Positions 1-64,000 of a DNA stretch of 64,000 nt are shown piece by piece. This stretch comes from Prasinococcaceae sp. CCMP 1430 (taxonomy: Eukaryota > Plantae > Prasinodermophyta): NCBI GenBank assembly GCA_013416795.1, contig RQSC01000014.1:112302-176301 (forward strand). The letters are read 5' to 3'. The position numbers and the translations under genes are program-made. Numbering within the stretch: position 1 is the first letter of the stretch; every line of letters begins with the position of its first letter. The notes under the pieces were generated by a model. The model worked only from the letters and a program-made list of their open reading frames with translations. It ran no database searches and was not told the origin of the DNA.

Positions 1-984
1 GCGCGCGACCGGCGCGGCGGCGGGCGCCATCACCCGACGCCGCGCGGCAAGAGGACGGCACCGCGAGGTGTTCGGGGGGGAAGAAGGCTGCGCGTGTGTG
101 TTGTTGTGGGGGCCCGGGCGTGTGGGGCCACCTTCACGTGTGCGCCGGCTGTCAATCCCGCCGACGCGGCGGGACGCGCGCGCCCCGCGCGGCGCGCCCC
201 GCGCGTTGGAAGGGGGGCCGGGGGCACGCGCGCGCGCTGACTGTGCGCGCGCGCGCGCGCGAGCGCAGCGCGCGAGTGGATAAGTCCGCCGAACCGAAAA
301 CAAAAAAGGTTTTCGGGCGTTTTTGCCGGAAAGTACCACGAAATAAACAAAATCAAAATCCGGGGTCTTCGGAAAGACGGCGGCGTGCGGCGTGATGTGT
401 TGCAATGCGATTTGATGTGGGGAAGGGAGAGAGCGCTGCGGCCGCTCTGGAAGGGTGGCAGGACGTCATGTTCGCCACTGTGGACGCCGAGTACGACGAG
501 CGCGAGCGCCCGGGAGCGCGCGCGGCGGTCTGTGCCCGACCTCGCGCTGCCGCCGGTCGGCGATGCGCCACGGTTGCGCCTTTGGCGCCGGCCGCAGCAG
601 CTGCCACCATGCATGGCGTCCACGCCTGGATGGCGCGAGCAGCGAGCGCGGCAGCGCATGCGTGCGCCCGATCGCGTCTCGCTCGTGCTCGAGGAAAAGA
701 AGCGCGGCCGCATTTTGGGCCTCGGCCGCATGCAGGCTGTGCGCCGCGGCGCCGCAGTGCCGCAGAGCGGCAGCGCTTGTGCAGGCGGCGCACGTGGGTG
801 CTGGGCGCGCCGCGTCGATGAGGCTGCTACGGCATCCTTTCCGACGGCTTCAGTTTGCGGGTGTGTGGTATGCCAGTGCCTGCATGTCGCGCCCGACGCT
901 GACTCACTCGCGGCCACCCCTTCTCTGTCGCTCTCACTGCTTGTGCGCTCCCTCTTGCACGTGTAGTTTCCCCCGCCGCTCATC

Positions 985-1314
985 ATGCCGAAGGCCATGG
1001 ACACCTGCTGCCGCGAGTACACCATCCACCTTGCCACGCGCGTGCACGGCAAGACCTTCAAGAAGAAGGCGCCGACCGCCGTGAAGAAGGTGAAGGAGTT
1101 CGCGCAGAAGATGATGGGCACGTCGGACGTGCGCGTGGACACGCGCCTCAACAAGGCGCTGTGGGCTGGCGGCATCCGCTCGACGCCGAAGCGCATTCGC
1201 GTGCAGATCGAGCGCAGGCGCGCCGACGACGAGGACGCCAAGGAGGAGTTCTACAGCTACGTCACCCACGTTGAGGGCGACTTCCGCGGCCAGGGCGTCA
1301 AGGTCATCGAGTAA
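985..1314 (+). CDS. RPL31: 60S ribosomal protein L31 (eL31)
   Basis: REYTIHL...[47 protein letters not shown]...DDEDAKEE matches eL31; strongly GC3-biased codons. Confidence 0.96.
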
Positions 1315-1330
1315 AGCGCCATCCCGCGCC

Positions 1331-1335
1331 TGTAA
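1331..1335 (+). terminator. TGTAA polyadenylation-type signal downstream of RPL31
   Basis: TGTAA lies 16 nt after the RPL31 stop; TGTAA is the known green-algal near-upstream poly(A) element. Confidence 0.5.
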
Positions 1336-1486
1336 GATGTCTTGACTATTAACAAGAGGTGCTGCGCGTTACGCATGTGCGCCAGCGCGTGCATGCGTGC
1401 GCGCGTGCGTGCATCCGCGTGGACGCAACGAAACTGTGTTACTGCTGTGCTCGCGTACGCGTCATCGCACGCGCGTTGACGTGATC

Positions 1487-4400
1487 TCAGCCGCCTGCGC
1501 TCGGATTTTGGCCTGCGCTCGGATTGTCCGCCGGTTGTTTTGGTGGCGGCTTCGGCGGCGGTGCTGGAGGCGGAGCTAGTGCCTGACCCGAAACCAGTTT
1601 TGAGTACGCGCCGCCACGAGAGAGTAGCTCCTTGTGCGTCCCGCGCTCGATGACTTGGCCCTTGTTGAGGACGCAGATCTGGTCGCAGGAGCGGATGGTG
1701 CTCAGTCTGTGCGCTACGACGAGCACCGTGCGGCCGCGCATGCAGCGCTCGAGCGCCTCGTGCACGAGGCGCTCCGACTGAACATCCAGCGCGCTGGTCG
1801 CTTCGTCCAGGATGAGCACCTTTGGCGCCTTGAGGATTGCACGCGCGATGGCGATGCGCTGCTTTTGCCCGCCGCTGAGCGCCGTGCCGCGCTCGCCAAC
1901 CATCGTGTCGTATCCCTCGGGAAATTGCTCGATGAAGGAGTGCGCATTGGCCTCCTTGGCCGCGGCGACCACCTCCTCGTCGCTCGCGTTGGGGCGCGCG
2001 AAGCGGATATTCTCCTTCACTGACGCGCTGAAGAGAAGCGGCTCCTGGCCGACGACCCCCATGTTGCCGCGAAGCCAGTCCAGGTCGAGCGTCTTGATGG
2101 GCGAGCCATCGACCAAAACCTCGCCGCTGTCAACATCGTACAGGCGCAACAGTAGCTGCGCAATGGTTGACTTGCCCGCACCGCTCGGACCGCACAGCGC
2201 TGTCGACGTGCCTGGCTCGAGAACCAAATCCACGCCGTGCAGCACCTGCGCATCCTGGCGAGTTGGGTAGGCGAAGTCGACGCCCCTCAGCTCCAGCCTG
2301 CCCTTCATGTGGCCACGAGACCAGCGCGGTATGGTGCCACCGCGCCCGCCAGCGTTCATCTCAATCTCGACGGGCTCTGACAGCGCGATGTAGTAGTGTA
2401 TCACAGCGGCCCCGCCGCGCATGATGGTCTCTTGCATGCCCGTGAGAGTGCCGAAGGCCATTGCCGCGCGCTGCGCGTAGTTCAGGATGCTCGTGAGCTG
2501 CCCAACTGTGAGCTCTCCCCTGTTCACGAGCATCGCCCCATAGAGCATAAAGACGACCTGGCCGCCCGCGGCGAGGAAACTGGAGAATGCGCCCGACCGG
2601 GCGATGCTGTTGGTAACTCTTGCGCCGAGATATTCCGCCTTTTGGAGCATCTTTTCAAATTTGTCTGCGGTGCGCCCCTCGGCGGCAAAGTGCCTGACGG
2701 TGCGAACGCCCGCCAGAGCCTCGAGCGCGTAGCTCTTGGCGGCGCCGCCCGCCTCGAGTGCCGCATGGATGAGCGACCGCAGATTGCCCCCGCTCATCAT
2801 TGCAAGCATGACTGCCGGAGGTAGGGTGAGCCCGATGAATTTGGCCATCTTAGGCGACGTGCCTAAAATGTACCCGCCCGCCACGCAGAACGTGGCGCTC
2901 GCGTTCACCATTCCAACTAAAAGCTCCTTCACGATGACGTTGCAAGACGCATTGACGTCGTCAGACATGCGCTGCACGAGCACGGCCGTGTCAGTGCGGT
3001 CGAAGAACGCAATGTCCTTCGCCAGCATCTCGCCGAACAGCCTCGCTTGCATTGAGACAATCATGCTCCTCATCACGCGCTGCGACACCTGCACGGACAG
3101 CAGGCGCATCACGCCCATGCCGACGAGCTGGGCCATCGCAATCCCGAACGGCCGCAACGGCGGCACGCCGCCCGCCCTCGTCGTGCCCCCGGCGATGACA
3201 TCAAACAGCTGCCCGATTATGGCCGGTGCCGTCGCCTGCGCCAAGAAGCTCCCCATCGAAAAGCAAGCTACCAGCCCGAGCGACCATTTATACTCCCAGA
3301 CAAGCACCATCAGTGCAAGCAATGGCGACGCGGTCTCCTCATCAGGCACACTTGGCACGGCGTCCACGGCGCTGTTCGCCACACCTTTGGGGATCCTGCC
3401 CGCGCTGCTGGTCTCGCTCGACCCATCAATGAGGTCTTCGTCACCGTCAATGCCGTCGTGGCCATTCTCGCTCGCGAAAATGTGTGCAAAGGCGCTGTCG
3501 ACCTCGCAGTCGGTCTCGCCAGCGTCGACTTGGGAGACATCCTGCTCACGATCAACGAACTCACTGGTGCATTCGGCGACGGCGCCATCGGCACCGGCTG
3601 CCGTCACCGCGGCCGCGGCGGCGCTCTCGTCGGAGCCGACGGGAGATCCTGCTGTGTGCTGCTCCTCCTCATAGACCGCGCCCTCGGGCGCACTGCAGGA
3701 TTCGATCGTGCCCTCTTCGCGAGTTCCATCAGGACGACGCTTGTCGTCACCGGCGGCGACTTCCGTGGGGGCAGAGCCCTCTTCAGGCGTCTCGGAGGGG
3801 AGGGCATCCTGCTGATGCTCAACAGGTGCATTGGTGCCGCCGCCGCCGCCGGCGGCGTCAACCGCGGCCGGTGCCATTGGCACGTCGTCTTCTACATGCG
3901 CCTCAACGGGTGGGGCATCCTGCAGATGTTCAACGAGCGCATCGATGTCGGCGACGTCGGTGTCGGCGGCTGCGGCGCCATTGGCGTTATCGACGCGCTG
4001 CTCGGCTCCGGTGGACGCGCCTTCCTCCTCGCGCTCGTCCACCGCTTCCACGCGCTCACACGTATTGGCCGGCACGTGTGCAGCACCGATGGCATTTTCT
4101 GTTGCGCACGTGTCCTCAACGAGCGCTTCGGTGGGGGTATCACCCTGCTGATCTTCAGCGAGCGCGTTGGTGGCGTCGGCGCTGGCACCGTCGTCCTCGC
4201 CATCGGCGGGAACATCATCGGCAATTTCGGCGCTCGCCTTGGCTCCGTCAGAAGCGCCAGCCTGCGCCTCCCCGCCCTCCTCCGCAACGCACTCGGATAC
4301 GTCGGAGGCGCCTTCCGCAACGCATTCCGGTGTCGCTTTCGCCGCTTCAACAGCCTCCTTATGCTTTTCCTGCTCTTCCACCCATTCCGACACATCGCGG

Positions 4401-4750
4401 GCGCCTTCTGCGACGCATTCGGGCATTGCATTGATGATTGCCGCCTCGAGCGGCGAGGTCGCCGCGCTCAGCCACGAGCCGAGCGCGAGCGCGGCAGTCA
4501 CGGCGTGAGCGGCCGCAGGCGAGAGCGAAGTTGCCGTTCCGCCGGTGGACGACGCAGCAGCGTACGCGCCAGCGCCGGCGCCGGCGGCGATCGCAGCCGC
4601 GGCTGCGAGCGTGTACGCGGAGTAGCAGGATGCCGCGCCGGCACTCGCGCCGGCTCCCGCCCCTGCGCCAGCGCTCGCGCCGCCGAATGCAGTGGTGCGC
4701 CCCAACGGGTGCGCGGCGAAGTGCGCGGTTGAGTCCAGCCGCGCGCGCTC
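1487..4750 (-). CDS. ABCB-type half-size ABC transporter with long acidic low-complexity N-terminal extension (start uncertain)
   Basis: TM domain (LGLVACFSMGSFLAQ...), Walker A GPSGAGKST, Q-loop VVGQEP, signature LSGGQKQRIAIARA, Walker B LILDEATSALD, H-loop VAHRLST; stop TGA at 1487-1489. Confidence 0.9.
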   Translation of the reverse strand, partial: ERARLDSTAHFAAHPLGRTTAFGGASAGAGAGAGASAGAASCYSAYTLAAAAAIAAGAGAGAYAAASSTGGTATSLSPAAAHAVTAALALGSWLSAATSPLEAAIINAMPECVAEGARDVSEWVEEQEKHKEAVEAAKATPECVAEGASDVSECVAEEGGEAQAGASDGAKASAEIADDVPADGEDDGASADATNALAEDQQGDTPTEALVEDTCATENAIGAAHVPANTCERVEAVDEREEEGASTGAEQRVDNANGAAAADTDVADIDALVEHLQDAPPVEAHVEDDVPMAPAAVDAAGGGGGTNAPVEHQQDALPSETPEEGSAPTEVAAGDDKRRPDGTREEGTIESCSAPEGAVYEEEQHTAGSPVGSDESAAAAAVTAAGADGAVAECTSEFVDREQDVSQVDAGETDCEVDSAFAHIFASENGHDGIDGDEDLIDGSSETSSAGRIPKGVANSAVDAVPSVPDEETASPLLALMVLVWEYKWSLGLVACFSMGSFLAQATAPAIIGQLFDVIAGGTTRAGGVPPLRPFGIAMAQLVGMGVMRLLSVQVSQRVMRSMIVSMQARLFGEMLAKDIAFFDRTDTAVLVQRMSDDVNASCNVIVKELLVGMVNASATFCVAGGYILGTSPKMAKFIGLTLPPAVMLAMMSGGNLRSLIHAALEAGGAAKSYALEALAGVRTVRHFAAEGRTADKFEKMLQKAEYLGARVTNSIARSGAFSSFLAAGGQVVFMLYGAMLVNRGELTVGQLTSILNYAQRAAMAFGTLTGMQETIMRGGAAVIHYYIALSEPVEIEMNAGGRGGTIPRWSRGHMKGRLELRGVDFAYPTRQDAQVLHGVDLVLEPGTSTALCGPSGAGKSTIAQLLLRLYDVDSGEVLVDGSPIKTLDLDWLRGNMGVVGQEPLLFSASVKENIRFARPNASDEEVVAAAKEANAHSFIEQFPEGYDTMVGERGTALSGGQKQRIAIARAILKAPKVLILDEATSALDVQSERLVHEALERCMRGRTVLVVAHRLSTIRSCDQICVLNKGQVIERGTHKELLSRGGAYSKLVSGQALAPPPAPPPKPPPKQPADNPSAGQNPSAGG

Positions 4751-5112
4751 ATGTTCTTTTACGAGTTTCCGCACGCACCCCGCGTGCAGTGTGGCCTCGT
4801 GTCGCGTGCGGCGGTGCGGACGCGCGTGTGCATGACGCGCGGGGCGGGCGGGTGCGGGGTGGGGGTTGAGGAGGGCTGTTGGGGTGTGAGAGGGGCCGCG
4901 GCGGAGGGGGAGGGACGGACGGGGCAACGAGAATGAATGGGGTTTTGGGATTTTTTGGGGCTGCGTGACACGTGTCAAGGCATCCGGGGGGCGGCGGTCG
5001 CGGAGGCCTCATCAAATTGCACCGCCCGGGGCCTCGAGCGCCCGGCTCCGCATCGAAATGAACGCATATACAAACCCTGATAGCGCAAAACCCTTAATAC
5101 TGACTGTTCTTT

Positions 5113-6599
<1,487 letters not shown>

Positions 6600-7939
6600 G
6601 AGGGTGCGCAACTAGGTGCTAGCGAGACGAGGGACGCTGGCCTCTGTGGCGCCGGCGCACACAGACGCCGGCGCGGCCCACTCATCAGCGGTGCGCAGCC
6701 GTCCCACGCCGCGCGATGCCTCACATGCTCGCGCCCTGACGCCACGCTGCGACGCGCGCTCGCTTGCAATACGCGGCGCAGGTGCTACTCGGCCTGATGG
6801 ACGCAGGGCTGCTCTACTTCGTGATTGACCTCTTCTTTCAGGAGCTGCAAACGGGCCGCGGCGACTGCCTCCGCCCGATTATGGCGCTTCAGGCAATCTC
6901 TGCGAGCACCATGCTGATGACGTGCGTGCAAATGGACCCGCCACCTGCGAAACGGGCGTCGATAAGGACGCGGACACCGGCGCAAGCACCGGCGCCGACG
7001 AGCCCAAGACCATCACGGAAAAGAAGGAGGAGTAATGGACGCCCGGAAGAGGGGTTGGAAACACGCCCCGAATCGCGCTGCGAGGGCGGTGCACTGGCGC
7101 CGCGCGCGGTCGCCTGCGTGCATGCACAGGAGTAAAACGTTGAAGCTGTGCACATCCACGTCACGGGCTCACGGGGCAGTGGCGGCGTGTCAGCCGCAAG
7201 AATCATCTCCCCCGGGTCGAGCGCGTTCGCGCCGCTCGCTCGCTAGTGAGGACGCAGACATGCAATGAACTCAATGATGTTATTATAATGTATAACTAGC
7301 CTATTCCACGACCTGATTGAAACCTCAGCGATACGCGCGAGGAGGGCGCGGCGGCCGCGGGGATGGAGGGGAGGAGGTCATGAGGAGAGGACGCGGACGC
7401 GAGCGTGCGGTCCCACGGCCGGCGCGCGCGGCGCCGACCGACCTACGCAGAGGGGGCGCCAGCCAGCGCACCTACCAGCCACCCGCCCGCCCACCCGCCG
7501 AGACCAACCAACCCGCACGCACACACACACCGCATCCCAGCCACAGACAGGCAGCGCCCGCGCCGTGCCCCTCGTCGCTTCGCCGCCGCGTTCCTTCCTC
7601 GCCCACGACCGAATCCGACGCCGCTGTCTGTCCTCGTCCACGTGGGGGCGGTGGCATCACAACATCGCAGTCACAGTTTGTTGTGAGCGTGGATAAAAAT
7701 AAAAATAAAAATAAATCAAAATCGAAATCAAAAAGAAGTATCTGGGATGATACTGTTGTACATACGCGCGCGAATCGAAAACGCGCATGAAAAAAGCAAG
7801 AGAAAACCTGCAGCGCCCGCGTTTTTCCCCCTTTTTTTTCCGTCTCCCTCCTCCCCTGCCCGTCGCGGCGGCGCCCACCGGCCCGCAGCCGCCGCCAGCC
7901 GCCGCCGCCCTCCAGCACAGCGGCCGCGGCCCGAAAAGC

Positions 7940-7970
7940 GCGCGCGCGCGCGCGCGCGCGCGCGCGCGCG
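7940..7970. repeat. (GC)n dinucleotide microsatellite upstream of GMP synthase (similar runs near 248, 20200 and 39862)
   Basis: Uninterrupted alternating GC run visible directly. Confidence 0.9.
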
Positions 7971-8325
7971 AGCGCCCGCTTTTTTCGCTCCGGGCTCCCG
8001 AATGATTCCGATCGTCGCCGCGAGCGCCGGCCGGCGCGCCTCTCTCACTCACCCCTTGCCCGGCTGGGGACCCGCAGCGTGGCATGCCACGGACGGACGG
8101 AAGGACGGAGCCGGAGCGGGCGCCGCACCTGACTGGCCCGGTTGTCTCGGTGGGTCGGGCGGCAGAGCAGAGCTTCTCGCCCGCGCGCACGCGAGAATCG
8201 ATCGACGGGCGATGGGCGACGGAGCAGGCGGCTGCACGAGCGAGAGCGAAAGGCGAGCGGGCTGTCTGAAACATGGTCGCCCGTGGGTGAATGTATCGCN
8301 GGTGGCGGGAACGGACGCCGCGGCG

Positions 8326-9990
8326 ATGGCGATGACGGGCGGCGAGCCGCCCTCGAAGCGCGCGAAGGCCGCGGATGGCGGCGCCAACACGGGGCCGGCG
8401 GCGGGAACGCACGCAGGCGGCGTGGTCATCCTCGACTACGGCTCGCAGTACACCCAGCTCATTGCGCGCAAGGTGCGCGAGCTCGGCGTGTACGCCGTGC
8501 TGCTGCCCGGCGACGCCGAGCTCAGCCGCGTGCAGGAGCACAAGCCCGCGGCGGTCGTGCTCAGCGGTGGGCCGAACTCGGTGCACTGGGAGGGCGCGCC
8601 GCAGGCGCCCGAGGGCTTCTGGGAGTGGCAGGAGGAGGTGGGCACGCCCACGCTCGGCATCTGCTACGGCATGCAGCTCATCGTCAAGACGTTCGGGGGC
8701 GTCGTGACGCCGGGCGACGCCAAGGAGTACGGCCGCATGGTCATCCACGCCGAGGACGGCTCCTCGCTGTACAACGGCCAAGCGCTGGAGCAGAGCGTGT
8801 GGATGTCGCACGGCGACGAGGCGTCCGAGCTGCCGTCGGGCTTCACCTGCGTCGCGCGCTCCGCGCAGGCCGTCTGCGTGGCCATCGAGAACACCACGCG
8901 CAAGGTGTACGGCATCCAGTACCACCCCGAGGTGACGCACAGCGAGAAGGGCATCGAGACGCTCAGGAACTTCGTGTTCAACATCGCGGGCTGCGCGAAG
9001 AACTGGACCATGCAGGACGTGCTCGACGAGCAGGTCGCTGCCATCCGCGCCAAGGTGCCGGAGGGTGCGCACGCCATCTGCGCCCTGAGCGGCGGCGTGG
9101 ACTCGTGCGTCGCCGCCACGCTGGTGCACCGCGCCATCGGCGACCGCCTGCACTGCGTGTTCGTGGACAACGGCCTGCTCCGATACAAGGAGGCGGAGCG
9201 CGTGATGAGCATGTTCAAGGATCAGCTGCACCTGCCCGTGACGCTCGTGGATGCCAAGGAGGAGTTCCTCGGCAAGCTCAAGGGCGTGACCGAGCCCGAG
9301 AAGAAGCGCAAGATCATCGGCGCCGAGTTCATCGCAGTCTTCGACAGGTTCGCCAAGGGGCTCGAGGCGGAACTCGGTCATGTCCCGGAGTTCCTCGTGC
9401 AGGGCACGCTGTACCCCGACGTCATCGAGAGCGCGCCGCCGCCGGGCTCGGGCATGAAGCACTCGCACACCATCAAGAGCCACCACAACGTGGGCGGCCT
9501 GCCGGAGAAGATGCGCTTCGCGCTCATCGAGCCGCTGCGCTGGCTCTTCAAGGATGAGGTGCGGCGGCTTGGTGCGCTGATCGAGGTGCCCAAGATGTTC
9601 CTTTCGAGGCACCCCTTCCCGGGTCCCGGCCTCGCGGTGCGCGTGATCGGCGACGTGTGCGCGGAAGGCGCGCTTGACACCATCCGCCTGGTGGACGAGA
9701 TCTTCATCGAGGAGATCAAGGCCGCCGGCCTGTACGACGAGATCTGGCAGGCGTTCGCGGTGCACCTGCCGGTCAAGTCGGTGGGCGTGCAGGGCGACTG
9801 CCGCACGCATCGTCACGTGGTCGCGCTGCGCGCTATCACCTCTGCCGATGGTATGACCGCCGACTGGTACGACTTCACGCCAGCATTCCTGCGCCAGGTC
9901 AGCACCAAGATTTGCAACCGAGTGGAGGGCGTGAACCGCGTCGCCTACGACATCACAAGCAAGCCGCCGGCGACTGTCGAGTGGGAGTGA
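8326..9990 (+). CDS. GUA1: GMP synthase (glutamine-hydrolysing)
   Basis: ILDYGSQYTQLIARKVRE, LGICYGMQ (catalytic Cys), QYHPEV, ALSGGVDS, IKSHHNVGGLP, RHPFPGPGLAVR, YDITSKPPATVEWE; intronless. Confidence 0.98.
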   Translation: MAMTGGEPPSKRAKAADGGANTGPAAGTHAGGVVILDYGSQYTQLIARKVRELGVYAVLLPGDAELSRVQEHKPAAVVLSGGPNSVHWEGAPQAPEGFWEWQEEVGTPTLGICYGMQLIVKTFGGVVTPGDAKEYGRMVIHAEDGSSLYNGQALEQSVWMSHGDEASELPSGFTCVARSAQAVCVAIENTTRKVYGIQYHPEVTHSEKGIETLRNFVFNIAGCAKNWTMQDVLDEQVAAIRAKVPEGAHAICALSGGVDSCVAATLVHRAIGDRLHCVFVDNGLLRYKEAERVMSMFKDQLHLPVTLVDAKEEFLGKLKGVTEPEKKRKIIGAEFIAVFDRFAKGLEAELGHVPEFLVQGTLYPDVIESAPPPGSGMKHSHTIKSHHNVGGLPEKMRFALIEPLRWLFKDEVRRLGALIEVPKMFLSRHPFPGPGLAVRVIGDVCAEGALDTIRLVDEIFIEEIKAAGLYDEIWQAFAVHLPVKSVGVQGDCRTHRHVVALRAITSADGMTADWYDFTPAFLRQVSTKICNRVEGVNRVAYDITSKPPATVEWE

Positions 9991-10138
9991 GCGCAGCTCG
10001 CAGCGCTCGCCACGCGCCGCGCCTTGGCGGCAAGCGGTGGCCTCGCGCGCTGAGATTACTTCACCAGTATTTATAGTAACCACTTTGCGCACAACGGCCA
10101 CCGCGCGCTGTCTGCGTGGCTTGTATTGACCGCCTCGG

Positions 10139-11464
10139 TCACGGGGGCTCGCTCTGCGGGGTGTATCGCACGACAAGCGCGACCTCCCCGTCCATGCCGG
10201 CGCCGCAACCCTCAGTTTCGGCCGGCGCGCCTGCCTCGCTCGAGCCCGCTGCAGGCGGTTTGCGGATCTCCACCTCAAGAGTGGCATTCTTGCGGCGCAC
10301 CAGCCACAAGCGACCGCTGTCGTCGAGAAGCTTCAGTGAGCTGCGTGGGGCCGAGGCGGGAAGCGTGAACGCACTGCGTCAGCCATGGCAAGGGTCAAAC
10401 AAGCGCGATCTGCCGCTTGCGCGCATTGGCGAGCACGCACGGGCGCACCTGCCACCGCAGCGAAGAACGACGCCGTCCCTCCCAACCACCTCAGGCTGCG
10501 GGCCCCGGACGACGCGCACGCGTGCCCCGTGCAAGTCGAGGCGCGCAAGGCGCGCACGCAGCTCGGCTGCAGGCAGCGTGCGTGGGTCGACGTGCTGCGC
10601 GGCGAGCGCGGCCGCGCGGTCGCGCCGCCCGAGCGCGTCCTTGGCCTTGCGCCTACCGGAGGTTGCCGAGCCGAGCTCACGCCACGCGTAGCCCTGCCAG
10701 CGCCGCTGCACCTCCGTGTACAGGCCCGGGTCACGCGCAGCTGCAGGCACATCGGCCGCCGCGCGCATCCTCCGAGGCAGAGGCGCTCGTGCCGGCGGCC
10801 TCTTTGCGCGGCGCTCGCCCGCGCCGCCGCCCAGCTGCACGTGGCGCCCGCTGAGCTTCTGGGCGTACACCGATGCCGCGTCGCCCGAGGCGCGCTCACG
10901 TGTCGTGAGCAGCTCCGATACCAGCTCGAAGAGGTAGCTGCCCTCGCCGCCGCCGTTCGCGCCGCTGCCGCCTTTGCCGCCCGCTTCGCCGCGTGCAAGG
11001 GCGACTGACAGCAGCGAAGGAGGCAGCCCAGCGCGCAGCGCGTCGACCGACATAGGCTCCATGAGGGTCGCCGCACTCGCCGTCTCGCTCGGAGAAAACG
11101 TCTGGGGCGTGGCCACAGCGGGCCTGCCCATGGCCGGTGCCGCCGTCTTGGTCGCTGCAGCTCGTACTGCCGTCGCCGGTGGGGGCACGGCCGCAGTACC
11201 GTCGCGCGCGAACGCCTCGATTGGCACGATGCCACGAGTGCGGGCGCTCGCGACGGCGGCAGCGGGAGCGGCAGCGGCGCGTTTGCGCTTCCTCTCGCGC
11301 GCTGTGTCATCGTTGCCCCCACCCGCGACTGCCTTCGCCTTCGCTTTTGCCACCCTCTTGTCAAGCGTCCGTACACCGCCACCGCCGCTGCCCCCGCGCC
11401 CGCCCGCACCGAAGCGGCCCTTGAGGGCGTCCATTGCGCTCGCGAGCTTGCGCGCCTCGGCCAT
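10139..11464 (-). CDS. POP4: RNase P/MRP subunit POP4/Rpp29-like; 2 exons (11464-10449, 10340-10139)
   Basis: LARLDLHGARVRVVRGPQPEVVGRDGVVL; GT-AG intron 10448-10341 splices in frame to SLKLLDDSGRLWLVRRKNATLEVEI, the typical p29 C-terminus. Confidence 0.75.
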
Positions 11465-11660
11465 CGCTGCCGGCCCGTGCGCGTCTATGCTCGGCGCACG
11501 GGGTCCCGACAGCGCCGCGCCGCGCGCGCGCGGCGCGCATGCTCTGCCACCTATGTTTCGGATGTGTGACGCAGCGGACGGCGAATGCCACACAGCGCGC
11601 CGCACCGCGCCAGGCAGCGCAGGCGCCGGCCCCGGCCCGCATGGCGGGGTGGGCGGCGCG

Positions 11661-14600
11661 ATGGCAGCGAGCGCCGGCATTGATGAGGCGGGGCTCGTGA
11701 CGGCGCTTGCCGCGGCGCAGTCAGCCGACGCAGCGGTGCGCGCCCCAGCCGAGGGCGCGCTGCAGGCAGCCGCAGCACAGCCGGGGTACTGCGAGGCGCT
11801 GCTGCGGGTGGTGGCCGCGCGGCGCGCGGGCGGCGATGCGGAGCGTTGGATGGCTGTGCTATGTCTGAAGAACGCCATTGGCCGTCACTGGCGCGTGCGT
11901 GCTGGGGCCAACGGTGCCGTTAGCGTCACGGCCGCCGAGAAGGCAAGCGTGCGTTCCGCGCTTCTCGCGGCCCTGGACGAGCCGTCGCCCCAGGTCGCGG
12001 TGCAACTCGCTGTCGTCGTCGCGCGCGTCGCGAGGCTCGACTTCCCACGAGAATGGCCCGGGTTCTTCCAGGCGCTCATGGGGCGTCTGCAGCAACCCAG
12101 CGCGGTGCCGGATGGCCTTCTAGTCCAGCGCGTGTATCTCACGCTGCACCACGTGCTCAAGGAGCTCGCGTCGAAGCGCCTGGCGGCCGATCAGAGAGTG
12201 TTTGCCGAGGTGGCAGCCCAGCTCTTCGAGGGCGTGTGGGCGCAGTGGTGCGCAGATACAAGTGTGGCGTTTGAGGGGGTGCCGGCCGCGCTCGACGCGG
12301 CGGCGAGGGGCTCCGCTGGCGCGGATCAGCCATTGCTGCTTGCGCTCGAGCGCTGGTTGCTCGCGCTCAAGTGCCTGCGGCGGCTCGTGCTGCATGGCTT
12401 CGGCCCCGATGCGCGCACGCTGGACGACGTCCCACTCGTCCGTAGGCTAGTGCCTGCGTGCATGGAGGCACTCGGCCGGATGCGCAGCTGGCGTGACGCG
12501 GCCTCGGCCGGCGCGGCCGTGCCGCTCGCGCCGGCGATCGAGAAGTGCGCTCTGAAGGCGCTCAAGACGGTGGTCGACCTGCAGCACACGCACCCATGGA
12601 GCTTCCTTGGCTGCCTGGGCACCACCTTCGACGCTTGTGCTGCAGAAGTGCTCGCCGCGCCTGAGGGTGGCCGGCCTCGCTTTGACCGCCTACTTATCCA
12701 CTGCATGACGCTCCTGCAGAACGTGTTGAAGAATCGGGGATATCGCAAGGCGCTCGCTGACTCCGCCGCGCCAAACGAGCTGACGCAGCGGGGCGAGCGC
12801 CTGACAGCGCTCGGCAAGGAGGTGCGCGCCGAGCTCCAGGTGCGCGTCGGCGCGGACGCAATGGCGCGCCTGTGCGTGCTGCTCGTGCGCGGCTACCTGC
12901 CGCTCACCGCCGAGGACCTGGAGGAGTGGGAGGCCGATCCCGAGGCGTTCGCGCATGAGCAGGACGTCGTGGGCTCCAAGGACCGCCTGCGACCGTGCGC
13001 GGAGTCACTTTTTGCGACAGTCCTCGAAACAGCCAGGGAAGCGTGCGCGCCAGGGGTGGTGGCGATGCTCAACGAAGCAGTTGTGGAAATGGGCGCCGCC
13101 GCTCCCGCGGCGGAGAGCACGGGCGCTGCAAGGGCGCGGGCAGCCTCGCTCGCCCTCGAGGCGGTGTACAACGCGGTGGGGCTGGGTGAGTACTCCCTGT
13201 ACGACTACGTGGACTTCAAGTCCTTGTTCCCAAACGTGCTGGTGCCGGAGCTGGCGATCGATGCTGCGTGGCGAGCGCCGGTGCGACGACGAGCAGCATG
13301 GCTAATTGGGCGATGGGTGAGCGCGCTCGACGCGCCCATGCGGCAGGTGGCGTACGGCGCGCTTACGCCGCTCCTGCGTGTGGATGACTTTGCCGTGCGG
13401 CTGGCGGCGCTTGGAGCCCTACACGCGCTGTGTGATGACTGGTCGTTCGAGGAGGAAGGCTTCGTCCCCTATCTGGCTCCTGTCCTAGACGCATGCTTTG
13501 CCCTCTGCCCCCAGTCGACTGAACTGGACACGCAAACGCGCGTCTTCGCTCTGGTGGGTGTCCTAGTGGAGCGTATGCCAAACAGCGCCGCCGCCGCCGC
13601 CGACCGCGTGGTCGCTCAGTTGCCGGGCGCGTGGGCAGCATCGGAGTCTCAGCCGTTGCTACGCATTCAGGTAGTCTCGGTGGTGCAGCGGATGGTGGCG
13701 AGCCTCGGGCTGCAGGGCGGGCCGCTGCAGGCAATGATCGCGCCGGTGGTAGCCTATTGCACAAATCCGGACGAGCGGGAGGCGCTCAGTCTGCTCGAGG
13801 ATGGTCTGCAGCTCTGGCTCGCCGTGCTGCGCAACGCGCCGACCATGTCGCCCGAGTTGATGGCCCTCTTCCCGAACATACCGCGCATCATCGCTTCGAT
13901 GGGTTTTGAGCATCTGCAGCCGTGCGCGCGGCTCCTCGAAGCCTACGTGCTTCTCGGTGGCGCTGAATTCCTGCAAACGCACGGCGGTTCCGTGGTGACC
14001 TTCCTGGGTGCAATCGTCGGCGAGGTGAAGGAGGCGGGTCTGCTCATGGTCCTGCCGTCAATGGACATGATGCTCATGCTTTTCCCCGCCGACGCACCTG
14101 CGTTACTCGAGGGCGTCCTGGCCAAGCTGGTCGCATTGCTGGCCGAGCGCACGGAGTCGATGCGCGCCGTGGCCGAGGCCTGTTGCGTGCTCGCGCGCGT
14201 GCTCTTCGCCAACGCTCGAGCATTCGAGCGCTTGCTGTCACCGACGGGGCCCGCGGCGGCGCTCCTCCGCCCGACAGTCGCCGCCTCTGTGGCATCTACA
14301 GGCGGGCTCATGCGCACTTTTGTGGGCGTCTGGCTCGAGGCGTGCGACAGCCTTCGCTCGGTGCACCAGCGGAAGCTCTGCTCGCTGGCGCTCTGCGTGC
14401 TCCTGACAAGCGCCGACCCTGCAGTCGCGGTGGCAAACCTGGAGCCTATCATCGTTGTCGCCACCGGAGCGCTGGCCGAGTTGGACGGTGGTGCGGCGAG
14501 CGGCAGTGGTGGCGTGCTCGGCCAGCAGTGGCAGCGTGGGTGCGATGGTGACGACGAGGACGAGGATGCTGGCGAGGGCGGGGCGCAGCGCCTGCGTGCG

Positions 14601-14780
14601 GCACATGCAGCCGACCAGGCGGCGCAGGCCGACTTGCGCGCTGCCCTGCGTGACGCGCTGCGTGCTGCTGAGGCGACGCACGGGGCCGCCTTCGCCCAAG
14701 CGATGGGCGGCGTGCACGCACATGTCAGGACGCAGCTTGAGCGCGCACTGCAACCGCCCGCGGGCAGCGCTGCGCAATAG
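11661..14780 (+). CDS. Importin-11/KA120-like karyopherin beta
   Basis: IBN_N domain (VRAPAEGAL...MAVLCLKNAIGRHW...EKASVR), DFPREWP motif, LEEWEADPEAF, LRPCAESLF, RRRAAWLIGRWV, HEAT-repeat character throughout. Confidence 0.88.
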   Translation: MAASAGIDEAGLVTALAAAQSADAAVRAPAEGALQAAAAQPGYCEALLRVVAARRAGGDAERWMAVLCLKNAIGRHWRVRAGANGAVSVTAAEKASVRSALLAALDEPSPQVAVQLAVVVARVARLDFPREWPGFFQALMGRLQQPSAVPDGLLVQRVYLTLHHVLKELASKRLAADQRVFAEVAAQLFEGVWAQWCADTSVAFEGVPAALDAAARGSAGADQPLLLALERWLLALKCLRRLVLHGFGPDARTLDDVPLVRRLVPACMEALGRMRSWRDAASAGAAVPLAPAIEKCALKALKTVVDLQHTHPWSFLGCLGTTFDACAAEVLAAPEGGRPRFDRLLIHCMTLLQNVLKNRGYRKALADSAAPNELTQRGERLTALGKEVRAELQVRVGADAMARLCVLLVRGYLPLTAEDLEEWEADPEAFAHEQDVVGSKDRLRPCAESLFATVLETAREACAPGVVAMLNEAVVEMGAAAPAAESTGAARARAASLALEAVYNAVGLGEYSLYDYVDFKSLFPNVLVPELAIDAAWRAPVRRRAAWLIGRWVSALDAPMRQVAYGALTPLLRVDDFAVRLAALGALHALCDDWSFEEEGFVPYLAPVLDACFALCPQSTELDTQTRVFALVGVLVERMPNSAAAAADRVVAQLPGAWAASESQPLLRIQVVSVVQRMVASLGLQGGPLQAMIAPVVAYCTNPDEREALSLLEDGLQLWLAVLRNAPTMSPELMALFPNIPRIIASMGFEHLQPCARLLEAYVLLGGAEFLQTHGGSVVTFLGAIVGEVKEAGLLMVLPSMDMMLMLFPADAPALLEGVLAKLVALLAERTESMRAVAEACCVLARVLFANARAFERLLSPTGPAAALLRPTVAASVASTGGLMRTFVGVWLEACDSLRSVHQRKLCSLALCVLLTSADPAVAVANLEPIIVVATGALAELDGGAASGSGGVLGQQWQRGCDGDDEDEDAGEGGAQRLRAAHAADQAAQADLRAALRDALRAAEATHGAAFAQAMGGVHAHVRTQLERALQPPAGSAAQ

Positions 14781-15203
14781 CATGCGCGGCAGGCGAGCCT
14801 CATGGTGGGGGCGCGCCGCGCCTCATGTCAATTGCACGTTCGATTTTTTCCGTTCCCCCAGAATGTGCGCAATGACGTCATTTTCATTCCGTGTTTTCAT
14901 GTTTGATTGAATTTTTGTTTCATTTCTGCAGTCGTTTTGCGGACCGCTCTGCGTCCGCGCGTCGTGCGCGCGTGCCAGCTGGGCGGTGCACCTCGGCGGC
15001 GCTTCCTGCGCCCGCGCAGCGCCGCAGCGGCGACGCGAGGCCCGCGGGCGCGCGCGCTCGCGCGCGCCCGCGCACGCCGAACGCCGGCCTACTCGCAGGC
15101 AAATAGAGGCGGAGAGGAGGAGGGAAGGGGCTCGGTCGGCTGAGCGGGGGCGGGGGCGGGGGCGGGCAGCGCTGGCGGCAGAGCGCGCCTCCCCGCCGGA
15201 AGC

Positions 15204-15875
15204 ATGCGGCGCGTCTTCGGCGCGAGGAAGAAGAAGGAGCCCGCGCCGTCGCTCGAGGATACGACGTCGTCGCTCAACAGCCGCGGCGAGAACATCGATG
15301 AAAAGATAAGGAAGCTTGAAGGCGAGCTTTCGCGCTTCCGCGACCAGCTGAAGCGCGTCAAGGGGCCCGCGCAGGCGGCCATCAAGCAGCGTGCGCTTCG
15401 CGTGCTCAAGCAGAAGCGCATGTACGAGCAGCAGCGTGACCAGCTGTACAACCAGAGCTTCAACCTGGAGCAGGTGGCCTTTGCGACGCAGAATATCAAG
15501 GACACGCAGGCGACTGTGGCGTCCATGAAAAGTGCCGCCAAGGAGATCAAGAAGGAGTACAAGAAGGTCGACATTAACGAGATAGAAAACCTCAACGACG
15601 AAATGGCAGACATGCTCGATCTCACCAACGAGATCCAGGAGACCCTCGGACAGACGTTCGGTGTGCCGGATGACATCGACGAGGAAGAGCTCATGGGAGA
15701 GCTCGACGCGCTGGAGGACGAGATGCTCGACGAGGAGGTCGAGGAAGGCGCTGCACCGTCGTACCTCACCGAGGAGGTAGAAGCAGACGCGCTGTCACTT
15801 CCGAGCGCACCTGACGGAGCACCCGCCGTGGCGGACGACCCGCTGGCGGCGCCGGCAAACAGAGAGGAGGCGTAA
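15204..15875 (+). CDS. VPS60: ESCRT-III subunit VPS60/CHMP5 (Snf7 family)
   Basis: MRRVFGARKKKEP...KQRALRVLKQKRMYEQQRDQLYNQSFNLEQ...DIDEEELMGELDALE. Confidence 0.95.
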   Translation: MRRVFGARKKKEPAPSLEDTTSSLNSRGENIDEKIRKLEGELSRFRDQLKRVKGPAQAAIKQRALRVLKQKRMYEQQRDQLYNQSFNLEQVAFATQNIKDTQATVASMKSAAKEIKKEYKKVDINEIENLNDEMADMLDLTNEIQETLGQTFGVPDDIDEEELMGELDALEDEMLDEEVEEGAAPSYLTEEVEADALSLPSAPDGAPAVADDPLAAPANREEA

Positions 15876-16539
15876 GGCACGCGCTTTTGTTGCTGCTGGA
15901 GACGCCACTTTCTGCGACCGCCGTGTTGGTACCATAATGACGATGAGACATAGTCCACTCGCGCTCGAACTTGGCTGCATGCTCGCGGTACCCCCCTCGC
16001 CCCTCCCTCACGTCGGTCGACTCGCCCTGCACTGGCACGTGCTGCTACGCCGCGCGCGGTGTGATCGCAGGCCATCGAGAGTCCCCGTCTTGGCGATGAG
16101 AGCTGCGTCCAGCCCTCGCAGGTGCGCAGGGGCACAAGTCGGTCAAATCGGTCGACATGTCGAAATCGAAATCACGAGACTCCGAGGGGCGCGAGACTCG
16201 AAAGCCAACTGTCACGTCGCGCAGCGCGCGGAGCGCTCGCGCACCCATCACACTGTGCACAGGTGGCGTGCGGCGAGCGCGCATGCTCTGTCGCGGTGAC
16301 GGCGGCTCTATTGGCCTTCCACCTCGGTAGGACTCCTACCTGGGCGAGGAGCGAGTGCCCACCGGGATAGCGGGGCAACCGCACCATCGCCACAACCGCG
16401 GGACTGCCGTAAACACGCGCCGCCCAGCGCACGGAGTGGTGGGTGCCCCGGCGCTGACCACGCAGCAGGAGGGCCGTGGCACGACGCCCAGCGAGCTGCG
16501 GCGCACGTTCTGTAGCCTCGCCTTCCCTGAATTGCCGCC

Positions 16540-18018
16540 ATGCCGGCGTTCACGCGCGAGTACTCAGCTGAGGTGCTCGGCATCGAGGCGGATGCCGACA
16601 CGAGCGTGGCCACCAAGGCATATCGCAAGCTCGCCATGCAGTGGCACCCTGACAAAAACAGAGACAACAACGAAGAGGCTACCGAGCGCTTCAAGGAGAT
16701 CTCAGCCGCGTACAATGCGTTCGCGAACGAGGACTTCGAGGATGAGGCTGACGGCCACGGCTTCTCGGCGTTTGACGACGACGACGTAATGGATCTCTTC
16801 TTCTCGATGTTTTTTGGGCCGGGCGGGGGCCACAGTGGAGGAGGCTACTTCTTCTATCCGGGCGGCCCAAGAGGCGGTGGGAGGGGTGCGTCTGGGAGCG
16901 ATGATTACGACGATTGCGACGATTACGACGATTCTGACTACGAGTACGAGTACGACAGTGAGGAGGACTTTGACCCCGATGAGACTGAGGATGAGCGCAT
17001 TGCGCGGCTGGCGGCAGCGCGAGAGGAGCAGCGCCGGCAGCAGAGGGAGCACCAGGAGTTCCTCGAGGCACAGCACCGGCGCTATGAGGAATATCGCAGG
17101 AGGCAGCGTGCCAGCGAGCGCAAGGAGTCGCGCGAGCGCTTCGAACGCATGGCCGCCGAGGCCGCTGAACGCGAGAAACAAAATGCCGAGGCGCGCAGGA
17201 TGATGCGTGAAGAGCTTGACAGGCAGGAAAGGGAGCGAGACGAGACTGAGGCGCAGAATCGGGAGTCCAGGGCGGCCGCGAAGAAGGCACGCAAGGACGC
17301 CATGCTGAGGAGGTACGCTGAGGGCGAAAGCGATGGTGATCACCGTAGCTCGAGCCGACACGACAAGCGCCATCAGCGGCGCGCGCATTCGCGCACCGCC
17401 CCGAAGGCGGTTGAAGCCAACCAGAGCTCGGACCTGCGAGACCGACTCACCGCGGCGGAGCGTGAGCTGCTTGAGGCCATGGAGGCAGACGGCACATTGC
17501 CCACGGCCACAGGTGGCGCGACCGAGAGTAATGAGTGTGGACACCAAGAGTCGGCTGATGAACAGCAGCAGCAGCAGCAGAAGGCTGCGGCCGTGCCCAA
17601 GCGGGTTAGTGATGAGGAGTACGAGGCCGCGCTGGCGGCGCGGCGGCGTCAATTGCACGACCAGATGGTGGCGGATGAGGCGCGCGCGATGGCCGCATCC
17701 CTGCGCGCCTCCGAAGAGGAGGCCCGCAAGCTGCAGCGCAGGCGCGAGCTGGAGGAGGCGCAGCGCAAGATGGATGCTGGGCACGCCATGAAGGCTCAGG
17801 AGGAGCGGCGGCAACAACATGCCGAGGCCGAACAGCGCAAGGGGGCAAGCGCGCCAAAGGCAGGCGCGTGTACAAAGATCTTGCTGGACGTCGACTACGC
17901 CCGTGGTACGGAGCCCTGGGCGGACTTTGCACCCGGCCTGAGCTCTGCAGAAGTGAGCGACGTGATGTACGAATTTGCCACGGCTGCGGGTCGCACTGTC
18001 AGGATGGGCGGCGCGTGA
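16540..18018 (+). CDS. DnaJ/Hsp40 J-domain protein with Gly-rich, acidic and coiled-coil regions
   Basis: VLGI......KAYRKLAMQWHPDKNR..EEATERFKEISAAY (HPD motif), followed by DLFFSMFFG and a G/F-like segment. Confidence 0.88.
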   Translation: MPAFTREYSAEVLGIEADADTSVATKAYRKLAMQWHPDKNRDNNEEATERFKEISAAYNAFANEDFEDEADGHGFSAFDDDDVMDLFFSMFFGPGGGHSGGGYFFYPGGPRGGGRGASGSDDYDDCDDYDDSDYEYEYDSEEDFDPDETEDERIARLAAAREEQRRQQREHQEFLEAQHRRYEEYRRRQRASERKESRERFERMAAEAAEREKQNAEARRMMREELDRQERERDETEAQNRESRAAAKKARKDAMLRRYAEGESDGDHRSSSRHDKRHQRRAHSRTAPKAVEANQSSDLRDRLTAAERELLEAMEADGTLPTATGGATESNECGHQESADEQQQQQQKAAAVPKRVSDEEYEAALAARRRQLHDQMVADEARAMAASLRASEEEARKLQRRRELEEAQRKMDAGHAMKAQEERRQQHAEAEQRKGASAPKAGACTKILLDVDYARGTEPWADFAPGLSSAEVSDVMYEFATAAGRTVRMGGA

Positions 18019-18181
18019 CGTGCAAGGGCACCGTCGATGCGGGTCACATCGAGGCCCAAGGGCAACTGCTAAATTGTGAGGGGAGACGTGCTCGCGCGGC
18101 GCAAACGCCATGCGCGCAACGCTGCGCGTCGAGACTCCATGCGCGGGGGGGGCGTGGAATGCGACTGCCGCCGCGTTTCCA

Positions 18182-19564
18182 TTATTGTTGCGTGCTTTCG
18201 ACGCGTTCCACCGCGCCTTGTGCCGGCCCGCCGTCGCCCAAAGGCTTGCCCTCTCGCAAGCCCGGCGCGCCCTGATCGCCGTTTGCATACTCCGAGCTGT
18301 CCGCGAGCTGCGCCCCGTTCTGTGGCCCACCTGCAAGCTCGATCTCCGCAGCTGCTGGCGGTACCAGGCTGTTGTTCTTGCGGCCGCCGTTGGCTTCCTG
18401 AATTACCCCCCCCGCCCCATCGCTGCCCATGCCGTCCGTCTCCCACTGCCCCCCACCCGCGCCGCCGTTCGTGCCGGCCTCCATGCCGTCGATGTCGCCA
18501 TCGTCGTAGGATGCCATCGAGCCCGCCCTGGTCTGCGCGCCGCCCACCTTCGTGCGGAACTTGACCTTGGACTTCGGGATAGGCTTGCACCACGCCTCGA
18601 AGCAGTTGCCCATGCAGCCCACGTTGTACGGATTGGTATCAGCGTCGTACCTATAACGGAAGTTCTCGTACGTCGTCTGGTTTGTCGCCACCAGGTACGA
18701 GTGAAAGCCGCAAAGGCCGCCCACGAAGAAGGACATGAGGAAGGCGTAGATGGTGACGGCGAGCGCCATCGCGTTGTGCACGTTCTTGAGGACGGTGCCC
18801 AGCGAGTCGTCACAATCAGGCTGAGCGGCCCCGCCATCCGGGCACCGGCGATCAACGGCCAGCACGATCTGCGCGATCGAGGTGCCCATCACGTACAGCA
18901 GCAGGGCGGTCGTCGTGTACACGAACAGCAGGAAAAAGCGGTAGTTGCGCAGGCCGATGGTGACGCCCACCCAAGGGCAGTGGTGGTCGAACTTCTCCAC
19001 GCAGTTGTTCTGCACCGAGCAGTGGTGTGCGCGCGGCGGCTGGTAGAAGTTGACGGTGTCGTTCCAGCGCAAGGTCACGGGCTTGCCGTTCACCTGCACC
19101 GTCTTCGTGCGCGGGATGATGCCGTTCTGGTAGTCTTCCGCATCCGGCTCGGTCTTCCGCGGCAGGATGCCAGGCTCGGTGAACGCCGTCACGTACAGCC
19201 AGGCTTGCGACGCAAGCACCAGCGCTAAGCCGATGCCGAAGAGCGCCCACGATGTGTGCTTCGAGAGCTCTGGCAGCACCAGCACGAGCCAGAGCACGGC
19301 GGGCACAAGCGTCAGCATGGTGCTCATGATGAGCCCCCGCCAGCTGGGGCCGGTCACGAGGTGCCCCCTGCAGCAGAAGACCTCGTTGCCCTCCCACACC
19401 TGGTACAGCCGCACGGTGGGGCGTGCGGGTGGCCTGCTCACCGCGGCGGCAGCGCCCCCGGCGCCGGTGGCACGTGGCGCTGCCGCGCGCGCGGGTGCAC
19501 CGCCGCCGTCGACCCGGGGGGGCGTAGGGAGCGGGCTCTGCCCTTGGGACCCGGACCGAACCAT
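18182..19564 (-). CDS. DHHC-type protein S-acyltransferase (ERF2/PAT-like)
   Basis: YQVWEGNEVFCCRG, FTEPGILPR, PPRAHHCSVQNNCVEKFDHHCPWVGVTIGLRNYRFF, TNQTTYENFRY, NPYNVG..GN..E. Confidence 0.95.
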   Translation of the reverse strand: MVRSGSQGQSPLPTPPRVDGGGAPARAAAPRATGAGGAAAAVSRPPARPTVRLYQVWEGNEVFCCRGHLVTGPSWRGLIMSTMLTLVPAVLWLVLVLPELSKHTSWALFGIGLALVLASQAWLYVTAFTEPGILPRKTEPDAEDYQNGIIPRTKTVQVNGKPVTLRWNDTVNFYQPPRAHHCSVQNNCVEKFDHHCPWVGVTIGLRNYRFFLLFVYTTTALLLYVMGTSIAQIVLAVDRRCPDGGAAQPDCDDSLGTVLKNVHNAMALAVTIYAFLMSFFVGGLCGFHSYLVATNQTTYENFRYRYDADTNPYNVGCMGNCFEAWCKPIPKSKVKFRTKVGGAQTRAGSMASYDDGDIDGMEAGTNGGAGGGQWETDGMGSDGAGGVIQEANGGRKNNSLVPPAAAEIELAGGPQNGAQLADSSEYANGDQGAPGLREGKPLGDGGPAQGAVERVESTQQ

Positions 19565-20220
19565 GTCCGCCTCCTGGAACACGAATCGCTCGCCAACCGG
19601 CGGGCCGCTGCACGCGCAGAGCGCCGAGGCCGCCTCGGCGTCGGCCTGCTCGTCGGCCTCCGCCCACGCTCGCGCGGGCACGGGGAAGGCGCCTGAGCTC
19701 AGGGCCCCTATCGTGCCGCGCTAGAGGGCGGCGCGAGCCCGCGCACCGCGCACACTTCAAACACCTGCGCCCTGGCGCGGAGGGGTTGCGGCGCAACGCC
19801 GCGCCGTCGGGCGCCGCGCCACGCGGCGGGCCGGCAAGCAGGACCGGGCGGGTGCCACCGCCCCTTCTCCCTCGGCACCGCCCCCCACCCCACCCTACCC
19901 CCACAACCCCAGCTGCCCCGCCGCGCACGCACTGGCACCCACTCGGTCCCTCTCCCTTGCCCTACGCGCTGCTGCCGGCAACACCCCGGCGCGCGCGCGA
20001 ACCGACCCCGGCCGGCCCAATCGATTCGCTTCCCTGACCCGGGTCGTCCTCACGAACATCCCGGGTCTGACCACTCACAGACCGCGGTGAGGCGCAAGCA
20101 AGCTCCTATCGGCTACCAGCTGTCCTCCGTCCGCTGACTGATCGTCTCGCGCGCGGGCGGCTGCTCCGCGGCTCCATCCCAGAGTTTGATCCGCACGCGC
20201 GGCGCGCGCGCGCGCGTGCG

Positions 20221-21336
20221 GTGTACGGAGTGACGCGTACTCAAACGACCGGCAGTGACTCTGCGCCGCAGAGGGAATGGGGGCGCGAATCAAATCGAAA
20301 TTCCCTCTCGCGCGCGCTCGCGCCACGGGAGCGCGCGTTCGGATTCTTCTCCTTCCCCGCTGTGCGTGCCGCGTTTTCGCGCCGAGTTCCGAACGTGCGC
20401 CGAGGTCACCGCACAAGAAAAAAGGCGGTACAAAGCGCGAGAGCGCTCCGCGATTCTCGCGCGATTCCCGCCGCGACGGCGGGGGGGCTGACGTGGCGTG
20501 CGCGAAGGGACCGAGGGGGAGGGGGCGCGCGGGGGGAGGGGGGGGGAGGGGCCGGGGAAGGAGGAGCGCGGTGGCAGAGGGAGTGCGCGCGACGTCGGGC
20601 GCGCGCACAGGCGTTTCACCCCCCTCCCACCTGGGCGCGGGGAGTGAGAAAGGAGGGAGGGAAGGGACGGGAGAGGCGCCAGCGCGCGGTGGCGCTCTCG
20701 CACGCGGCGCGCGAGCGCCTCCGCGCCGAACGCGCCGCGGCCGGCGCCGACTCCGTGTGGCGCGCGCTCGCCGAGCGCCGGTGGGCGGGCAAACAACAGA
20801 GCCTCGCAAGCGAGCGAGCGCGCCGGCCGGGCGAGAGCTGGCGGCAGGCGTACCTGCGCGAGGAGCGCGAGGCGCACCGCAGGAGCATCACGGTGGAGGA
20901 GCTGTGCGCGCGCCGGTGGGCATTTCGATTCAGGTGCGACCACGAGAAGCTGTGGTCCGAGCCGGACGCCGGCGGAGCTGCGCATGAGCTTGGCGTCGAA
21001 CCAGCAGCGCGTGCGGGCCCGACGTGCGACTTCTCGCCAGAGGGGCACTTCAAGAGCACTGTGCGCGGCGCGCCGTCGCAGCGGCGCCCCCTGGCCTGGC
21101 AGCTGGTGCCCGCGCCGCCTCCCTCGGGCGCAGGCTGGGAACGAGGCGCCGGCGCCGGCGCCGCCGGCATGGCCGAGGACACGGGCGCCGGCGCGGACGG
21201 CGCGAGCGCTGTGCGCGTCGGGGGATACCCGCCCCTGAAGGTCGAGCGCTCCCTCGACTGGGGATGGCGGCTGGAGAACTCGTTCGTCATCATCGAGTCC
21301 CTCGGGGCTTCCACTGCCGCCGCGGCCGCTTGCTGA
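20221..21336 (+). CDS. Putative F-box-associated/hypothetical protein (5' exon structure unresolved)
   Basis: ADSVWRALAERRW...SWRQAY resembles the segment just after an F-box motif; ordered C-terminal domain ending VRVGGYPPLKVERSLDWGWRLENSFVIIES. Confidence 0.4.
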   Translation: MYGVTRTQTTGSDSAPQREWGRESNRNSLSRALAPRERAFGFFSFPAVRAAFSRRVPNVRRGHRTRKKAVQSARALRDSRAIPAATAGGLTWRARRDRGGGGARGEGGGGAGEGGARWQRECARRRARAQAFHPPPTWARGVRKEGGKGRERRQRAVALSHAARERLRAERAAAGADSVWRALAERRWAGKQQSLASERARRPGESWRQAYLREEREAHRRSITVEELCARRWAFRFRCDHEKLWSEPDAGGAAHELGVEPAARAGPTCDFSPEGHFKSTVRGAPSQRRPLAWQLVPAPPPSGAGWERGAGAGAAGMAEDTGAGADGASAVRVGGYPPLKVERSLDWGWRLENSFVIIESLGASTAAAAAC

Positions 21337-21536
21337 GCGCACGGCTAGGTGCCAGCTCGCGCCTGCCTAGCCGCCACACATGTATGTACGCTGTCGTTGT
21401 TTTTGTGCCGCGCGCCCCCGCGTCCCGAGCGCGCTCCCGCCCGCAGGCGCGCCGCCGCGACAGCCCCCCCCTTTCCCTCCGCCGTCGCGCCGACCGACCG
21501 GGCGCCTCGGCGCGACGGGCGGGGAGGGCGCGCGCG

Positions 21537-22135
21537 NNNNNNNNNNNNNNNNNNNNNNNNNNNNNNNNNNNNNNNNNNNNNNNNNNNNNNNNNNNNNNNN
21601 NNNNNNNNNNNNNNNNNNNNNNNNNNNNNNNNNNNNNNNNNNNNNNNNNNNNNNNNNNNNNNNNNNNNNNNNNNNNNNNNNNNNNNNNNNNNNNNNNNNN
21701 NNNNNNNNNNNNNNNNNNNNNNNNNNNNNNNNNNNNNNNNNNNNNNNNNNNNNNNNNNNNNNNNNNNNNNNNNNNNNNNNNNNNNNNNNNNNNNNNNNNN
21801 NNNNNNNNNNNNNNNNNNNNNNNNNNNNNNNNNNNNNNNNNNNNNNNNNNNNNNNNNNNNNNNNNNNNNNNNNNNNNNNNNNNNNNNNNNNNNNNNNNNN
21901 NNNNNNNNNNNNNNNNNNNNNNNNNNNNNNNNNNNNNNNNNNNNNNNNNNNNNNNNNNNNNNNNNNNNNNNNNNNNNNNNNNNNNNNNNNNNNNNNNNNN
22001 NNNNNNNNNNNNNNNNNNNNNNNNNNNNNNNNNNNNNNNNNNNNNNNNNNNNNNNNNNNNNNNNNNNNNNNNNNNNNNNNNNNNNNNNNNNNNNNNNNNN
22101 NNNNNNNNNNNNNNNNNNNNNNNNNNNNNNNNNNN
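21537..22135. other. Assembly gap (N run) followed by a poly-C tract
   Basis: Contiguous Ns in the sequence. Confidence 0.99.
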
Positions 22136-22166
<31 letters not shown>

Positions 22167-22480
22167 CTTTGGGGCAGCGGGCGCGCGCCGCGCGCCGTGT
22201 GGTGACACCACCGAAAACTGCACTTCCGCGAGAGCTCGAACTCGCTCGCGGCGCCCAACCCCAACCAAACGCAAGCAAACGCAAGCAAACGCACGCCGGC
22301 GTCGCCTCGCGGAGGAAGGCGCACTCCTCGAACGTTTTTGGGTGTTTACAGTAGGGTTTATGAGAGACGCTGCGCTCCAAGTGCGTTGCGAGGAGCGCCG
22401 GCGGGTGGGGTGCGAGCCGCCGGGGCGGCCACATCGCGCGCCAGTAGCGCCGCACCCGTCCCCTCCCGTCGCTGGAGACG

Positions 22481-24219
22481 ATGATGATGTCGGTGTCCCG
22501 CCCCGTCGGCGTCCCGGCGCTGCCCGCCCGCGCCAAGCGCGTCGCTGCGACCGCCGAGCTCAAGCTCAACGTCGCCGGCGCCGGCCCCGACCGCCCGCTG
22601 TGGTTCCCCGGCAAGGAGGCGCCCGAGCACCTCGACGGCTCCATGACCGGCGACTACGGCTGCGACCCCTTCTCCCTGAGTGAGTTGCGCCACGCGGCGG
22701 CGGCGCAGGCGGCGTGACGCGCGCGAGCGAGAGAGGGAGAGGGGGGGGGGGGCGCGAGGGCGCGCGCGCCGCGCGCAAGATGGCGGGTGCTGGGGCGCCC
22801 GGCAGCATGGCAAGCGCGGCCGTGTGCGAGGGTTGGATTTGCCTGCCGCGCGCCATGCCGCGCGCGACCGACCGATGCGAGCGCCGGCGCCGCCGCGCGG
22901 CGTGGAAGGAGCGACCTTTTCGCGCACAGCCGCGAGGCTAGCGCTGTCTGCGCCCGTGATGCACGCCGCGCGCCGCCGCGCATGCCCACCGCGCGGCGTG
23001 CATCGCGTGCGCGCTGGGGGGTGCATCACTCTGCGAGCGGCGCAAGCGCTGCGCAGAGCGCGCACCCTCCATGTGGCGCGCTCGCCACACCCCGCGCTGT
23101 GCGCGCATAGAGCAGCGTTCCGCGGTGAGGTAGGTTCTGACGCGACCGCGGTACCCCCATCTGCGACGCGCGCACCACAACCCACCCGCGCGCCCGCCCC
23201 GTTTTCGTGACCCAGGCGTGGACCCCGAGATGCGCAAGTGGATGGTCCAGGCCGAGCTCCAGCACTGCCGCTGGGCGATGCTTGGCTTCCTCGGCGCCGT
23301 GGGTGCCGAGCTCATGACCAAGGTGCGTAGGCATTTAGGGTTAGGGATACCCCTCGCATGGCCGATGCTGCGCTGGCCACCTGGGGACTGCCGAGGGCAG
23401 CCCCTTCTGATTCGCGACGGCAACTGACGCCCTCGCGCCCCCGCCTGTCTCCGAACGCGCGCGCGCGCGTGCCTCGCTCGTGGCGCTGCTGTCGTGGCCG
23501 CTCGGGTCATGTTTGCTTGCGCCCCGCGCATTCCGCTGCCGCTGTTGGGCCGCACTGCGCCGCTTTTGCCCGCCATCGCCTCCGCCTGTCCTCGTGTGCG
23601 CACATAGGAGGGCCTCATTGACGCGCCGCTCTGGTTTGACGCCGGCAAGACGGAGTTCTTCACCGACAGCTGGACGCTCCTGGGCATGCAGATGCTGCTG
23701 ATGAGCTGGGCTGAGGGCCGCCGCTGGATGGACATCACCAACCCGGGCTCCGTGAACGCCGACCCGCTCTTCGGCGAGAGCAGCGGCTACGTGTGCACCG
23801 GCTCTGAGGTGGGCTACCCGGGCGGCAAGTGGTTCGACCCCCTGGGCCTGACCGCCTCCAAGGAGAAGTACGAGGTGCTCAAGCTCAAGGAGATCAAGAA
23901 CGGGCGCCTCGCGATGGTGCGTGCACGTGCGGATGGCCGCGTGTGGCAGCCCGATTAGGCGCGACGGGCAGGCGCTCCTCGCCACGATGTTGCACTCTTG
24001 TCTCGCTGCCGCGCGCGCATCGCTGCCGGCGCGCGTGCTGACCATTCTTCGTCTTACACCCCTTCCGTGCATACGCCGCCTCCTCTCGCCTCATCACAGG
24101 TCGCGTGGATCGGCCTGGCCGCGCAGGCGTCGGCGACCAAGGAGGGCGCGCTCGACAACTGGCTCGCACACATCGCCGACCCGGCCGGCACCTCGCTCTT
24201 CAACACGCTGTACAAGTAG
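22481..24219 (+). CDS. LHCA2: Photosystem I light-harvesting chlorophyll a/b protein, Lhca2-type; 4 exons (22481-22679, 23216-23322, 23608-23916, 24100-24219)
   Basis: [87 protein letters not shown]; three canonical GT-AG introns keep the frame. Confidence 0.93.
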
Positions 24220-24432
24220 GCGTTCGTAATGAATGTCATATCCTCTCAATGTGTGGCCCTCGCCGGTCCAGGTTCCGCGCGCGGCGCCCTTGGTAGGCAG
24301 CCTTTCGGAACTGGCAGCGGTGCTGTGTGGTCGCGGCGCCCCATGGCGTGCACATCCAGCGCCTTGCGGGCGCTCTGCGCGACACAGCAGTCGCGCTACT
24401 CGCCCATGGTGTACACATGAATTACAACTGGG

Positions 24433-25394
24433 TCAGTCTATGCGCGCCTTGGCGATGCTGCGCATGATGAGGCCCCGCCTCGCTGCAATGACGCACGCGA
24501 GCGCGGTAACCAATACCGCCAGCACGCACGCAAGCAACGCAGACTCCGCACTAACGGCTGCGCCGCCGCCCTCCCCGAAGTATGGCGCGGCGCCGCCGCC
24601 CATCGCGACACGGCGGCCTGCATCAGAAGAGGCCGTGGTGGACGCGGACGCACGCGGGCATGCGCGCATGCACGGCGAGCGTGTCAGCGCAGCGCGCGGG
24701 ATATTCAAACGATGGGCACGCATGCGAGCGACAGATACGAGCGCATGCACTGCAATCGCACGGAAGCTCGACGCACCCGCACTGCTCGCGCCGTTGACGC
24801 GTGCCACGTCCAGCGGCACGAAAGTGTGTCTGTTGAACCACCGGACGGGTCCATGCGCATTGAGCACGCTGCCGACGCCGAGTGCCTGCGCGCCGCCCGC
24901 CCGCGCGTCGCGCACGGCGTACGCAGCCGCGCCCATGAGCTCGCCTGTGACCGCATCGGCGTGGAAGACGAACGCCATGTGGTTTTCGACGAGCACGAGG
25001 TCGTCCTCACCAGCCTCGCCCAGGAGCGGCAAATCCAACGGCAGGAACGCGCTTCGCGCCCTGTCGACGGGCACGCGGCAGCGGTGCCACGCACGCGCGT
25101 CCTCCGGCCTGGTCGCAGCGGTGGCGGTGACGACGGCCGACCGCACGTCGGCAAGCTCGGCTTCGGAGCGTACCTCGACGCCACAGTGCGCAAACGAGTC
25201 GATGCCGAATGTGAAGCTCAGCGGCTCGTGTGTGTCGGCGCACATCAGGTTGGCGCCCCACGTGCCCGCGCGTGCATCGGCGCACTCGAGCGGAATGCGC
25301 TCACCTGCGGCCCAGCCCGCGTCGCGCTCGCCTGTCCCGCCGCCGGGCCGCGCCGCGCGCACAGCGCGCGCCGCGAGGAGCGCCACCGCCGCGA
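24433..25394 (-). CDS. Uncharacterised type-I membrane protein (signal peptide runs into gap; probable intron 24776-24618)
   Basis: Signal-like AAVALLAARAVRA, Cys-containing lumenal domain (IPLECAD...CADT.EPLSFTFGIDSFAHC...CRVP...GSVLNAHGPVRWF), C-terminal TM ALLACVLAVLVTALACVIAA. Confidence 0.6.
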
Positions 25395-25432
25395 NNNNNN
25401 NNNNNNNNNNNNNNNNNNNNNNNNNNNNNNNN
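25395..25432. other. Assembly gap separating two divergent genes
   Basis: N run. Confidence 0.99.
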
Positions 25433-26560
25433 CCGCGGCACCGGCGCGCTCGCGGGAGGACGTTCTCGCTGCGGTGGACGCCGTGCTTGGCGGCGCCGCC
25501 GCGCCCGAGGCCGCGGCGGCTTACACAACGCGCGCAGCCGTGCTGCGCGCGGATGTCTCCGCGGGCCGCCGCGCGGTGGCGGCGTTCATGCCGCCGGCGG
25601 GCTTTGGAGCAGAGGCGCTCGCCGAGCGTGAGGAGGCGCTGCAGAGACGACTCGCGAAGAGCTGCAAAGTTCGCGCGACCGCCGAACGCGAGGAGGAAGA
25701 GAGTGTGGCGGAGATTGCGCTCGCGCTGCAGCACGCAGACACCACGGGCGAGCTACCGCTTTCGGGATGGCCTGTCGCTGCGTTTGGCGAGGACGGCGCC
25801 AAGAGCAGCACGTGCGACGCCGCGGACCACGTGTGTTCGTGGTACGAACGCGTTGCGGCGATACGCACCGCGCGCGACGCCCTGCGCGAGCGCGTGGCGG
25901 TCATGAGCACTTGGCAGCGACCCAGCCATGTAGCAAAACTGCGTGCAGAGCTCGAGTTGCTAGGGCCGGCGGTACTCGCAGCAGCGGCGCGGGCGCAGCG
26001 CATCGAGAGAAAGGTGGCGGTGAGTGGCTCGCGCGCGTGCGCGCGCACAAGCACCCCCGCCCCGTAGTGCGAGGCGCGGCTCGACGTGTCGCGCAGAGTG
26101 CGAGCGGCCGGCGACGTGCGCGCAGATGAGCGCAGCTGTGGTGCACGAGCACCTGGTGCAAGAAAGTGATATTAACGCTCGACACGCGCGACGCGCGCGC
26201 TCGACTTGCTCGCAGGAGGAGGAGGCCGTCGAAGCATACAGATGTGAGCTACTTGTCGCCACGGAAACGCTGCGCGAGGCTAATGGTGGGAGCACGGCGA
26301 GGCCGCCGCCTCCGCCATCCGCGGCTGAGGCGGCGCTCGAGTTGGACACGGACACGAGCGCCGTAGAGAGGGCTGACGCAGTCATGGGCGGTATTGCAGG
26401 TCTTTCTGACGACCTTGACGGCACGCTCGATGCCCTTGAAGCGGAACTTGGCGCCATCGTCGACAGAGACGGCGGCGCTGTGGGCGACTACGACCGTGGC
26501 GATGACTCAAGCGCACTCTCTCTGCTTGAGGACAGTCTTGTAGGGCCCACCGCGACCTAG
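25433..26560 (+). CDS. Hypothetical multi-exon helical/coiled-coil protein (start in gap)
   Basis: Long Ala/Glu-rich open frame, GTGAGT donor at 26020, further coding-like segment EEEAVEAY...LDALEAELGAI; no family recognised. Confidence 0.4.
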
Positions 26561-27508
26561 GCACCTGTGGACGTCGATCATGCCACGGCGGCGCTCTCGC
26601 TGGACATCGAGGATGGCATACCCCTCGGCGAGGAGGCGCAGGCGACTCTGCTGGCGGAAGAGGAGGTTCCCCGGAGCCTTTCGCTACTAGCAACCGCGAG
26701 GCACCCGGACGCACAGGGCGAAGGGGCGCACAGACCCCTGTCGCCGCGCGCTCGGGCGCAACCGACGTGGGCCCCTCCTTCAGAGAACCCGCCTGCGGGG
26801 CGTATGCCCGCCGATCGCGTCACCCCGACGTCCGCGCGAGCAGCTGATGCTGACGGCGGCCCCTTTGAGGAGGCACCCCTCGGCAGGGGCGCCGCGCTCG
26901 GGGCGCCCTCGCGCCACGCGGGGGCGGGGGGGGGGGCGCCGCGGGCCGGCGGCGGCGGCGAGGCGTACCTCTGCGCACCTGCGACAAAGAAAAACAGACA
27001 CCACGTTGAGGACCAAATCTGCGCGACGCGCATCCCAAATTGCACACAGGTCGGTGCGCATCACATGTGCATACATGGTTGGGGCGCGGTGGTTGTGCCT
27101 GCGCGCGCGCGAAATCTAGAAGCGCGCTTTTCGCTGCGCTGCCTAAATATCACACGACAACTCCTGCTGCGTGCGGCAGAAAGCGCGCGCTGCCGTCTGG
27201 GCTGGGCAACGTCGGGGAGGAAGAGGGCGGGGGGGGCTTGCCACAGCGCGTGCGCGCTGCGTTCGCGCGAGGCGGGACGGAGAGGGGAGATTCGAGTCTC
27301 CCTCTGGGAGCGCCGCGGGACGAGGCGGGGCCGTGCGGGACGAGGCCGCAATGCTGTCGTGCGGGGGCGTGGGGGCGGGCGCCGCGCGCACGCGCGCGTG
27401 CGGCCGCGCGTCTCGGCCCGGGCCACGCGGCGAGCTTGGCGCCCGCACGGAGGCAGCGCGTGGCGTGCTGGGCCCTGCTGCGCACGCACGAACGATGCGC
27501 CGGACGAC

Positions 27509-27700
27509 ATGAACTCCCTGAGCCCACTCGATGGTGTGGACGTGGACGGCGCGGATGCCGAGGCTCCTGCGCCTGCTCCGCTTGCGAACGACGCTGTCTC
27601 GCGGATCGTTGAGAGCGAGGTTGCCTCAGCTGTAGTGAGCTTCATTGCCGTCATGCTGGTGGTCATCGGCGTGTGGACGATGTCCGGTGCCATGCTATGA
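27509..27700 (+). CDS. Small single-pass membrane protein (63 aa), or the tail-anchor exon of the upstream gene
   Basis: MNSLSPLDG...SAVVSFIAVMLVVIGVWTMSGAML*, with a clear C-terminal TM helix. Confidence 0.45.
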   Translation: MNSLSPLDGVDVDGADAEAPAPAPLANDAVSRIVESEVASAVVSFIAVMLVVIGVWTMSGAML

Positions 27701-28096
27701 GAGAGACCGCGCTAATTGCCACCCCTTCTTCCCAGCGGTGGACTTTGTCAACCAACGCCGAGACCGGGGAATAGGGAGGGCTCCACTTTTGTACGGTACA
27801 TGTAGTGATTTTAGATTTATGGACAGACTCGCGTTGCCACAGCCTGGGCAGAGGACCAACGTAGCTAGCGGCGTGTGCGGCCGTTGCAGCAGGCTGTGGC
27901 GTCACACGCGCATGAGCAAGCCGTCGGAGCTCTGTGAGATGCAGGAGCCTCCACTCCAGTCCCTGGAACAAGTGTAAGGTACTGTAGCATATTATATATA
28001 GGCGCCCGAGAATAGCGGGCTGTTTAAGCTCACGCGAGCGAGCAGTTGTGTTGCCACAGCGCATTTCCTGGCGGAGCGATTGCGCGCGCCGACTGC

Positions 28097-28884
28097 TCAG
28101 CAACTAGTCACCGCGTCGGTGAGCATCGCTGCGACGCTGCTTGTGTTCGCCTGCGCCTGACGCTGCACCTCGGCCACCTCGGCGTCAGTGTCCCTCTCGA
28201 GCTGCGCTGCCGCGGACGAGGAGTCTGTGCCTTGCTGCAGGGCGATGAAGGAGAGGCAGAACGGCACAGTCAGCGTGCGCATGGGACGGCGCGACCAAGT
28301 GTCGGCGCACCGGCCATGCGCGGGCGGGCCCGCAGCAGGGGCGCAAATGAGAGAGCGTGCGCTCGGATGGTTAGGGTTGGCACATTGGGGTGAGGCGGGG
28401 GAAAAGAAAGCTGGACGGCAGCAGAGCATGGGCACATGCGCCGCGCACGCACGTCGGCGAGCTGCTTCTGGAAGTTGGACTCGCGCGTGGCGCGGTACTG
28501 CGCAATCTCGCGCTCCGCCTCTGCCTTGGCTTGCTTCAGGCGGTCCTGCTTGGCTGTTGAGGTGGCGTGCATTGCCATCGCGATGCGTCAGGTAAGATCG
28601 CCGGCGGGGAGTTGTCCACGCAGAGCCCACTGCCACGGATGCGCAGCGCCCGGCGGTCCCAGAAGCACCGTGCCGCACAGTCACGCAAGTGCGGCCCCGA
28701 TACGCGCCCTCACGCACAACACGATCCCGCCCGCCGCCCCAGCACACACGCACACACTCTAGCATCCCTGCCCCCGTGCGGACGCACCCTTGCGCGCATC
28801 GCCGACAATCTTCTGCGCCTCCTGCTCGGCCTTGAGCAACACCTGGATCCCGTCCCCCTCGGTCGCCGCGCCGCCGCCGAACAT
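28097..28884 (-). CDS. VHA-G: V-type H+-ATPase subunit G; 3 exons (28884-28788, 28553-28453, 28234-28097)
   Basis: Spliced product [44 protein letters not shown]..FQ; canonical GT-AG introns. Confidence 0.93.
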
Positions 28885-29515
28885 CTCGCCCTCGACACGG
28901 GGGCGCAGAGCTCGCCCCGATGAGCTTGAACCCGGTCGGTGAGCGTGGGGCGCTCGGCGGAGGGGGTGGGGAGGGTGGGGCGGGGAGCGCGTCGGCCGCG
29001 CACCGTGTGGGGCGCGTCCCGCGCGCACAAAAAAAGGCCATCAAATCACACGAGGGGATCAGCAACACTCGCTCGCAGTCGAACCCGGCGGTCGACGCGC
29101 GGCCAACCAAAAAAAAAAAGGAGAAAAAAAAAAGCGGACGTGTGTCGGTGATGGCAGGAAATGTTCGGCCGCGCGGCGACGGCGTTTCTGCGCTCTGCGG
29201 TTCAGTCCGTCCGCAAGTTCCTGGCGCAGGCGTGCGTTTCGATGGCGGGTGTTGTGCCTCCCGGCACTTTCAAATGCGTTTTTGTTTTTGGCAGCGTCCA
29301 TGTTTGGTCGCTGGGTGGCACAGCGCCCGGTGGGCGGGAGCCCCCGCGGCCCACACCGCGCGGCGCAAGGTCGAGAAGTCCGACAAGAGCCGGGAGCTCG
29401 GCGGCCGGGTGAGCGCGTGGGATCGAGGGCCTGGGTGGACGCGGCGGGCGCGAGAGAGGCGGCGGGCCGGCGGGCGGGCGGGCTTGGGAGCGCCAGCGGG
29501 CCGCGGCGCGGCGCG

Positions 29516-32116
29516 ATGTCGTTCTTCGATCAGCTCTCGTCGCAGTTCAGCGAGACCGTCTCGCAGCTCTCCGACCAGGTGAAGGAGTTCGAGAAGTCCG
29601 TCGACCAGACGCTTGGGCTCGAAATCGCCGGGACCGCCGGCAATGCTGGGGCATCCGCAGCTCCGCCCGCACTCGCGGCTGTGCCGGAGGCGCCCCAGCC
29701 AGTGCGCGCAGCGGAAGATGGCGTGGCGGATGGCGGGTGGAGCTTCGATGCCAAGGGAACGGGCGGAGCCACGCAGGGCGCAGCAGAGAGCGGGTCGCGC
29801 GCAGAGTCGGAGACTACACCAGTCAAGGTGGTCGCCGTGGGGCCGAAGGTCCCGGAGATGGCCACGCCGTCCCCGTCGTCGCGCAAGCCGGGGCGCAAGA
29901 TCCTCAAGAAGAAGCTGAGGAAGCCGGTCACCTCGGCCTCCCCCGCCGCAGAGAAGCAACCGGCGCAGCAGGAGGCCCCGGGCGAGCGAGCGCAGCAGGA
30001 GGCTGACAGGCGGGCTCACCGCGGCGATGATGATCAGCAGCGGGGGCAGCAGCGGCAAGCGGTGCAAGGGGCGAGTGCAAGTGGGCCCGCTTCCTCAGAG
30101 CCTGAGGCGTCTGCCGGTGGTGGCGATCAGGTCGGCGTGCGCCCGAGCGTTGGCAAGGCAGTGGAGCCGCAGGAGCCGGCTGAGATCACCAGTGGCGACG
30201 ACCTCGCAGAGGTGCGCGGCAAGGCGGCAGTGGCGCGCGCGCGCGTAGCCGAGCTCGAGGACGAGGTTGGCGAGCTGCGAGCGGCGCTCGCCGCTGCCGA
30301 GGGCGGCGCCGCTGGGGGGGGGGCTGTTGAGGGCGCACTGCGCGCCGAGGTGGAGCGCCTGAAGAAAGCCGTCGCCGAGAGCATCGGCCCCGCTGAGGTG
30401 GAGGCACTACGCGAAGAGTTCGGCGAGAGGTTGAGCGCCTCCGAGCGCAAGGTGTACGCGCTGTCGAAGGAGCGCGACATGCTGAAGCGCGAGGTCGCGC
30501 AGCTCGCGGACGCCGCCAAGCTCGTCAGGGAGCGCGACCAGACGATCGCTGCCGTGATGGAGGAGGGCGAGGCGCTGAGTAAGAAGCAGGCGAGCCAGGA
30601 GGCTAGCATGCGGAAGCTGCGTGGGTTGCTCAAGGAGGCCGAGGGCGCGCGCGATACTGCCAACAAGCAGCTGGAGACGGAGCGTGCCGCAGCCATCAGC
30701 TCCAGGGCGCACGCCGACAAGATGGAGCAGAAACTCGCGCAGGCCGTCGAGCATGCCGCCCGAGAAGTGACGGAGCTGAAGGAGGCACACAGTGCGGAAC
30801 TCGCCAGCGCGAAGGCAGAGACCGCAAAGTCCAAAGCGGCCGAGAGTGCAGAGGCGCAGGCCGACCTCAATCGCCGTGTCGAGCAGGCCAGCGAGATCGA
30901 GCGCGACCTGAACTCCCAGATCGCGGCGCTGCAGGACGCCGCGGCTCGACGCGAGGCTGCCATGGAGAGGCGCGAGAAGGATTTCGCCCAGGAGCGCGAG
31001 GAGATGGAGGAGAGGTGCCGTGCGGCTGAGGCGCGGCACGAGGAGCTCGCCGCGCGCGTGCCTGAGGCCACCCGCCCGTTGCTGCGCCAAATAGAGGCTA
31101 TGCAGTCGCAGGCCACCAGCCGCGCCGAGGCGTGGGAAGCGGTGGAACGTTCGCTCACGCGGCGATGCGAGGACGCCGAAGCTGCCTCGGACGAGGCCGA
31201 GATCAAGTGCTCTGCCGCTTGCGAGCTTGCTGACAAGCTTAAGGAGGCTCTCGCGGAGGCGGAGGCGACCGCCGCTGCGGCCGCCGAGCGCGAGGCTGGC
31301 GCCGTCGCCGAGGCGGAGTTGATGCGCGCGCAGACGGACGCGCTGAAGACCGAGGCCGCCGAGGCCGCCGAAGCACAGGCGTATGCTGAGCGAAGCGCTG
31401 AGCGCGCGCGCAGCGAGGCGGGGCGCGCAGCGGAGGCTGCCAAGGGCGCGATTAGCTCGGAGAGGGACCGCGCCGAGGCCGCGGAGCACGCGCTTAAGAG
31501 GGCCAAGGCAGAGGGGGCCGAAACGGAGCGCGCCCTGAAGAGGCAGATCGAGTCGTTGGAGGAGGTTGTCGAGGAAGGAAGAAACAGGGCCGTGGCCGAC
31601 GCGATGAGCGCTCGGACCGGCATGGGTGGAGGTGGAAGCGCAGCCGCGGCGGCCGCGGCCGTGGCCACGGGAGCGCAAGCTACACGGACGCGATCGCGCG
31701 ACTCCGCGCCGACGAAGGGGCCGTTGACGATTGAGCTGCTACAGGAGCAGGTGCGCAGGCGAGACGCAGAGCTTGACTCCCTTGAGGCGACTGTGCGTGA
31801 GCTCGAGGCGATGCGCACCTCGTTGGCGGACGAGTTGGTGTTGTCGGCGCAGCGCGACGCCAGCGCCAATGTGAGCGCCGCTGCCGCCGTTGAGACCGAA
31901 AGGGAGCTCAAAGAGTTGCAGGCGAGGCACGCGGCGGCGCTGGAGCTGATGGGCGAGCGCGACGAGGAGGTGGAGGAGCTACGCAATGACCTCGCAGACG
32001 TGAAGACGCTGTACCGAGAACAGGTGGATGAGCTCGCGGGACTGCTTGAGCGGGAGAGGGAGATCAGGCTCGAGCTCGAAGTATCAAAGGGTGGCGGTGC
32101 AGGCGGCGGGGAGTAA
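29516..32116 (+). CDS. GC5: Golgin candidate 5 / TATA element modulatory factor (TMF1/SGM1)
   Basis: SERKVYALSKERD.LKRE, I..VMEEGE.LSKKQ, RVPEATRPLLRQIEAMQ, C-terminal RH.AALELMGERDEEVEELR.DL.DVK..YREQ. Confidence 0.92.
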   Translation: MSFFDQLSSQFSETVSQLSDQVKEFEKSVDQTLGLEIAGTAGNAGASAAPPALAAVPEAPQPVRAAEDGVADGGWSFDAKGTGGATQGAAESGSRAESETTPVKVVAVGPKVPEMATPSPSSRKPGRKILKKKLRKPVTSASPAAEKQPAQQEAPGERAQQEADRRAHRGDDDQQRGQQRQAVQGASASGPASSEPEASAGGGDQVGVRPSVGKAVEPQEPAEITSGDDLAEVRGKAAVARARVAELEDEVGELRAALAAAEGGAAGGGAVEGALRAEVERLKKAVAESIGPAEVEALREEFGERLSASERKVYALSKERDMLKREVAQLADAAKLVRERDQTIAAVMEEGEALSKKQASQEASMRKLRGLLKEAEGARDTANKQLETERAAAISSRAHADKMEQKLAQAVEHAAREVTELKEAHSAELASAKAETAKSKAAESAEAQADLNRRVEQASEIERDLNSQIAALQDAAARREAAMERREKDFAQEREEMEERCRAAEARHEELAARVPEATRPLLRQIEAMQSQATSRAEAWEAVERSLTRRCEDAEAASDEAEIKCSAACELADKLKEALAEAEATAAAAAEREAGAVAEAELMRAQTDALKTEAAEAAEAQAYAERSAERARSEAGRAAEAAKGAISSERDRAEAAEHALKRAKAEGAETERALKRQIESLEEVVEEGRNRAVADAMSARTGMGGGGSAAAAAAAVATGAQATRTRSRDSAPTKGPLTIELLQEQVRRRDAELDSLEATVRELEAMRTSLADELVLSAQRDASANVSAAAAVETERELKELQARHAAALELMGERDEEVEELRNDLADVKTLYREQVDELAGLLEREREIRLELEVSKGGGAGGGE

Positions 32117-32232
32117 ACGCGGTCGCCGCTGTCCCAAACGGCGCCTGATTTGTGGGCAAGTGCTGCTTGCAATAATGCATCAGGGCACGGGGCCCGTATT
32201 ATTCGTCCTGAAGCCTCGCAGTGGCCAGCAAG

Positions 32233-34033
32233 CTACCGCACGCTTCGTTGCGCCTCGTAGACCTCAGCGAAGACCTCTCCGCGGTGCACAAAGTTGCGAA
32301 ACTGGTCGAAGCTCGCGCATGCCGGGCTGAGAATCAGTGCGCCGCCGTCGCGCGCCTCGGCGGCACCAGCGGCTGCGGCGGCCTCGAGTGCGGCACCCGC
32401 GCCTAGCTCGACGAGGCGACAGCGCGCTGCGCCCGCAAGGCCGGCCGCGCCGTCACCCGTCCCGAGGCCGGCCGCACGCAACTCCGCGGCGATTTTCGGC
32501 CCACTGGCCCCGAACGTGACCACACAGTCGTGTGGCTCGAGCGCCGGCACGAGGCGCGCCATGCCCAGCGCGCCAGCCGCGTCCTCCTTGGCCTCGCCTC
32601 CGAGCAGCACCACCGCGCGGCGACCGTCGAGACCCCCCACGCCAGCGATGGTCGACTCCACGTTGGTGGCCTTCGAGTCATTGATCCAAAGGACGCCGCG
32701 CGCATCCTCACCTAGCGCCTCCATGCGGTGTGGCGGTGGCAGTAGAGAGGCCATCGCGTCGGAGAGCGCGCCTGCGTCGCGCGCGACCTCGCTCGTGGCT
32801 GCCGCGAGCAGGCACGCTGCGGCGGCATTCGCGCGGTTGTGGCGCCCGACGGCACGCAATTTCGTGAGGTCGACCTCCAGGGACAGGTCGCTTTCACCGA
32901 CTGGCGGGCGACCTGCATGCGCGGGTAGTCGCACAAGCGCTCTCTCACCGGAGCGCGTCAGCCAGGCGCCAGCGGCGGTCACGAGCTCGCTGTCTTCGCA
33001 CACGCCCAGGAGGCAGGGCGACGCGCGCGGGGCTGCCTCGGCGGCCTTCTTGACGAGGGCCGGATCGTCCGCGGGAACGACAGCGACAGTACTGGCGTCA
33101 CGCATGTTGGCGAACACGGCCAATTTCGCCTCCGCGTACGCCTCCATCGTCCCATGTCGCGCGAGGTGATCGGGCGTCACGTTGAGGATGGCGGCAGCAT
33201 CCGGCGCAAACGCGCCGGCGAGCTGCAGCTGATAGCTGGACACCTCGACCACAGCCGCGGCGTAGAAGTCGCGGGCGATCTCTCCAGTGACGAACTGTGT
33301 TGCGAGGCACGACAAGGGCACGCCCAGGTTCCCGCCCACCCATGCGTTGGCGCCACATGCGTTGAGGAGCTGCCCCACAAATGTTGTCACAGTGGACTTG
33401 CCATTGGTTCCGGTGACGGCGACGAGAGACAGCTTCGGGGGGGGTGACAGGGCTTGGAGGCATTCCGAGGCGAAGGAGAGCTCGGAAGTTATCTTTGCAT
33501 GTGTGTCGATGTTGGCGTTGTGCGATGCGCGCGTGTGAGTTCGGCGCGCTTGCACTTGTCAGCGCGCTGCACGTGAGGCGGCAGCCTGGTTGGAGCGCTG
33601 GGTGCAAACGCGTTCAGCGCACCTCCACTCCTGCCGCATGCGCAGCGACTACCGCAGGGTGATCGGGGGGCACGCCGGGGCTGAGCACGGCAACGTCTGC
33701 CCCCAGGAGCGCATCGGCGAAGACGTCGGCGCCCACCGCGCTGCGGACGGCGGTGTTTTGCGTCAGCCTCCCAGGGAGCTCGAGCGGCGAGGATGTCGCG
33801 TTCTCGTCGACGCCGATGACTTCAATGGCGCCGCGAGCAGCAGCGAGCTCAGCGGCGGCGCGACCAGATGCGCCGAGGCCGACAACAGCGATGGTCTTGT
33901 CAGCAAGATCTGCCCGCTGTGTTGCGTGCGGGGTGTCCGCACAGGCTCGCGCCCGTCGCGACGAGGCGCGGGCTCGGGCCGGCGAGGGCGGCGCGGGCGG
34001 AGCGCGGCGAGCAGCAAGCTTGCACGCGGCCAC
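32233..34033 (-). CDS. murD: UDP-N-acetylmuramoyl-L-alanine:D-glutamate ligase MurD, putatively plastid-targeted; intron 33622-33493; no proximal ATG
   Basis: VVGLGASG, LSPGVP, P-loop VTGTNGKST, GGNLG, EVSSYQL, LNVTPDHL, HRME, INDSKATN, LSPACASFDQFRNF..RG..F; Arg/Ala/Ser/Pro-rich transit-like leader. Confidence 0.95.
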
Positions 34034-34064
34034 GCCGCGGCGTGGCCGCGTGCAAGCTTGCTGC
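34011..34064. repeat. Perfect 54-bp palindrome (inverted repeat, no spacer)
   Basis: GCAGCAAGCTTGCACGCGGCCACGCC-GC-GGCGTGGCCGCGTGCAAGCTTGCTGC reads identically on both strands. Confidence 0.97.
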
Positions 34065-34494
34065 GCTCGTGGGCGTGTTGCTTGCGGGGCTTGTGATGCT
34101 CTTCGCCGCCGCGGGCGAGATCGATGGCCACCACCTCAATCTGCCAACCACCCAGCAACTCATCGAGGACGCCAAGATCGCCATGGTCGAGATTGACAAC
34201 CTGGTGCACGCCGACCCCGCGGTGAAGGACACAGACTCGGACGGCCTCAACGACGCCGAGGAGGTAGCGCTGGGCACCTCGATTGTGCATGCCGACACAG
34301 ACTCCGATGGCCTCACCGACTTTGAGGAGGTCACGATCACGCAGACCGATCCGCTCAACCCGGACTCCGACGGAAACGGCACCCTCGATGGCGACCACCC
34401 GCAGGAGCGGGAGAAGGTCGCCAAGTACCGCTTGGAACAGATGACAATTGAGGCCGCCAAGCCCGGCGCGCGGCGACTGCACGCGCTGCAGTAA
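34042..34494 (+). CDS. Secreted/anchored protein with bacterial TSP3-type Ca-binding repeats (start GTG 34042 or ATG 34096)
   Basis: Hydrophobic leader LAALVGVLLAGLVMLFAAAG; repeats DTDSDGLNDAEE..GT, DTDSDGLTDFEE, TDPLNPDSDGNG..DG. Confidence 0.7.
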   Translation: MAACKLAALVGVLLAGLVMLFAAAGEIDGHHLNLPTTQQLIEDAKIAMVEIDNLVHADPAVKDTDSDGLNDAEEVALGTSIVHADTDSDGLTDFEEVTITQTDPLNPDSDGNGTLDGDHPQEREKVAKYRLEQMTIEAAKPGARRLHALQ

Positions 34495-34862
34495 GGGCGC
34501 GAGCGGGTGCGCAGGCGCGACTCCCAGCGGTAGATTCGCAGACACACACACGACGCACGCGCATTCGCGCAAGCGCGCGACCGAGCCAGCGCGTGAGAGA
34601 GGGGGGGGTGGCGGGGGGAGCGGGGCGGCATGCCCTCGCCCGGGGGTGGGGTCGGCTCGCCTCGCCCTGGCGCAGCCGGCCGCTCCCCGCAAAGCAACGG
34701 GCGCCAGCCCTCCGCGGCCAGCGCCCTGCGCGCACACACCGAGTGCCCGCATGCCTGAACGGGTTCCTGGCGAAGGCACAGCCACAACACACATCCGGTG
34801 GCGCTGCCGACTGGCGAAAGAATAATTGATGGTGTACAGACACTGTGCGCACCTCTCTCACA

Positions 34863-35876
34863 CTAACCGCCTTGCGACGCCCAGCTGAGGAAGGGATGCC
34901 TCGCGCCCTCGACCTTGGAGAGCCTGAGCTGGCAGCTTTCCGCACCCTGTGCGAGCGTGCGAGGTGCCGCGAACGCCACGCGGCCGTCGCGCGCGAAGGC
35001 CTCGAACGGCGCGGCCTCGAGCGCACAGAATATGCTTGTGAGAGCTGGTTCGCCCTCAGTCTGCACTGGCACGCAGGCGCCGCGCATCGGCATCGTCAAT
35101 GGGTTTGGCTCGGTGCGCAGGCACGATCGCATGGGCACGCGGGCGGAGGGATCGTGCGGCTATTCGCAGCATTGCGCACGCACCTCGAAGAAGTCTTTGT
35201 AGAAGCACCGCCGCACCGTGAGCACTGCATCGCCGTCTTTCCCCTCGTCGTAGTCCTCGAATTCGCCCTCAAAAGTCTCGCCCTGGTCGCTGACCAGATT
35301 GCGCAGCGAGTCGCGCGAGAGCTGTGATCACGCCCCACGCGCCAGGCCACGTGCGCGTCGTCAGTGTGCATCGCAAGCGCGCCAGTGGCGCAGCCAGAAG
35401 CGCGCGCGATGCGACTTGCGAGGGTCATTTCGTTTCAGGCCGGAGGACGCGGCCGCCCGCGCGCGCACCTCGACGGGGTCCATCGCTAGTGACAGCCCTC
35501 TGATGAGCGTGCTGTTGATACCCTCGTGCGCGTTGAGCATCGAGAGGACCATGGCTCGCGATTCCGCTGGGTTGCGCACGTGCGCCTGCACTGCGCGGTA
35601 GGCAGCAAGCACAAACGCGGCCTGATTGAGGTGCGCCGCCGCGCGCGCATCCACGGCGCGGCCGGCGTGACGCGCCTGCAGCTCGGCCGCGTTCGCGTCG
35701 ACCAGCGCGCGTATCCCCTGTGCAGCCTGTGCCGTGCGTTCGTCGCGCGCGGCGACAGCGCGCGCGTTGTCGAGCATGGCGTTGCGCGCGGCCGCGTCCA
35801 GCGTGCGCTGAGCGAGTGCCGCGAGCGCGCGCAGCGACGCCCGGCCCGTCGCCGCGGCTGTCGTCGCCGCCCCCAT
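34863..35876 (-). CDS. L-2-amino-thiazoline-4-carboxylic acid (ATC) hydrolase-like protein; 3 exons (35876-35469, 35321-35184, 35060-34863)
   Basis: Spliced C-terminus LTVRRCFYKDFFE/TEGEPALTSIFCALE...RTLAQGAESCQLRL fits the C..F..FF..G.PEL...C..D...R..TLA.G...C.F pattern; both introns are GT-AG and keep the frame. Confidence 0.65.
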
Positions 35877-36196
35877 CGCTGCCGCCGCGCTCTCCCCTGC
35901 GGCGCGGCGGCAGCGCTGTGTGGCACCGCCGGTATTGGCAGAGGGCAGCAGCTCGTGGTACGAAACTTCATTGTTTCGTTGATGCAGTGTGCAAAGAAAC
36001 GTGATCTGAAACTCCACAACTGGGACCGAGCAGGCAGCGCGGCCAGTGTGCCGACTGGGGATAGTGCACAAGAGAGTATACTGTATGACGGTGCTACATA
36101 CAACCGTTGGTAGTAACAGTTACGCCTGCGCATAGTGGCGGCGGTGCGGTGTGGACGGGTCGATCCCCAGATCACGCGCCCATACGCGCGCGACAT

Positions 36197-38011
36197 TCAA
36201 TACTCGATGTGCAGCACCTCTATGGCGAGCACTTCGAACTCATTGGTGCTGGCCAAGCACGGCGACCCGAACGTCCCGCACGGGTGCGAGGTACCCTTCT
36301 GGAGGTCATCGCTTAGCCATATGGCGAAGCCGTCGCCGCCGCCCACGCACATGCTGTGAGCAGCACCGGTCTGGAAGATCGCACGGGCTCCGGGCTGATA
36401 GTGGAACGCCTCGCGCCTGAGGCGACCGGGGGTCCTTCCCCGGTGATAGGATGCCGTAGACTTGTCCTTCAGGCGGAAGACGAAGCACTCACCCGACCCG
36501 ACGCTGTGCGGATACGTGACTCGCCAGGGCGCAGTTGCATAGCACCCGAAAACGCCCCCTCCTGAGTCGTGCACCAGCAGCAACGTGGGCGCCCGCCCCG
36601 AGCAGCTGCGATACAACGTGCGCAACGACAAGCCGTCGCGCCGCGAAGAGTATGCGCACTGCATCGTGTGCATGCGCCAGAAGGGCGGCAAGAGGGCGCG
36701 CAAAAATGCCCAGTCTTTCTTGCTCACGATGGTCGACGGATTGATAGGGAGGATCGAAGCGTCCGTGTCGTCGAACGAGCAACTTGAGGAACCCGATGAC
36801 AGCGATTCGAGGCTGCTGTCGAGGCTACCGACTGGGCTGCCCGTCGTGTACGAGTCCGTGCTGCCCGCTTCGTACGAAAGGACCCCGGTCGGGCTTAAGT
36901 TGCCATTCCCGGGAATGTCAATTGGCTGCTCGCATTGCCGCGTGTTGTAACGCGCGCCCGCGGCGCGTGTTAGCGTCGCGCTCGGGGCGCTGACGCCAAA
37001 TGCGCCTAGCCCCCCCCCCCCCCCCCCCCCCCCCCCCCGCGGAGACACGGCATCGTTGAGCAGCAACGCGCTCACCTTGGTCGAAATTTCCAGTCGCCAC
37101 GTCGCCGCGCTGGCTCTCCTGTCGGCATCCACCTTATCAGCTGCGGAGTGCCACGCGTCTTGCCCCAGCCCTGCTAGTGCGGCATCCGAGAAGATGGCGT
37201 TCGGCCGTCCATCGCGCGTCGATGTGTGCATGGACTTCAACATCGAGGCCACTGCAGCGTTCGCCGCCTGCTGTCGTTGCTTCTGCTCGAGCCAGAGGCG
37301 CGCAGCGCTGTGAATGCTCCGCCACGTCGAAAGTGCCCATCCCCACACCATGCCGCGCTCAGCTGCGGATGTCATCGACGCTGAGCACTGACTCCACAGC
37401 GGGCTCTCTTCGGCGACAGCTTCGACGTCGAATAGAGCAGGGCGAACATCAGAGGCTCCGCGACGCGCGGCACGCGCCCGACGCGAGAGCGCCACCCCAG
37501 CAACTGTCGCGACGAGTACACAGCCCCATAGGAGGTCTGTGCCTTGCACTACCTGCATCCCGCCGCCGTAAAGCAATCGGTCGCTGGCCACCAAGCTCGC
37601 GTTGTGAGTCTCTGCAGTGGAGTCGCGCCGGACTGTCTGCCCGAGGGGGCGACCGTCGAGGAGGCGGCTTGCGGCTCCTCCTCCGCTCGCCTCGACCTCT
37701 GAAGGCAATGAAGGCACGCCTTTGGCTGCATCTTTGCTCGTGACTCCCGAGCGCGCCATATCAGTCTGCTCAAGCGTCACCGCCGCGCCCTCAGAGTCCA
37801 CTTCCTCCCCCTCGTCAGGCCAGGCAGAGTCAACAACGAGGTCGTCTGTCACGCCCGCCTCAGTGGTTGCAACCTCGTCGCGAGCCAGCCGCGCGCCTTG
37901 CGCGTATGCATGCTGCACGTCGCTACGGCGATCGGCGGTGCGGTGGTAGCGACGCTCCGCCCTGACCGCGAGCTGTGTCAGGTTGACCTCCAGGTCTCCG
38001 AAGCCCGACAT
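36197..38011 (-). CDS. TLDc-domain (OXR1-like) protein
   Basis: LPPFWR...YSSRRDGLSLRTLY, LLLVHDSGGGVFGCY..PW, GSGECFVF, GGGDGFAIWLSDDLQKGTSHPCGTFGSPCL...FEVLAIEV. Confidence 0.9.
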   Translation of the reverse strand: MSGFGDLEVNLTQLAVRAERRYHRTADRRSDVQHAYAQGARLARDEVATTEAGVTDDLVVDSAWPDEGEEVDSEGAAVTLEQTDMARSGVTSKDAAKGVPSLPSEVEASGGGAASRLLDGRPLGQTVRRDSTAETHNASLVASDRLLYGGGMQVVQGTDLLWGCVLVATVAGVALSRRARAARRGASDVRPALFDVEAVAEESPLWSQCSASMTSAAERGMVWGWALSTWRSIHSAARLWLEQKQRQQAANAAVASMLKSMHTSTRDGRPNAIFSDAALAGLGQDAWHSAADKVDADRRASAATWRLEISTKVSALLLNDAVSPRGGGGGGGGGLGAFGVSAPSATLTRAAGARYNTRQCEQPIDIPGNGNLSPTGVLSYEAGSTDSYTTGSPVGSLDSSLESLSSGSSSCSFDDTDASILPINPSTIVSKKDWAFLRALLPPFWRMHTMQCAYSSRRDGLSLRTLYRSCSGRAPTLLLVHDSGGGVFGCYATAPWRVTYPHSVGSGECFVFRLKDKSTASYHRGRTPGRLRREAFHYQPGARAIFQTGAAHSMCVGGGDGFAIWLSDDLQKGTSHPCGTFGSPCLASTNEFEVLAIEVLHIEY

Positions 38012-38122
38012 GACGGGGACCGTCTCGTCTCTCCTCAGCGCGCCGCACGGGCCGGCCGCCGCCGGCCGGCCGCCGCGCGCCCGCGCCTGACCCTGTGAAC
38101 AAACACCTCCCGCGCTTCACTC

Positions 38123-39753
38123 TTACTTGGCCTCGGCGGTCGCGAAGGCCGCCTTGAAGCGCTTGACCGCCTCGAGCACGTTGTCCCTGCTGCCGAAGGC
38201 GCTCGCGCGCACGAAGCCCTCGCCGCTGGGGCCGAAGCCCGAGCCCGGCGTGGTGACGATGTCGCACTTGGCCAGGATGTCGGCGAACGACTCCCAGCTG
38301 GTGGCGCCCGGGAAGCGCACCCACACGTAGGGCGCGTTCTCGCCGCCGTGCGTCTCGAAGCCCAGCTCGGTGAAGCAGTCCTTGAGGATGGTGGCGTTCT
38401 CCGAGTAGAAGGCGACGGCCTCGTCCATCGCCTTGACGCCCGCCGGCGACAGCGCGGCCATGCCGCCCGCCTGCACCACGTTCGACGCGCCGTTGAAGCA
38501 CGTGCCCATCACGCGGTTGAAGTCGTTGATCACCGGGAAGCCGTCGGCGAACTTGAGCTCCTTGGGCACCACCGTCCAGCCGAGGCGCACGCCGGTGAAG
38601 CCCGCCGCCTTGGAGAACGAGTTGGTCTCCAGCGCGCACTCGCGCGCGCCGGGGATCTCGAAGATGCTCTTGGGGCAGTTCTCGTCCTTGATGTACAGCG
38701 CGTAGGCCGCGTCGTACACGATGATGGAGCCGTTCGCGCGCGCGAACTCCACCAGCTCGGTGAGCTGCTCGCGCGTGGCCGCCGCGCCCGTCGGGTTGTT
38801 GGGCGAGCAGAAGAAGATGACGTCCGTCTTCTTGGTGGCCGCCAGGTCGGGGAAGAAGCCCTTCTCGGGCACGCACGGCATGTACTCGATGCCCTTGAAC
38901 TGGCCGAGCGCCTCGTCGTAGGTCTCGGTCATGCCCATCATGACCGAGGTGTCGACGTACGCCGGGTAGGAGGGGTCCTGCACGGCGACCGTCTGCTCGG
39001 GGCCGAACATCATCTGCAGGCGCGAGATGTCGCACTTGGAGCCGTCGCTGCAGAACACCTCGTCGGCGTCGACGATGCCGTTGTACCACACCTTGGCGAT
39101 CTCCGCGCACAGGTCGGCGCGGCCGCGCTCGGCGCCGTAGCCGCTGTAGCCCTCGCGCGTGGACAGGCCGTTGGCCGCGTCGGCCATCGCGCCGGTGATC
39201 GCCGTGTCGATGGGCTCGGTGGTGTCGCCGATGCCCAGCGAGATCACCTCGGCGTCGGGGTTGGCCTCCATGTGCTCGGTGCGGCGGCGCGCGATCTCCG
39301 GGAAGAGGTAGCCCGCCTGCAGCTTGCCGATGTTGGCGTTGCGCTTCACGCCGGTCTTGGCCTCGCAGCGCACCGCGCTGCGGCGAGTGGCCGACACCCT
39401 GCGGGGCGGGGTGCGAGCGTGCGCGAGCGCGCGCGAGCGCCGCAGGCGGACGACGAGCGCCAGTGGGGTGGGAGGTGTGGGGGGGCGTGTATGTGGTGAG
39501 GCGGTGGGATTGAGGTGTGTGCGTTGGGGAGGTGGGCGGGAGAGAGGGGGGGTTCGCTCGTGCGCCCGCAGGCTATGTGGCGCGCAGGTGTGCGCGCGAG
39601 CGCTTTTCTCTCTAGAGTTCCTTCTCTCTCTGCCTGCGTCCCTCCCTCCCTCTCTCTCTCTCGCGCGAGCGAGCTGCGAGTGCGCGCGCGCGCACGCCAC
39701 GCGCGCGCGCACGCGCACCGACGGCAGGCGCGCGCCTTCATCGGACTCCACAT
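38123..39753 (-). CDS. dapL: LL-diaminopimelate aminotransferase (plastid DapL/AGD2); intron 39718-39399
   Basis: [94 protein letters not shown]. Confidence 0.97.
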
Positions 39754-40385
39754 TCCCCGCCCGGAGTCCGATGTAGTACATTTCATTAAAGATTTATTTT
39801 GATATACTTCGGATTCCAAATTGATGATTCGAAACATTTCATATCTGGATTCCGTTCCCCAACGCGCGCGCGCGCGCGCGCGCGCGTGCACCCCAAAGGG
39901 CAAAAATAACGGCGTCGCAGCCGTCGGCGCGCGCGCGCGCTTCTCCGCGCGCGTCCCGGCTGGAGGGAGGGATGTGTGCCCGAGCTTTGGCCCCGACGAA
40001 GGCAGCACAGAGCCGACGCCAACTCGCTCGAGCGACGGTGTCTGGCTGCGGCGCCGACGTGTCAGCGGACGCGTCTGCAGACGGTGACCAGCCAGACGGC
40101 GAGACGGCCCTGCAGCATCGCACGGCGTGTCCCCGCGCGCCCTTCACTCAGCCAGGGAAATCAAAGAAACGATGGTAGGCATTTCACAGTGCAATCCACA
40201 CTGAATCCACAGTGTCCGCACGCATTCTGACCTAATATCTGACGGGGCACGCAGGTGCCACGACGGCCTGGGGTGGCATGGCAGGCCAGCATTGCACGGG
40301 AGCGCGCGTACATGCGCGCATGGGCGCGGGCATGGCCGCGGGCATGGCCGTGCGCGCAGGGCGTCGAAATGCAATAGGCCAACGA

Positions 40386-42422
40386 TTACGCGCGGCCGGC
40401 TTCCCTGTCTATGGTCTTGAAGAGTCGGGGCACAGTGGTCATTGCCTGGAGCGTGCGCAGCACAGTGCTAACGGCGCTCACCACGATGAGCAGGCTGGTG
40501 AAGCCAGCGCTGATGCCAAGGGCTTGGAACTGCGCGTCGAGCAGGTCGCTGAAGCCAACCAGGAGTGCGAGCATCAGGCCGCCCACCACGTTTGCAGCCT
40601 GCTGGATCCTGTACAGGAAGGCCTCGGTGGCCTTGCCTGGGTTCACCATGCCAGCCTCAACACGCGCGAGCACAGCGAGCGGCGGTGTGGCGCGCACGCC
40701 GGCCCCTGCCTTGCTCAAATATTCGGCCGTCTGCTTGGCTTGCTTGCGACCGCTCAGCTGGTTGAGCGCGAACACCAGAAACATTGTGAGCACGATCTCC
40801 AGGGCGCGCGCCGCGCCACCACCGAGTCCCCCCGCCTCCCACAGTGGCCCAGCGAGCAGACGAAATATGACGATGGTAAATGAGGCGGCCACCACGGGCG
40901 ACAGCCCCGCCGCGCACACCTTGACGGGAACAAAGTTTGAGGAGCCACCGCCGAGCGTGTCTGTCGCCGCGCCCACTGCGCTGCCGCCCCCCGCCCCGCC
41001 CGCCCCGCCCGACGCTGGTCCACCTTCGGGCGGCGGCGGGGCCAACCCCATCGCACGCCCAGCTTCGGTGCCCACCAGGTATCGATCGAAGTCGATCTCT
41101 ATGCCAACTTCGCGCGAGAACCACACCACTGGCACTCTGAGCGTTCCCCCCTGCAGCAGCACCGCGAGCACGACGATGCCCACGAATGCACCCGCGTAGC
41201 TCGCCGCCACCGCCGCCGCGTTGCCACCCAGCGCACCGGCGGCGGCAGCCGCGGCCACCCTCGCAGCGGCCGAGCTCATCGTTGCCGCGAAGACAACCGC
41301 GATGGCCAGCGTCACGCCCTCCCCGAGGCCGTGCGTCGATTGCTGCTCGCACAGCCACGCGGTGAAGAGCGCGCCGGAAAGCAGAGCGACGAAAGCGTGC
41401 AGGCCCTGTGCGGGTGCTAGCCCAAACAGCGCGGTCGCAGCAGTGCCCGCCGCGGGTGCCCAGAAGCGTTGCGCGTCCGCTGCTCCCAGCGCCGCCATCG
41501 CCAAGCCAAAGTAGAGGGTCCAACGGCGCGTCATCCACGCCCGCATGCTCTGGCCGGCCTCACCCACCTCGTCGAAGGTCCGCTTGACCTCTGAGGGCCA
41601 GCCGTCGGCCGTCGCGTCCTGCGGGAAGAAGCTCGCCGTTGCATGGAAGGTGGTGAGAAAGATCGACGCCATGAGGCCTGCCGCGTAGCCCACGCCGAGC
41701 ACATTGAGGGCGAGCTTTTGCGTGATCGTGACCGTTCCGAAGCGAATTTCGCGGGCGCGATTAGGGGTGTGGTGGAGAGGGGGGGGGGGAGAGGCGTCAG
41801 AGCGCGCTCGCGGCGGTCGGGAGCGCGCGCGGGGCACGCAAGCCGCGCCTCGAGGCCAGTAAGCGCGGCTCACCTCGTAGCCCTTGTCGCCCGCAAGCGC
41901 GCTTGCCGCGGGTCCGCCGCCCGCCCCGCTGATGGCTGACAGCAGCGCGCCGGAGGACAGCCCCGCAAGGCCACCAGGAAAGGACGCTCCGGACGCGGTG
42001 GACGCCGCGTTCGCCGCCGCGGCAGCAGCCTCGGGAGGCACGGCTGCAGCCGCCCTTAGGTACACGCCGGCATCGCCGGTGAGCGGCGTGAAGAGCCCTG
42101 CGCGCACGACCACGATGAAGAGCAGCGAGAACGCGGCGCGGCGTGCGAGTTCGGATCTCGAGAGAGAGCGCAGCGGCGCGATGAGTGCTGCGAATGGCGC
42201 CCACGAGCCCTTTGTCCCCCCCGCGGGGGATGCGACGCCAACCGCGCCAAGCCCTGCGCGCCCCGCGGTGCGCTCTGGCGCGGCGGGCGGCAGGCCCGCG
42301 CGANGCTCGACCTGTGCGTCGTTCTGTCGCCTCCGAATCCACCGCCGAGCCCTCCCCCCGCCCGCACCCGCGGCACGCGCGCCCGCCGCCAGCACCGGAC
42401 GCTCACGCTCGCGCGCGAACAT
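40386..42422 (-). CDS. SCY2: Plastid preprotein translocase SecY2 (SCY2)-like; probable intron 41873-41715; start uncertain
   Basis: RRAAFSLLFIVVVRAG.F.PL.G, AWLCEQ.S..GLG.G, VPVKV.AAG..PVV, AEYL.K.GA, PGKATEAFL.RIQ, GG..LALL, GFTSLLIVV. Confidence 0.8.
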   Translation of the reverse strand: MFARERERPVLAAGARAAGAGGGRARRWIRRRQNDAQVEXRAGLPPAAPERTAGRAGLGAVGVASPAGGTKGSWAPFAALIAPLRSLSRSELARRAAFSLLFIVVVRAGLFTPLTGDAGVYLRAAAAVPPEAAAAAANAASTASGASFPGGLAGLSSGALLSAISGAGGGPAASALAGDKGYEVSRAYWPRGAACVPRARSRPPRARSDASPPPPLHHTPNRAREIRFGTVTITQKLALNVLGVGYAAGLMASIFLTTFHATASFFPQDATADGWPSEVKRTFDEVGEAGQSMRAWMTRRWTLYFGLAMAALGAADAQRFWAPAAGTAATALFGLAPAQGLHAFVALLSGALFTAWLCEQQSTHGLGEGVTLAIAVVFAATMSSAAARVAAAAAAGALGGNAAAVAASYAGAFVGIVVLAVLLQGGTLRVPVVWFSREVGIEIDFDRYLVGTEAGRAMGLAPPPPEGGPASGGAGGAGGGSAVGAATDTLGGGSSNFVPVKVCAAGLSPVVAASFTIVIFRLLAGPLWEAGGLGGGAARALEIVLTMFLVFALNQLSGRKQAKQTAEYLSKAGAGVRATPPLAVLARVEAGMVNPGKATEAFLYRIQQAANVVGGLMLALLVGFSDLLDAQFQALGISAGFTSLLIVVSAVSTVLRTLQAMTTVPRLFKTIDREAGRA

Positions 42423-42427
42423 TACAT

Positions 42428-42457
42428 TAAACCCTAATAAAATGTAAACCCTAATAA
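42428..42457. promoter_or_regulatory. Tandem telo-box-like motifs (TAAACCCTAATAA x2) in the SCY2/NLR divergent spacer
   Basis: 13-nt direct repeat at 42428-42440 and 42445-42457, each containing AAACCCTAA, in an AT-rich island. Confidence 0.55.
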
Positions 42458-42685
42458 TTTTGGGGGCGCGAACCGCGAGGCGTCGCGAGGGGAGCTTCCG
42501 GGCGAGCGCGTGTTCTTTTTCCGGCGCACAGGTGGATGGTCCCACACCACACGAGGTTGCCGCTGCTGGCGTGAGCGAGAGAGGGGAGGGGTGGAGGGGT
42601 GGCGCTGGGGCGAGAAAGAGGGTGCCGGTGGCACTCCGTGCGCGCTCCCCGCGTCGCCCGGGGAGCGGAGTGGCGGGGGCGCGAG

Positions 42686-45600
42686 ATGAGCGCCCCGGCG
42701 GGGGGCAGCGGCGCGGGCGGCCCCTCCGCTCCACCGCGGCGCGCGCTTCGCGTCGGGCAGTGCGCCAAGGACGAGGCCAAGTGGTGGGCAAAGCTAAAAG
42801 AAACGCTCGGGGACGCAGCCTTTGCAGCGCTGGAGTGGGCGCCGACGGCGCTTGAAGTCACCGGCATCGTGTTCGAAGCGACAGGGCTTGCGCTTGATGT
42901 TGCGGACGGCACCGTGCCCTTCGTGAGCATCGCTAATGCGTTGGTCACGCGGGTGCGCGACAAGGTAGACGAGCTGAGGCAGGTGGACGAGCTCGCAGCC
43001 GCAAAAGCGGGCCGACGCGTGCGTGTGTGGTGCTCAGTGATCCACAAGATGCCTGCGATGGTCTACCAGGCAGAGGACGCCACATTTGTTGCGACCATCG
43101 ACGCTCTGATTGAGCTGGCGCGGCTCGCAGTGAAGTGGAACTCGAAAGCATATTACAAAAAGCTTTACTGGGGGACGGCCTCGAAGTACCGCAGCGATCT
43201 AAACAAGGCCATTCTGGAGCTCGACGTGCAGTATGGCGCGCTGCTGGGCGAGGCGGTGATCATCGCGCTTGAAAAGATCGACAACGTGCTTGCAAGCAGT
43301 ATCGCGTGCATTCACAATCTGCCCAATGGCCTGCCCGAGCTGCTGGGCCGCGAGGACACTCTGGAGGTGCTCGAGACGGCCTTGGCGTCGCCTGGCTCCG
43401 TGACGTCACTCACGGGCATCGCCGGCGTGGGCAAGTCGCAGCTGGCGTTCCGCTGCGCGTACGACTTTGTTTTCACGGACGATGGCACGCCCAGGGAGGA
43501 CCGTCGCCTCGCGTGGTTCTTGGATGCCTCTAGCGAAGCAAAATTGGTGGCGAGCTACGCTGGCGCGCTGGTGGCGCTCACAAACGAGTCCATTGAAAAG
43601 GCCGACAAGGACCCCGTCTCCGGGGACAAGCTGTCGCCGCGGGATCTGGCGGACAAGCTGCTCGCTGAGATCACGCGCAGCGGACGCAGCAGCCTGCTCG
43701 TGTTTGACAACGTCAAGGAGGATGAGAAAGATGGCGGGGCACAGTGGCTTCGCCAGCGGTACTTCTCATCACTTGCCGGTGCGGCGAATGCGCATGTGCT
43801 CATCACGTCGCGCAGCGGCACGCTCAGGGGCGACGTGGAGGGCATCGGCCGCATCCACCAGGTGGTGGTAAAAACGCTGAGCCCGGAAGCTGGCGTCGCC
43901 CTGCTTCTCGGTGACGACGACGCGAGTGAGGATGACCACGCAGCAGCGCGCAAGATCCATGAGCAGCTGGAGGGCCTCGCACTGCCGCTCAGCGTCACGC
44001 GAAAGTTCGTGAGTGACAAGCGTGTCATTGAAAAGGGGCGTTTCACGCTGCAAGGCGTCGCCAAGGGCCTCGAAGAGGCGGCCGACAAAGTCGAAGCGGC
44101 GCTCGCGGCGCCGCTGCGCTTCGTGAGGGATGGCTACAAGCGCTCAGCCAAGGTGCTGGACGTTGCGGCGTTTGTCGATCCGAGGGGCATCCCTGAGGGG
44201 CTGCTGTTACGGGCCGACGCCAGCTGCAAGGATGAGGACATCGACCTGCTGTGCGACCTGAACCTGCTGCAGCTAGGCGCTCCGATCACGGTCGGGATGT
44301 CGGGACAGACGGAGCCAAGCTACTCGATGCACCACCTGCTGCAGGCCGCCGCCCGCAAAGAGGTCGGCGAGGAGGGCGCCGCGCGTAGACCACGCAGCGC
44401 TGAGGGTGCGCTGGCCGCCGTGTCTGGCGAGATGACATCGTACAAGGAGTCGGACCTGTCGACGTGGGCGCGCGCGCGAGCTGCGGTGCCGCATGCCGAG
44501 GCGCTGCACGCGGCGGCGAAGGAGGGCGGCATCGCAGACAAGGTCGAGCTCGCCCAGGTGATTGGAGCCGCAGGCACCATATGCGCCCGCACCCTCGGCG
44601 ACTTCGTCAGGGCCCTGGAAGCGTTCAAAAAGGCGCTACGCATCACGCGCGCCGCGCTGGGCAACGACCATCCGGATGTGGCGGTGACGCGCAATAACAT
44701 GGGCGCGGTGTACCAAAGGCAGGGGCGCTACGTCGAGGCGCTCGAAGCGTACGAAGAGTCGCTGCGCATCGAGCGCGCCGCGTTTGGCGACGACCACCCG
44801 GATGTGGCGGCGACGCTCAACAACATTGGCAACGTGTACCAAAGGCAGGGGCGCTACGTCGAGGCGCTCAAGGCGTACGAGGAGGCGCTGCCCATAATGC
44901 GCGCCGCGCTAGGCGACGACCACCCGGATGTGGCGACGACGCTCAACAACATGGGCATCGTGTACCAAAGCCGGGGCCGCTACGCCGAGGCGCTCAAGGC
45001 GTACGACGAGTCGCTGCGCATCAGGCGCGCCGCGCTGGGCGACGACCACCCGGATGTGGCGGCGACGCTCAATAACATGGGCGCGGTGTACCAAAGGCAG
45101 GGGCGCTACGTCGAGGCGCTCGAAGCGTACGAGGAGGCGCTGCGCATCAGGCGCGCCGCGCTGGGCGACGACCATCCGGATGTGGCGGCGACGCTCAATA
45201 ACATTGGCAACGTGTACGCAAGCCAGGGGCGCTACGCCGAGGCACTCGAAGCGTTCAAAAAGGCGCTGCCCATATTGCGCGTCGCGCTGGGCAACGACCA
45301 CCCGACTGTGGCGATGACGCTCAATAACATGGGCGCGGTGTACCGAAGCCAAGGGCGCTACGCCGAGGCGCTCGAAGCGTACGACGAGTCGCTGCGCATC
45401 AAGCGCGCCGCGCTGGGCGACGACCATCCGGATGTGGCGGCGACGCTCAATAACATGGGCCTGGTGTACCAAGGCCAAGGGCGCTACGCCGAGGCGCTCG
45501 AAGCGTACGACGAGTCGCTGCGCATCAAGCGCGCCGCGCTGGGCGACGACCATCCGGATGTGGCGGCGACGCTCAATTACATGGGCGCGGTGTACCGAGA

Positions 45601-46219
45601 CCAGGGGCGCTACGCCGAGGCGCTCGAAGCGTTAAAAAAGGCGCTGCCAATATGGCGCGCCGCGCTTGGCGACGACCATCCGGATGTGGCGGCGACGCTC
45701 AACAACATGGGCGCGATGTACCAAAGCCAGGGGCGCTACGCAGAGGCGCTCGAGGCGTGCGAGGAGTCGCTGCGCATCACGCGCGCCGCGCGGGGCGACA
45801 ACCACCAGAATGTGGCGATGGCGTATGGGAACATGGGCAACACTTTTGCAAACCAGGGACGCTCCGCAGACGCGCTCGAAGCCTATCGGAAGGCGCACCG
45901 TATTTTTCGTGCCGTCTTCGACGAGGATCACCCCCTCGTCGCCAAGACGCGTGGCAAGATCGAGGCCATGGAAGAGCTGCCAAAGCTTGCCAGCGAAGAG
46001 CAGCAGCAGAGCGCCGCGGCTGCTCCATCCACCAGCGGCTCGGGCACGGCAGCTGGGCGCTCGGAGGAAAGGCAACGCGCGGTGGAGGCTCTCTCGATCC
46101 GCGAGTTGAAGGCTGAGCTCAATGCGTTGCAAGCGATGCCACGCGGCGCGCTGGAGCGCGGCGACCTCGAGGAGGAGCTGCGGGCGGCGCGAGCGCGCGG
46201 TGGCGCACAGCAGCAGTGA
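42686..46219 (+). CDS. NLR-like STAND protein: putative MLKL-like N-terminal helical domain + NB-ARC + ~11 x 42-aa TPR units + short HeH/SAP-like tail
   Basis: Walker A GIAGVGKS, Walker B LLVFDNV, sensor VLITSR, GLPL-like EGLALPLSV, MHD-like YSMHHLLQ; kinesin-light-chain-type TPRs (LGDDHPDVAATLNNMG.VY..QGRY.EAL); single exon. Confidence 0.93.
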   Translation: MSAPAGGSGAGGPSAPPRRALRVGQCAKDEAKWWAKLKETLGDAAFAALEWAPTALEVTGIVFEATGLALDVADGTVPFVSIANALVTRVRDKVDELRQVDELAAAKAGRRVRVWCSVIHKMPAMVYQAEDATFVATIDALIELARLAVKWNSKAYYKKLYWGTASKYRSDLNKAILELDVQYGALLGEAVIIALEKIDNVLASSIACIHNLPNGLPELLGREDTLEVLETALASPGSVTSLTGIAGVGKSQLAFRCAYDFVFTDDGTPREDRRLAWFLDASSEAKLVASYAGALVALTNESIEKADKDPVSGDKLSPRDLADKLLAEITRSGRSSLLVFDNVKEDEKDGGAQWLRQRYFSSLAGAANAHVLITSRSGTLRGDVEGIGRIHQVVVKTLSPEAGVALLLGDDDASEDDHAAARKIHEQLEGLALPLSVTRKFVSDKRVIEKGRFTLQGVAKGLEEAADKVEAALAAPLRFVRDGYKRSAKVLDVAAFVDPRGIPEGLLLRADASCKDEDIDLLCDLNLLQLGAPITVGMSGQTEPSYSMHHLLQAAARKEVGEEGAARRPRSAEGALAAVSGEMTSYKESDLSTWARARAAVPHAEALHAAAKEGGIADKVELAQVIGAAGTICARTLGDFVRALEAFKKALRITRAALGNDHPDVAVTRNNMGAVYQRQGRYVEALEAYEESLRIERAAFGDDHPDVAATLNNIGNVYQRQGRYVEALKAYEEALPIMRAALGDDHPDVATTLNNMGIVYQSRGRYAEALKAYDESLRIRRAALGDDHPDVAATLNNMGAVYQRQGRYVEALEAYEEALRIRRAALGDDHPDVAATLNNIGNVYASQGRYAEALEAFKKALPILRVALGNDHPTVAMTLNNMGAVYRSQGRYAEALEAYDESLRIKRAALGDDHPDVAATLNNMGLVYQGQGRYAEALEAYDESLRIKRAALGDDHPDVAATLNYMGAVYRDQGRYAEALEALKKALPIWRAALGDDHPDVAATLNNMGAMYQSQGRYAEALEACEESLRITRAARGDNHQNVAMAYGNMGNTFANQGRSADALEAYRKAHRIFRAVFDEDHPLVAKTRGKIEAMEELPKLASEEQQQSAAAAPSTSGSGTAAGRSEERQRAVEALSIRELKAELNALQAMPRGALERGDLEEELRAARARGGAQQQ
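44597..45976 (+). repeat. Coding tandem repeat, 126-bp unit, ~11 copies
   Basis: Unit starts at 44597, 44723, 44849, 44975, 45101, 45227, 45353, 45479, 45605, 45731, 45857. Confidence 0.97.
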
Positions 46220-46251
46220 AAGAATAGTAAGAAAATTATCGCGGGTGCCAG

Positions 46252-47329
46252 CTAGAGCGGGCTGAACCACTCCAGCCACGTTGGCGCCAGCGCAAGCGGC
46301 ATCCACCAGCTGCGCACGCGCGACGCGCGGATGGAGCCGGTCACCAGCGGGCTCTCGCCGCCGTAGTCCTGCTCGATGAAGTCGTTGACGCATTGCGAGC
46401 GCATGACCGCGTGTGAGCCGCCGACGCCTGCGCCGCTCGTCGAGATGCCGTCGAGCGCGCCGCTGTCGCGGTACTTGCCCGTCACCCAGATGGGCGCCGC
46501 CTTGGTCGCGTGCGCGACCACGAATGACATGAGGATGTCCTCGCAATTCTTGTGCTCCTCGACCCACGAATACGCGCGGCGCGGCGCCGAGTCTGTGTAC
46601 ATCGCGAGGTAGTCGTGGTGCAGGATGGCCACCTGAGAGGGGCAGTCAGAGACCAGCAGGCAAGCTCGCATCAGGGGTGAGAACGTCGCAGCAGGGCGCG
46701 GGCGCGAAGTGTCAATGCGAGCGACGCAGCGTGCTCGCGTCGGCACGCACCTTCGTGAGCACCATGGAGAAGCGCCCCGTCATGTACGTCGACCAGAAAT
46801 GCCGGTAGCGGAAGGCGCCGGGCTCTCCCGACACGGTGCGAGCGACGAAGCCGACCATCGCGCGAGGCGCCGCGCGCCACACCTCGAGCGCGAACATGAG
46901 GTCCTCGCAGTCCACCCGAATGTCGTCGTCCACCGACAGCACCGCGTCCGAGCGCGGCGTCTTGAGCGGGCGGAAGCGATTGTTGAGGCTCGTCGTCGGA
47001 TGCGCGTCGTACACGACGGGCACGCCGCGCACCTCGCCGGGCGCGTCCGCGGGTGCCTCGGGGCTCTCACTCCACACCACGTGGATCGCTTCGATTGGCA
47101 CTGCCCCCGTCGCAGCGCACGCCGCGTAGTGATCCACCGCGAGCTCCAGCCGGTCGGGCCGCTTGAACGTGTTGATAAGCACCGTCAGCGGCTCCCCCAC
47201 GGACCGCGGCGCCGACGCGAGCGGCGACGCGGCGGTCTGTCGCTCCAGCCGCACGTACGTGGCCAAGCCCAGCAGCAGCAGCCCCAGCCCACCCGCCGCT
47301 ACCCAACGCATCCGCCGCGAGAGTGCCAT
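46252..47329 (-). CDS. Glycosyltransferase family 64 (EXTL2/EPC1-like); intron 46750-46633
   Basis: Type II TM anchor, TVLINTFKR, IHVVW, SLNNRF.P, AVLSVDDD, F.VWR..P..MVGF..R, SMVLTK/.A..H..YL, NCEDILMSF, RS.CVN.F. Confidence 0.92.
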
Positions 47330-48031
47330 CGGCACCGCGAGCAGCGCGCCCGCATGGCACGCGAGAGGCCGGGCGCGACTGGCTAGGCTTCCGGCCGACG
47401 CTACACCGCCGCCGCGGTGGCGCAGCATCCCCCCCCGCCGCGGCCCGCCGGCCGCCCCTATCGCCCCTGTCTATCCCTCACCGCACGACGCGCCTCCAGG
47501 TGCTCTCGCCGAGCGCAACCCCCGCGCGCCACCCTCGCGCCCCGGCGCCCGCCGCCCGCGTACAGACTGGTGCTACCGCGCCCTCACCACCGTCCCGCCT
47601 CGATCCCGCTGTTTTCCCAACGAAACTGAAACCAAGGTCAAAATGCATGCACTTTCGCACTTTTAAAAAACGCGGGTTGTGAAGGCAAAAACAAAGGCGT
47701 TCTCCGCCCACCCCCATGAAAAGCGCTTGAAAAAGGCAACAACGGCAATCGAGGTCGAAACCAATGGCTTCAGGAAACTCGCTTTGATTTTGATAGGTGG
47801 GTTGCCCAGCGGCCCGTTCGAACGAGCCCCAGCAGCTCGTGGGGGCGTGTGTTCCCCCGCGCGCGCGCGCACGCCTCTGCGGCGCGGGAAGCAGCGGGCG
47901 CCCCGGGCCGGCGCGGGGCGCGCTGGTGCCGGGCGTTCCCTCTCTTCCCCCCCCTTCCCCCCCTCGTCAGTTCTCCGCGCATGCCTGCGCAGGCCACAGC
48001 GCGCGCCTGACGCGGGGCGCGGCCGGGGGCG

Positions 48032-48816
48032 ATGGATTCGGTCATGTCGAGCCTGAACGTGGCGGACCCGGAGGTGCACGCGTCGAACGCGCGCAAGCTG
48101 CTGACCGCGCAGGCGGCGCTCGCGCTGCTCGCGTGCCTCAGCGCGAGCGAGTTCGCCGCGTGGGCGGCCGCGCAGCTCGCTCTCGCGCTGTGGGCGCTCT
48201 CGTCGTTCGAGCTCGGCCGCGAGGACGCGCGCGCGCTCTACTGTATCGCCACGCCGCTGCGCTGGCTGCTCGACGCCGTGTGGTACGCGAATCTGAGGGC
48301 GCGGCGCTCGCGCAAGCCTCAGTGCCCGCGCCCCCCCGCGCGCGCGCCACGCGTCTCCGCTGCTGCTGCTAGCGCTCTAACACACTCGCTCGGCCACCTG
48401 TGACCCGTCGCAGGCTCGGTCTCTGGACGCACCCCATGGCGAAGGCGAGCGGGGCCAACCACTACGGCGCGACGGTGCACTGGCTGCTGTTCTGCATGTG
48501 GTGCCATTTCCTCCTCGAGAGCGTTGGCGCATGGTTCTGGTGGAAGTTGTACAAAACGGGAGGCCTTGAGGCCGGTGCCGCGGGTGGCAGTGGCGCTGTT
48601 GGTTTCCAGCCCATGCTCGCTGCCGATAACGGCGGTGGCAGCGGTGGAGACGCATACGCTGCCCCGCCGACGCCCGATCCTTTCAGAGGCGCGCCAGCCA
48701 AAGACGCGCCTGTTGCCAGCGCGGACAGCTACCAGAACGTCGGCCAGATCGGGCCTGAGCACGCAAACACCCCACACGAGAGAACACACGCGCAGGGCCT
48801 CGTCTTAAAATCTTGA
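48032..48816 (+). CDS. Small multi-pass membrane protein, AGTRAP-like; intron 48283-48413
   Basis: Spliced LALWALSS...WLLDAVWLGLW...LLESVGAWFWWKLYKTGG with a C-terminal PDPF/SYQ tail resembles the AGTRAP family; GTACGC donor gives an in-frame join. Confidence 0.5.
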
Positions 48817-48987
48817 GGCCGCATACTTAGCGGCGCACCCAAGAGTGTTGCCATATCTACTCTCATGCAATGCGCCAAGGCGCGGCGCGCGCGCACGTGC
48901 ATTCACACCCGGGGCGCGCGCGCTGGGCGAGGTCGAGCCATTCGTCAATTATTACAGATAGTACATGGGTGGGACGGTTCCGACGCC

Positions 48988-51315
48988 TCAGTCGTCCAAC
49001 GAGCCGATGCCTGCCGCAGCTGCACTCATCTGCCCCGCATCGTGCAGGTCGAGCTCACCATCGCCCACGCCGTCGTCACTGACCGTGCCGAAACCGTCGT
49101 CGTCGCTCTCGCCCTCATGGCGGTCCAGGACGATGGATGCAACGTCGTCCGAGTCGTCCTCACCGCCAAGGTCAGCGCTGGACCCCGCTTCGGCGACCGC
49201 GTAGCTTACCTCTGACTCGAGGCCAACCATCGAGTTGGAACGCTTCAGCGAGGAGGCCAGGGCGCCGTCGCCAGAGGTGCTACCATACGTTGCGTCGCCC
49301 AGCGACGAGACGGTCGACAGCGCCCCACTGGACGCCACGTGCGGTATGCCCACCAGTGCGGCCTCTCCCTCGCGCACGCGCTGTTCGGGCGCCTCCGGCA
49401 CGAGGGCGGTCGCCACAGCAACCTCACGGATGCGCGCCAGCACCTCCGGGTGCTCGCGCATGCCCACCTGCAGAGAGCGCTGGGAGAGCGAATAAAGCAA
49501 TGCGTACGTGACTGCGCGCACGGTGGCGGGCCACCGCCCTTCAGCAAGGAGTTCCTTTTCGCCAAAGAAGCCGTGCGGGCCAATCTCGTCCACTTTCTCA
49601 ACGTTGGTCAGGAAGCCACGCTCGTCCAGTGTGCCCGCGAGCGCGACTAAACGGCCGCGCTGGACGAAGTACATGCTATTGCCGCGAGCACCCTGGTGCA
49701 CGATGACGTCATTCGGTGGGTGCACCTGTGGGCGCAACAGCGACGAGATGGCGACCAGCCATGCCTCGCCATTGACGGGGTCCGCAGCCACCTCGGTGAA
49801 GAGGCTGACATTTTCGAGGGCCCCGCGCAATGTCTCAGAAGCGTGCGCCCACACGCCCTTCATGAGCGTCTGTGGCAAGCTGCTCAGCAGCTGCCGCTCA
49901 CCGTGCACGTCCGACATGGCGTTGCGCCTGAACGCGTAAAATTCGTTGATGCGCATGCGCAGGTCGCGTGTCGCGCTGTAGTGTGTGAGCAGCTCCTGCA
50001 CATTATCCAGGTGTCGTTCTCGCCAAACAGAGGCGATGTTGTTGTTGGCGATCATGTCGCACACCTGTAGCACGAAGTAGAAGTACGCTAGGCTGCCGAA
50101 CAGCATCGTGCCAGCGCAATATGCCTGCTCCACCCCCGTGGTCGCGCTGATATTGCCGTAGCCCGTGGTGGACATGGTCATGACGCTCCAATAGAGCGCA
50201 GTGATGTACTGCGTGGTGCGTGAGGCCTCGCACAGTGGCTCACCGCGCGCGAATTGGGTCGACACCCACGAGCCGTCGCACAGCCCATCCTGCTCGCCGA
50301 TGTACCAGAATACACACGCATTGATGTGCGCCGCCACCAGCATCAGCGCGGCAAAACGAACGATCAGGCGAAAGCTCGAGCGCGCGCTTAGCCACCAGCC
50401 GCTCGCAATGTCGCCGAGGTGGTCTGAGGACGACATGCTCACGCGAACTATCCGCAGCAGGCGGATGAGCTTAGCCTCCGCAAAGCCCTCGGCGTCACTG
50501 ACAGCGGGATTCATGGCCTGTAAAGTGTCGAAAGGGAAGGCAATCAGCACGTCCATGAAGAGCCATGTGCGCGTATACATCCGCGCGACATGCGCAGGAT
50601 CGAGGTCGACCTCGCCATCGGCGTCAATGACACCCGTGGCGAAATTGAAGGGCACCTCGAGAACAAAAATCACGTCGATCAACACATAGAGTGCCAGCTC
50701 TGCTGGGGTCGGCGAGTGCGCGCCCACGAAGGCCACGCGGAAGGGAAGCACGAGCGTCTCAAAGGCGAGAGCTACGAGCATCGTCCGCGACCACACCCTC
50801 CGCAGCGGGCTGCGCGGGTGCATCATGAAGCGCGAGACGGCCTCCAGCACGTCGCCGGTGAAGGCATCGACGTGGTGGAAGGATCTCGTGAGCAAGTCGG
50901 ATATGGACGCTCGTCGTGGGCGCGTTTGTGCTCGCGCGCGGCGCAGGATGGAATCCCTGCGATGCGGCGAAGCGGCCAACGAGGGCTGAGCCGCGAGGCC
51001 GTCCCCCACGTCCGCGCACTGCTCGGCGTCGAGCATTGTCCGCCCCATTTCGAACGACGATCGCCGCCGAACCCCCCTGCGCGAGTCGGACGACGACTCG
51101 TCCGCCCTGCCCGTCACCTCATCGAGGCCGTCTGCCGCCGAGGTCACACGCCGCATGCCCGCTGCGTCGCCGAGGCCGTCGGGCGCCGCGCCGGGCGACC
51201 CCTCGACGAGCGCTGGCGACGACAAGGTGCGACGCCAGCCCGCGGACATCGCGTGCCGCGTGCCCGCTCCGCCATCGAGGCCGTCAGCGTCCGCTCCGGG
51301 CGGCGCCACGACCAT
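48988..51315 (-). CDS. Voltage-gated K+ channel with cyclic-nucleotide-binding domain (EAG/HCN/plant Shaker-like)
   Basis: HPRSPLRRVW, S4 AKLIRLLRIVR, pore YITALYWSVMTMSTTGYGNI, C-linker, CNBD (IVHQG..GNSMYFVQRG, FFGEKELL, ATVRA.TY..LYSL). Confidence 0.93.
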   Translation of the reverse strand: MVVAPPGADADGLDGGAGTRHAMSAGWRRTLSSPALVEGSPGAAPDGLGDAAGMRRVTSAADGLDEVTGRADESSSDSRRGVRRRSSFEMGRTMLDAEQCADVGDGLAAQPSLAASPHRRDSILRRARAQTRPRRASISDLLTRSFHHVDAFTGDVLEAVSRFMMHPRSPLRRVWSRTMLVALAFETLVLPFRVAFVGAHSPTPAELALYVLIDVIFVLEVPFNFATGVIDADGEVDLDPAHVARMYTRTWLFMDVLIAFPFDTLQAMNPAVSDAEGFAEAKLIRLLRIVRVSMSSSDHLGDIASGWWLSARSSFRLIVRFAALMLVAAHINACVFWYIGEQDGLCDGSWVSTQFARGEPLCEASRTTQYITALYWSVMTMSTTGYGNISATTGVEQAYCAGTMLFGSLAYFYFVLQVCDMIANNNIASVWRERHLDNVQELLTHYSATRDLRMRINEFYAFRRNAMSDVHGERQLLSSLPQTLMKGVWAHASETLRGALENVSLFTEVAADPVNGEAWLVAISSLLRPQVHPPNDVIVHQGARGNSMYFVQRGRLVALAGTLDERGFLTNVEKVDEIGPHGFFGEKELLAEGRWPATVRAVTYALLYSLSQRSLQVGMREHPEVLARIREVAVATALVPEAPEQRVREGEAALVGIPHVASSGALSTVSSLGDATYGSTSGDGALASSLKRSNSMVGLESEVSYAVAEAGSSADLGGEDDSDDVASIVLDRHEGESDDDGFGTVSDDGVGDGELDLHDAGQMSAAAAGIGSLDD

Positions 51316-51539
51316 TGCCCTGCCGGCGCGGCGCGAGCCCCCTCACCGCTCCGCTCGGACACCGCCGGCGGGCCGGCAGGGGCCGGCCCGCCCTGACGGG
51401 TGCGCTGAGTGGCTCCCCCGAACCCACACGGCGAAACCGTGTGGCCCCACTCGAACTCGGCACGCTCCCGCCCGTGCCACATTGTGCGCGCTGCGCCCCC
51501 CCTCCCCCAACACACTCCCCTTTCCCGCACGGCGCGGCC

Positions 51540-51932
51540 ATGGTGCTGCGCGCGGGGCGTGCCGCCGCGTCAGCAGCGTCGGCGGCCGCGCGGCTGCTCG
51601 CGTCGCAGCGGCGCGGCAAGCTGCTCGCCTTTCCCGCGATCTGCTTCCGCAGCAGGCAACGCCGGCGGCGCCTGCGGCAGCGGCTGGGGCGCGGTCTGCG
51701 GCCGCGGGGCCGTCGACGACAGCGCACGACCACTTCCCCAGGCTTCGAGTCTCGCAGGAGGAGATGGACGCCGTCATGGTGAGGCCGCGCCGCGCGCCCT
51801 GCAGCGCGTTCGCGCTGCGGGCACGCGCGGGCGCGCTGGGGGCGCACTCCTGACCCTGCACCACTCCCGCTCCTGTTACCCCGCATGCGTCCGCGCCCGC
51901 CGCGTGAGCAGCACGGCGACGCGTCGTCGTGA
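51540..51932 (+). CDS. KGD4/MRPS36-like small mitochondrial protein (exon structure uncertain)
   Basis: HFPRLRVSQEEMDAVM resembles the conserved MRPS36/KGD4 C-terminus (VSQEEM); donor after the ATG at 51776-51778 and acceptor at 51911 give ...MHGDASS*; the 5' frame does not join simply. Confidence 0.45.
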
Positions 51933-52072
51933 ATGCGCAGCGCGACTCAAGCAGCAGCGCGGCGCTCGCGCGCGGCGCGGCGCCCGGGGCCCTAGATGGT
52001 AACGGCCAACGCCGAGGTAGTGTACAAGGGGCACATGCGCGCGCACGCCGCAGCTAAGCGCTGGCGCGGAGC

Positions 52073-53728
52073 TCAGCCCTTCTTCTTGGGCGGTGGCGGG
52101 CGCATGCCCCCCGGCGGTAGCACGATGCCCGTGCCGCCGCTGCCGCCCGCTCCCACGCGGCTGAAGCCGCCGATCTCCGAGAAGTAGCCAGACTCGTCGC
52201 CTGCTTTGGCGCTGCGCATGCCCGGGAGCTGGTTGGGATTGGCGAGCTCGATGCCCTGCACGGGCGTGAAGGCGATCGACGACAGGCCGTGTGTGGCCGT
52301 GCCGGACCCGCCCGGCGCGAAGGTGGGGCCCTTGTACTTGCCCATCTGCTTGCGCTTCTCGAGCTTGGCGCCCAGCTTGGACGCCTTGGCCGTCACGCGC
52401 AGGCGTTTGTTGCCCTCGGTGCCCAGCATGCCCAGCCCCACCATCTCGTCGCCGTCGATGACCTCCTGCTCCTGCTTGCCAAAGGCGAGGCGGTTCTGCG
52501 CCTTGGCCATCTCGGTGGTGGCGTAGTTCTCCTTGCGCGCGCGCAGGCGCTTGCCGCCGCGTTTCTTGGCTGTCTTTTCTATGGGCGCGGGCAGCGCCTT
52601 GGCGACGCGCGCGGGCGCAGCCTCCTGCCACTTGTCCCCCTTGGCCTGCAGCTGAGCGAGCATGTCGCGGCCGGCTTCCCCCAGCGGCGACGAGCGGCTC
52701 GCGTCCACGCGTGCCATGAGCGTTGCCTTGCCGCTCAGCACGCGGAACGCCCGCGTGCGCAGAGAGGGCGGCACGCCCTGCACGAAGTCGCTGTGGAAGA
52801 TGAAGCCGACGTGCGGGTTGCTGCCGGCCGTCGCGTTGGTGGACAGGTACTGGCCCTGCATGCGCCCGCCCGACGCACCGCGCTGCTTGCTGCGCGCGTT
52901 GCCCAGGGTCTGCAGGTTGCCGGCCGGCATCCGCGCCAGCGCCTGCAGCGAGCCCGCGGCCGCGATCAGGTTGGATGCGACGGCCGAGCCGACGAGTGCG
53001 GTGAGGTTGGGCGCGATGCGGCAGAGGTTGTCGCTGATGAAGTCCACGATGCGCTTGCGCTGCTCGCCCAGAGCGAGCAGCTCGTCGGCGGCCGCCATCG
53101 TCTTGGCGAGTTGCTCCTCGGAGAGCCTCTCGCCCGCGGTGGTCGTTGCCGTCACGACGAGCACCATAGCGGTCGAGCTCGGCAGGATGGCCGAGAAGTC
53201 CAGGTCTGTGAGGTCGGTCTCGTTGCCGATGGCTTTGACCGTGCGCGCGTAGTCGAGCGGGTCCGTCACCAGCGACTCTAGCTCGCCGAACTTCGGCGCG
53301 TACAGCGAGGTGAGCAGGCCGTGCACAGTGAGCACCTCGGCGTCGACGTCGGCAAGCATGTCGTTGCACTGCGCGATGAGCGCGTACAGCGGCGCGTCGC
53401 TATCCAGGGGCGGCGGCGCAGCACCTGCGGCGGTAGCCGCGGCGGCACGCTTGCTCTCATCCTCGGCCGCCCCCAGCTTGGCTGCGAACGCACCGAACTT
53501 GGGCGACCGCAGCAGCGTCGCGAGCGACCCGAGCGAGCGCTGCGCGGCGGGCGCGGCGACAGCACGCAGCATCGCGGCGTCGCCACCGTCCTCACGCTCG
53601 TCCATGTCGTCGGCGTCGCCGACATCACCCGCCGCGGCCGCGTAGTCCTCCTCCTCCTCGTCCGAGAGCGCATCCAGGTCGTCCAGGAACGACGCTGGCA
53701 TGACGCCCGGCGGCTGCTGCTCGGCCAT
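52073..53728 (-). CDS. PRP31: U4/U6.U5 tri-snRNP protein PRP31
   Basis: SFLDDL..L, YAPKFGELESLV..PLDYARTVKAIGNE, IAPNLTALVGSAVA..L..AAG.L..LARMPA.N, KKRGGKRLRARKE, RLAFG..E, GTATHGLSSIAFTPVQGIELANP. Confidence 0.97.
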   Translation of the reverse strand: MAEQQPPGVMPASFLDDLDALSDEEEEDYAAAAGDVGDADDMDEREDGGDAAMLRAVAAPAAQRSLGSLATLLRSPKFGAFAAKLGAAEDESKRAAAATAAGAAPPPLDSDAPLYALIAQCNDMLADVDAEVLTVHGLLTSLYAPKFGELESLVTDPLDYARTVKAIGNETDLTDLDFSAILPSSTAMVLVVTATTTAGERLSEEQLAKTMAAADELLALGEQRKRIVDFISDNLCRIAPNLTALVGSAVASNLIAAAGSLQALARMPAGNLQTLGNARSKQRGASGGRMQGQYLSTNATAGSNPHVGFIFHSDFVQGVPPSLRTRAFRVLSGKATLMARVDASRSSPLGEAGRDMLAQLQAKGDKWQEAAPARVAKALPAPIEKTAKKRGGKRLRARKENYATTEMAKAQNRLAFGKQEQEVIDGDEMVGLGMLGTEGNKRLRVTAKASKLGAKLEKRKQMGKYKGPTFAPGGSGTATHGLSSIAFTPVQGIELANPNQLPGMRSAKAGDESGYFSEIGGFSRVGAGGSGGTGIVLPPGGMRPPPPKKKG

Positions 53729-54132
53729 CGCCGCACCCCGCGCGCCGCCGCCGAGCCTCGCGGCAGCGCGCACCGCTGGACGGTCAGGGTCAGGGTCAGG
53801 AGAAGCGGCGGGAGGCCCGAGCGCCCCGACCCACGGCGCGCGCGACGGCTGAAGCAGTATCTCGACCACAGAGAGTGAGGAACGTCATGTCGAACAGCGC
53901 AACGTCTGACTCAGCGCCGAGCTCTGCGAGCAGCACAGAGCTGGCGCCCTCGGACGACGACCTGGGGGAAAATGGCAGCGAAAGAGACGCGTGCCGCGCG
54001 CACTCGCGTACGAGCAGCCTGAGCAGTGCGGCGTGCACCGAGTGTCCCATTTGCTCGGAACCCTTGCGCATCGCGCAGGCAATGCCTCCTCTCAGAGGCA
54101 ACGACGGCCGTGGAGGCGACGGCCAGCGTGNG

Positions 54133-56250
54133 AGCGCCAGCGCGCTGGCGGCGCCACGCGCGCCGCGCCGCGCGTCGTGTGCGCACTGCCACTCGGCGTC
54201 GCGGCAGCCGCTGGCGTGGACGCGCTCGCGCAGCTTGCCGCCGCATGCGAGGCACATGCGCAAGGCCCTAACGTGGGGGGCATGGTGGCCGAGCGCGACG
54301 CAGGCGCGCCCGCCTCCGCCCCAGCGCTCGCGCTGGACGCCGCCACCGTGAGCAGCGCGCGCCTCCGTGCGCGCTTCACGCTGCTTTCGCCCGACCCGAC
54401 GGATGTGCTCGCGGTGCTGGACGCAGCGTCGGTGGCAGACGTGGTGCTGCTCGTGGTGGACGCGCCGGGCGCCAGTGAACTCTCGCACAAGACGGGCGCC
54501 GCTGCCGCAGAGAATGTGTGCGTGGTGAGCGAGGCCGTGCGCCCAGCGCTGCGCGCGCTCTGTGCACAGGGCGTGCCCGCGCTCGCCGTCGCGCTGCGCG
54601 GACTTGCGGCACTGCCGCCCACGCAGCGCAACACGAGCAAAAAGGCGGCGCTGGCGGCACTCGCGCGGGACGCAGTCCTTGGCGAACCCGACAAGGCTTT
54701 CCCCGCCGACACGGCAGCCGACTGGCAGCTCGCCGCGCGCGCACTCTCCGAGCTGCGTCCTCGGCCGCCCGCGTGGCGCTGCGGAGGACGCGCGTACGTG
54801 CTCGCGCACAGGGTGGGCTTCGAGGCCGGCGCCACGGCGGTGGCGGAGGGCGCTGACGCGCCGCCGGCGGACGCGGCGGTGGGCACGCTCGTGTTGGAGG
54901 GGTACGTGCGCGGTGCCGACATGCACGCCGGGCAGCTCGTGCACGTGCAGGGTGCCGGCGACTTTGCAGTCACGAGCGTGGATGCCGCCGACGAGCCGGA
55001 GGGAGCGGCAGGGGCGGCGCAGCGCAAGTCGGGGGGCGACGTCGCCATGGGCGGCGGTGCGGGCGCGGGGGGTGGCACCTGCGGGGGCGATAGGGTGTTG
55101 AGCGTCCCGTCCTCATCGAACCGCCACCTGCTGATGGTGGAGAATGAGTACGATGAGTTGCAGAACGAGCAGACGTGGCCGACGGCGGAGGAGCTTGAGG
55201 CCGCCGACCGCGAAGCCGCGGCGCGATCGCAGGGGCGGCGGCGAGTGCCCAAGGGCACGAGCTCGTACCAGGCGCCTTGGCTACTGTACGAGGAGGGAGA
55301 CGAGGAGGGCGGCGCCGACGGCATGGACGACCATATGGGCGGGATGGAGGAGGATGGTGTTGAGTCTGAGCCGGAGGAGCTCGTGTCTGAGCCCGAGGAC
55401 GACGGGGTGGGCGCGGGCGGCGGCGGAGACGCCGACGGCATGGTCACCGATGGCGAGCTGCGGGAGTCGGCGGAGCGTGTCGCGGCCGCGCACGCTGCGC
55501 GTGCCGCCGAGCTCGCCGAGCGGCGTGCGTTGGCCGAGGCAGGTGAGGCGGAGTACCCCGACGAGGTGGACGCTCCGCTCGACCGCCCGGCGCGCCACCG
55601 CTTTCAGAAGTACCGCGGCCTCAGATCCATGCGCACTGGCGAGTGGGACCCGAAGGAGATGCTTCCGCTCGAGTACGGGCGCATCTTTTCGTTCCGCTCT
55701 TTCGCGCAGGCCCGCGCGCGCGCACAGAAGGAGGCCGCAGCGCTCATCGATGGCGAGCCCTCGGCGGCGGAGCAGCAGGAGGACGGCGACAGCATGACTG
55801 ATGGTGCCGCGGCTGGCGCACACGTGTCTCCCGGCACGTTCGTGCGCATCCGCGTGGCCAACGTGCCCGCTTCGGCCGCACAGGCGCTCGTGGAGGCCGT
55901 TTGCGGCGGCGCAGAGGGCGTGGCAGCCGTGCAGGCGGGCGCGCTGGCGCCAGCGCGCGAGTGCCTCGTATGCGTGGCACTGCTCAACCACGAGACAAAA
56001 GTGAGCGTCGCGCACTTCCGTGTGACCAAGGCGCGCGGCTGCTCTTACCCCCTGGCGTCCAAGCAGGTGCTCTACGTGCGCTGCGGCTTCCGTCGCTTCG
56101 TGACGCGCCCCATCTTCAGCGACGACGGGCTGCGTTCAGACAAGCACCGCTACCTGCGTTTTCTCCCGCAGCACGGCACGGCTGTGGCCACGTGCTACAT
56201 GCCTATCTCCTTCCCCTCAATGCCCGTGCTGGCGTTCGCGCCGCGCGACG
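54133..56250 (+). CDS. TSR1: Pre-rRNA processing factor TSR1 (N-terminus lost at single N 54132; C-terminal ~100 aa absent)
   Basis: APRVV.ALPL, AARP2CN-like GYVRG......LVHVQG.GDF, NEQTWPT.EEL, VPKGTSSYQA.W, YPDEVDAP....AR.RFQKYRGLRS.RT..WDPKE.LP..Y.RIF, LLNHETK.SV, GFRRF.TRPIFS, K.RY.RF. Confidence 0.88.
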
Positions 56251-57240
56251 CGGCCGCCGAGGCAAAGCTCGCCAAGAAGTGCGAGCTCTACCGCGCGCTC
56301 TCGAGGAAGGTGCTCAGCGCGGCTGCGGCAGGCGCGCGGTCGGAGGCGGCGTGGGCGGCCGCGGGCTCGCTCGCCGAGCTCAATCCGGACTGCTACACGG
56401 CGTGGGCGCTGCGCAAGCGCTGCCACCTCGCGCTCGTGCACGCCAACTCCGACGCCGAGCGCACGCTCGTCGCCGATGAGAAGAGGCTCACCGAAGCCGC
56501 GCTGCGGCGCAACCCCAAGGCATACTCCGCATGGCTGCACCGCCGCTGGCTTTCCGCACGCACGCTGGCCGCCGGCGATGCTGCGCGCGAGCTGCTGCTC
56601 TGCAATGCCATGCTTGACGCCGACGAGCGCAACTTCCACTGCTGGGGCTACAGACGCTTCGTGGTGTCGCTCGCGTCGGGGGAGGTGGGTGGAGGCCCGG
56701 GCGCGACAGACAGCGGCGAGCCCACCGCTGCGAGCGAGCTCGCGTACGCTCGCCGGCGCATCGCGGCAAATTTCTCGAACTACTCGGCGTGGCACGCGCG
56801 GTCGGCCAACCTCACGGAGCTCGAAGCCAGCACTGCGGGAGGCGGGGGCGAGGACAACGCGGTGGACGTCGACGCCGAATTCGAGCTCGTGAAGGGCGCG
56901 TTCTTCACAGATCCGGAGGACCAGAGCGCATTTTTTTACTATCGCTGGCTCATAGGGCGCACCCTGCGTGCCGCAGCTGTGGGCGCGAGCGGCACGTCGG
57001 CGGGCATCGCCGCGGAGGTGCTCGAGCGTGAGGTGGCGTCGATTCGCGAGCTACTCGAGATGGAGCCCGACTCGAAGTGGGCGTCGCTCACGCTCGCTCG
57101 GCTGCAGGCCGCGCGCGCGGCGCTCCCCGGCTGCGACGAGCGCGAGGCGCAAGCCATGAAGGCCGAGACCGCGCGCTTGCTGGACGGGCTCGCGCGAAGC
57201 GACCCCATGCGCGCAGGCTACTACGCTTCCTCCGCGGAGG
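56251..57240 (+). CDS. RGTA: Rab geranylgeranyltransferase alpha subunit (PPTA repeats), in frame with TSR1 and lacking its own N-terminus
   Basis: LNPDCYTAWALRK, ALRRNPKAYSAWLHRRW, LDADERNFHCWGYRRFVV, NFSNYSAWHARS, AFFTDPEDQSAFFYYRWL, ELLEMEPDSKW, DPMRAGYY. Confidence 0.88.
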
Positions 57241-57620
57241 CGCCGTGGGAGAGCCAGGCCGCGGCGCTTTGCGGGGACAGCACGAGCGCCGGGGCGCAGC
57301 GGGGTCGAGGCTCGAACAGCACCGTCGCAACCAAAGGCGTCAATGGCGCCGTGCCGAGCTTCGAGCAGCGCGAGGCTGTTCGCCGCAGGCTTGCAGCCAA
57401 CATCGAGGCCATGGTGTTCTTCTCGCCGGCGGGCGGCGCCGCTGGCGGGGACGGCGCGCCCGCGCCGGGCGCTGACAACAACAACGCGTACCGCGACGCC
57501 TCCAACGCCGACGTGGAAGCCGAGGCGCGCGACATCGAGGCGATGGCCGCCCTCGGCGCCGCGTCCTCCGGCGGTGGCTACACCGCCGCGATCGCCGCCG
57601 ACGCCGCACGCGCCGTCGCG

Positions 57621-57681
57621 NNNNNNNNNNNNNNNNNNNNNNNNNNNNNNNNNNNNNNNNNNNNNNNNNNNNNNNNNNNNN
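57621..57681. other. Assembly gap
   Basis: N run. Confidence 0.99.
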
Positions 57682-57699
57682 GCGGCTGAGACTGGGGCG

Positions 57700-59598
57700 G
57701 CGGCGGCGAAGGCGGCGGCGGCGGCGGCGAAGGCGGCGGCGGCGGGGGGCCCTTCACGCGGGTGCTGCGGTGGAGCAACCTCTACGAGAGTGCGCCGATG
57801 TACAAGACCGACCAGGGCGCCTTCCTGAATGCGGCTGTCCTGGTGGAGACCAACTTACCGCCGCACGTGCTGCTGACGCTGATCAAGCGCATCGAGGCCG
57901 ACGCCGGCCGCGACTTCGGCGGTGAGCGCTTCGGCCCGCGCGTCGTCGACCTCGACATCGCGACCTACGGCGACCGCCGGCTGTGGACGCACCGCCTCGA
58001 GGTGCCGCACGAGAGATTGCACGAGAGGGACTTCGTGCTCGCACCGCTCAACGATCTGAGGCTCGGGAGCCTGCCTGAGCAACAGCGAGGCGACCTGTTC
58101 CGCCCCTTCGCAGCCCGTGCCACAGCCAGCGCGCGCGATGCCTCACGGGCGCAGTCCCCATTCCTGTGGGAGGCGGAGGAGTGCGAGGCGCTCGGCCGCG
58201 TCGCGCACGCATGGCAGCGGGCCGGGGGCGAGCTCCGCGGCGTCGGTGGTGCCGGGCTGCGCCGCGTTGTGCCGTTGGGGGGCGTGATGTGGGCGCACGA
58301 GGAGCAGCCGCTCGTTATGGGTGTTCTCAACCTCACGCCGGACAGCTTTTCGGACGGCGGCAAGCCGCCCTCGCACGGAGTGGCTGCAGCGCTCGCCCAC
58401 GCCCACGCGCTGGCAGACCGCGGGGCGAGCGTCATTGACATAGGTGGGCAGTCCACACGGCCCGGGGCCGAGCGCGTCTCTCCCGACGAGGAGGCTGCGC
58501 GAATACTACCTGCAGTCAAGGTGCGGGCGCGGCCGAGGCGGCAACCATGCGCGCGCGCGCGTGCTCGCCCTCGCATGCGCTCGTGTTAGGCGGGTAGAGA
58601 GGGATCTGACACTGCCTCTCTTTCGTACGTGTACCGCATGGCCTCTCTCGCGAGCCCAGGCAATCGCCGCCGACCCACGGCTGGCCTCAGTGGGCGTGAC
58701 GGTGTCGGTGGACACCTTCTACGCGTCCGTCGCACAGGCAGCCATTGACGCGGGCGCACACATCATCAACGATGTCAGCGGCGGGCGCTTCGACCCGAAG
58801 ATGTTTGCCACCCTCGCCAAAAACCCCAACGTGGCGTACTGCCTCATGCACTCTCGCGCGGATCCGAAGACCATGCAGCAGCCTGACAACCTGGTCTACA
58901 GCGCCGGGGTGGTCAGCGGCGTGGCTGAGGAACTTCAGTCCGCCGCGCTGCGCGCGCACGCAGCAGGCGTGTCGCCGTGGCAGCTGTGGCTAGACCCAGG
59001 CGTGGGCTTCGCCAAGACACACACACAGTGCGCTGAGCTCACCGCAGGCGTGGATGCGCTGCGCGCGCGGCTGCGCGGCGGCGCGCTCCAGCGCGCGCCG
59101 GTGCTGGTTGGCGCTTCGAGGAAGGGCTTCCTCAACACCGCAGCAGGTGGAGCTCTGCCCCGGCCGGACACGCGCGACGCAGCCAGCGGCGCAGCATCGG
59201 CCATCGCGGCGGCTGCGGGTGCAAACGTGCTCAGGATGCACGATGCGGCGGAGGGTGCCAGCGCGGTCGCGGTCGGAGCGTTCGTGCGTCGCGCACAGCG
59301 CAGTGCGGCGAAGGCGGCGGCGGTCGGGCGCCCAGGCGCCGCTGACGGCGGCGTGGCGCGCGCCACGTTGCGCGAATGTGGCGCGTTCGACGCGCTCGAC
59401 GAGAGTGCCGAGGCAGACCCCTTCGAGGGCGACGACGAGGGCGATGCGCCTACTATCGACGGCGAGGCAGTATATGACGATTCCACGGGCGTGGACAGCC
59501 TCGACGAGGATGGAGACGATTGGGATCGCGACGATGACCTGGACGCTATGGAGTTCGAGGACGATGTTCCGGACGACAGTTTCAAACAGCGCCCCTGA
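57700..59598 (+). CDS. Bifunctional HPPK-dihydropteroate synthase (folate synthesis); N-terminus in gap; intron 58521-58659
   Basis: HPPK: SNLYESAP..TDQ..FLNAAV, GPRVVDLDI, VPHERL.ERDFVL.PL. DHPS: VMGVLNLTPDSFSDGG, DIGGQSTRPGA, SVDTF, INDVSGG, LMHSR, LDPGVGFAK, GASRKGFL, LRMHD. Confidence 0.96.
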
Positions 59599-59749
59599 CT
59601 CTCCGCTCGGGCTGCCCGCTCTGCGGTCGGCTAATAATACTTCTACGGGCATGCGATACCACCTCTAGCTAGCTGATAGCTACTCATCGCGCGGCGTGCA
59701 AGCCGGTGCGTTTGCAGTGCTGCACAGCGCCCCCTCACGCGCATGCGCG

Positions 59750-60398
59750 TCACTCGAGGGCCTTCTCGAGCAGCGCACGCCGCCGCCGCCCACCGAAGAG
59801 TGCGGCGGGCATCCCATCCTCTCCGACCTTGACGAAGCCGCAGCTCGCGTACAGCGCCTCCGCTGGCGTGTCATCCACGCGCACGTGCAGGTTGAGCCGC
59901 GCGCAGCCCCGCGCCGCCGCAAGCGCCGCTCCCTCGGCCACCAGCGCTCGCGCGACACCCTTGCGGCGATGCTTCGGGGCGACCTGCTCGCGTTGCACAC
60001 GCGCGGTTGTCAGCACAAAGCAACACGCACGCATGGCACGCGCGTGCGCATGGGCGCATGCGTGCGCGCCCTCACCGCCATGTTGCTAAGGTACGCCGCG
60101 CCGGCGTCGGGGGGCAGCAGGCCGTCGGCCTCGTCAAGCGCCTTGTTCTGCCCGAGCCAGCCGGCGGAGGAATACCCCATCACAGCAACTCCAGTGATGA
60201 CGTCCGTGGCACTGTCCGTCGCGACGATCACGTCGCAATTCTCGTTCGCCACAGCATCAGCCAGAAAGACCTTGAGCGCGGCGAGCGGCTGCGCCTCGGG
60301 CGAGCCCGCAAATGAGCGCGCGATCGTCACGGCGCAGCCGGCGACGTCGCCCGCGCCGGCGGCGCGCACTACGGGNCGCGCGGCGGGCGCGCGCGCAT
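59750..60398 (-). CDS. GNAT-family acetyltransferase (RimI-like); intron 60075-59984
   Basis: Spliced AYLSNMA/VAPKHRRKGVARALV...LNLHV...DTPAEALYASCGF (acetyl-CoA motifs A and B). Confidence 0.88.
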
Positions 60399-60538
60399 GC
60401 GTTTCGATGGCGACGACGGCCGCCGCGCGGCGGAGCAGGGACCGCAGACCCCCCCCTCCCGCACGCACGCACACACGCCGCCGCGACAGGACCGCATGGC
60501 GCCCGCCTCTCGCCGCAGCGGGGAGCGAGGCAGGCGCG

Positions 60539-63500
60539 ATGGATGTGGACGCGCTCGAGGCGGAGCTCGCGGCGGCGATCGAGGCCACGCTGCAGAGGCA
60601 GGTGCGTGGGCCCACCAGGAGGGTCGCGCGGGGCAGAAGCGCGGCTGCCGCGCATTGCGTGGGCGCAAAGGAGTGTGTGTGGGGGTGTGGAGGGAGGGCA
60701 GGGTTGAGAGGGGGCGGTCGCGCGACTCACCGGCACGAGAAGGCGCTCCCGACCCTATGATTTGCAACCTCTGCGCGTCGCCCCATCCTCCTACATCCCA
60801 TTCACACGCGGCGCGCGCGCCGCCGCGTTCGCTGACACCGACCGGACTCTCACCGGCCGTCGCGATCCGCGCTCTCGCTGCACGTGCAGGTGGGCGACAG
60901 CCGCGAGCGCTCACCGAGCCACGAGCGCACGCCGACGTCAATAGCGCGCGTCGTGGAGGCGGCCGAGGCCTTCAGGGGCAACGATGTCGCATCCCCGACT
61001 GCCGCGGGGCGGGAGGCCTTCGCGCCAGCTGACCTGGCCGTGAACGGGCCGTCAGCCGCCCTCACTGTCAAGGCGGCGGTCAGCCCTACGTCGCGCCTCG
61101 ATCGACGCCGGGCTGCGCGCGCCGAGGCTGCACGCGTTGCCGAGCTTGAGGGCGTTACAACAAGCCAGGCCCTCACCATTGCGAGCCTTCAGGGCAAGAT
61201 CCAGGACCTGGAGAGCCGCTTTCACGCGAGCGAGCTTTCGGCCACGCGCGCTCGTGACGATGTCGTGCGTATGGAGGGCGAGATGCGCGCCGCGACGAGC
61301 GCGGCGTCGGCGGCCGAGCGCTCGTCGGCGGCCATCGCGCGCGATGCGGCCGCTGACAAGGAGAGGCTCACATTCGAGGCGTCCGAGCTCGAAGCGGTGC
61401 TCGCGTCAGAGCGCGCGGCAGCGGCGGCGGCAGCGAGCGCGCACGGCCGAGAGCGCGCACAGCTCGAGGCCGATTTCGACGCGGAGCGCCGAACCTTCCA
61501 GGCGGAGCTCGCCTCGACTGCCAGTCACGCGGAAGCTAACGGGCGTCGCGCGTCGAAGGCTGAAAGCGAGGCAGAAGACTTGCGGGCCGCGGCGCAGCAG
61601 GCGCAGTCTCAGCTGGCGCAGACGCAAACTTCCCTCGCCGACCGGGAGAGCGAGCTAGCCGCCTCTGAGGCGCGCCGCCTCGAGCTTGAGCGCGACGTGC
61701 GCGCGCTCAAGGAGGAAGCCGGAGCCGCGCGCGCAACGTCGCGTGCAGCTGTCGAACAGAGTGCAGCTGAGGCGGAGGCGTCGCAGTCCGAGATGCGCGA
61801 GCTGTGCGAGCGGCATGCGCAGGAAGTCGCCCAGGCAGTTAGCCTCCGCGAGGAGCTCGCCGCACGCCTCGAAACCACCGAGGCCAAGCTCGCCGAATTG
61901 GCCGAGGCCTATGAGGACGAGTGTGGGCCGGACATCAAGGCCGAGACCGAACGCCGCGTGGCAAACGCGCTGGGTGCGCAGCGTGAGGCGGTCAACGAAG
62001 TTGCCGCTGCGCGAGCAGAACTCGCGTCGCGCCGTGCAGCAGTTGATAGCGCGCAGGCGGCGTTGGCCCACCACGCGCGCACGGGCGGCGCGGAGCTTGC
62101 AGCGGTGGAGCGCGCGCTCGAGGCTGCGGCGCTAGGCAGCATCCCTGGGGTGGACGCAGCAGGCGAAGACGATATTATTGGCGCGCTGAGCGGTGCTTTG
62201 GAAACCATTCCGCAAGAATCCGCGCTCACGGGCGAGCTGGGCCGCGCCATCTCGGGTGTGGCAGCGGCGGCGCGGGGGTGCTGCGAAGCGCTGGCAAGTG
62301 CAAGGCGGACGGCCGCCGCGCGCGTGACCGAGGCTGAGGCGCTTGCGCAAAACCTGCGCGAATTGGAAGAGGACCGCAGCACGAAGGCGCGGGCGGCACT
62401 CGACGCGCAGCGGGCTGCTATCGAGCACGAGGCGGAGGGAAGACGGGCGCGCGACGATGCGGCCGCCGCCATGGCGACTGCGGACGATCTCGCTGCTGAG
62501 ATCGAATGGCAGCGCAAAGCGCTCGCGCAGGAATCCGCGGAGGCACGGGCGGCAGTCGAGGACGCCGCCAGGGAGCTGCTTGCCGTACAGGTTCCCGCGA
62601 GCGCGCGTGGCGCCACCGCGGTTGCTGCGGCCACACGCACCACGGTGCCTACCGATGCACCGTGGGCGGTCCTCAATGCCTTCCTCAAGGAACAAGCACA
62701 GCGAACTGCTGCGGTGGTTGCAACTCTTGTCGAGCAGCTTGGTACCGCGGAGGCGCGCGTGATGCGCGCGGCCCGGGTTGCCGAGGAGGAACGCGCAGAG
62801 CGCGCAGCCATAGCGGAGAAAAGAGCAGCCTCCGAGGACGCGCTGCAGGCAGCGCACAACGAGGCGAGCGATTTGCGCGAGGCAATGGAGGCCCAAGTGG
62901 AAGCTTTTGAACGCGCAATGCAGCAGGCGGCGGGCGAAGCGAGCAAGCGCCTCGAGACAGAGCGTGCGAATGCGGCCGAGGCGCGCGTAGATGTGGAGAA
63001 GAGCGCCGCAGCAGCCAAGGAGGTCGCTCGAAGGCTGGCAGGCGCCTCGCAGGCCCTCCTACGGTGGGCTGGGCCGGCGAGCTCCGCTCTGAGCTCGCTG
63101 CGCTCCCAGAAGCTTTTCCTCGTGCGCGAGGCGCGCCGCGCCGGAGACCGCGAGCGCGCTGCAATCGAGGCACTGCGGGAGGTTATGAACGCTGCGTCGC
63201 CTGCAAGCGGCGACGAAGGCACGGATGCCGCATCGAGCGATGGCGATGCTGCCGAAACGGACGCAACACCAAAGAGGGAGGCTGCCGCCGAAACTCGTCC
63301 GCGCGTGCGTGGTGTGAGTCGCTTTCGCGCGTGCGTCCTTGCTGTCCTCGGCTCGCGGCGGATGCTGCGCTGCCTCTCCGAGCGCTCGCAGCGCGGTGGG
63401 GGTGCGCAGGTGTCGACCGTGCGGGGCGGCGAGCGGGTGGCGATGCTTCCAGCGTGCGCCGCTGAGGCTCTGCCCACCGATGAGAAGCTGTTGTCGCTCG

Positions 63501-64000
63501 TCGAGGCCGAGGAGACGAAGCTTCCTGGCGCCCTTGTGGAGCTGCTACGCACTTGCTATGGTGGCCCGTGGGCACCAGGCGCATCTGCGTTCTCACAGTG
63601 GGTGCTTCCCGCGGCGCCCGCGACCGCCGTCGAGGCTGGCTCCGCCGTCCGCAAAGCAAACGCGGAGAGCGAGCTGACGGCTGCTATTGAAGCCGTGCGG
63701 CACTCAGCGCGCGTCTCTCGACAGGAACGCGCGGAGCTAGAAGTCGCATTGGCGGCGGCACTGCGGACTGCGGATGAAGCAGCCGACACGGCACGCACTG
63801 AGAACTCCAAGCGCGCACAACTGGAGGACCGCCACGTGCTACTCGAGAGTCGCCTGGCCGAGGTCGAAGCGAGCGCGCGGGCAGCATTGCCCGCCGCTGA
63901 GGCAGAGCGCCTCATGACCAATGTGCATCGCGAGCGCGAAGCTGCCGATGCATCGGAGCGCGAGCGCGCGGCGGCGCTTGCAGAAGTTGATGCGCAGCTC
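60539..64000 (+). CDS. Very long coiled-coil protein, runs off window end; exon 1 60539-60601, exon 2 from 60890
   Basis: Open frame of >1000 codons of Ala/Glu/Arg heptad-like sequence after a CAG acceptor at 60889; not listed in the ORF track because there is no stop in the window. Confidence 0.75.

Follow-up and report, generated by a model that had tools for sequence, protein, structure and literature searches.

A putative NLR-like NB-ARC-TPR receptor gene with an orphan helical head in a prasinodermophyte green alga

The gene, its transcripts and its surroundings

The window analysed here is a stretch of 64,000 nucleotides of contig RQSC01000014.1 from Prasinococcaceae sp. CCMP 1430. On its forward strand, an open reading frame of 1177 codons plus a stop runs uninterrupted from its first ATG at 42686 to 46219 in the list of open reading frames, and the same frame is open upstream as far as a GTG (42599-46219). 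The encoded protein has the tripartite NLR-like build that was originally predicted, with an N-terminal head, a STAND/NB-ARC-type NTPase and a TPR sensor all present.

The complete coding sequence (42686..46219, +) is defined by the list of open reading frames, by the periodicity of GC at third codon positions (GC3) and by colinear contigs without joints from two transcriptome-like public runs, X1 and X2. Codon-position GC backs the frame from about residue 30 onward, the head included (GC3 0.65-0.95, GC2 0.35-0.5). Residues 1-29 (42686..42772, +) are translated as a Gly/Ala/Pro/Ser-rich low-complexity leader, and their GC2 of 0.70 is atypical for folded coding sequence.

The X1 and X2 contigs follow the genomic sequence colinearly at 42688-44721 and 45673-46270. 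No joints that would mark introns are found in them across 42688-46270, although the contigs are short inside the repeat array and leave room for a variant there. Coverage by the two runs spans 42688-46270 and leaves the flanking intergenic DNA uncovered, while the DNA run X6 is even throughout; the assignment of X1 and X2 as RNA is a tool's guess, to which run size and coverage restricted to the gene also point. Because these contigs are colinear over the gene without joints, expression of the NLR-like receptor gene is very likely, and so is the absence of introns that the original prediction of a 1177-codon open reading frame held. The X1 contig begins at 42688, two bases past the A of the ATG, and therefore does not fix the 5' end of the transcript or the start codon. 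Were transcription to begin downstream, the next in-frame methionine would be residue 122.

The neighbours of the gene are eukaryotic housekeeping genes (encoding an ABC transporter, importin-11, Tsr1, TMF, a cyclic-nucleotide-gated channel, SecY and a TLDc protein), and GC is uniform across the window at about 68%. The gene lies in a eukaryotic genome of the green lineage, that of a marine alga which is apparently Prasinoderma coloniale, in agreement with the green alga first proposed.

The nucleotide switch, the TPR array and the paralogues

Residues 224-600 (43355..44485, +) form a STAND nucleotide-binding oligomerisation module (NOD) of the NB-ARC type, recognised by the FxSxx_TPR profile and by homology to bacterial proteins and paralogues. 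A complete, ordered set of NB-ARC motifs had been predicted, and Walker A, Walker B, ITSR, GLALPL and MHH are all found at the predicted positions. The Walker A motif or P-loop, GIAGVGKS (aa 244-251; 43415..43438, +), is invariant among the paralogues. So are FDNV within the Walker B motif LLVFDNV (aa 337-343; 43694..43714, +) and TSRS within the RNBS-B/sensor-1-like motif LITSRS (aa 372-377; 43799..43816, +); in an alignment with a bacterial NB-ARC protein, LLVFDN and ITSR lie opposite its LLILDN and ITSR. The candidate motifs of the ARC subdomains follow in the right order. The GLPL-like GLALPL (aa 430-435; 43973..43990, +) is replaced by GHALAL or GHPLAL in the paralogues, and the MHD-like SMHHLL (aa 547-552; 44324..44341, +) contains MHH (aa 548-550), the M of which lies at 44327. 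The paralogues keep only G..L.L and MH of these two motifs, with YSMH invariant and H, R or S as the third residue of the second.

The Pfam NB-ARC family (PF00931) scores below its gathering threshold of 23.5 bits, reaching 19.3 bits when the whole protein is scanned and 22.4 bits when the module is scanned by itself, where NACHT nearly equals it at 20.8 bits. Other sub-cutoff scores are those of AAA_16 (20.5) and DUF7779 (19.2), and there is a weak match of NPHP3_N to the switch (E 0.026). A search with the switch profile matched no solved structure by sequence. BLASTP aligns the switch with an open reading frame from Anaerolineae (L004; E 6e-11, 30% identity over 268 columns) that itself passes Pfam NB-ARC at 35.2 bits. 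As read from its sequence, the switch is a divergent NB-ARC-type P-loop module whose catalytic and regulatory motifs are all intact.

The NCBIfam model FxSxx_TPR (NF040586) scores 335.2 bits over aa 218-836, above its curated cutoff of 300, and, among relatives of the switch that have a name, the closest come from Chloroflexi and Actinobacteria. Both observations would fit bacterial contamination or the very recent transfer of a bacterial gene of the FxsT type. However, bacterial identity to the switch is just 30-36%, the GC and GC3 of the gene are like those of the surrounding eukaryotic genes, eukaryotic genes flank it on both sides in a single contig, paralogues of the same lineage carry a spliceosomal intron, and the window lacks neighbouring genes for an Fxs peptide or a radical-SAM protein. 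Contamination or recent transfer is close to refuted. The identity of the protein as FxsT of the FxSxx-COOH system was also rejected, as the model score is passed but the bacterial cluster context is absent and the resemblance is in architecture only.

The TPR array expected after the NTPase begins with a degenerate TPR-like unit (aa 604-645; 44495..44620, +), recognised from the Pfam TPR_10 count of 11 and from the translation. Ten TPR_10/TPR_12 units of 42 residues (126 bp) follow (aa 646-1065; 44621..45880, +), with anchors exactly 42 residues apart, and the translation ends the array with a C-terminal capping half-unit (aa 1066-1092; 45881..45961, +). On the whole protein, Pfam gives E 7e-194 for TPR_12 and E 2e-144 for TPR_10, the latter in 11 stretches. 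The C-terminal tail (aa 1093-1177; 45962..46216, +) consists of a low-complexity Q/S/A stretch and then a charged helix, with no Pfam match at E<=10.

Pairwise identity among the TPR units averages 84% at the nucleotide level (maximum 95%) and 72% at the amino acid level. The amino acid differences concentrate at few positions, including 2, 9, 12 and 13 of helix A, which are the usual ligand face of a TPR. The 12 variable columns have pN 0.345 and pS 0.127 whereas the remaining columns have pN 0.037 and pS 0.162, a contrast that is indicative only since the columns were picked by variability, which is circular, and since nine units were compared. With the same reservation, conserved units with few variable columns are the hypervariable-repeat pattern of fungal-type NLRs. 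Read depth over units 4-5 is raised above the gene baseline (up to 135x in the RNA run X2 and 11-14x in the DNA run X6), and near-identical TPR words must therefore recur elsewhere, in further genes or transcripts. Recombination seems to have homogenised the units.

Clear similarity to the paralogues starts at a conserved linker, LPNGLPELLGRE (aa 212-223; 43319..43354, +), in two alignments (A1 and A2) and by BLASTP. The closest relatives are the Prasinoderma coloniale paralogue P0004 (eukprot PRCOL_00002404) and three TARA Oceans scaffolds (L001-L003). The switch module is 55-64% identical to those of P0001-P0004, and the end of the protein (LRAARARGG) resembles that of P0003 (LRAARARDG). The head of this protein has no significant similarity to that of a paralogue (Smith-Waterman z 0.67; hhalign E 0.47), and the family thus combines a homologous NOD with dissimilar heads, as fungal-type NLRs do.

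A non-immune regulatory STAND ATPase, serving a housekeeping function as a scaffold or regulator like NPHP3 or a MalT/AfsR-type NB-ARC/TPR protein, is an improbable identity for this protein. In its favour are hits of the TPR_NPHP3 and TPR_MalT profiles to the repeats, the weak NPHP3_N match noted above and the housekeeping genes next door, but the NPHP3 and MalT hits reflect TPR_10/12 similarity of a generic sort. A conserved housekeeping gene would look quite the reverse of this one, whose paralogues diverge and bear dissimilar heads, whose near-identical repeats vary at focused positions and whose head has no detectable orthologues. The reading preferred here, with a probability of roughly three in four, is that the locus is an expressed, intronless NLR-like STAND receptor gene belonging to a small, fast-diversifying Prasinoderma family.

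The N-terminal head

The head (aa 30-211; 42773..43318, +) is predicted to be all-helical, lies directly N-terminal to the NOD and is without detectable relatives in profile and sequence searches. AF2 predicts helices at about residues 79-107, 110-124, 132-151 and 165-210, after which come the linker and the P-loop. Both AF2 runs are all-helical, with a pLDDT of 39.9 from the single sequence and 41.3 from a 6-row alignment. No relatives of the head were returned by word search, by exhaustive phmmer of 1.84e9 representative proteins or from the JGI metagenomes.

The original prediction assigned the segment before the NTPase to the MLKL-NTD/HeLo type of membrane-disrupting domain. The residues on which it drew are present (VPFVSIANALV at 42914 and a KWNSKAYYKK...ILEL patch at 43130-43222) and helices are predicted, but the amphipathic and basic-aromatic spacing is a subjective reading. 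Should the head be a true member of the MLKL_N/HeLo/HeLo-like/RPW8 four-helix bundles, it would oligomerise, insert into membranes and kill the cell; this is doubtful. The head has a fitting length (about 140-180 aa), is predicted to be all-helical and precedes the NOD. Fungal NLRs often carry HeLo-like or MLKL-type heads, and bundles resembling CC/RPW8 are found on NLR-like proteins of streptophyte algae (PMC4986451, PMC10952240). A language-model feature search with three queries (residues 1-215 and 74-212 of this protein and residues 1-262 of a paralogue head) ranks MLKL_N-containing clusters and SesA with the closest neighbours that have a name, at scores of 0.77-0.85, all of them below 0.9 and so leads only; one third of shuffled proteins reach 0.8. 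The MLKL_N clusters come from Mucoromycota, Oomycota and Streptophyta, and eight of the ten best named hits of the 74-212 query fall in one clan.

Direct comparisons argue against this assignment. Pfam lists no match at E<=10 to MLKL_N, HeLo, Helo_like_N, SesA, RPW8 or Rx_N (the executioner profiles looked for were PF22215, PF14479, PF17111, PF17107 and PF05659) in five cuts of the head, including aa 1-215, 23-215 and 70-215, or in the paralogue heads, with the proviso that HMMER filters can hide very weak matches. The sole match of the head scanned alone is KorB, and it is weak. No PDB sequence matches the head. Foldseek of the AlphaFold model against PDB, the comparison proposed for the MLKL, HeLo and CC folds, retrieves no such entry (best E 0.98, TM<=0.28) from a model that is unusable in both versions at pLDDT 40-41. 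HeLo and plant CC domains have a membrane-inserting helix at the extreme N-terminus, whereas the candidate first helix here starts at about residue 79, behind a 75-residue leader, and the head has no transmembrane-grade or otherwise strongly hydrophobic segment. The MLKL-NTD/HeLo assignment is thus not borne out by Pfam, PDB-sequence or Foldseek searches.

Alternatively, the head may be a helical domain peculiar to this lineage, an adaptor or a signalling domain without enzyme activity, that signals and does not kill directly, for example by homotypic recruitment of a partner or as a TNFAIP8-like lipid-binding bundle. An orphan sequence is what such a domain would present, and TNFAIP8 clusters are also among the feature neighbours of the head (0.78-0.81). 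This support is as weak as that for the MLKL-type bundle, however, and the window shows no obvious gene for a partner. An adaptor is possible but somewhat unlikely.

Relation to known receptors and a possible mechanism

In fungi, bacteria and plants, receptors of the NLR-like kind govern immunity and the death of cells. NLR-like proteins of the NB-ARC-TPR type are known from fungi, bacteria, brown algae and land plants (the TNPs), and one is known from Ulva (PMC4986451, PMC9806590, PMC8891106, PMC11378527). The locus had been put forward as an undescribed system, which is overstated given these distributions; judged by its sequence, the gene appears to encode a genuine STAND receptor of NLR-like type, and thus a kind already known.

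Fungal NLRs are tripartite, about half of their heads are unannotated, pairs with homologous NODs bear differing heads and their hypervariable repeats are conserved (PMC4986451). The algal protein is like the fungal NB-ARC-TPR NLRs in its head-NOD-repeat build with 42-residue units of the TPR_10/12 type (Dyrka et al. 2014, PMC4986451), in the high internal conservation of its repeats with variation focused at few positions, and in having paralogues with homologous NODs and different or unrecognisable heads, many fungal heads likewise being without annotation. It differs in belonging to the Viridiplantae, in the Prasinodermophyta lineage, and in having a head that matches no fungal head family by HMM. 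Bacterial NB-ARC-TPR STANDs (NF040586; antiviral proteins cited in PMC9806590) share a homologous switch (30-36% identity), the order of motifs and the type of TPR, and also bear variable heads, TIR in one example. Unlike them, the algal gene is eukaryotic and monocistronic, lacks an Fxs operon and encodes an unrelated head.

The brown-algal NB-ARC-TPR family, as described where it is cited in PMC11378527, is also algal with diversifying TPR units. Its TPR diversity is ascribed there to exon shuffling and alternative splicing (Teng et al. 2023), whereas the whole gene here is one exon and its units look homogenised. The plant TNPs (TIR-NB-ARC-TPR; PMC9806590) and Ulva UM014_0006.1 (PMC8891106) have the NB-ARC and TPR chassis in green plants, but a helical orphan head takes the place of the TIR in this protein. 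LRR and TIR are absent from the best 25 of 42 Pfam families for the whole protein and from the scan of the head alone. Membership in the plant NLR or TNP class was rejected since the sensor is made of TPRs and those best 25 families include no LRR and no TIR. TNPs are called the only TPR-containing NLR-like class in plants (PMC9806590), and this algal family therefore lies outside that class.

By analogy with the way characterised NB-ARC/STAND proteins work, the TPR array and the winged-helix/MHD region would keep the ADP-bound switch closed at rest, and a ligand in the variable groove of the TPRs would release it. Nucleotide exchange would then lead to oligomerisation, and clustering of the heads would produce the output. 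More speculatively, the output would most likely be an attack on membranes or homotypic signalling, by which the cell dies or stops growing once infected or exposed to some other non-self cue. The pathogen-sensing, death-executing role originally proposed, with giant viruses as the pressure, is likewise speculative and draws on analogy with other kingdoms. MLKL N-terminal bundles, HeLo, SesA, RPW8 and plant CC domains resemble the head in predicted helicity, size, position before the NOD and weak language-model proximity (0.77-0.85) but differ in the missing HMM match and the 75-residue leader.

The Prasinodermophyta are the deepest-branching phylum of green plants. It is unlikely, though conceivable, that the head is a divergent pore-forming bundle of the MLKL_N/HeLo superfamily or a death domain of a wholly new type, and that this phylum joined it to an NB-ARC-TPR chassis. 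If so, unicellular Viridiplantae would already have had helical-bundle NLR executioners with hypervariable repeat sensors, beyond the TNP class with its TIR heads only, and regulated cell death in a picoplanktonic alga could be tested with a tractable gene of one exon.

Reading frame, transcription and genomic setting

The NLR-like gene occupies an open reading frame on the forward strand (42599-46219) in which the first ATG, at 42686, gives a product of 1177 codons. From about residue 30 to the C-terminus, head included, the frame is supported by codon-position GC content (GC3 high, GC2 low). Two public runs, X1 (11 Mb of contigs) and X2 (7.8 Mb), both carry the tool label 'RNA?', an inferred status. 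Contigs from these RNA-like runs are colinear with the genome over 42688-44721 and 45673-46270, with zero mismatches, gaps or joints, which supports the original prediction of an intronless, 1177-codon ORF. The intergenic DNA flanking the gene is uncovered by X1 and X2 on both sides, and the 5' end of their coverage (42688) is only a few bases away from the ATG. The DNA-like run X6 covers the entire stretch evenly, and its contig is unbroken through 42688; thus the end of the X1 contig at that position is an end of coverage and not a graph branch. It is very likely that the gene is transcribed and has a single exon.

A short upstream ORF (42536-42577, forward strand) starts at an ATG in the frame of the main ORF and stops after 13 codons. 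It is probably outside the transcript, since the RNA-like contigs begin downstream of it. A SecY-family gene (40386-42124, reverse strand) is divergent from the NLR-like gene, and the RNA-like contigs stop at 42124. The roughly 560 bp of intergenic DNA shared by the two genes (42125-42687) probably serve as a bidirectional promoter.

The surrounding genes are eukaryotic and encode an ABC transporter, importin-11, Tsr1, TMF, a cyclic-nucleotide-gated channel, SecY and a TLDc protein. GC content is about 68% throughout the window and 69.8% in the Prasinoderma coloniale genome (PMC7455551). Together with a paralogue in the P. coloniale gene set and the compact structure of the genes, this GC content indirectly suggests P. 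coloniale as the source. Contamination or recent transfer was rejected as an origin of the gene. A 1232-aa ORF (53991-57689) encodes Tsr1 ribosome-biogenesis domains at aa 118-760 and, from about aa 829 on, protein prenyltransferase alpha-subunit repeats. This may reflect readthrough between two neighbouring genes in a stop-poor frame of high GC content, or a genuine fusion. The window contains 703 N, among them an assembly gap that starts at 21537 and single N at 6576 and 8300, and its lowest GC content is in the 20-22 kb bin (0.57).

The switch module and its relatives

The switch (the STAND nucleotide-binding module, aa 224-600) contains all five of the motifs named in the original prediction, at the positions and in the NB-ARC order proposed there. 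On the forward strand these are Walker A GIAGVGKS (43415-43438), Walker B LLVFDNV (43694-43714), LITSRS (43799-43816), GLALPL (43973-43990) and SMHHLL (44324-44341). The Pfam NB-ARC model gives 19.3 bits for the whole protein and 22.4 for the switch alone, both below the cutoff of 23.5; NACHT scores 20.8 bits on the switch, with AAA_16 and DUF7779 close behind. On the Pfam scores alone, therefore, the module would be classed as a divergent STAND NTPase. The NCBIfam model FxSxx_TPR scores 335 bits over aa 218-836 (cutoff 300), and a pattern scan of prokaryotic genomes yielded eight relatives of the switch in Chloroflexi, Actinobacteria and one Paraburkholderia. The best of these is an Anaerolineae ORF (30% identity, E 6e-11) that passes Pfam NB-ARC and has TPR_12 at its C-terminal end. 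Walker A, Walker B, the ITSR motif and the GLPL-like segment are in register between this ORF and the gene. Another relative, from Plantactinospora, combines TIR_2, NB-ARC and TPR_10/12. Taken together, the FxSxx_TPR score, the eight bacterial relatives and the Anaerolineae alignment place the switch on the NB-ARC-TPR side. A functional FxsT was ruled out because the context is eukaryotic and non-operonic. Sequence searches for solved-structure relatives of the switch, with a profile included, detected none.

With the switch region as query, only four close proteins came up, all 55-64% identical to the module. Three (P0001-P0003) are from TARA Oceans eukaryotic metagenome scaffolds (loci L001-L003) and the fourth (P0004) is the EukProt entry PRCOL_00002404-RA, a P. 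coloniale gene model that ends just before the TPR array. In the TARA genes an intron follows an upstream exon, whereas the gene under study has no intron. The splice is visible in P0004, where exon 1 ends in PWLGPVAM and exon 2 starts with GLLRFAEA. Exon 1 of the PRCOL_00002404-type gene was called as a separate small protein at L001:9441-10000, L002:129-651 and L003:1123-1745, with an intron of about 200-300 bp between it and the called NLR ORF; the TARA heads are split in this way because prokaryote-style gene calling was applied to eukaryotic contigs.

The kind of receptor to which the gene belongs is already well described in fungi, bacteria, brown algae, plants and Ulva, so the original suggestion of an undescribed system is overstated. 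Known examples are the NB-ARC-TPR NLRs of fungi (PMC4986451), the NB-ARC-TPR proteins and antiviral STANDs of bacteria (PMC9806590), and the NB-ARC-TPR receptors of brown algae (Teng et al. 2023, in the part of PMC11378527 that cites it). A single NB-ARC-TPR protein has been noted in Ulva (PMC8891106), and streptophyte algae have NLR-like proteins with CC/RPW8-like heads (PMC10952240). In plants, TIR-NB-ARC-TPR (TNP) proteins have been called the only TPR-containing NLR-like class (PMC9806590), and the gene's family falls outside this class. What is new here is the lineage (Prasinodermophyta), the orphan head and the place outside the TNP class. The main text of the P. coloniale genome paper makes no mention of NLR, NBS or TPR genes (PMC7455551).

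The orphan head

The head (aa 30-211) is followed by the linker LPNGLPELLGRE (aa 212-223), where clear similarity to the relatives begins. Similarity continues weakly into the last helix of the head (aa 165-210; with the linker included, BLASTP E 1e-5; hhalign E 0.47), and the other approximately 160 head residues show no significant similarity to the paralogue head (Smith-Waterman z 0.67 against shuffles). Both heads begin with low-complexity sequence, which is followed by a helix rich in W/F, an acidic-hydrophobic stretch, a P-[FW]-[VL] motif and long helices; this common layout is not statistically significant. Closely related switches thus accompany heads that are not significantly similar, suggesting that the heads have been either swapped or have diverged beyond recognition. 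The same behaviour of heads was tabulated for fungal NLRs by Dyrka et al. (PMC4986451).

No Pfam family matches residues 1-225 at E<=1, and MLKL_N, HeLo, Helo_like_N, SesA, RPW8 and Rx_N are absent at E<=10 from every cut of the head searched. PADLOC and NCBIfam gave no noteworthy match, and weak rows for KorB (E 0.016-0.038), Vps54_N, PEP-utilisers_N and ZorC (PADLOC, E 0.02-0.06) were treated as noise. No relative of the head was found by a word search with aa 1-225 among length-matched full-length candidates, by exhaustive phmmer among 1.84 billion cluster representatives, or by a pattern scan of JGI metagenomes. The full product and the head are likewise absent from the protein collections searched, in which the EukProt P. 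coloniale paralogue is present, and the contig index has no record of the exact product of the gene or of PRCOL_00002404. The lack of a match among the 1.84 billion representatives and of a record of the exact product suggests that the gene may be missing, unannotated or mis-modelled in public protein sets. PDB sequences gave no significant match to the head or to a profile of the paralogue heads. The best PDB row (E 0.69) aligned the first two strands of synaptotagmin C2 domains with aa 38-82 (42797-42931) and was judged a chance match because it spans only 45 residues of a predicted helical region with no space for a full C2 domain; some fungal NLRs do have a C2 head (PMC4986451).

AlphaFold2 models of the head have a pLDDT of 39.9 (single sequence) and 41.3 (6-row alignment with the paralogue heads) and agree only on secondary structure, which is all helical (about residues 79-107, 110-124, 132-151 and 165-210, pLDDT about 40) and is preceded by a 75-residue leader. 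With the second model (pLDDT 41.3), Foldseek matched only generic proteins with long helices, at E>=1. The original prediction was that the head is a membrane-disrupting domain of MLKL-NTD/HeLo type. The patch noted there, K-W-N-S-K...K-K-L...T-A-S-K-Y-R-S-D-L-N-K-A-I-L, presumably resembles the junction between helices 3 and 4 in bundles of MLKL/RPW8 type. Of all the searches with the head, that with ESM-Atlas features alone gave a positive signal. These features (queries aa 1-215, aa 74-212 and the paralogue head) have small fungal hypothetical proteins as their nearest clusters; the named neighbours are MLKL_N-containing clusters (Mucoromycota, Oomycota, Streptophyta), SesA and TNFAIP8, with scores of 0.76-0.86, where the tool's calibration makes any score below 0.9 a lead only. 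With the aa 74-212 query, eight of the ten best named matches belong to one clan. The head has no transmembrane-grade hydrophobic stretch. Overall, an MLKL/HeLo-type head is considered unlikely, with roughly one chance in four of being correct.

The TPR array and a proposed mode of action

The TPR array consists of ten units at an exact 42-residue spacing (aa 646-1065, nt 44621-45880), flanked by a degenerate unit before and a half-unit cap after. Mean identity between units is 84% for DNA (up to 95%) and 72% for protein. In the first nine units, twelve columns account for the bulk of the amino-acid change (pN 0.345 versus pS 0.127) whereas the remaining thirty are conserved (pN 0.037 versus pS 0.162), a contrast that is indicative only because the columns were picked circularly from a small sample. 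TPR helix-A positions 2, 9, 12 and 13 line the concave binding groove in TPR-ligand complexes. When the unit is mapped to canonical 34-residue TPR numbering via the L4/M7/G8/Y11/A20/Y24 pattern, these positions are the variable columns 22, 29, 32 and 33. Column 9, located at the end of helix B, has seven different residues across the ten units. The pattern is indicatively like that of fungal NLR repeats, which are conserved within a gene, evolve in concert and are under diversifying selection at few positions (PMC4986451).

Word depth over units 4-5 (44959-45280) is 11-14x the gene baseline in X6 and up to about 135x in X2. The RNA figure is beyond what in-gene repetition alone would give and therefore indicates other transcripts with identical TPR words, which points to recurrence of these words in other, possibly highly expressed, family members.

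The P-loop switch of the gene is thus intact, the variability of its repeat sensor is focused, and the heads within its family are not recognisably alike. By analogy with characterised STAND/NB-ARC proteins, the repeat and the winged-helix/MHD region would autoinhibit the ADP state, a ligand would be captured in the TPR groove, and nucleotide exchange followed by oligomerisation would cluster the heads as the output. Possible actions of the clustered heads are membrane attack, homotypic signalling or lipid binding. Regulated cell death and innate immunity are poorly understood in marine picoalgae, and the evolution of plant NLRs is usually followed via LRR- or TIR-bearing forms. With a very likely expressed, diversifying NB-ARC-TPR family with unlike heads in Prasinodermophyta, NLR repertoires of fungal and bacterial style reach the base of the green lineage; the gene is of value mainly as a family member whose head could be put to a simple functional test.

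The C-terminal tail (45962-46216) has a Q/S/A-rich stretch and then a charged helix (LSIRELKAEL to LRAARARGG). A SAP-like reading of the tail, made by eye, had zero Pfam support at E<=10. The ending LRAARARGG resembles the LRAARARDG of the TARA relative P0003.

Follow-up and report, generated by a model that had tools for sequence, protein, structure and literature searches.

The fungal HIC TPR NLRs, among them the NB-ARC-TPR genes of Podospora (Dyrka et al. 2014, PMC4986451; Ament-Velasquez et al. 2026, PMC13449251), combine an N-terminal head, an NB-ARC-type NOD, and 42-residue TPR units of the kinesin light chain (KLC) type. DNA-level homogenisation keeps the internal identity of their repeats at 80–100%, with a few positively selected positions on the concave face, and the genes vary in unit number and shuffle their N-terminal domains. 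The Ectocarpus NB-ARC-TPR candidate receptors (Zambounis et al. 2012, PMC3341825) form an algal family with a 126-nt, 42-aa TPR unit, in which the TPRs show signs of diversifying selection and gene turnover is high; each repeat occupies one exon, and shuffling is exon-based. A bacterial counterpart is NF040586, the FxSxx-COOH system TPR protein. KLC itself has six diverged 42-residue repeats, also of TPR_12 type and folded into a superhelix of the same kind, without DNA-level homogenisation, with a coiled-coil N-terminus and no NOD, and binds cargo peptides in its concave groove. To our knowledge, no experiment has linked an NB-ARC-TPR protein of any alga to immunity.

Here we describe an NLR-like gene in a 64,000-nucleotide stretch of DNA (hereafter the window). 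It resembles the fungal HIC NLRs in its tripartite layout and in the homogenisation of its repeats, and the Ectocarpus receptors in its algal family and 126-nt unit. Unlike the fungal genes, it belongs to a picoplanktonic alga, and whereas the Ectocarpus repeats are split among exons, its array lies in one continuous ORF; moreover, Ectocarpus is a stramenopile while the window host is green, and the two lineages are unrelated. We consider it likely, with a probability of about two-thirds, that the array forms a TPR superhelix with which an NLR-like STAND protein senses its ligand, with a homogenised scaffold and five diversified positions per unit.

Results

A single unbroken ORF encodes 1177 aa and a stop codon, and includes the head, NOD, TPR array, and tail (Table 1). 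Its GC3 of 0.81 is similar to that of coding ORFs nearby, and the neighbouring genes (importin-11, Prp31, Tsr1, SecY, GT64, and an aminotransferase) are eukaryotic. The host is a marine picoeukaryote with a GC-rich genome. Exact look-up retrieved no gene model or protein on record for this ORF, and neither protein records nor a JGI metagenome scan yielded alleles or another copy of the locus; word searches for close relatives returned three Tara proteins only.

Table 1 Features of the NLR-like gene, in window coordinates.
Feature	Position	Strand	Basis
Full ORF	42686..46219	+	Uninterrupted reading frame; GC3
N-terminal head, ~217 aa, predicted all-helical	42686..43336	+	Without notable Pfam or NCBIfam match
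NB-ARC-like STAND NTPase (NOD)	43337..44437	+	NCBIfam NF040586 against the NOD alone, E 2e-23; motifs
Walker A, GIAGVGKS	near 43415-43438	+	Read in ORF translation
Walker B, LLVFDNV	near 43691-43714	+	Read in ORF translation
GLPL-like motif, GLALPLSV	near 43973-43996	+	By reading
MHD-like motif, MHH (context SMHHLL)	near 44327-44335	+	By reading
First A-type helix, ahead of unit 1	44540..44596	+	AF2 model, helix 35-53
Eleven 126-bp / 42-aa TPR_10/TPR_12 units	44597..45982	+	TRF, unit cutting, profiles, AF2
Homogenised core (units 2-9) with hypervariable codons 17, 30, 37, 40, 41	44723..45730	+	Unit identity, diversity table, alignment
Mosaic of units 7 and 8	45353..45604	+	Unit comparison
C-terminal tail with conserved ~40-aa motif	45983..46216	+	Match to TPR-only gene of related scaffold

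The NOD scores 22.4 bits against Pfam NB-ARC, just short of the cutoff of 23.5, while the whole protein reaches 335 bits against NCBIfam NF040586 (cutoff 300). Core residues of Walker A and Walker B are invariant in all four relatives, and the GLPL-like and MHD-like motifs, assigned by reading rather than from structure, are conserved in the same four. No solved STAND structure matched the NOD by sequence search. Together, the profile matches and motifs support the ORF as a putative NLR-like STAND protein with the array as its C-terminal repeat domain. A weak Pfam NPHP3_N match is also present in the ORF.

The head has no match of note to a known head family in Pfam, NCBIfam, or PADLOC, and comparison with the heads of relatives revealed no similarity. 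Its AF2 model is unusable (pLDDT 39), and the atlas scores for SesA (0.83) and MLKL_N (0.77) both lie below the trust level of 0.9 and serve as leads only. An MLKL/HeLo reading of the head is therefore unsupported, with sub-threshold atlas scores, no profile match, and a low-confidence model.

NF040586 is the best profile match to the NOD and TPR regions, TPR_MalT matches are present, and no death or effector head is recognised by Pfam, AF2, or the atlas. These features would suit a non-immune STAND regulator, whose NOD-TPR module would detect some endogenous protein or metabolite and govern a signalling or transcriptional programme, like bacterial MalT/AfsR-type or FxSxx-associated NB-ARC-TPR proteins. 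Unlike NF040586 proteins, the window gene is eukaryotic, lies among eukaryotic housekeeping genes, and has a different head and tail, and the FxSxx peptide-system context is absent from its neighbourhood. Homogenised repeats, hypervariable contact positions, swapped heads, and variable unit number would be unexpected together in endogenous-ligand sensors, whereas NLR-type receptors are enriched for such a combination (PMC13449251), which counts against a regulator of this kind; we regard it as quite improbable.

The array matches the TPR_12 profile (E 6.7e-194) as well as Pfam TPR_NPHP3, and between 44611 and 45817 TRF reports periods of 126 (9.6 copies, 85% matches) and 378 (3.1 copies, 89% matches). 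Cutting from 44597 gives 11 in-frame units of 42 codons each, where codon k of unit n begins at 44597+126(n-1)+3(k-1). The first-pass annotation had described about 11 nearly identical units, a description that suits units 2–9 (79–95% nucleotide identity to one another) and not units 1, 10, and 11, which have decayed to 76–83%, 66–79%, and 52–59% identity to that core, respectively. At the amino-acid level, core units are no more than ~62–90% identical to one another. At 85% nucleotide and 62–90% amino-acid level, internal identity is lower than in the fungal HIC genes, and places the window array towards the lower limit of the fungal values. Units 7 and 8 are identical over their first 99 nt, with six differences in the final 27 nt; this mosaic is a recent duplication or conversion tract.

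A 378-bp higher-order repeat had also been proposed, from the shared CCC/CCA ATA of units 3, 6, and 9 and the ATT GGC AAC of units 2 and 5. Those codons are exactly as described, as is the match between units 7 and 8, which are identical across their first 33 codons, and TRF recovers the 378 period in three related arrays in addition to this one. The signal is nevertheless weak, as mean unit identity, averaged by hand from the identity matrix, is 0.877 at lag 3 compared with 0.861 (lag 1) and 0.851 (lag 2), so that the period is best described as a faint but recurrent trace. Units of the Pro-15 ‘ALPI’ type are likewise spaced at lag 3, in units 3, 6, and 9 here and in units 4 and 7 of a related TPR-only gene.

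Near-identical 126-bp units are hard for short-read assembly and no second copy of the locus was retrieved, which raises the prospect that a longer or otherwise different repeat tract was mis-collapsed or joined into a chimera, giving a false unit number or order. The reading frame is, however, open across all 11 units and the tail, every unit is distinct, and three independently assembled Tara scaffolds have the same architecture. The published P. coloniale assembly is backed by PacBio reads (PMC7455551), which is relevant only if it is the source. An assembly artefact thus appears extremely improbable.

Variation among the units is concentrated in a few codons. Codon 17 reads T, E, M, R, R, L, K, K, W, T, F in units 1–11, and the residues first listed at codons 17, 30, 37, and 40–41 all proved exact. 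In units 2–9, these five codons hold 46% of nonsynonymous diversity and have a piN of 0.478, 3.3 times the piS of 0.145, a ratio that is inflated because the GC3 bias of 0.81 constrains synonymous sites; a two-fold correction for this bias would leave omega near 1.7–2. Nonsynonymous diversity at the remaining codons is 0.54 times piS. A minimal-change count gives 18 nonsynonymous changes over 11.7 N-sites vs. 12 synonymous changes over 30.4 S-sites (binomial p ~2e-4, hand count). All of these diversity figures derive from a pairwise table with hand sums and from hand parsimony counts, and are approximate.

The site class was defined independently, from 33 units of relatives, in which each of the five codons shows 9–13 different residues. 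The same five are the most variable codons in five related arrays of Tara Oceans scaffolds. In a 43-unit MAFFT alignment, conservation drops under 70% mainly at the first two bases of codons 17, 20, 30, 32, 37, 40, and 41, while only 6 of 42 third positions fall below that level. Site-specific variability exceeds chance, and an approximate form of the per-codon check proposed for the array favours it, with nonsynonymous diversity about 3-fold above synonymous at five codons that also vary in relatives.

The AF2 model of the array has a pLDDT of 89.3 and regular A/B helices, with helix B at unit positions 3–21 and helix A at 26–41. Foldseek aligns it with the cargo-bound KLC1 TPR domain at a TM of 0.81–0.82, and the KLC TPR match reaches E 6e-53 (KLC structures PDB 7AI4, 3NF1, and 6FUZ). 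Since unit position 29 corresponds to position 1 of the Pfam TPR_1/TPR_2 profile, unit positions 30, 33, 34, 37, 40, and 41 correspond to canonical positions 2, 5, 6, 9, 12, and 13, which are the concave ligand-contact positions of TPRs (PMC1261162). By this canonical register, hypervariable codons 30, 37, 40, and 41 (canonical 2, 9, 12, and 13) are predicted to fall on the concave ligand face, as had been anticipated, and they flank the conserved asparagines 33 and 34. Fungal HIC NLRs have a few positively selected positions on this face; the window array has a site-specific nonsynonymous excess, with four of five codons at concave positions.

The NOD and TPR regions are 57–60% identical to those of relatives, which carry roughly 6–9 units compared with 11 here; the variation in unit number and the shuffling of N-terminal domains known from fungal HIC NLRs are thus seen here between relatives at this distance. 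Units are 85–89% alike within the array vs. 76–82% to related arrays, and no identical unit is common to the window array and related arrays. GGG stands at codon 1 of 8 of the 10 window units and of none of the 33 units of relatives, and codon 8 is GAA in the window array and mostly GAG in relatives. Such array-specific synonymous states indicate homogenisation within the array, after divergence. One related scaffold encodes TPR-only genes with the same 126-bp units in tandem behind its NLR gene. Positional orthology with a related TPR-only gene was rejected, as several registers align at 76–82% and none is preferred.

TPR proteins in general vary at their concave positions (PMC1261162), and the array could represent a static TPR scaffold, produced by a fairly recent tandem amplification that included a 3-unit block, with a groove then fitted to one fixed asymmetric partner, as in KLC or nephrocystin-3, and with neither an arms race nor ongoing shuffling. 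Housekeeping genes flank the locus (SecY, GT64, and the aminotransferase), the TPR_NPHP3 and weak NPHP3_N matches are in keeping with such a role, and the Pro-15 unit type and 378-bp period are common to a relative only 77–82% identical, so that some unit order is old. A static scaffold is harder to reconcile with the ~3-fold nonsynonymous excess at five codons, with synonymous states that point to post-divergence homogenisation, with close relatives that differ in unit number and head domain, and with the mosaic of units 7 and 8. On balance we find it unlikely.

Discussion

Receptors of fungi and brown algae are already known to pair homogenised repeats with variable groove positions, and the parallel with fungal NLRs drawn in the first-pass annotation is correct (PMC4986451). 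Under the ligand-sensor reading, recurrent rounds of duplication and gene conversion, some of them acting on 3-unit blocks, would keep the 42-residue helix-turn-helix scaffold near-uniform, while five positions per unit would be kept different between units. Positions 30, 37, 40, and 41 would form a single stripe on the groove-lining helix A, and position 17 may sit close to the groove rim, on the side of helix B that points inward. The variable residues together may spell a long, unit-by-unit binding surface, whose specificity could change via point substitution and via gain, loss, and reordering of units, and such turnover may be ongoing. Unequal crossover, which the first-pass annotation invoked from fungal sensors, may contribute; the traces that bear on it are the mosaic of units 7 and 8 and the differing unit numbers of relatives.

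By analogy with other NLRs, a ligand bound there would free the NB-ARC-like switch and turn on the N-terminal head, with an immune or cell-death response as the presumptive output. If the organism attribution holds, intronless NB-ARC-TPR receptors would occur in an early-branching green-plant lineage, with sensors whose evolution follows the logic seen in fungal HIC NLRs and in brown-algal NB-ARC-TPRs, and this receptor design would thereby be extended to picoplankton. The gene offers a compact, sequence-defined system for asking about NLR-type recognition in unicellular marine algae, for example of viruses, and both the typing of strains and studies of binding can be aimed at the five codons that vary in each unit.

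A further idea, which we hold to be a very long shot, is that TPR-only genes act as donor cassettes from which gene conversion rewrites the NLR sensor in 3-unit blocks. If true, this would constitute a templated receptor-diversification system in a unicellular green-lineage alga.

The window gene also differs from fungal HIC NLRs in its faint 3-unit period and in an extra conserved C-terminal tail. No Pfam family was found for the tail, and a SAP-like reading was rejected because there was no Pfam match at E up to 5. Both the tail and the terminal unit are common to the window ORF and a TPR-only gene of a related scaffold (L001:16140-16619), with 59% identity over 116 aa.

Gene architecture and genomic setting

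The repeats lie in frame within an uninterrupted ORF encoding 1177 aa, here called the NLR-like gene, which comprises a head, a nucleotide-binding P-loop switch (NOD), a TPR array, and a tail. Profile searches identified the repeat units as TPR_12 (E 6.7e-194) and TPR_10 (E 1.7e-144) repeats; among solved structures, the array comes nearest to the TPR domains of kinesin light chain (E 6e-53) and to 4Y6C, a 42-residue repeat protein of Podospora. Upstream of the array, the P-loop NTPase carries Walker A, Walker B, GLPL-like, and MHD-like motifs that are invariant among its relatives. The NOD scores slightly below the Pfam NB-ARC cutoff (22.4 vs. 23.5 bits); by itself it matches NF040586, a bacterial NB-ARC-TPR family of NCBIfam, at E 2e-23, and the whole protein exceeds the cutoff of that family (335 vs. 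300 bits). The N-terminal ~217 residues are predicted to be helical, and searches of Pfam, NCBIfam, and PADLOC returned no family for this head. Its AF2 model is unusable (pLDDT 39), and its closest language-model neighbours, SesA (0.83) and MLKL_N (0.77), both fall below a trustworthy level. The tail of ~78 residues, conserved in one related gene, has no family in a Pfam search.

The window is gene-dense and eukaryotic, encoding importin-11, Prp31, Tsr1, DHHC, TMF, SecY, and GT64 proteins at a GC content of 68%; the Prasinoderma coloniale genome has a GC content of 69.8% (PMC7455551). A SecY-type translocon gene is arranged head-to-head with the NLR-like gene, and because its long ORF overlaps the start region of the latter, the upstream region common to both must be short. 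Elsewhere in this otherwise eukaryotic window, a stretch free of stop codons and high in GC3 shows a match to bacterial thrombospondin type-3 repeats. A single stop-free frame encodes Tsr1-type domains of ribosome biogenesis (AARP2CN, RIBIOP_C) and, after them, prenyltransferase alpha-subunit repeats; it represents a fused gene or else a pair of neighbouring genes sharing one frame.

Features of the window discussed in the text
Feature	Position	Strand	Remark
TSP3_bac repeat match	33820-34491	+	E 1e-8
SecY-type translocon gene	40386-42791	-	
NLR-like gene	42686-46219	+	ATG at 42686; stop ends at 46219
Head region compared with relative	42686-43336	+	
Period-126 array (TRF)	44611-45817	+	9.6 copies, 85% matches
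Period-378 array (TRF)	44611-45817	+	3.1 copies, 89% matches
C-terminal tail, including last degenerate TPR and conserved ~40-aa motif	45983-46216	+	59% identity to tail of TPR-only gene L001:16140-16619
Tsr1-type and prenyltransferase alpha-subunit frame	53910-57686	+	

Repeat units and their higher-order period

Cutting from position 44597 yields eleven in-frame units of 42 codons. The residue lists that the first-pass annotation gave for codons 17, 30, 37, and 40-41 match the sequence exactly, as do the CCC/CCA ATA common to units 3, 6, and 9, the ATT GGC AAC common to units 2 and 5, and the complete match between units 7 and 8 over codons 1-33. Its description of about 11 nearly identical units was correct in number but not in uniformity: units 2-9 share 79-95% DNA identity among themselves, whereas identity to these is 76-83% for unit 1 and 66-79% for unit 10, decaying further to 52-59% in unit 11.

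Units resemble one another more within the window array (85-89%) than they resemble units of related arrays (76-82%), whatever the register. The window units also have synonymous states in common that set them apart from relatives: GGG stands at codon 1 in 8 of 10 window units vs. none of 33 units from relatives, and codon 8 is GAA in the window units vs. mostly GAG in the relatives. Units 7 and 8 show no difference in their first 99 nt and 6 differences in the remaining 27 nt, a mosaic consistent either with a conversion tract or with a recent duplication after which codons 34, 37, 40, and 41 changed.

The proposed 378-bp higher-order repeat is present, if faint: units three apart share a mean identity of 0.877, compared with 0.861 for adjacent units and 0.851 for units two apart. 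TRF also reported this period in three related arrays, and in a related TPR-only gene units of a Pro-15 "ALPI" type are spaced three apart; we regard the 3-unit period as real but minor. The unit types run roughly (x, IGN, P) (D, IGN, KP) (D, D, KP), an order compatible with an older block of three units, with unit 7 subsequently copied over unit 8.

Four of five variable codons map to the TPR groove

In the confident AF2 model of the array (pLDDT 89.3), helix B spans unit positions 3-21 and helix A positions 26-41, and Foldseek aligned this model with cargo-bound KLC1 TPR domains at TM 0.81-0.82. Position 1 of the Pfam TPR_1 and TPR_2 profiles falls at unit position 29, so that positions 30, 33, 34, 37, 40, and 41 correspond to canonical TPR positions 2, 5, 6, 9, 12, and 13. 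Residues L32, M/I35, G36, Y39, A6, Y/F10, and A/S13, at canonical 4, 7, 8, 11, 20, 24, and 27, agree with this register. The concave face of TPRs includes canonical positions 2, 5, 9, 12, 13, 33, and 34, and HOP holds its ligands via positions 2, 5, 6, 9, 12, and 13 (Magliery and Regan, PMC1261162). Codons 30, 37, 40, and 41 therefore form a single stripe on the groove-lining helix A, flanking two conserved asparagines. The expected concave location of the variable codons holds for these four, with codon 17 set apart on helix B. Helical-wheel reasoning would put codon 17 midway across the face of helix B that is directed at the A helices, a single turn ahead of the B-A loop; since W, E, K, L, T, and M are tolerated it is not a core position, and we infer that it lies at the groove rim beside position 30.

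Nei-Gojobori pairwise diversity among units 2-9 is already high in ratio overall (piS 0.145, piN 0.127, ratio 0.88). With per-class sums made by hand and hence approximate, piN at codons 17, 30, 37, 40, and 41 reaches 0.478, or 3.3 times piS, vs. 0.54 times piS at the other codons; these five codons (12% of the total) hold 46% of nonsynonymous diversity. A minimal-change count gives 18 nonsynonymous changes per 11.7 nonsynonymous sites in the five codons vs. 12 synonymous changes per 30.4 synonymous sites in the whole unit (ratio 3.9; binomial p ~2e-4, hand calculation). Both estimates, neither of them a recombination-aware codon model, bear out the predicted nonsynonymous excess, although the strong GC3 bias (0.81) suppresses synonymous change and the real excess may be nearer two-fold. 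The choice of codons is not circular, because the same five vary most across 33 units of five related arrays, with 9-13 residues each. In a 43-unit alignment, columns below 70% conservation occur at first and second positions of codons 17, 20, 30, 32, 37, 40, and 41, and at only 6 of 42 third positions. Codon 20 is Ala in every window unit; in the Tara Oceans arrays it shows a two-base GCG (Ala)/AAG (Lys) dimorphism in about half of the units.

Relatives and comparison with known receptors

Word searches found three relatives, all on Tara Oceans scaffolds with 68% GC and eukaryotic genes. Both NOD and TPR regions are 57-60% identical to those of the window gene, and the relatives contain roughly 6-9 TPR units vs. 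its 11. No similarity was detectable between the window head and those of its relatives (BLASTP E 4.2 against L001:10001-10600); such unlike heads on similar NOD and TPR regions amount to domain swapping, as is typical of NLR families. On scaffold L001 (10001-16622), two tandem TPR-only genes, encoding 481 and 466 aa and composed of these same 126-bp units, follow the NLR-like gene, and L002 has a similar arrangement; no TPR-only neighbour of the NLR-like gene occurs within the window. The NLR genes on these scaffolds end earlier than the tailed window gene, and tails seem to pass between genes of the NLR and the TPR-only kind.

High internal conservation, repeat-number polymorphism, and concave-face positive selection are described for fungal NLR TPR, ANK, and WD repeats (Dyrka et al., PMC4986451), in line with the signature invoked in the first-pass annotation. 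Ectocarpus encodes 24 NB-ARC-TPR genes with 126-nt/42-aa TPR exons under diversifying selection (Zambounis et al., PMC3341825), and NLR-like proteins with high internal repeat conservation (HIC) are reported from all domains of life, and the same study describes TPR repeat exchange among genes (Ament-Velasquez et al. 2026, PMC13449251). NB-TPR genes are already recorded in green algae (PMC7145615) and are unmentioned in the P. coloniale genome paper (PMC7455551). The locus adds a putative member to these already described NLR-type receptors with homogenised, groove-variable repeats. Unlike the Ectocarpus genes, in which repeats are exons, it is a single continuous ORF, and relative to fungal HIC NLRs its array is lower in internal identity and it carries an extra tail.
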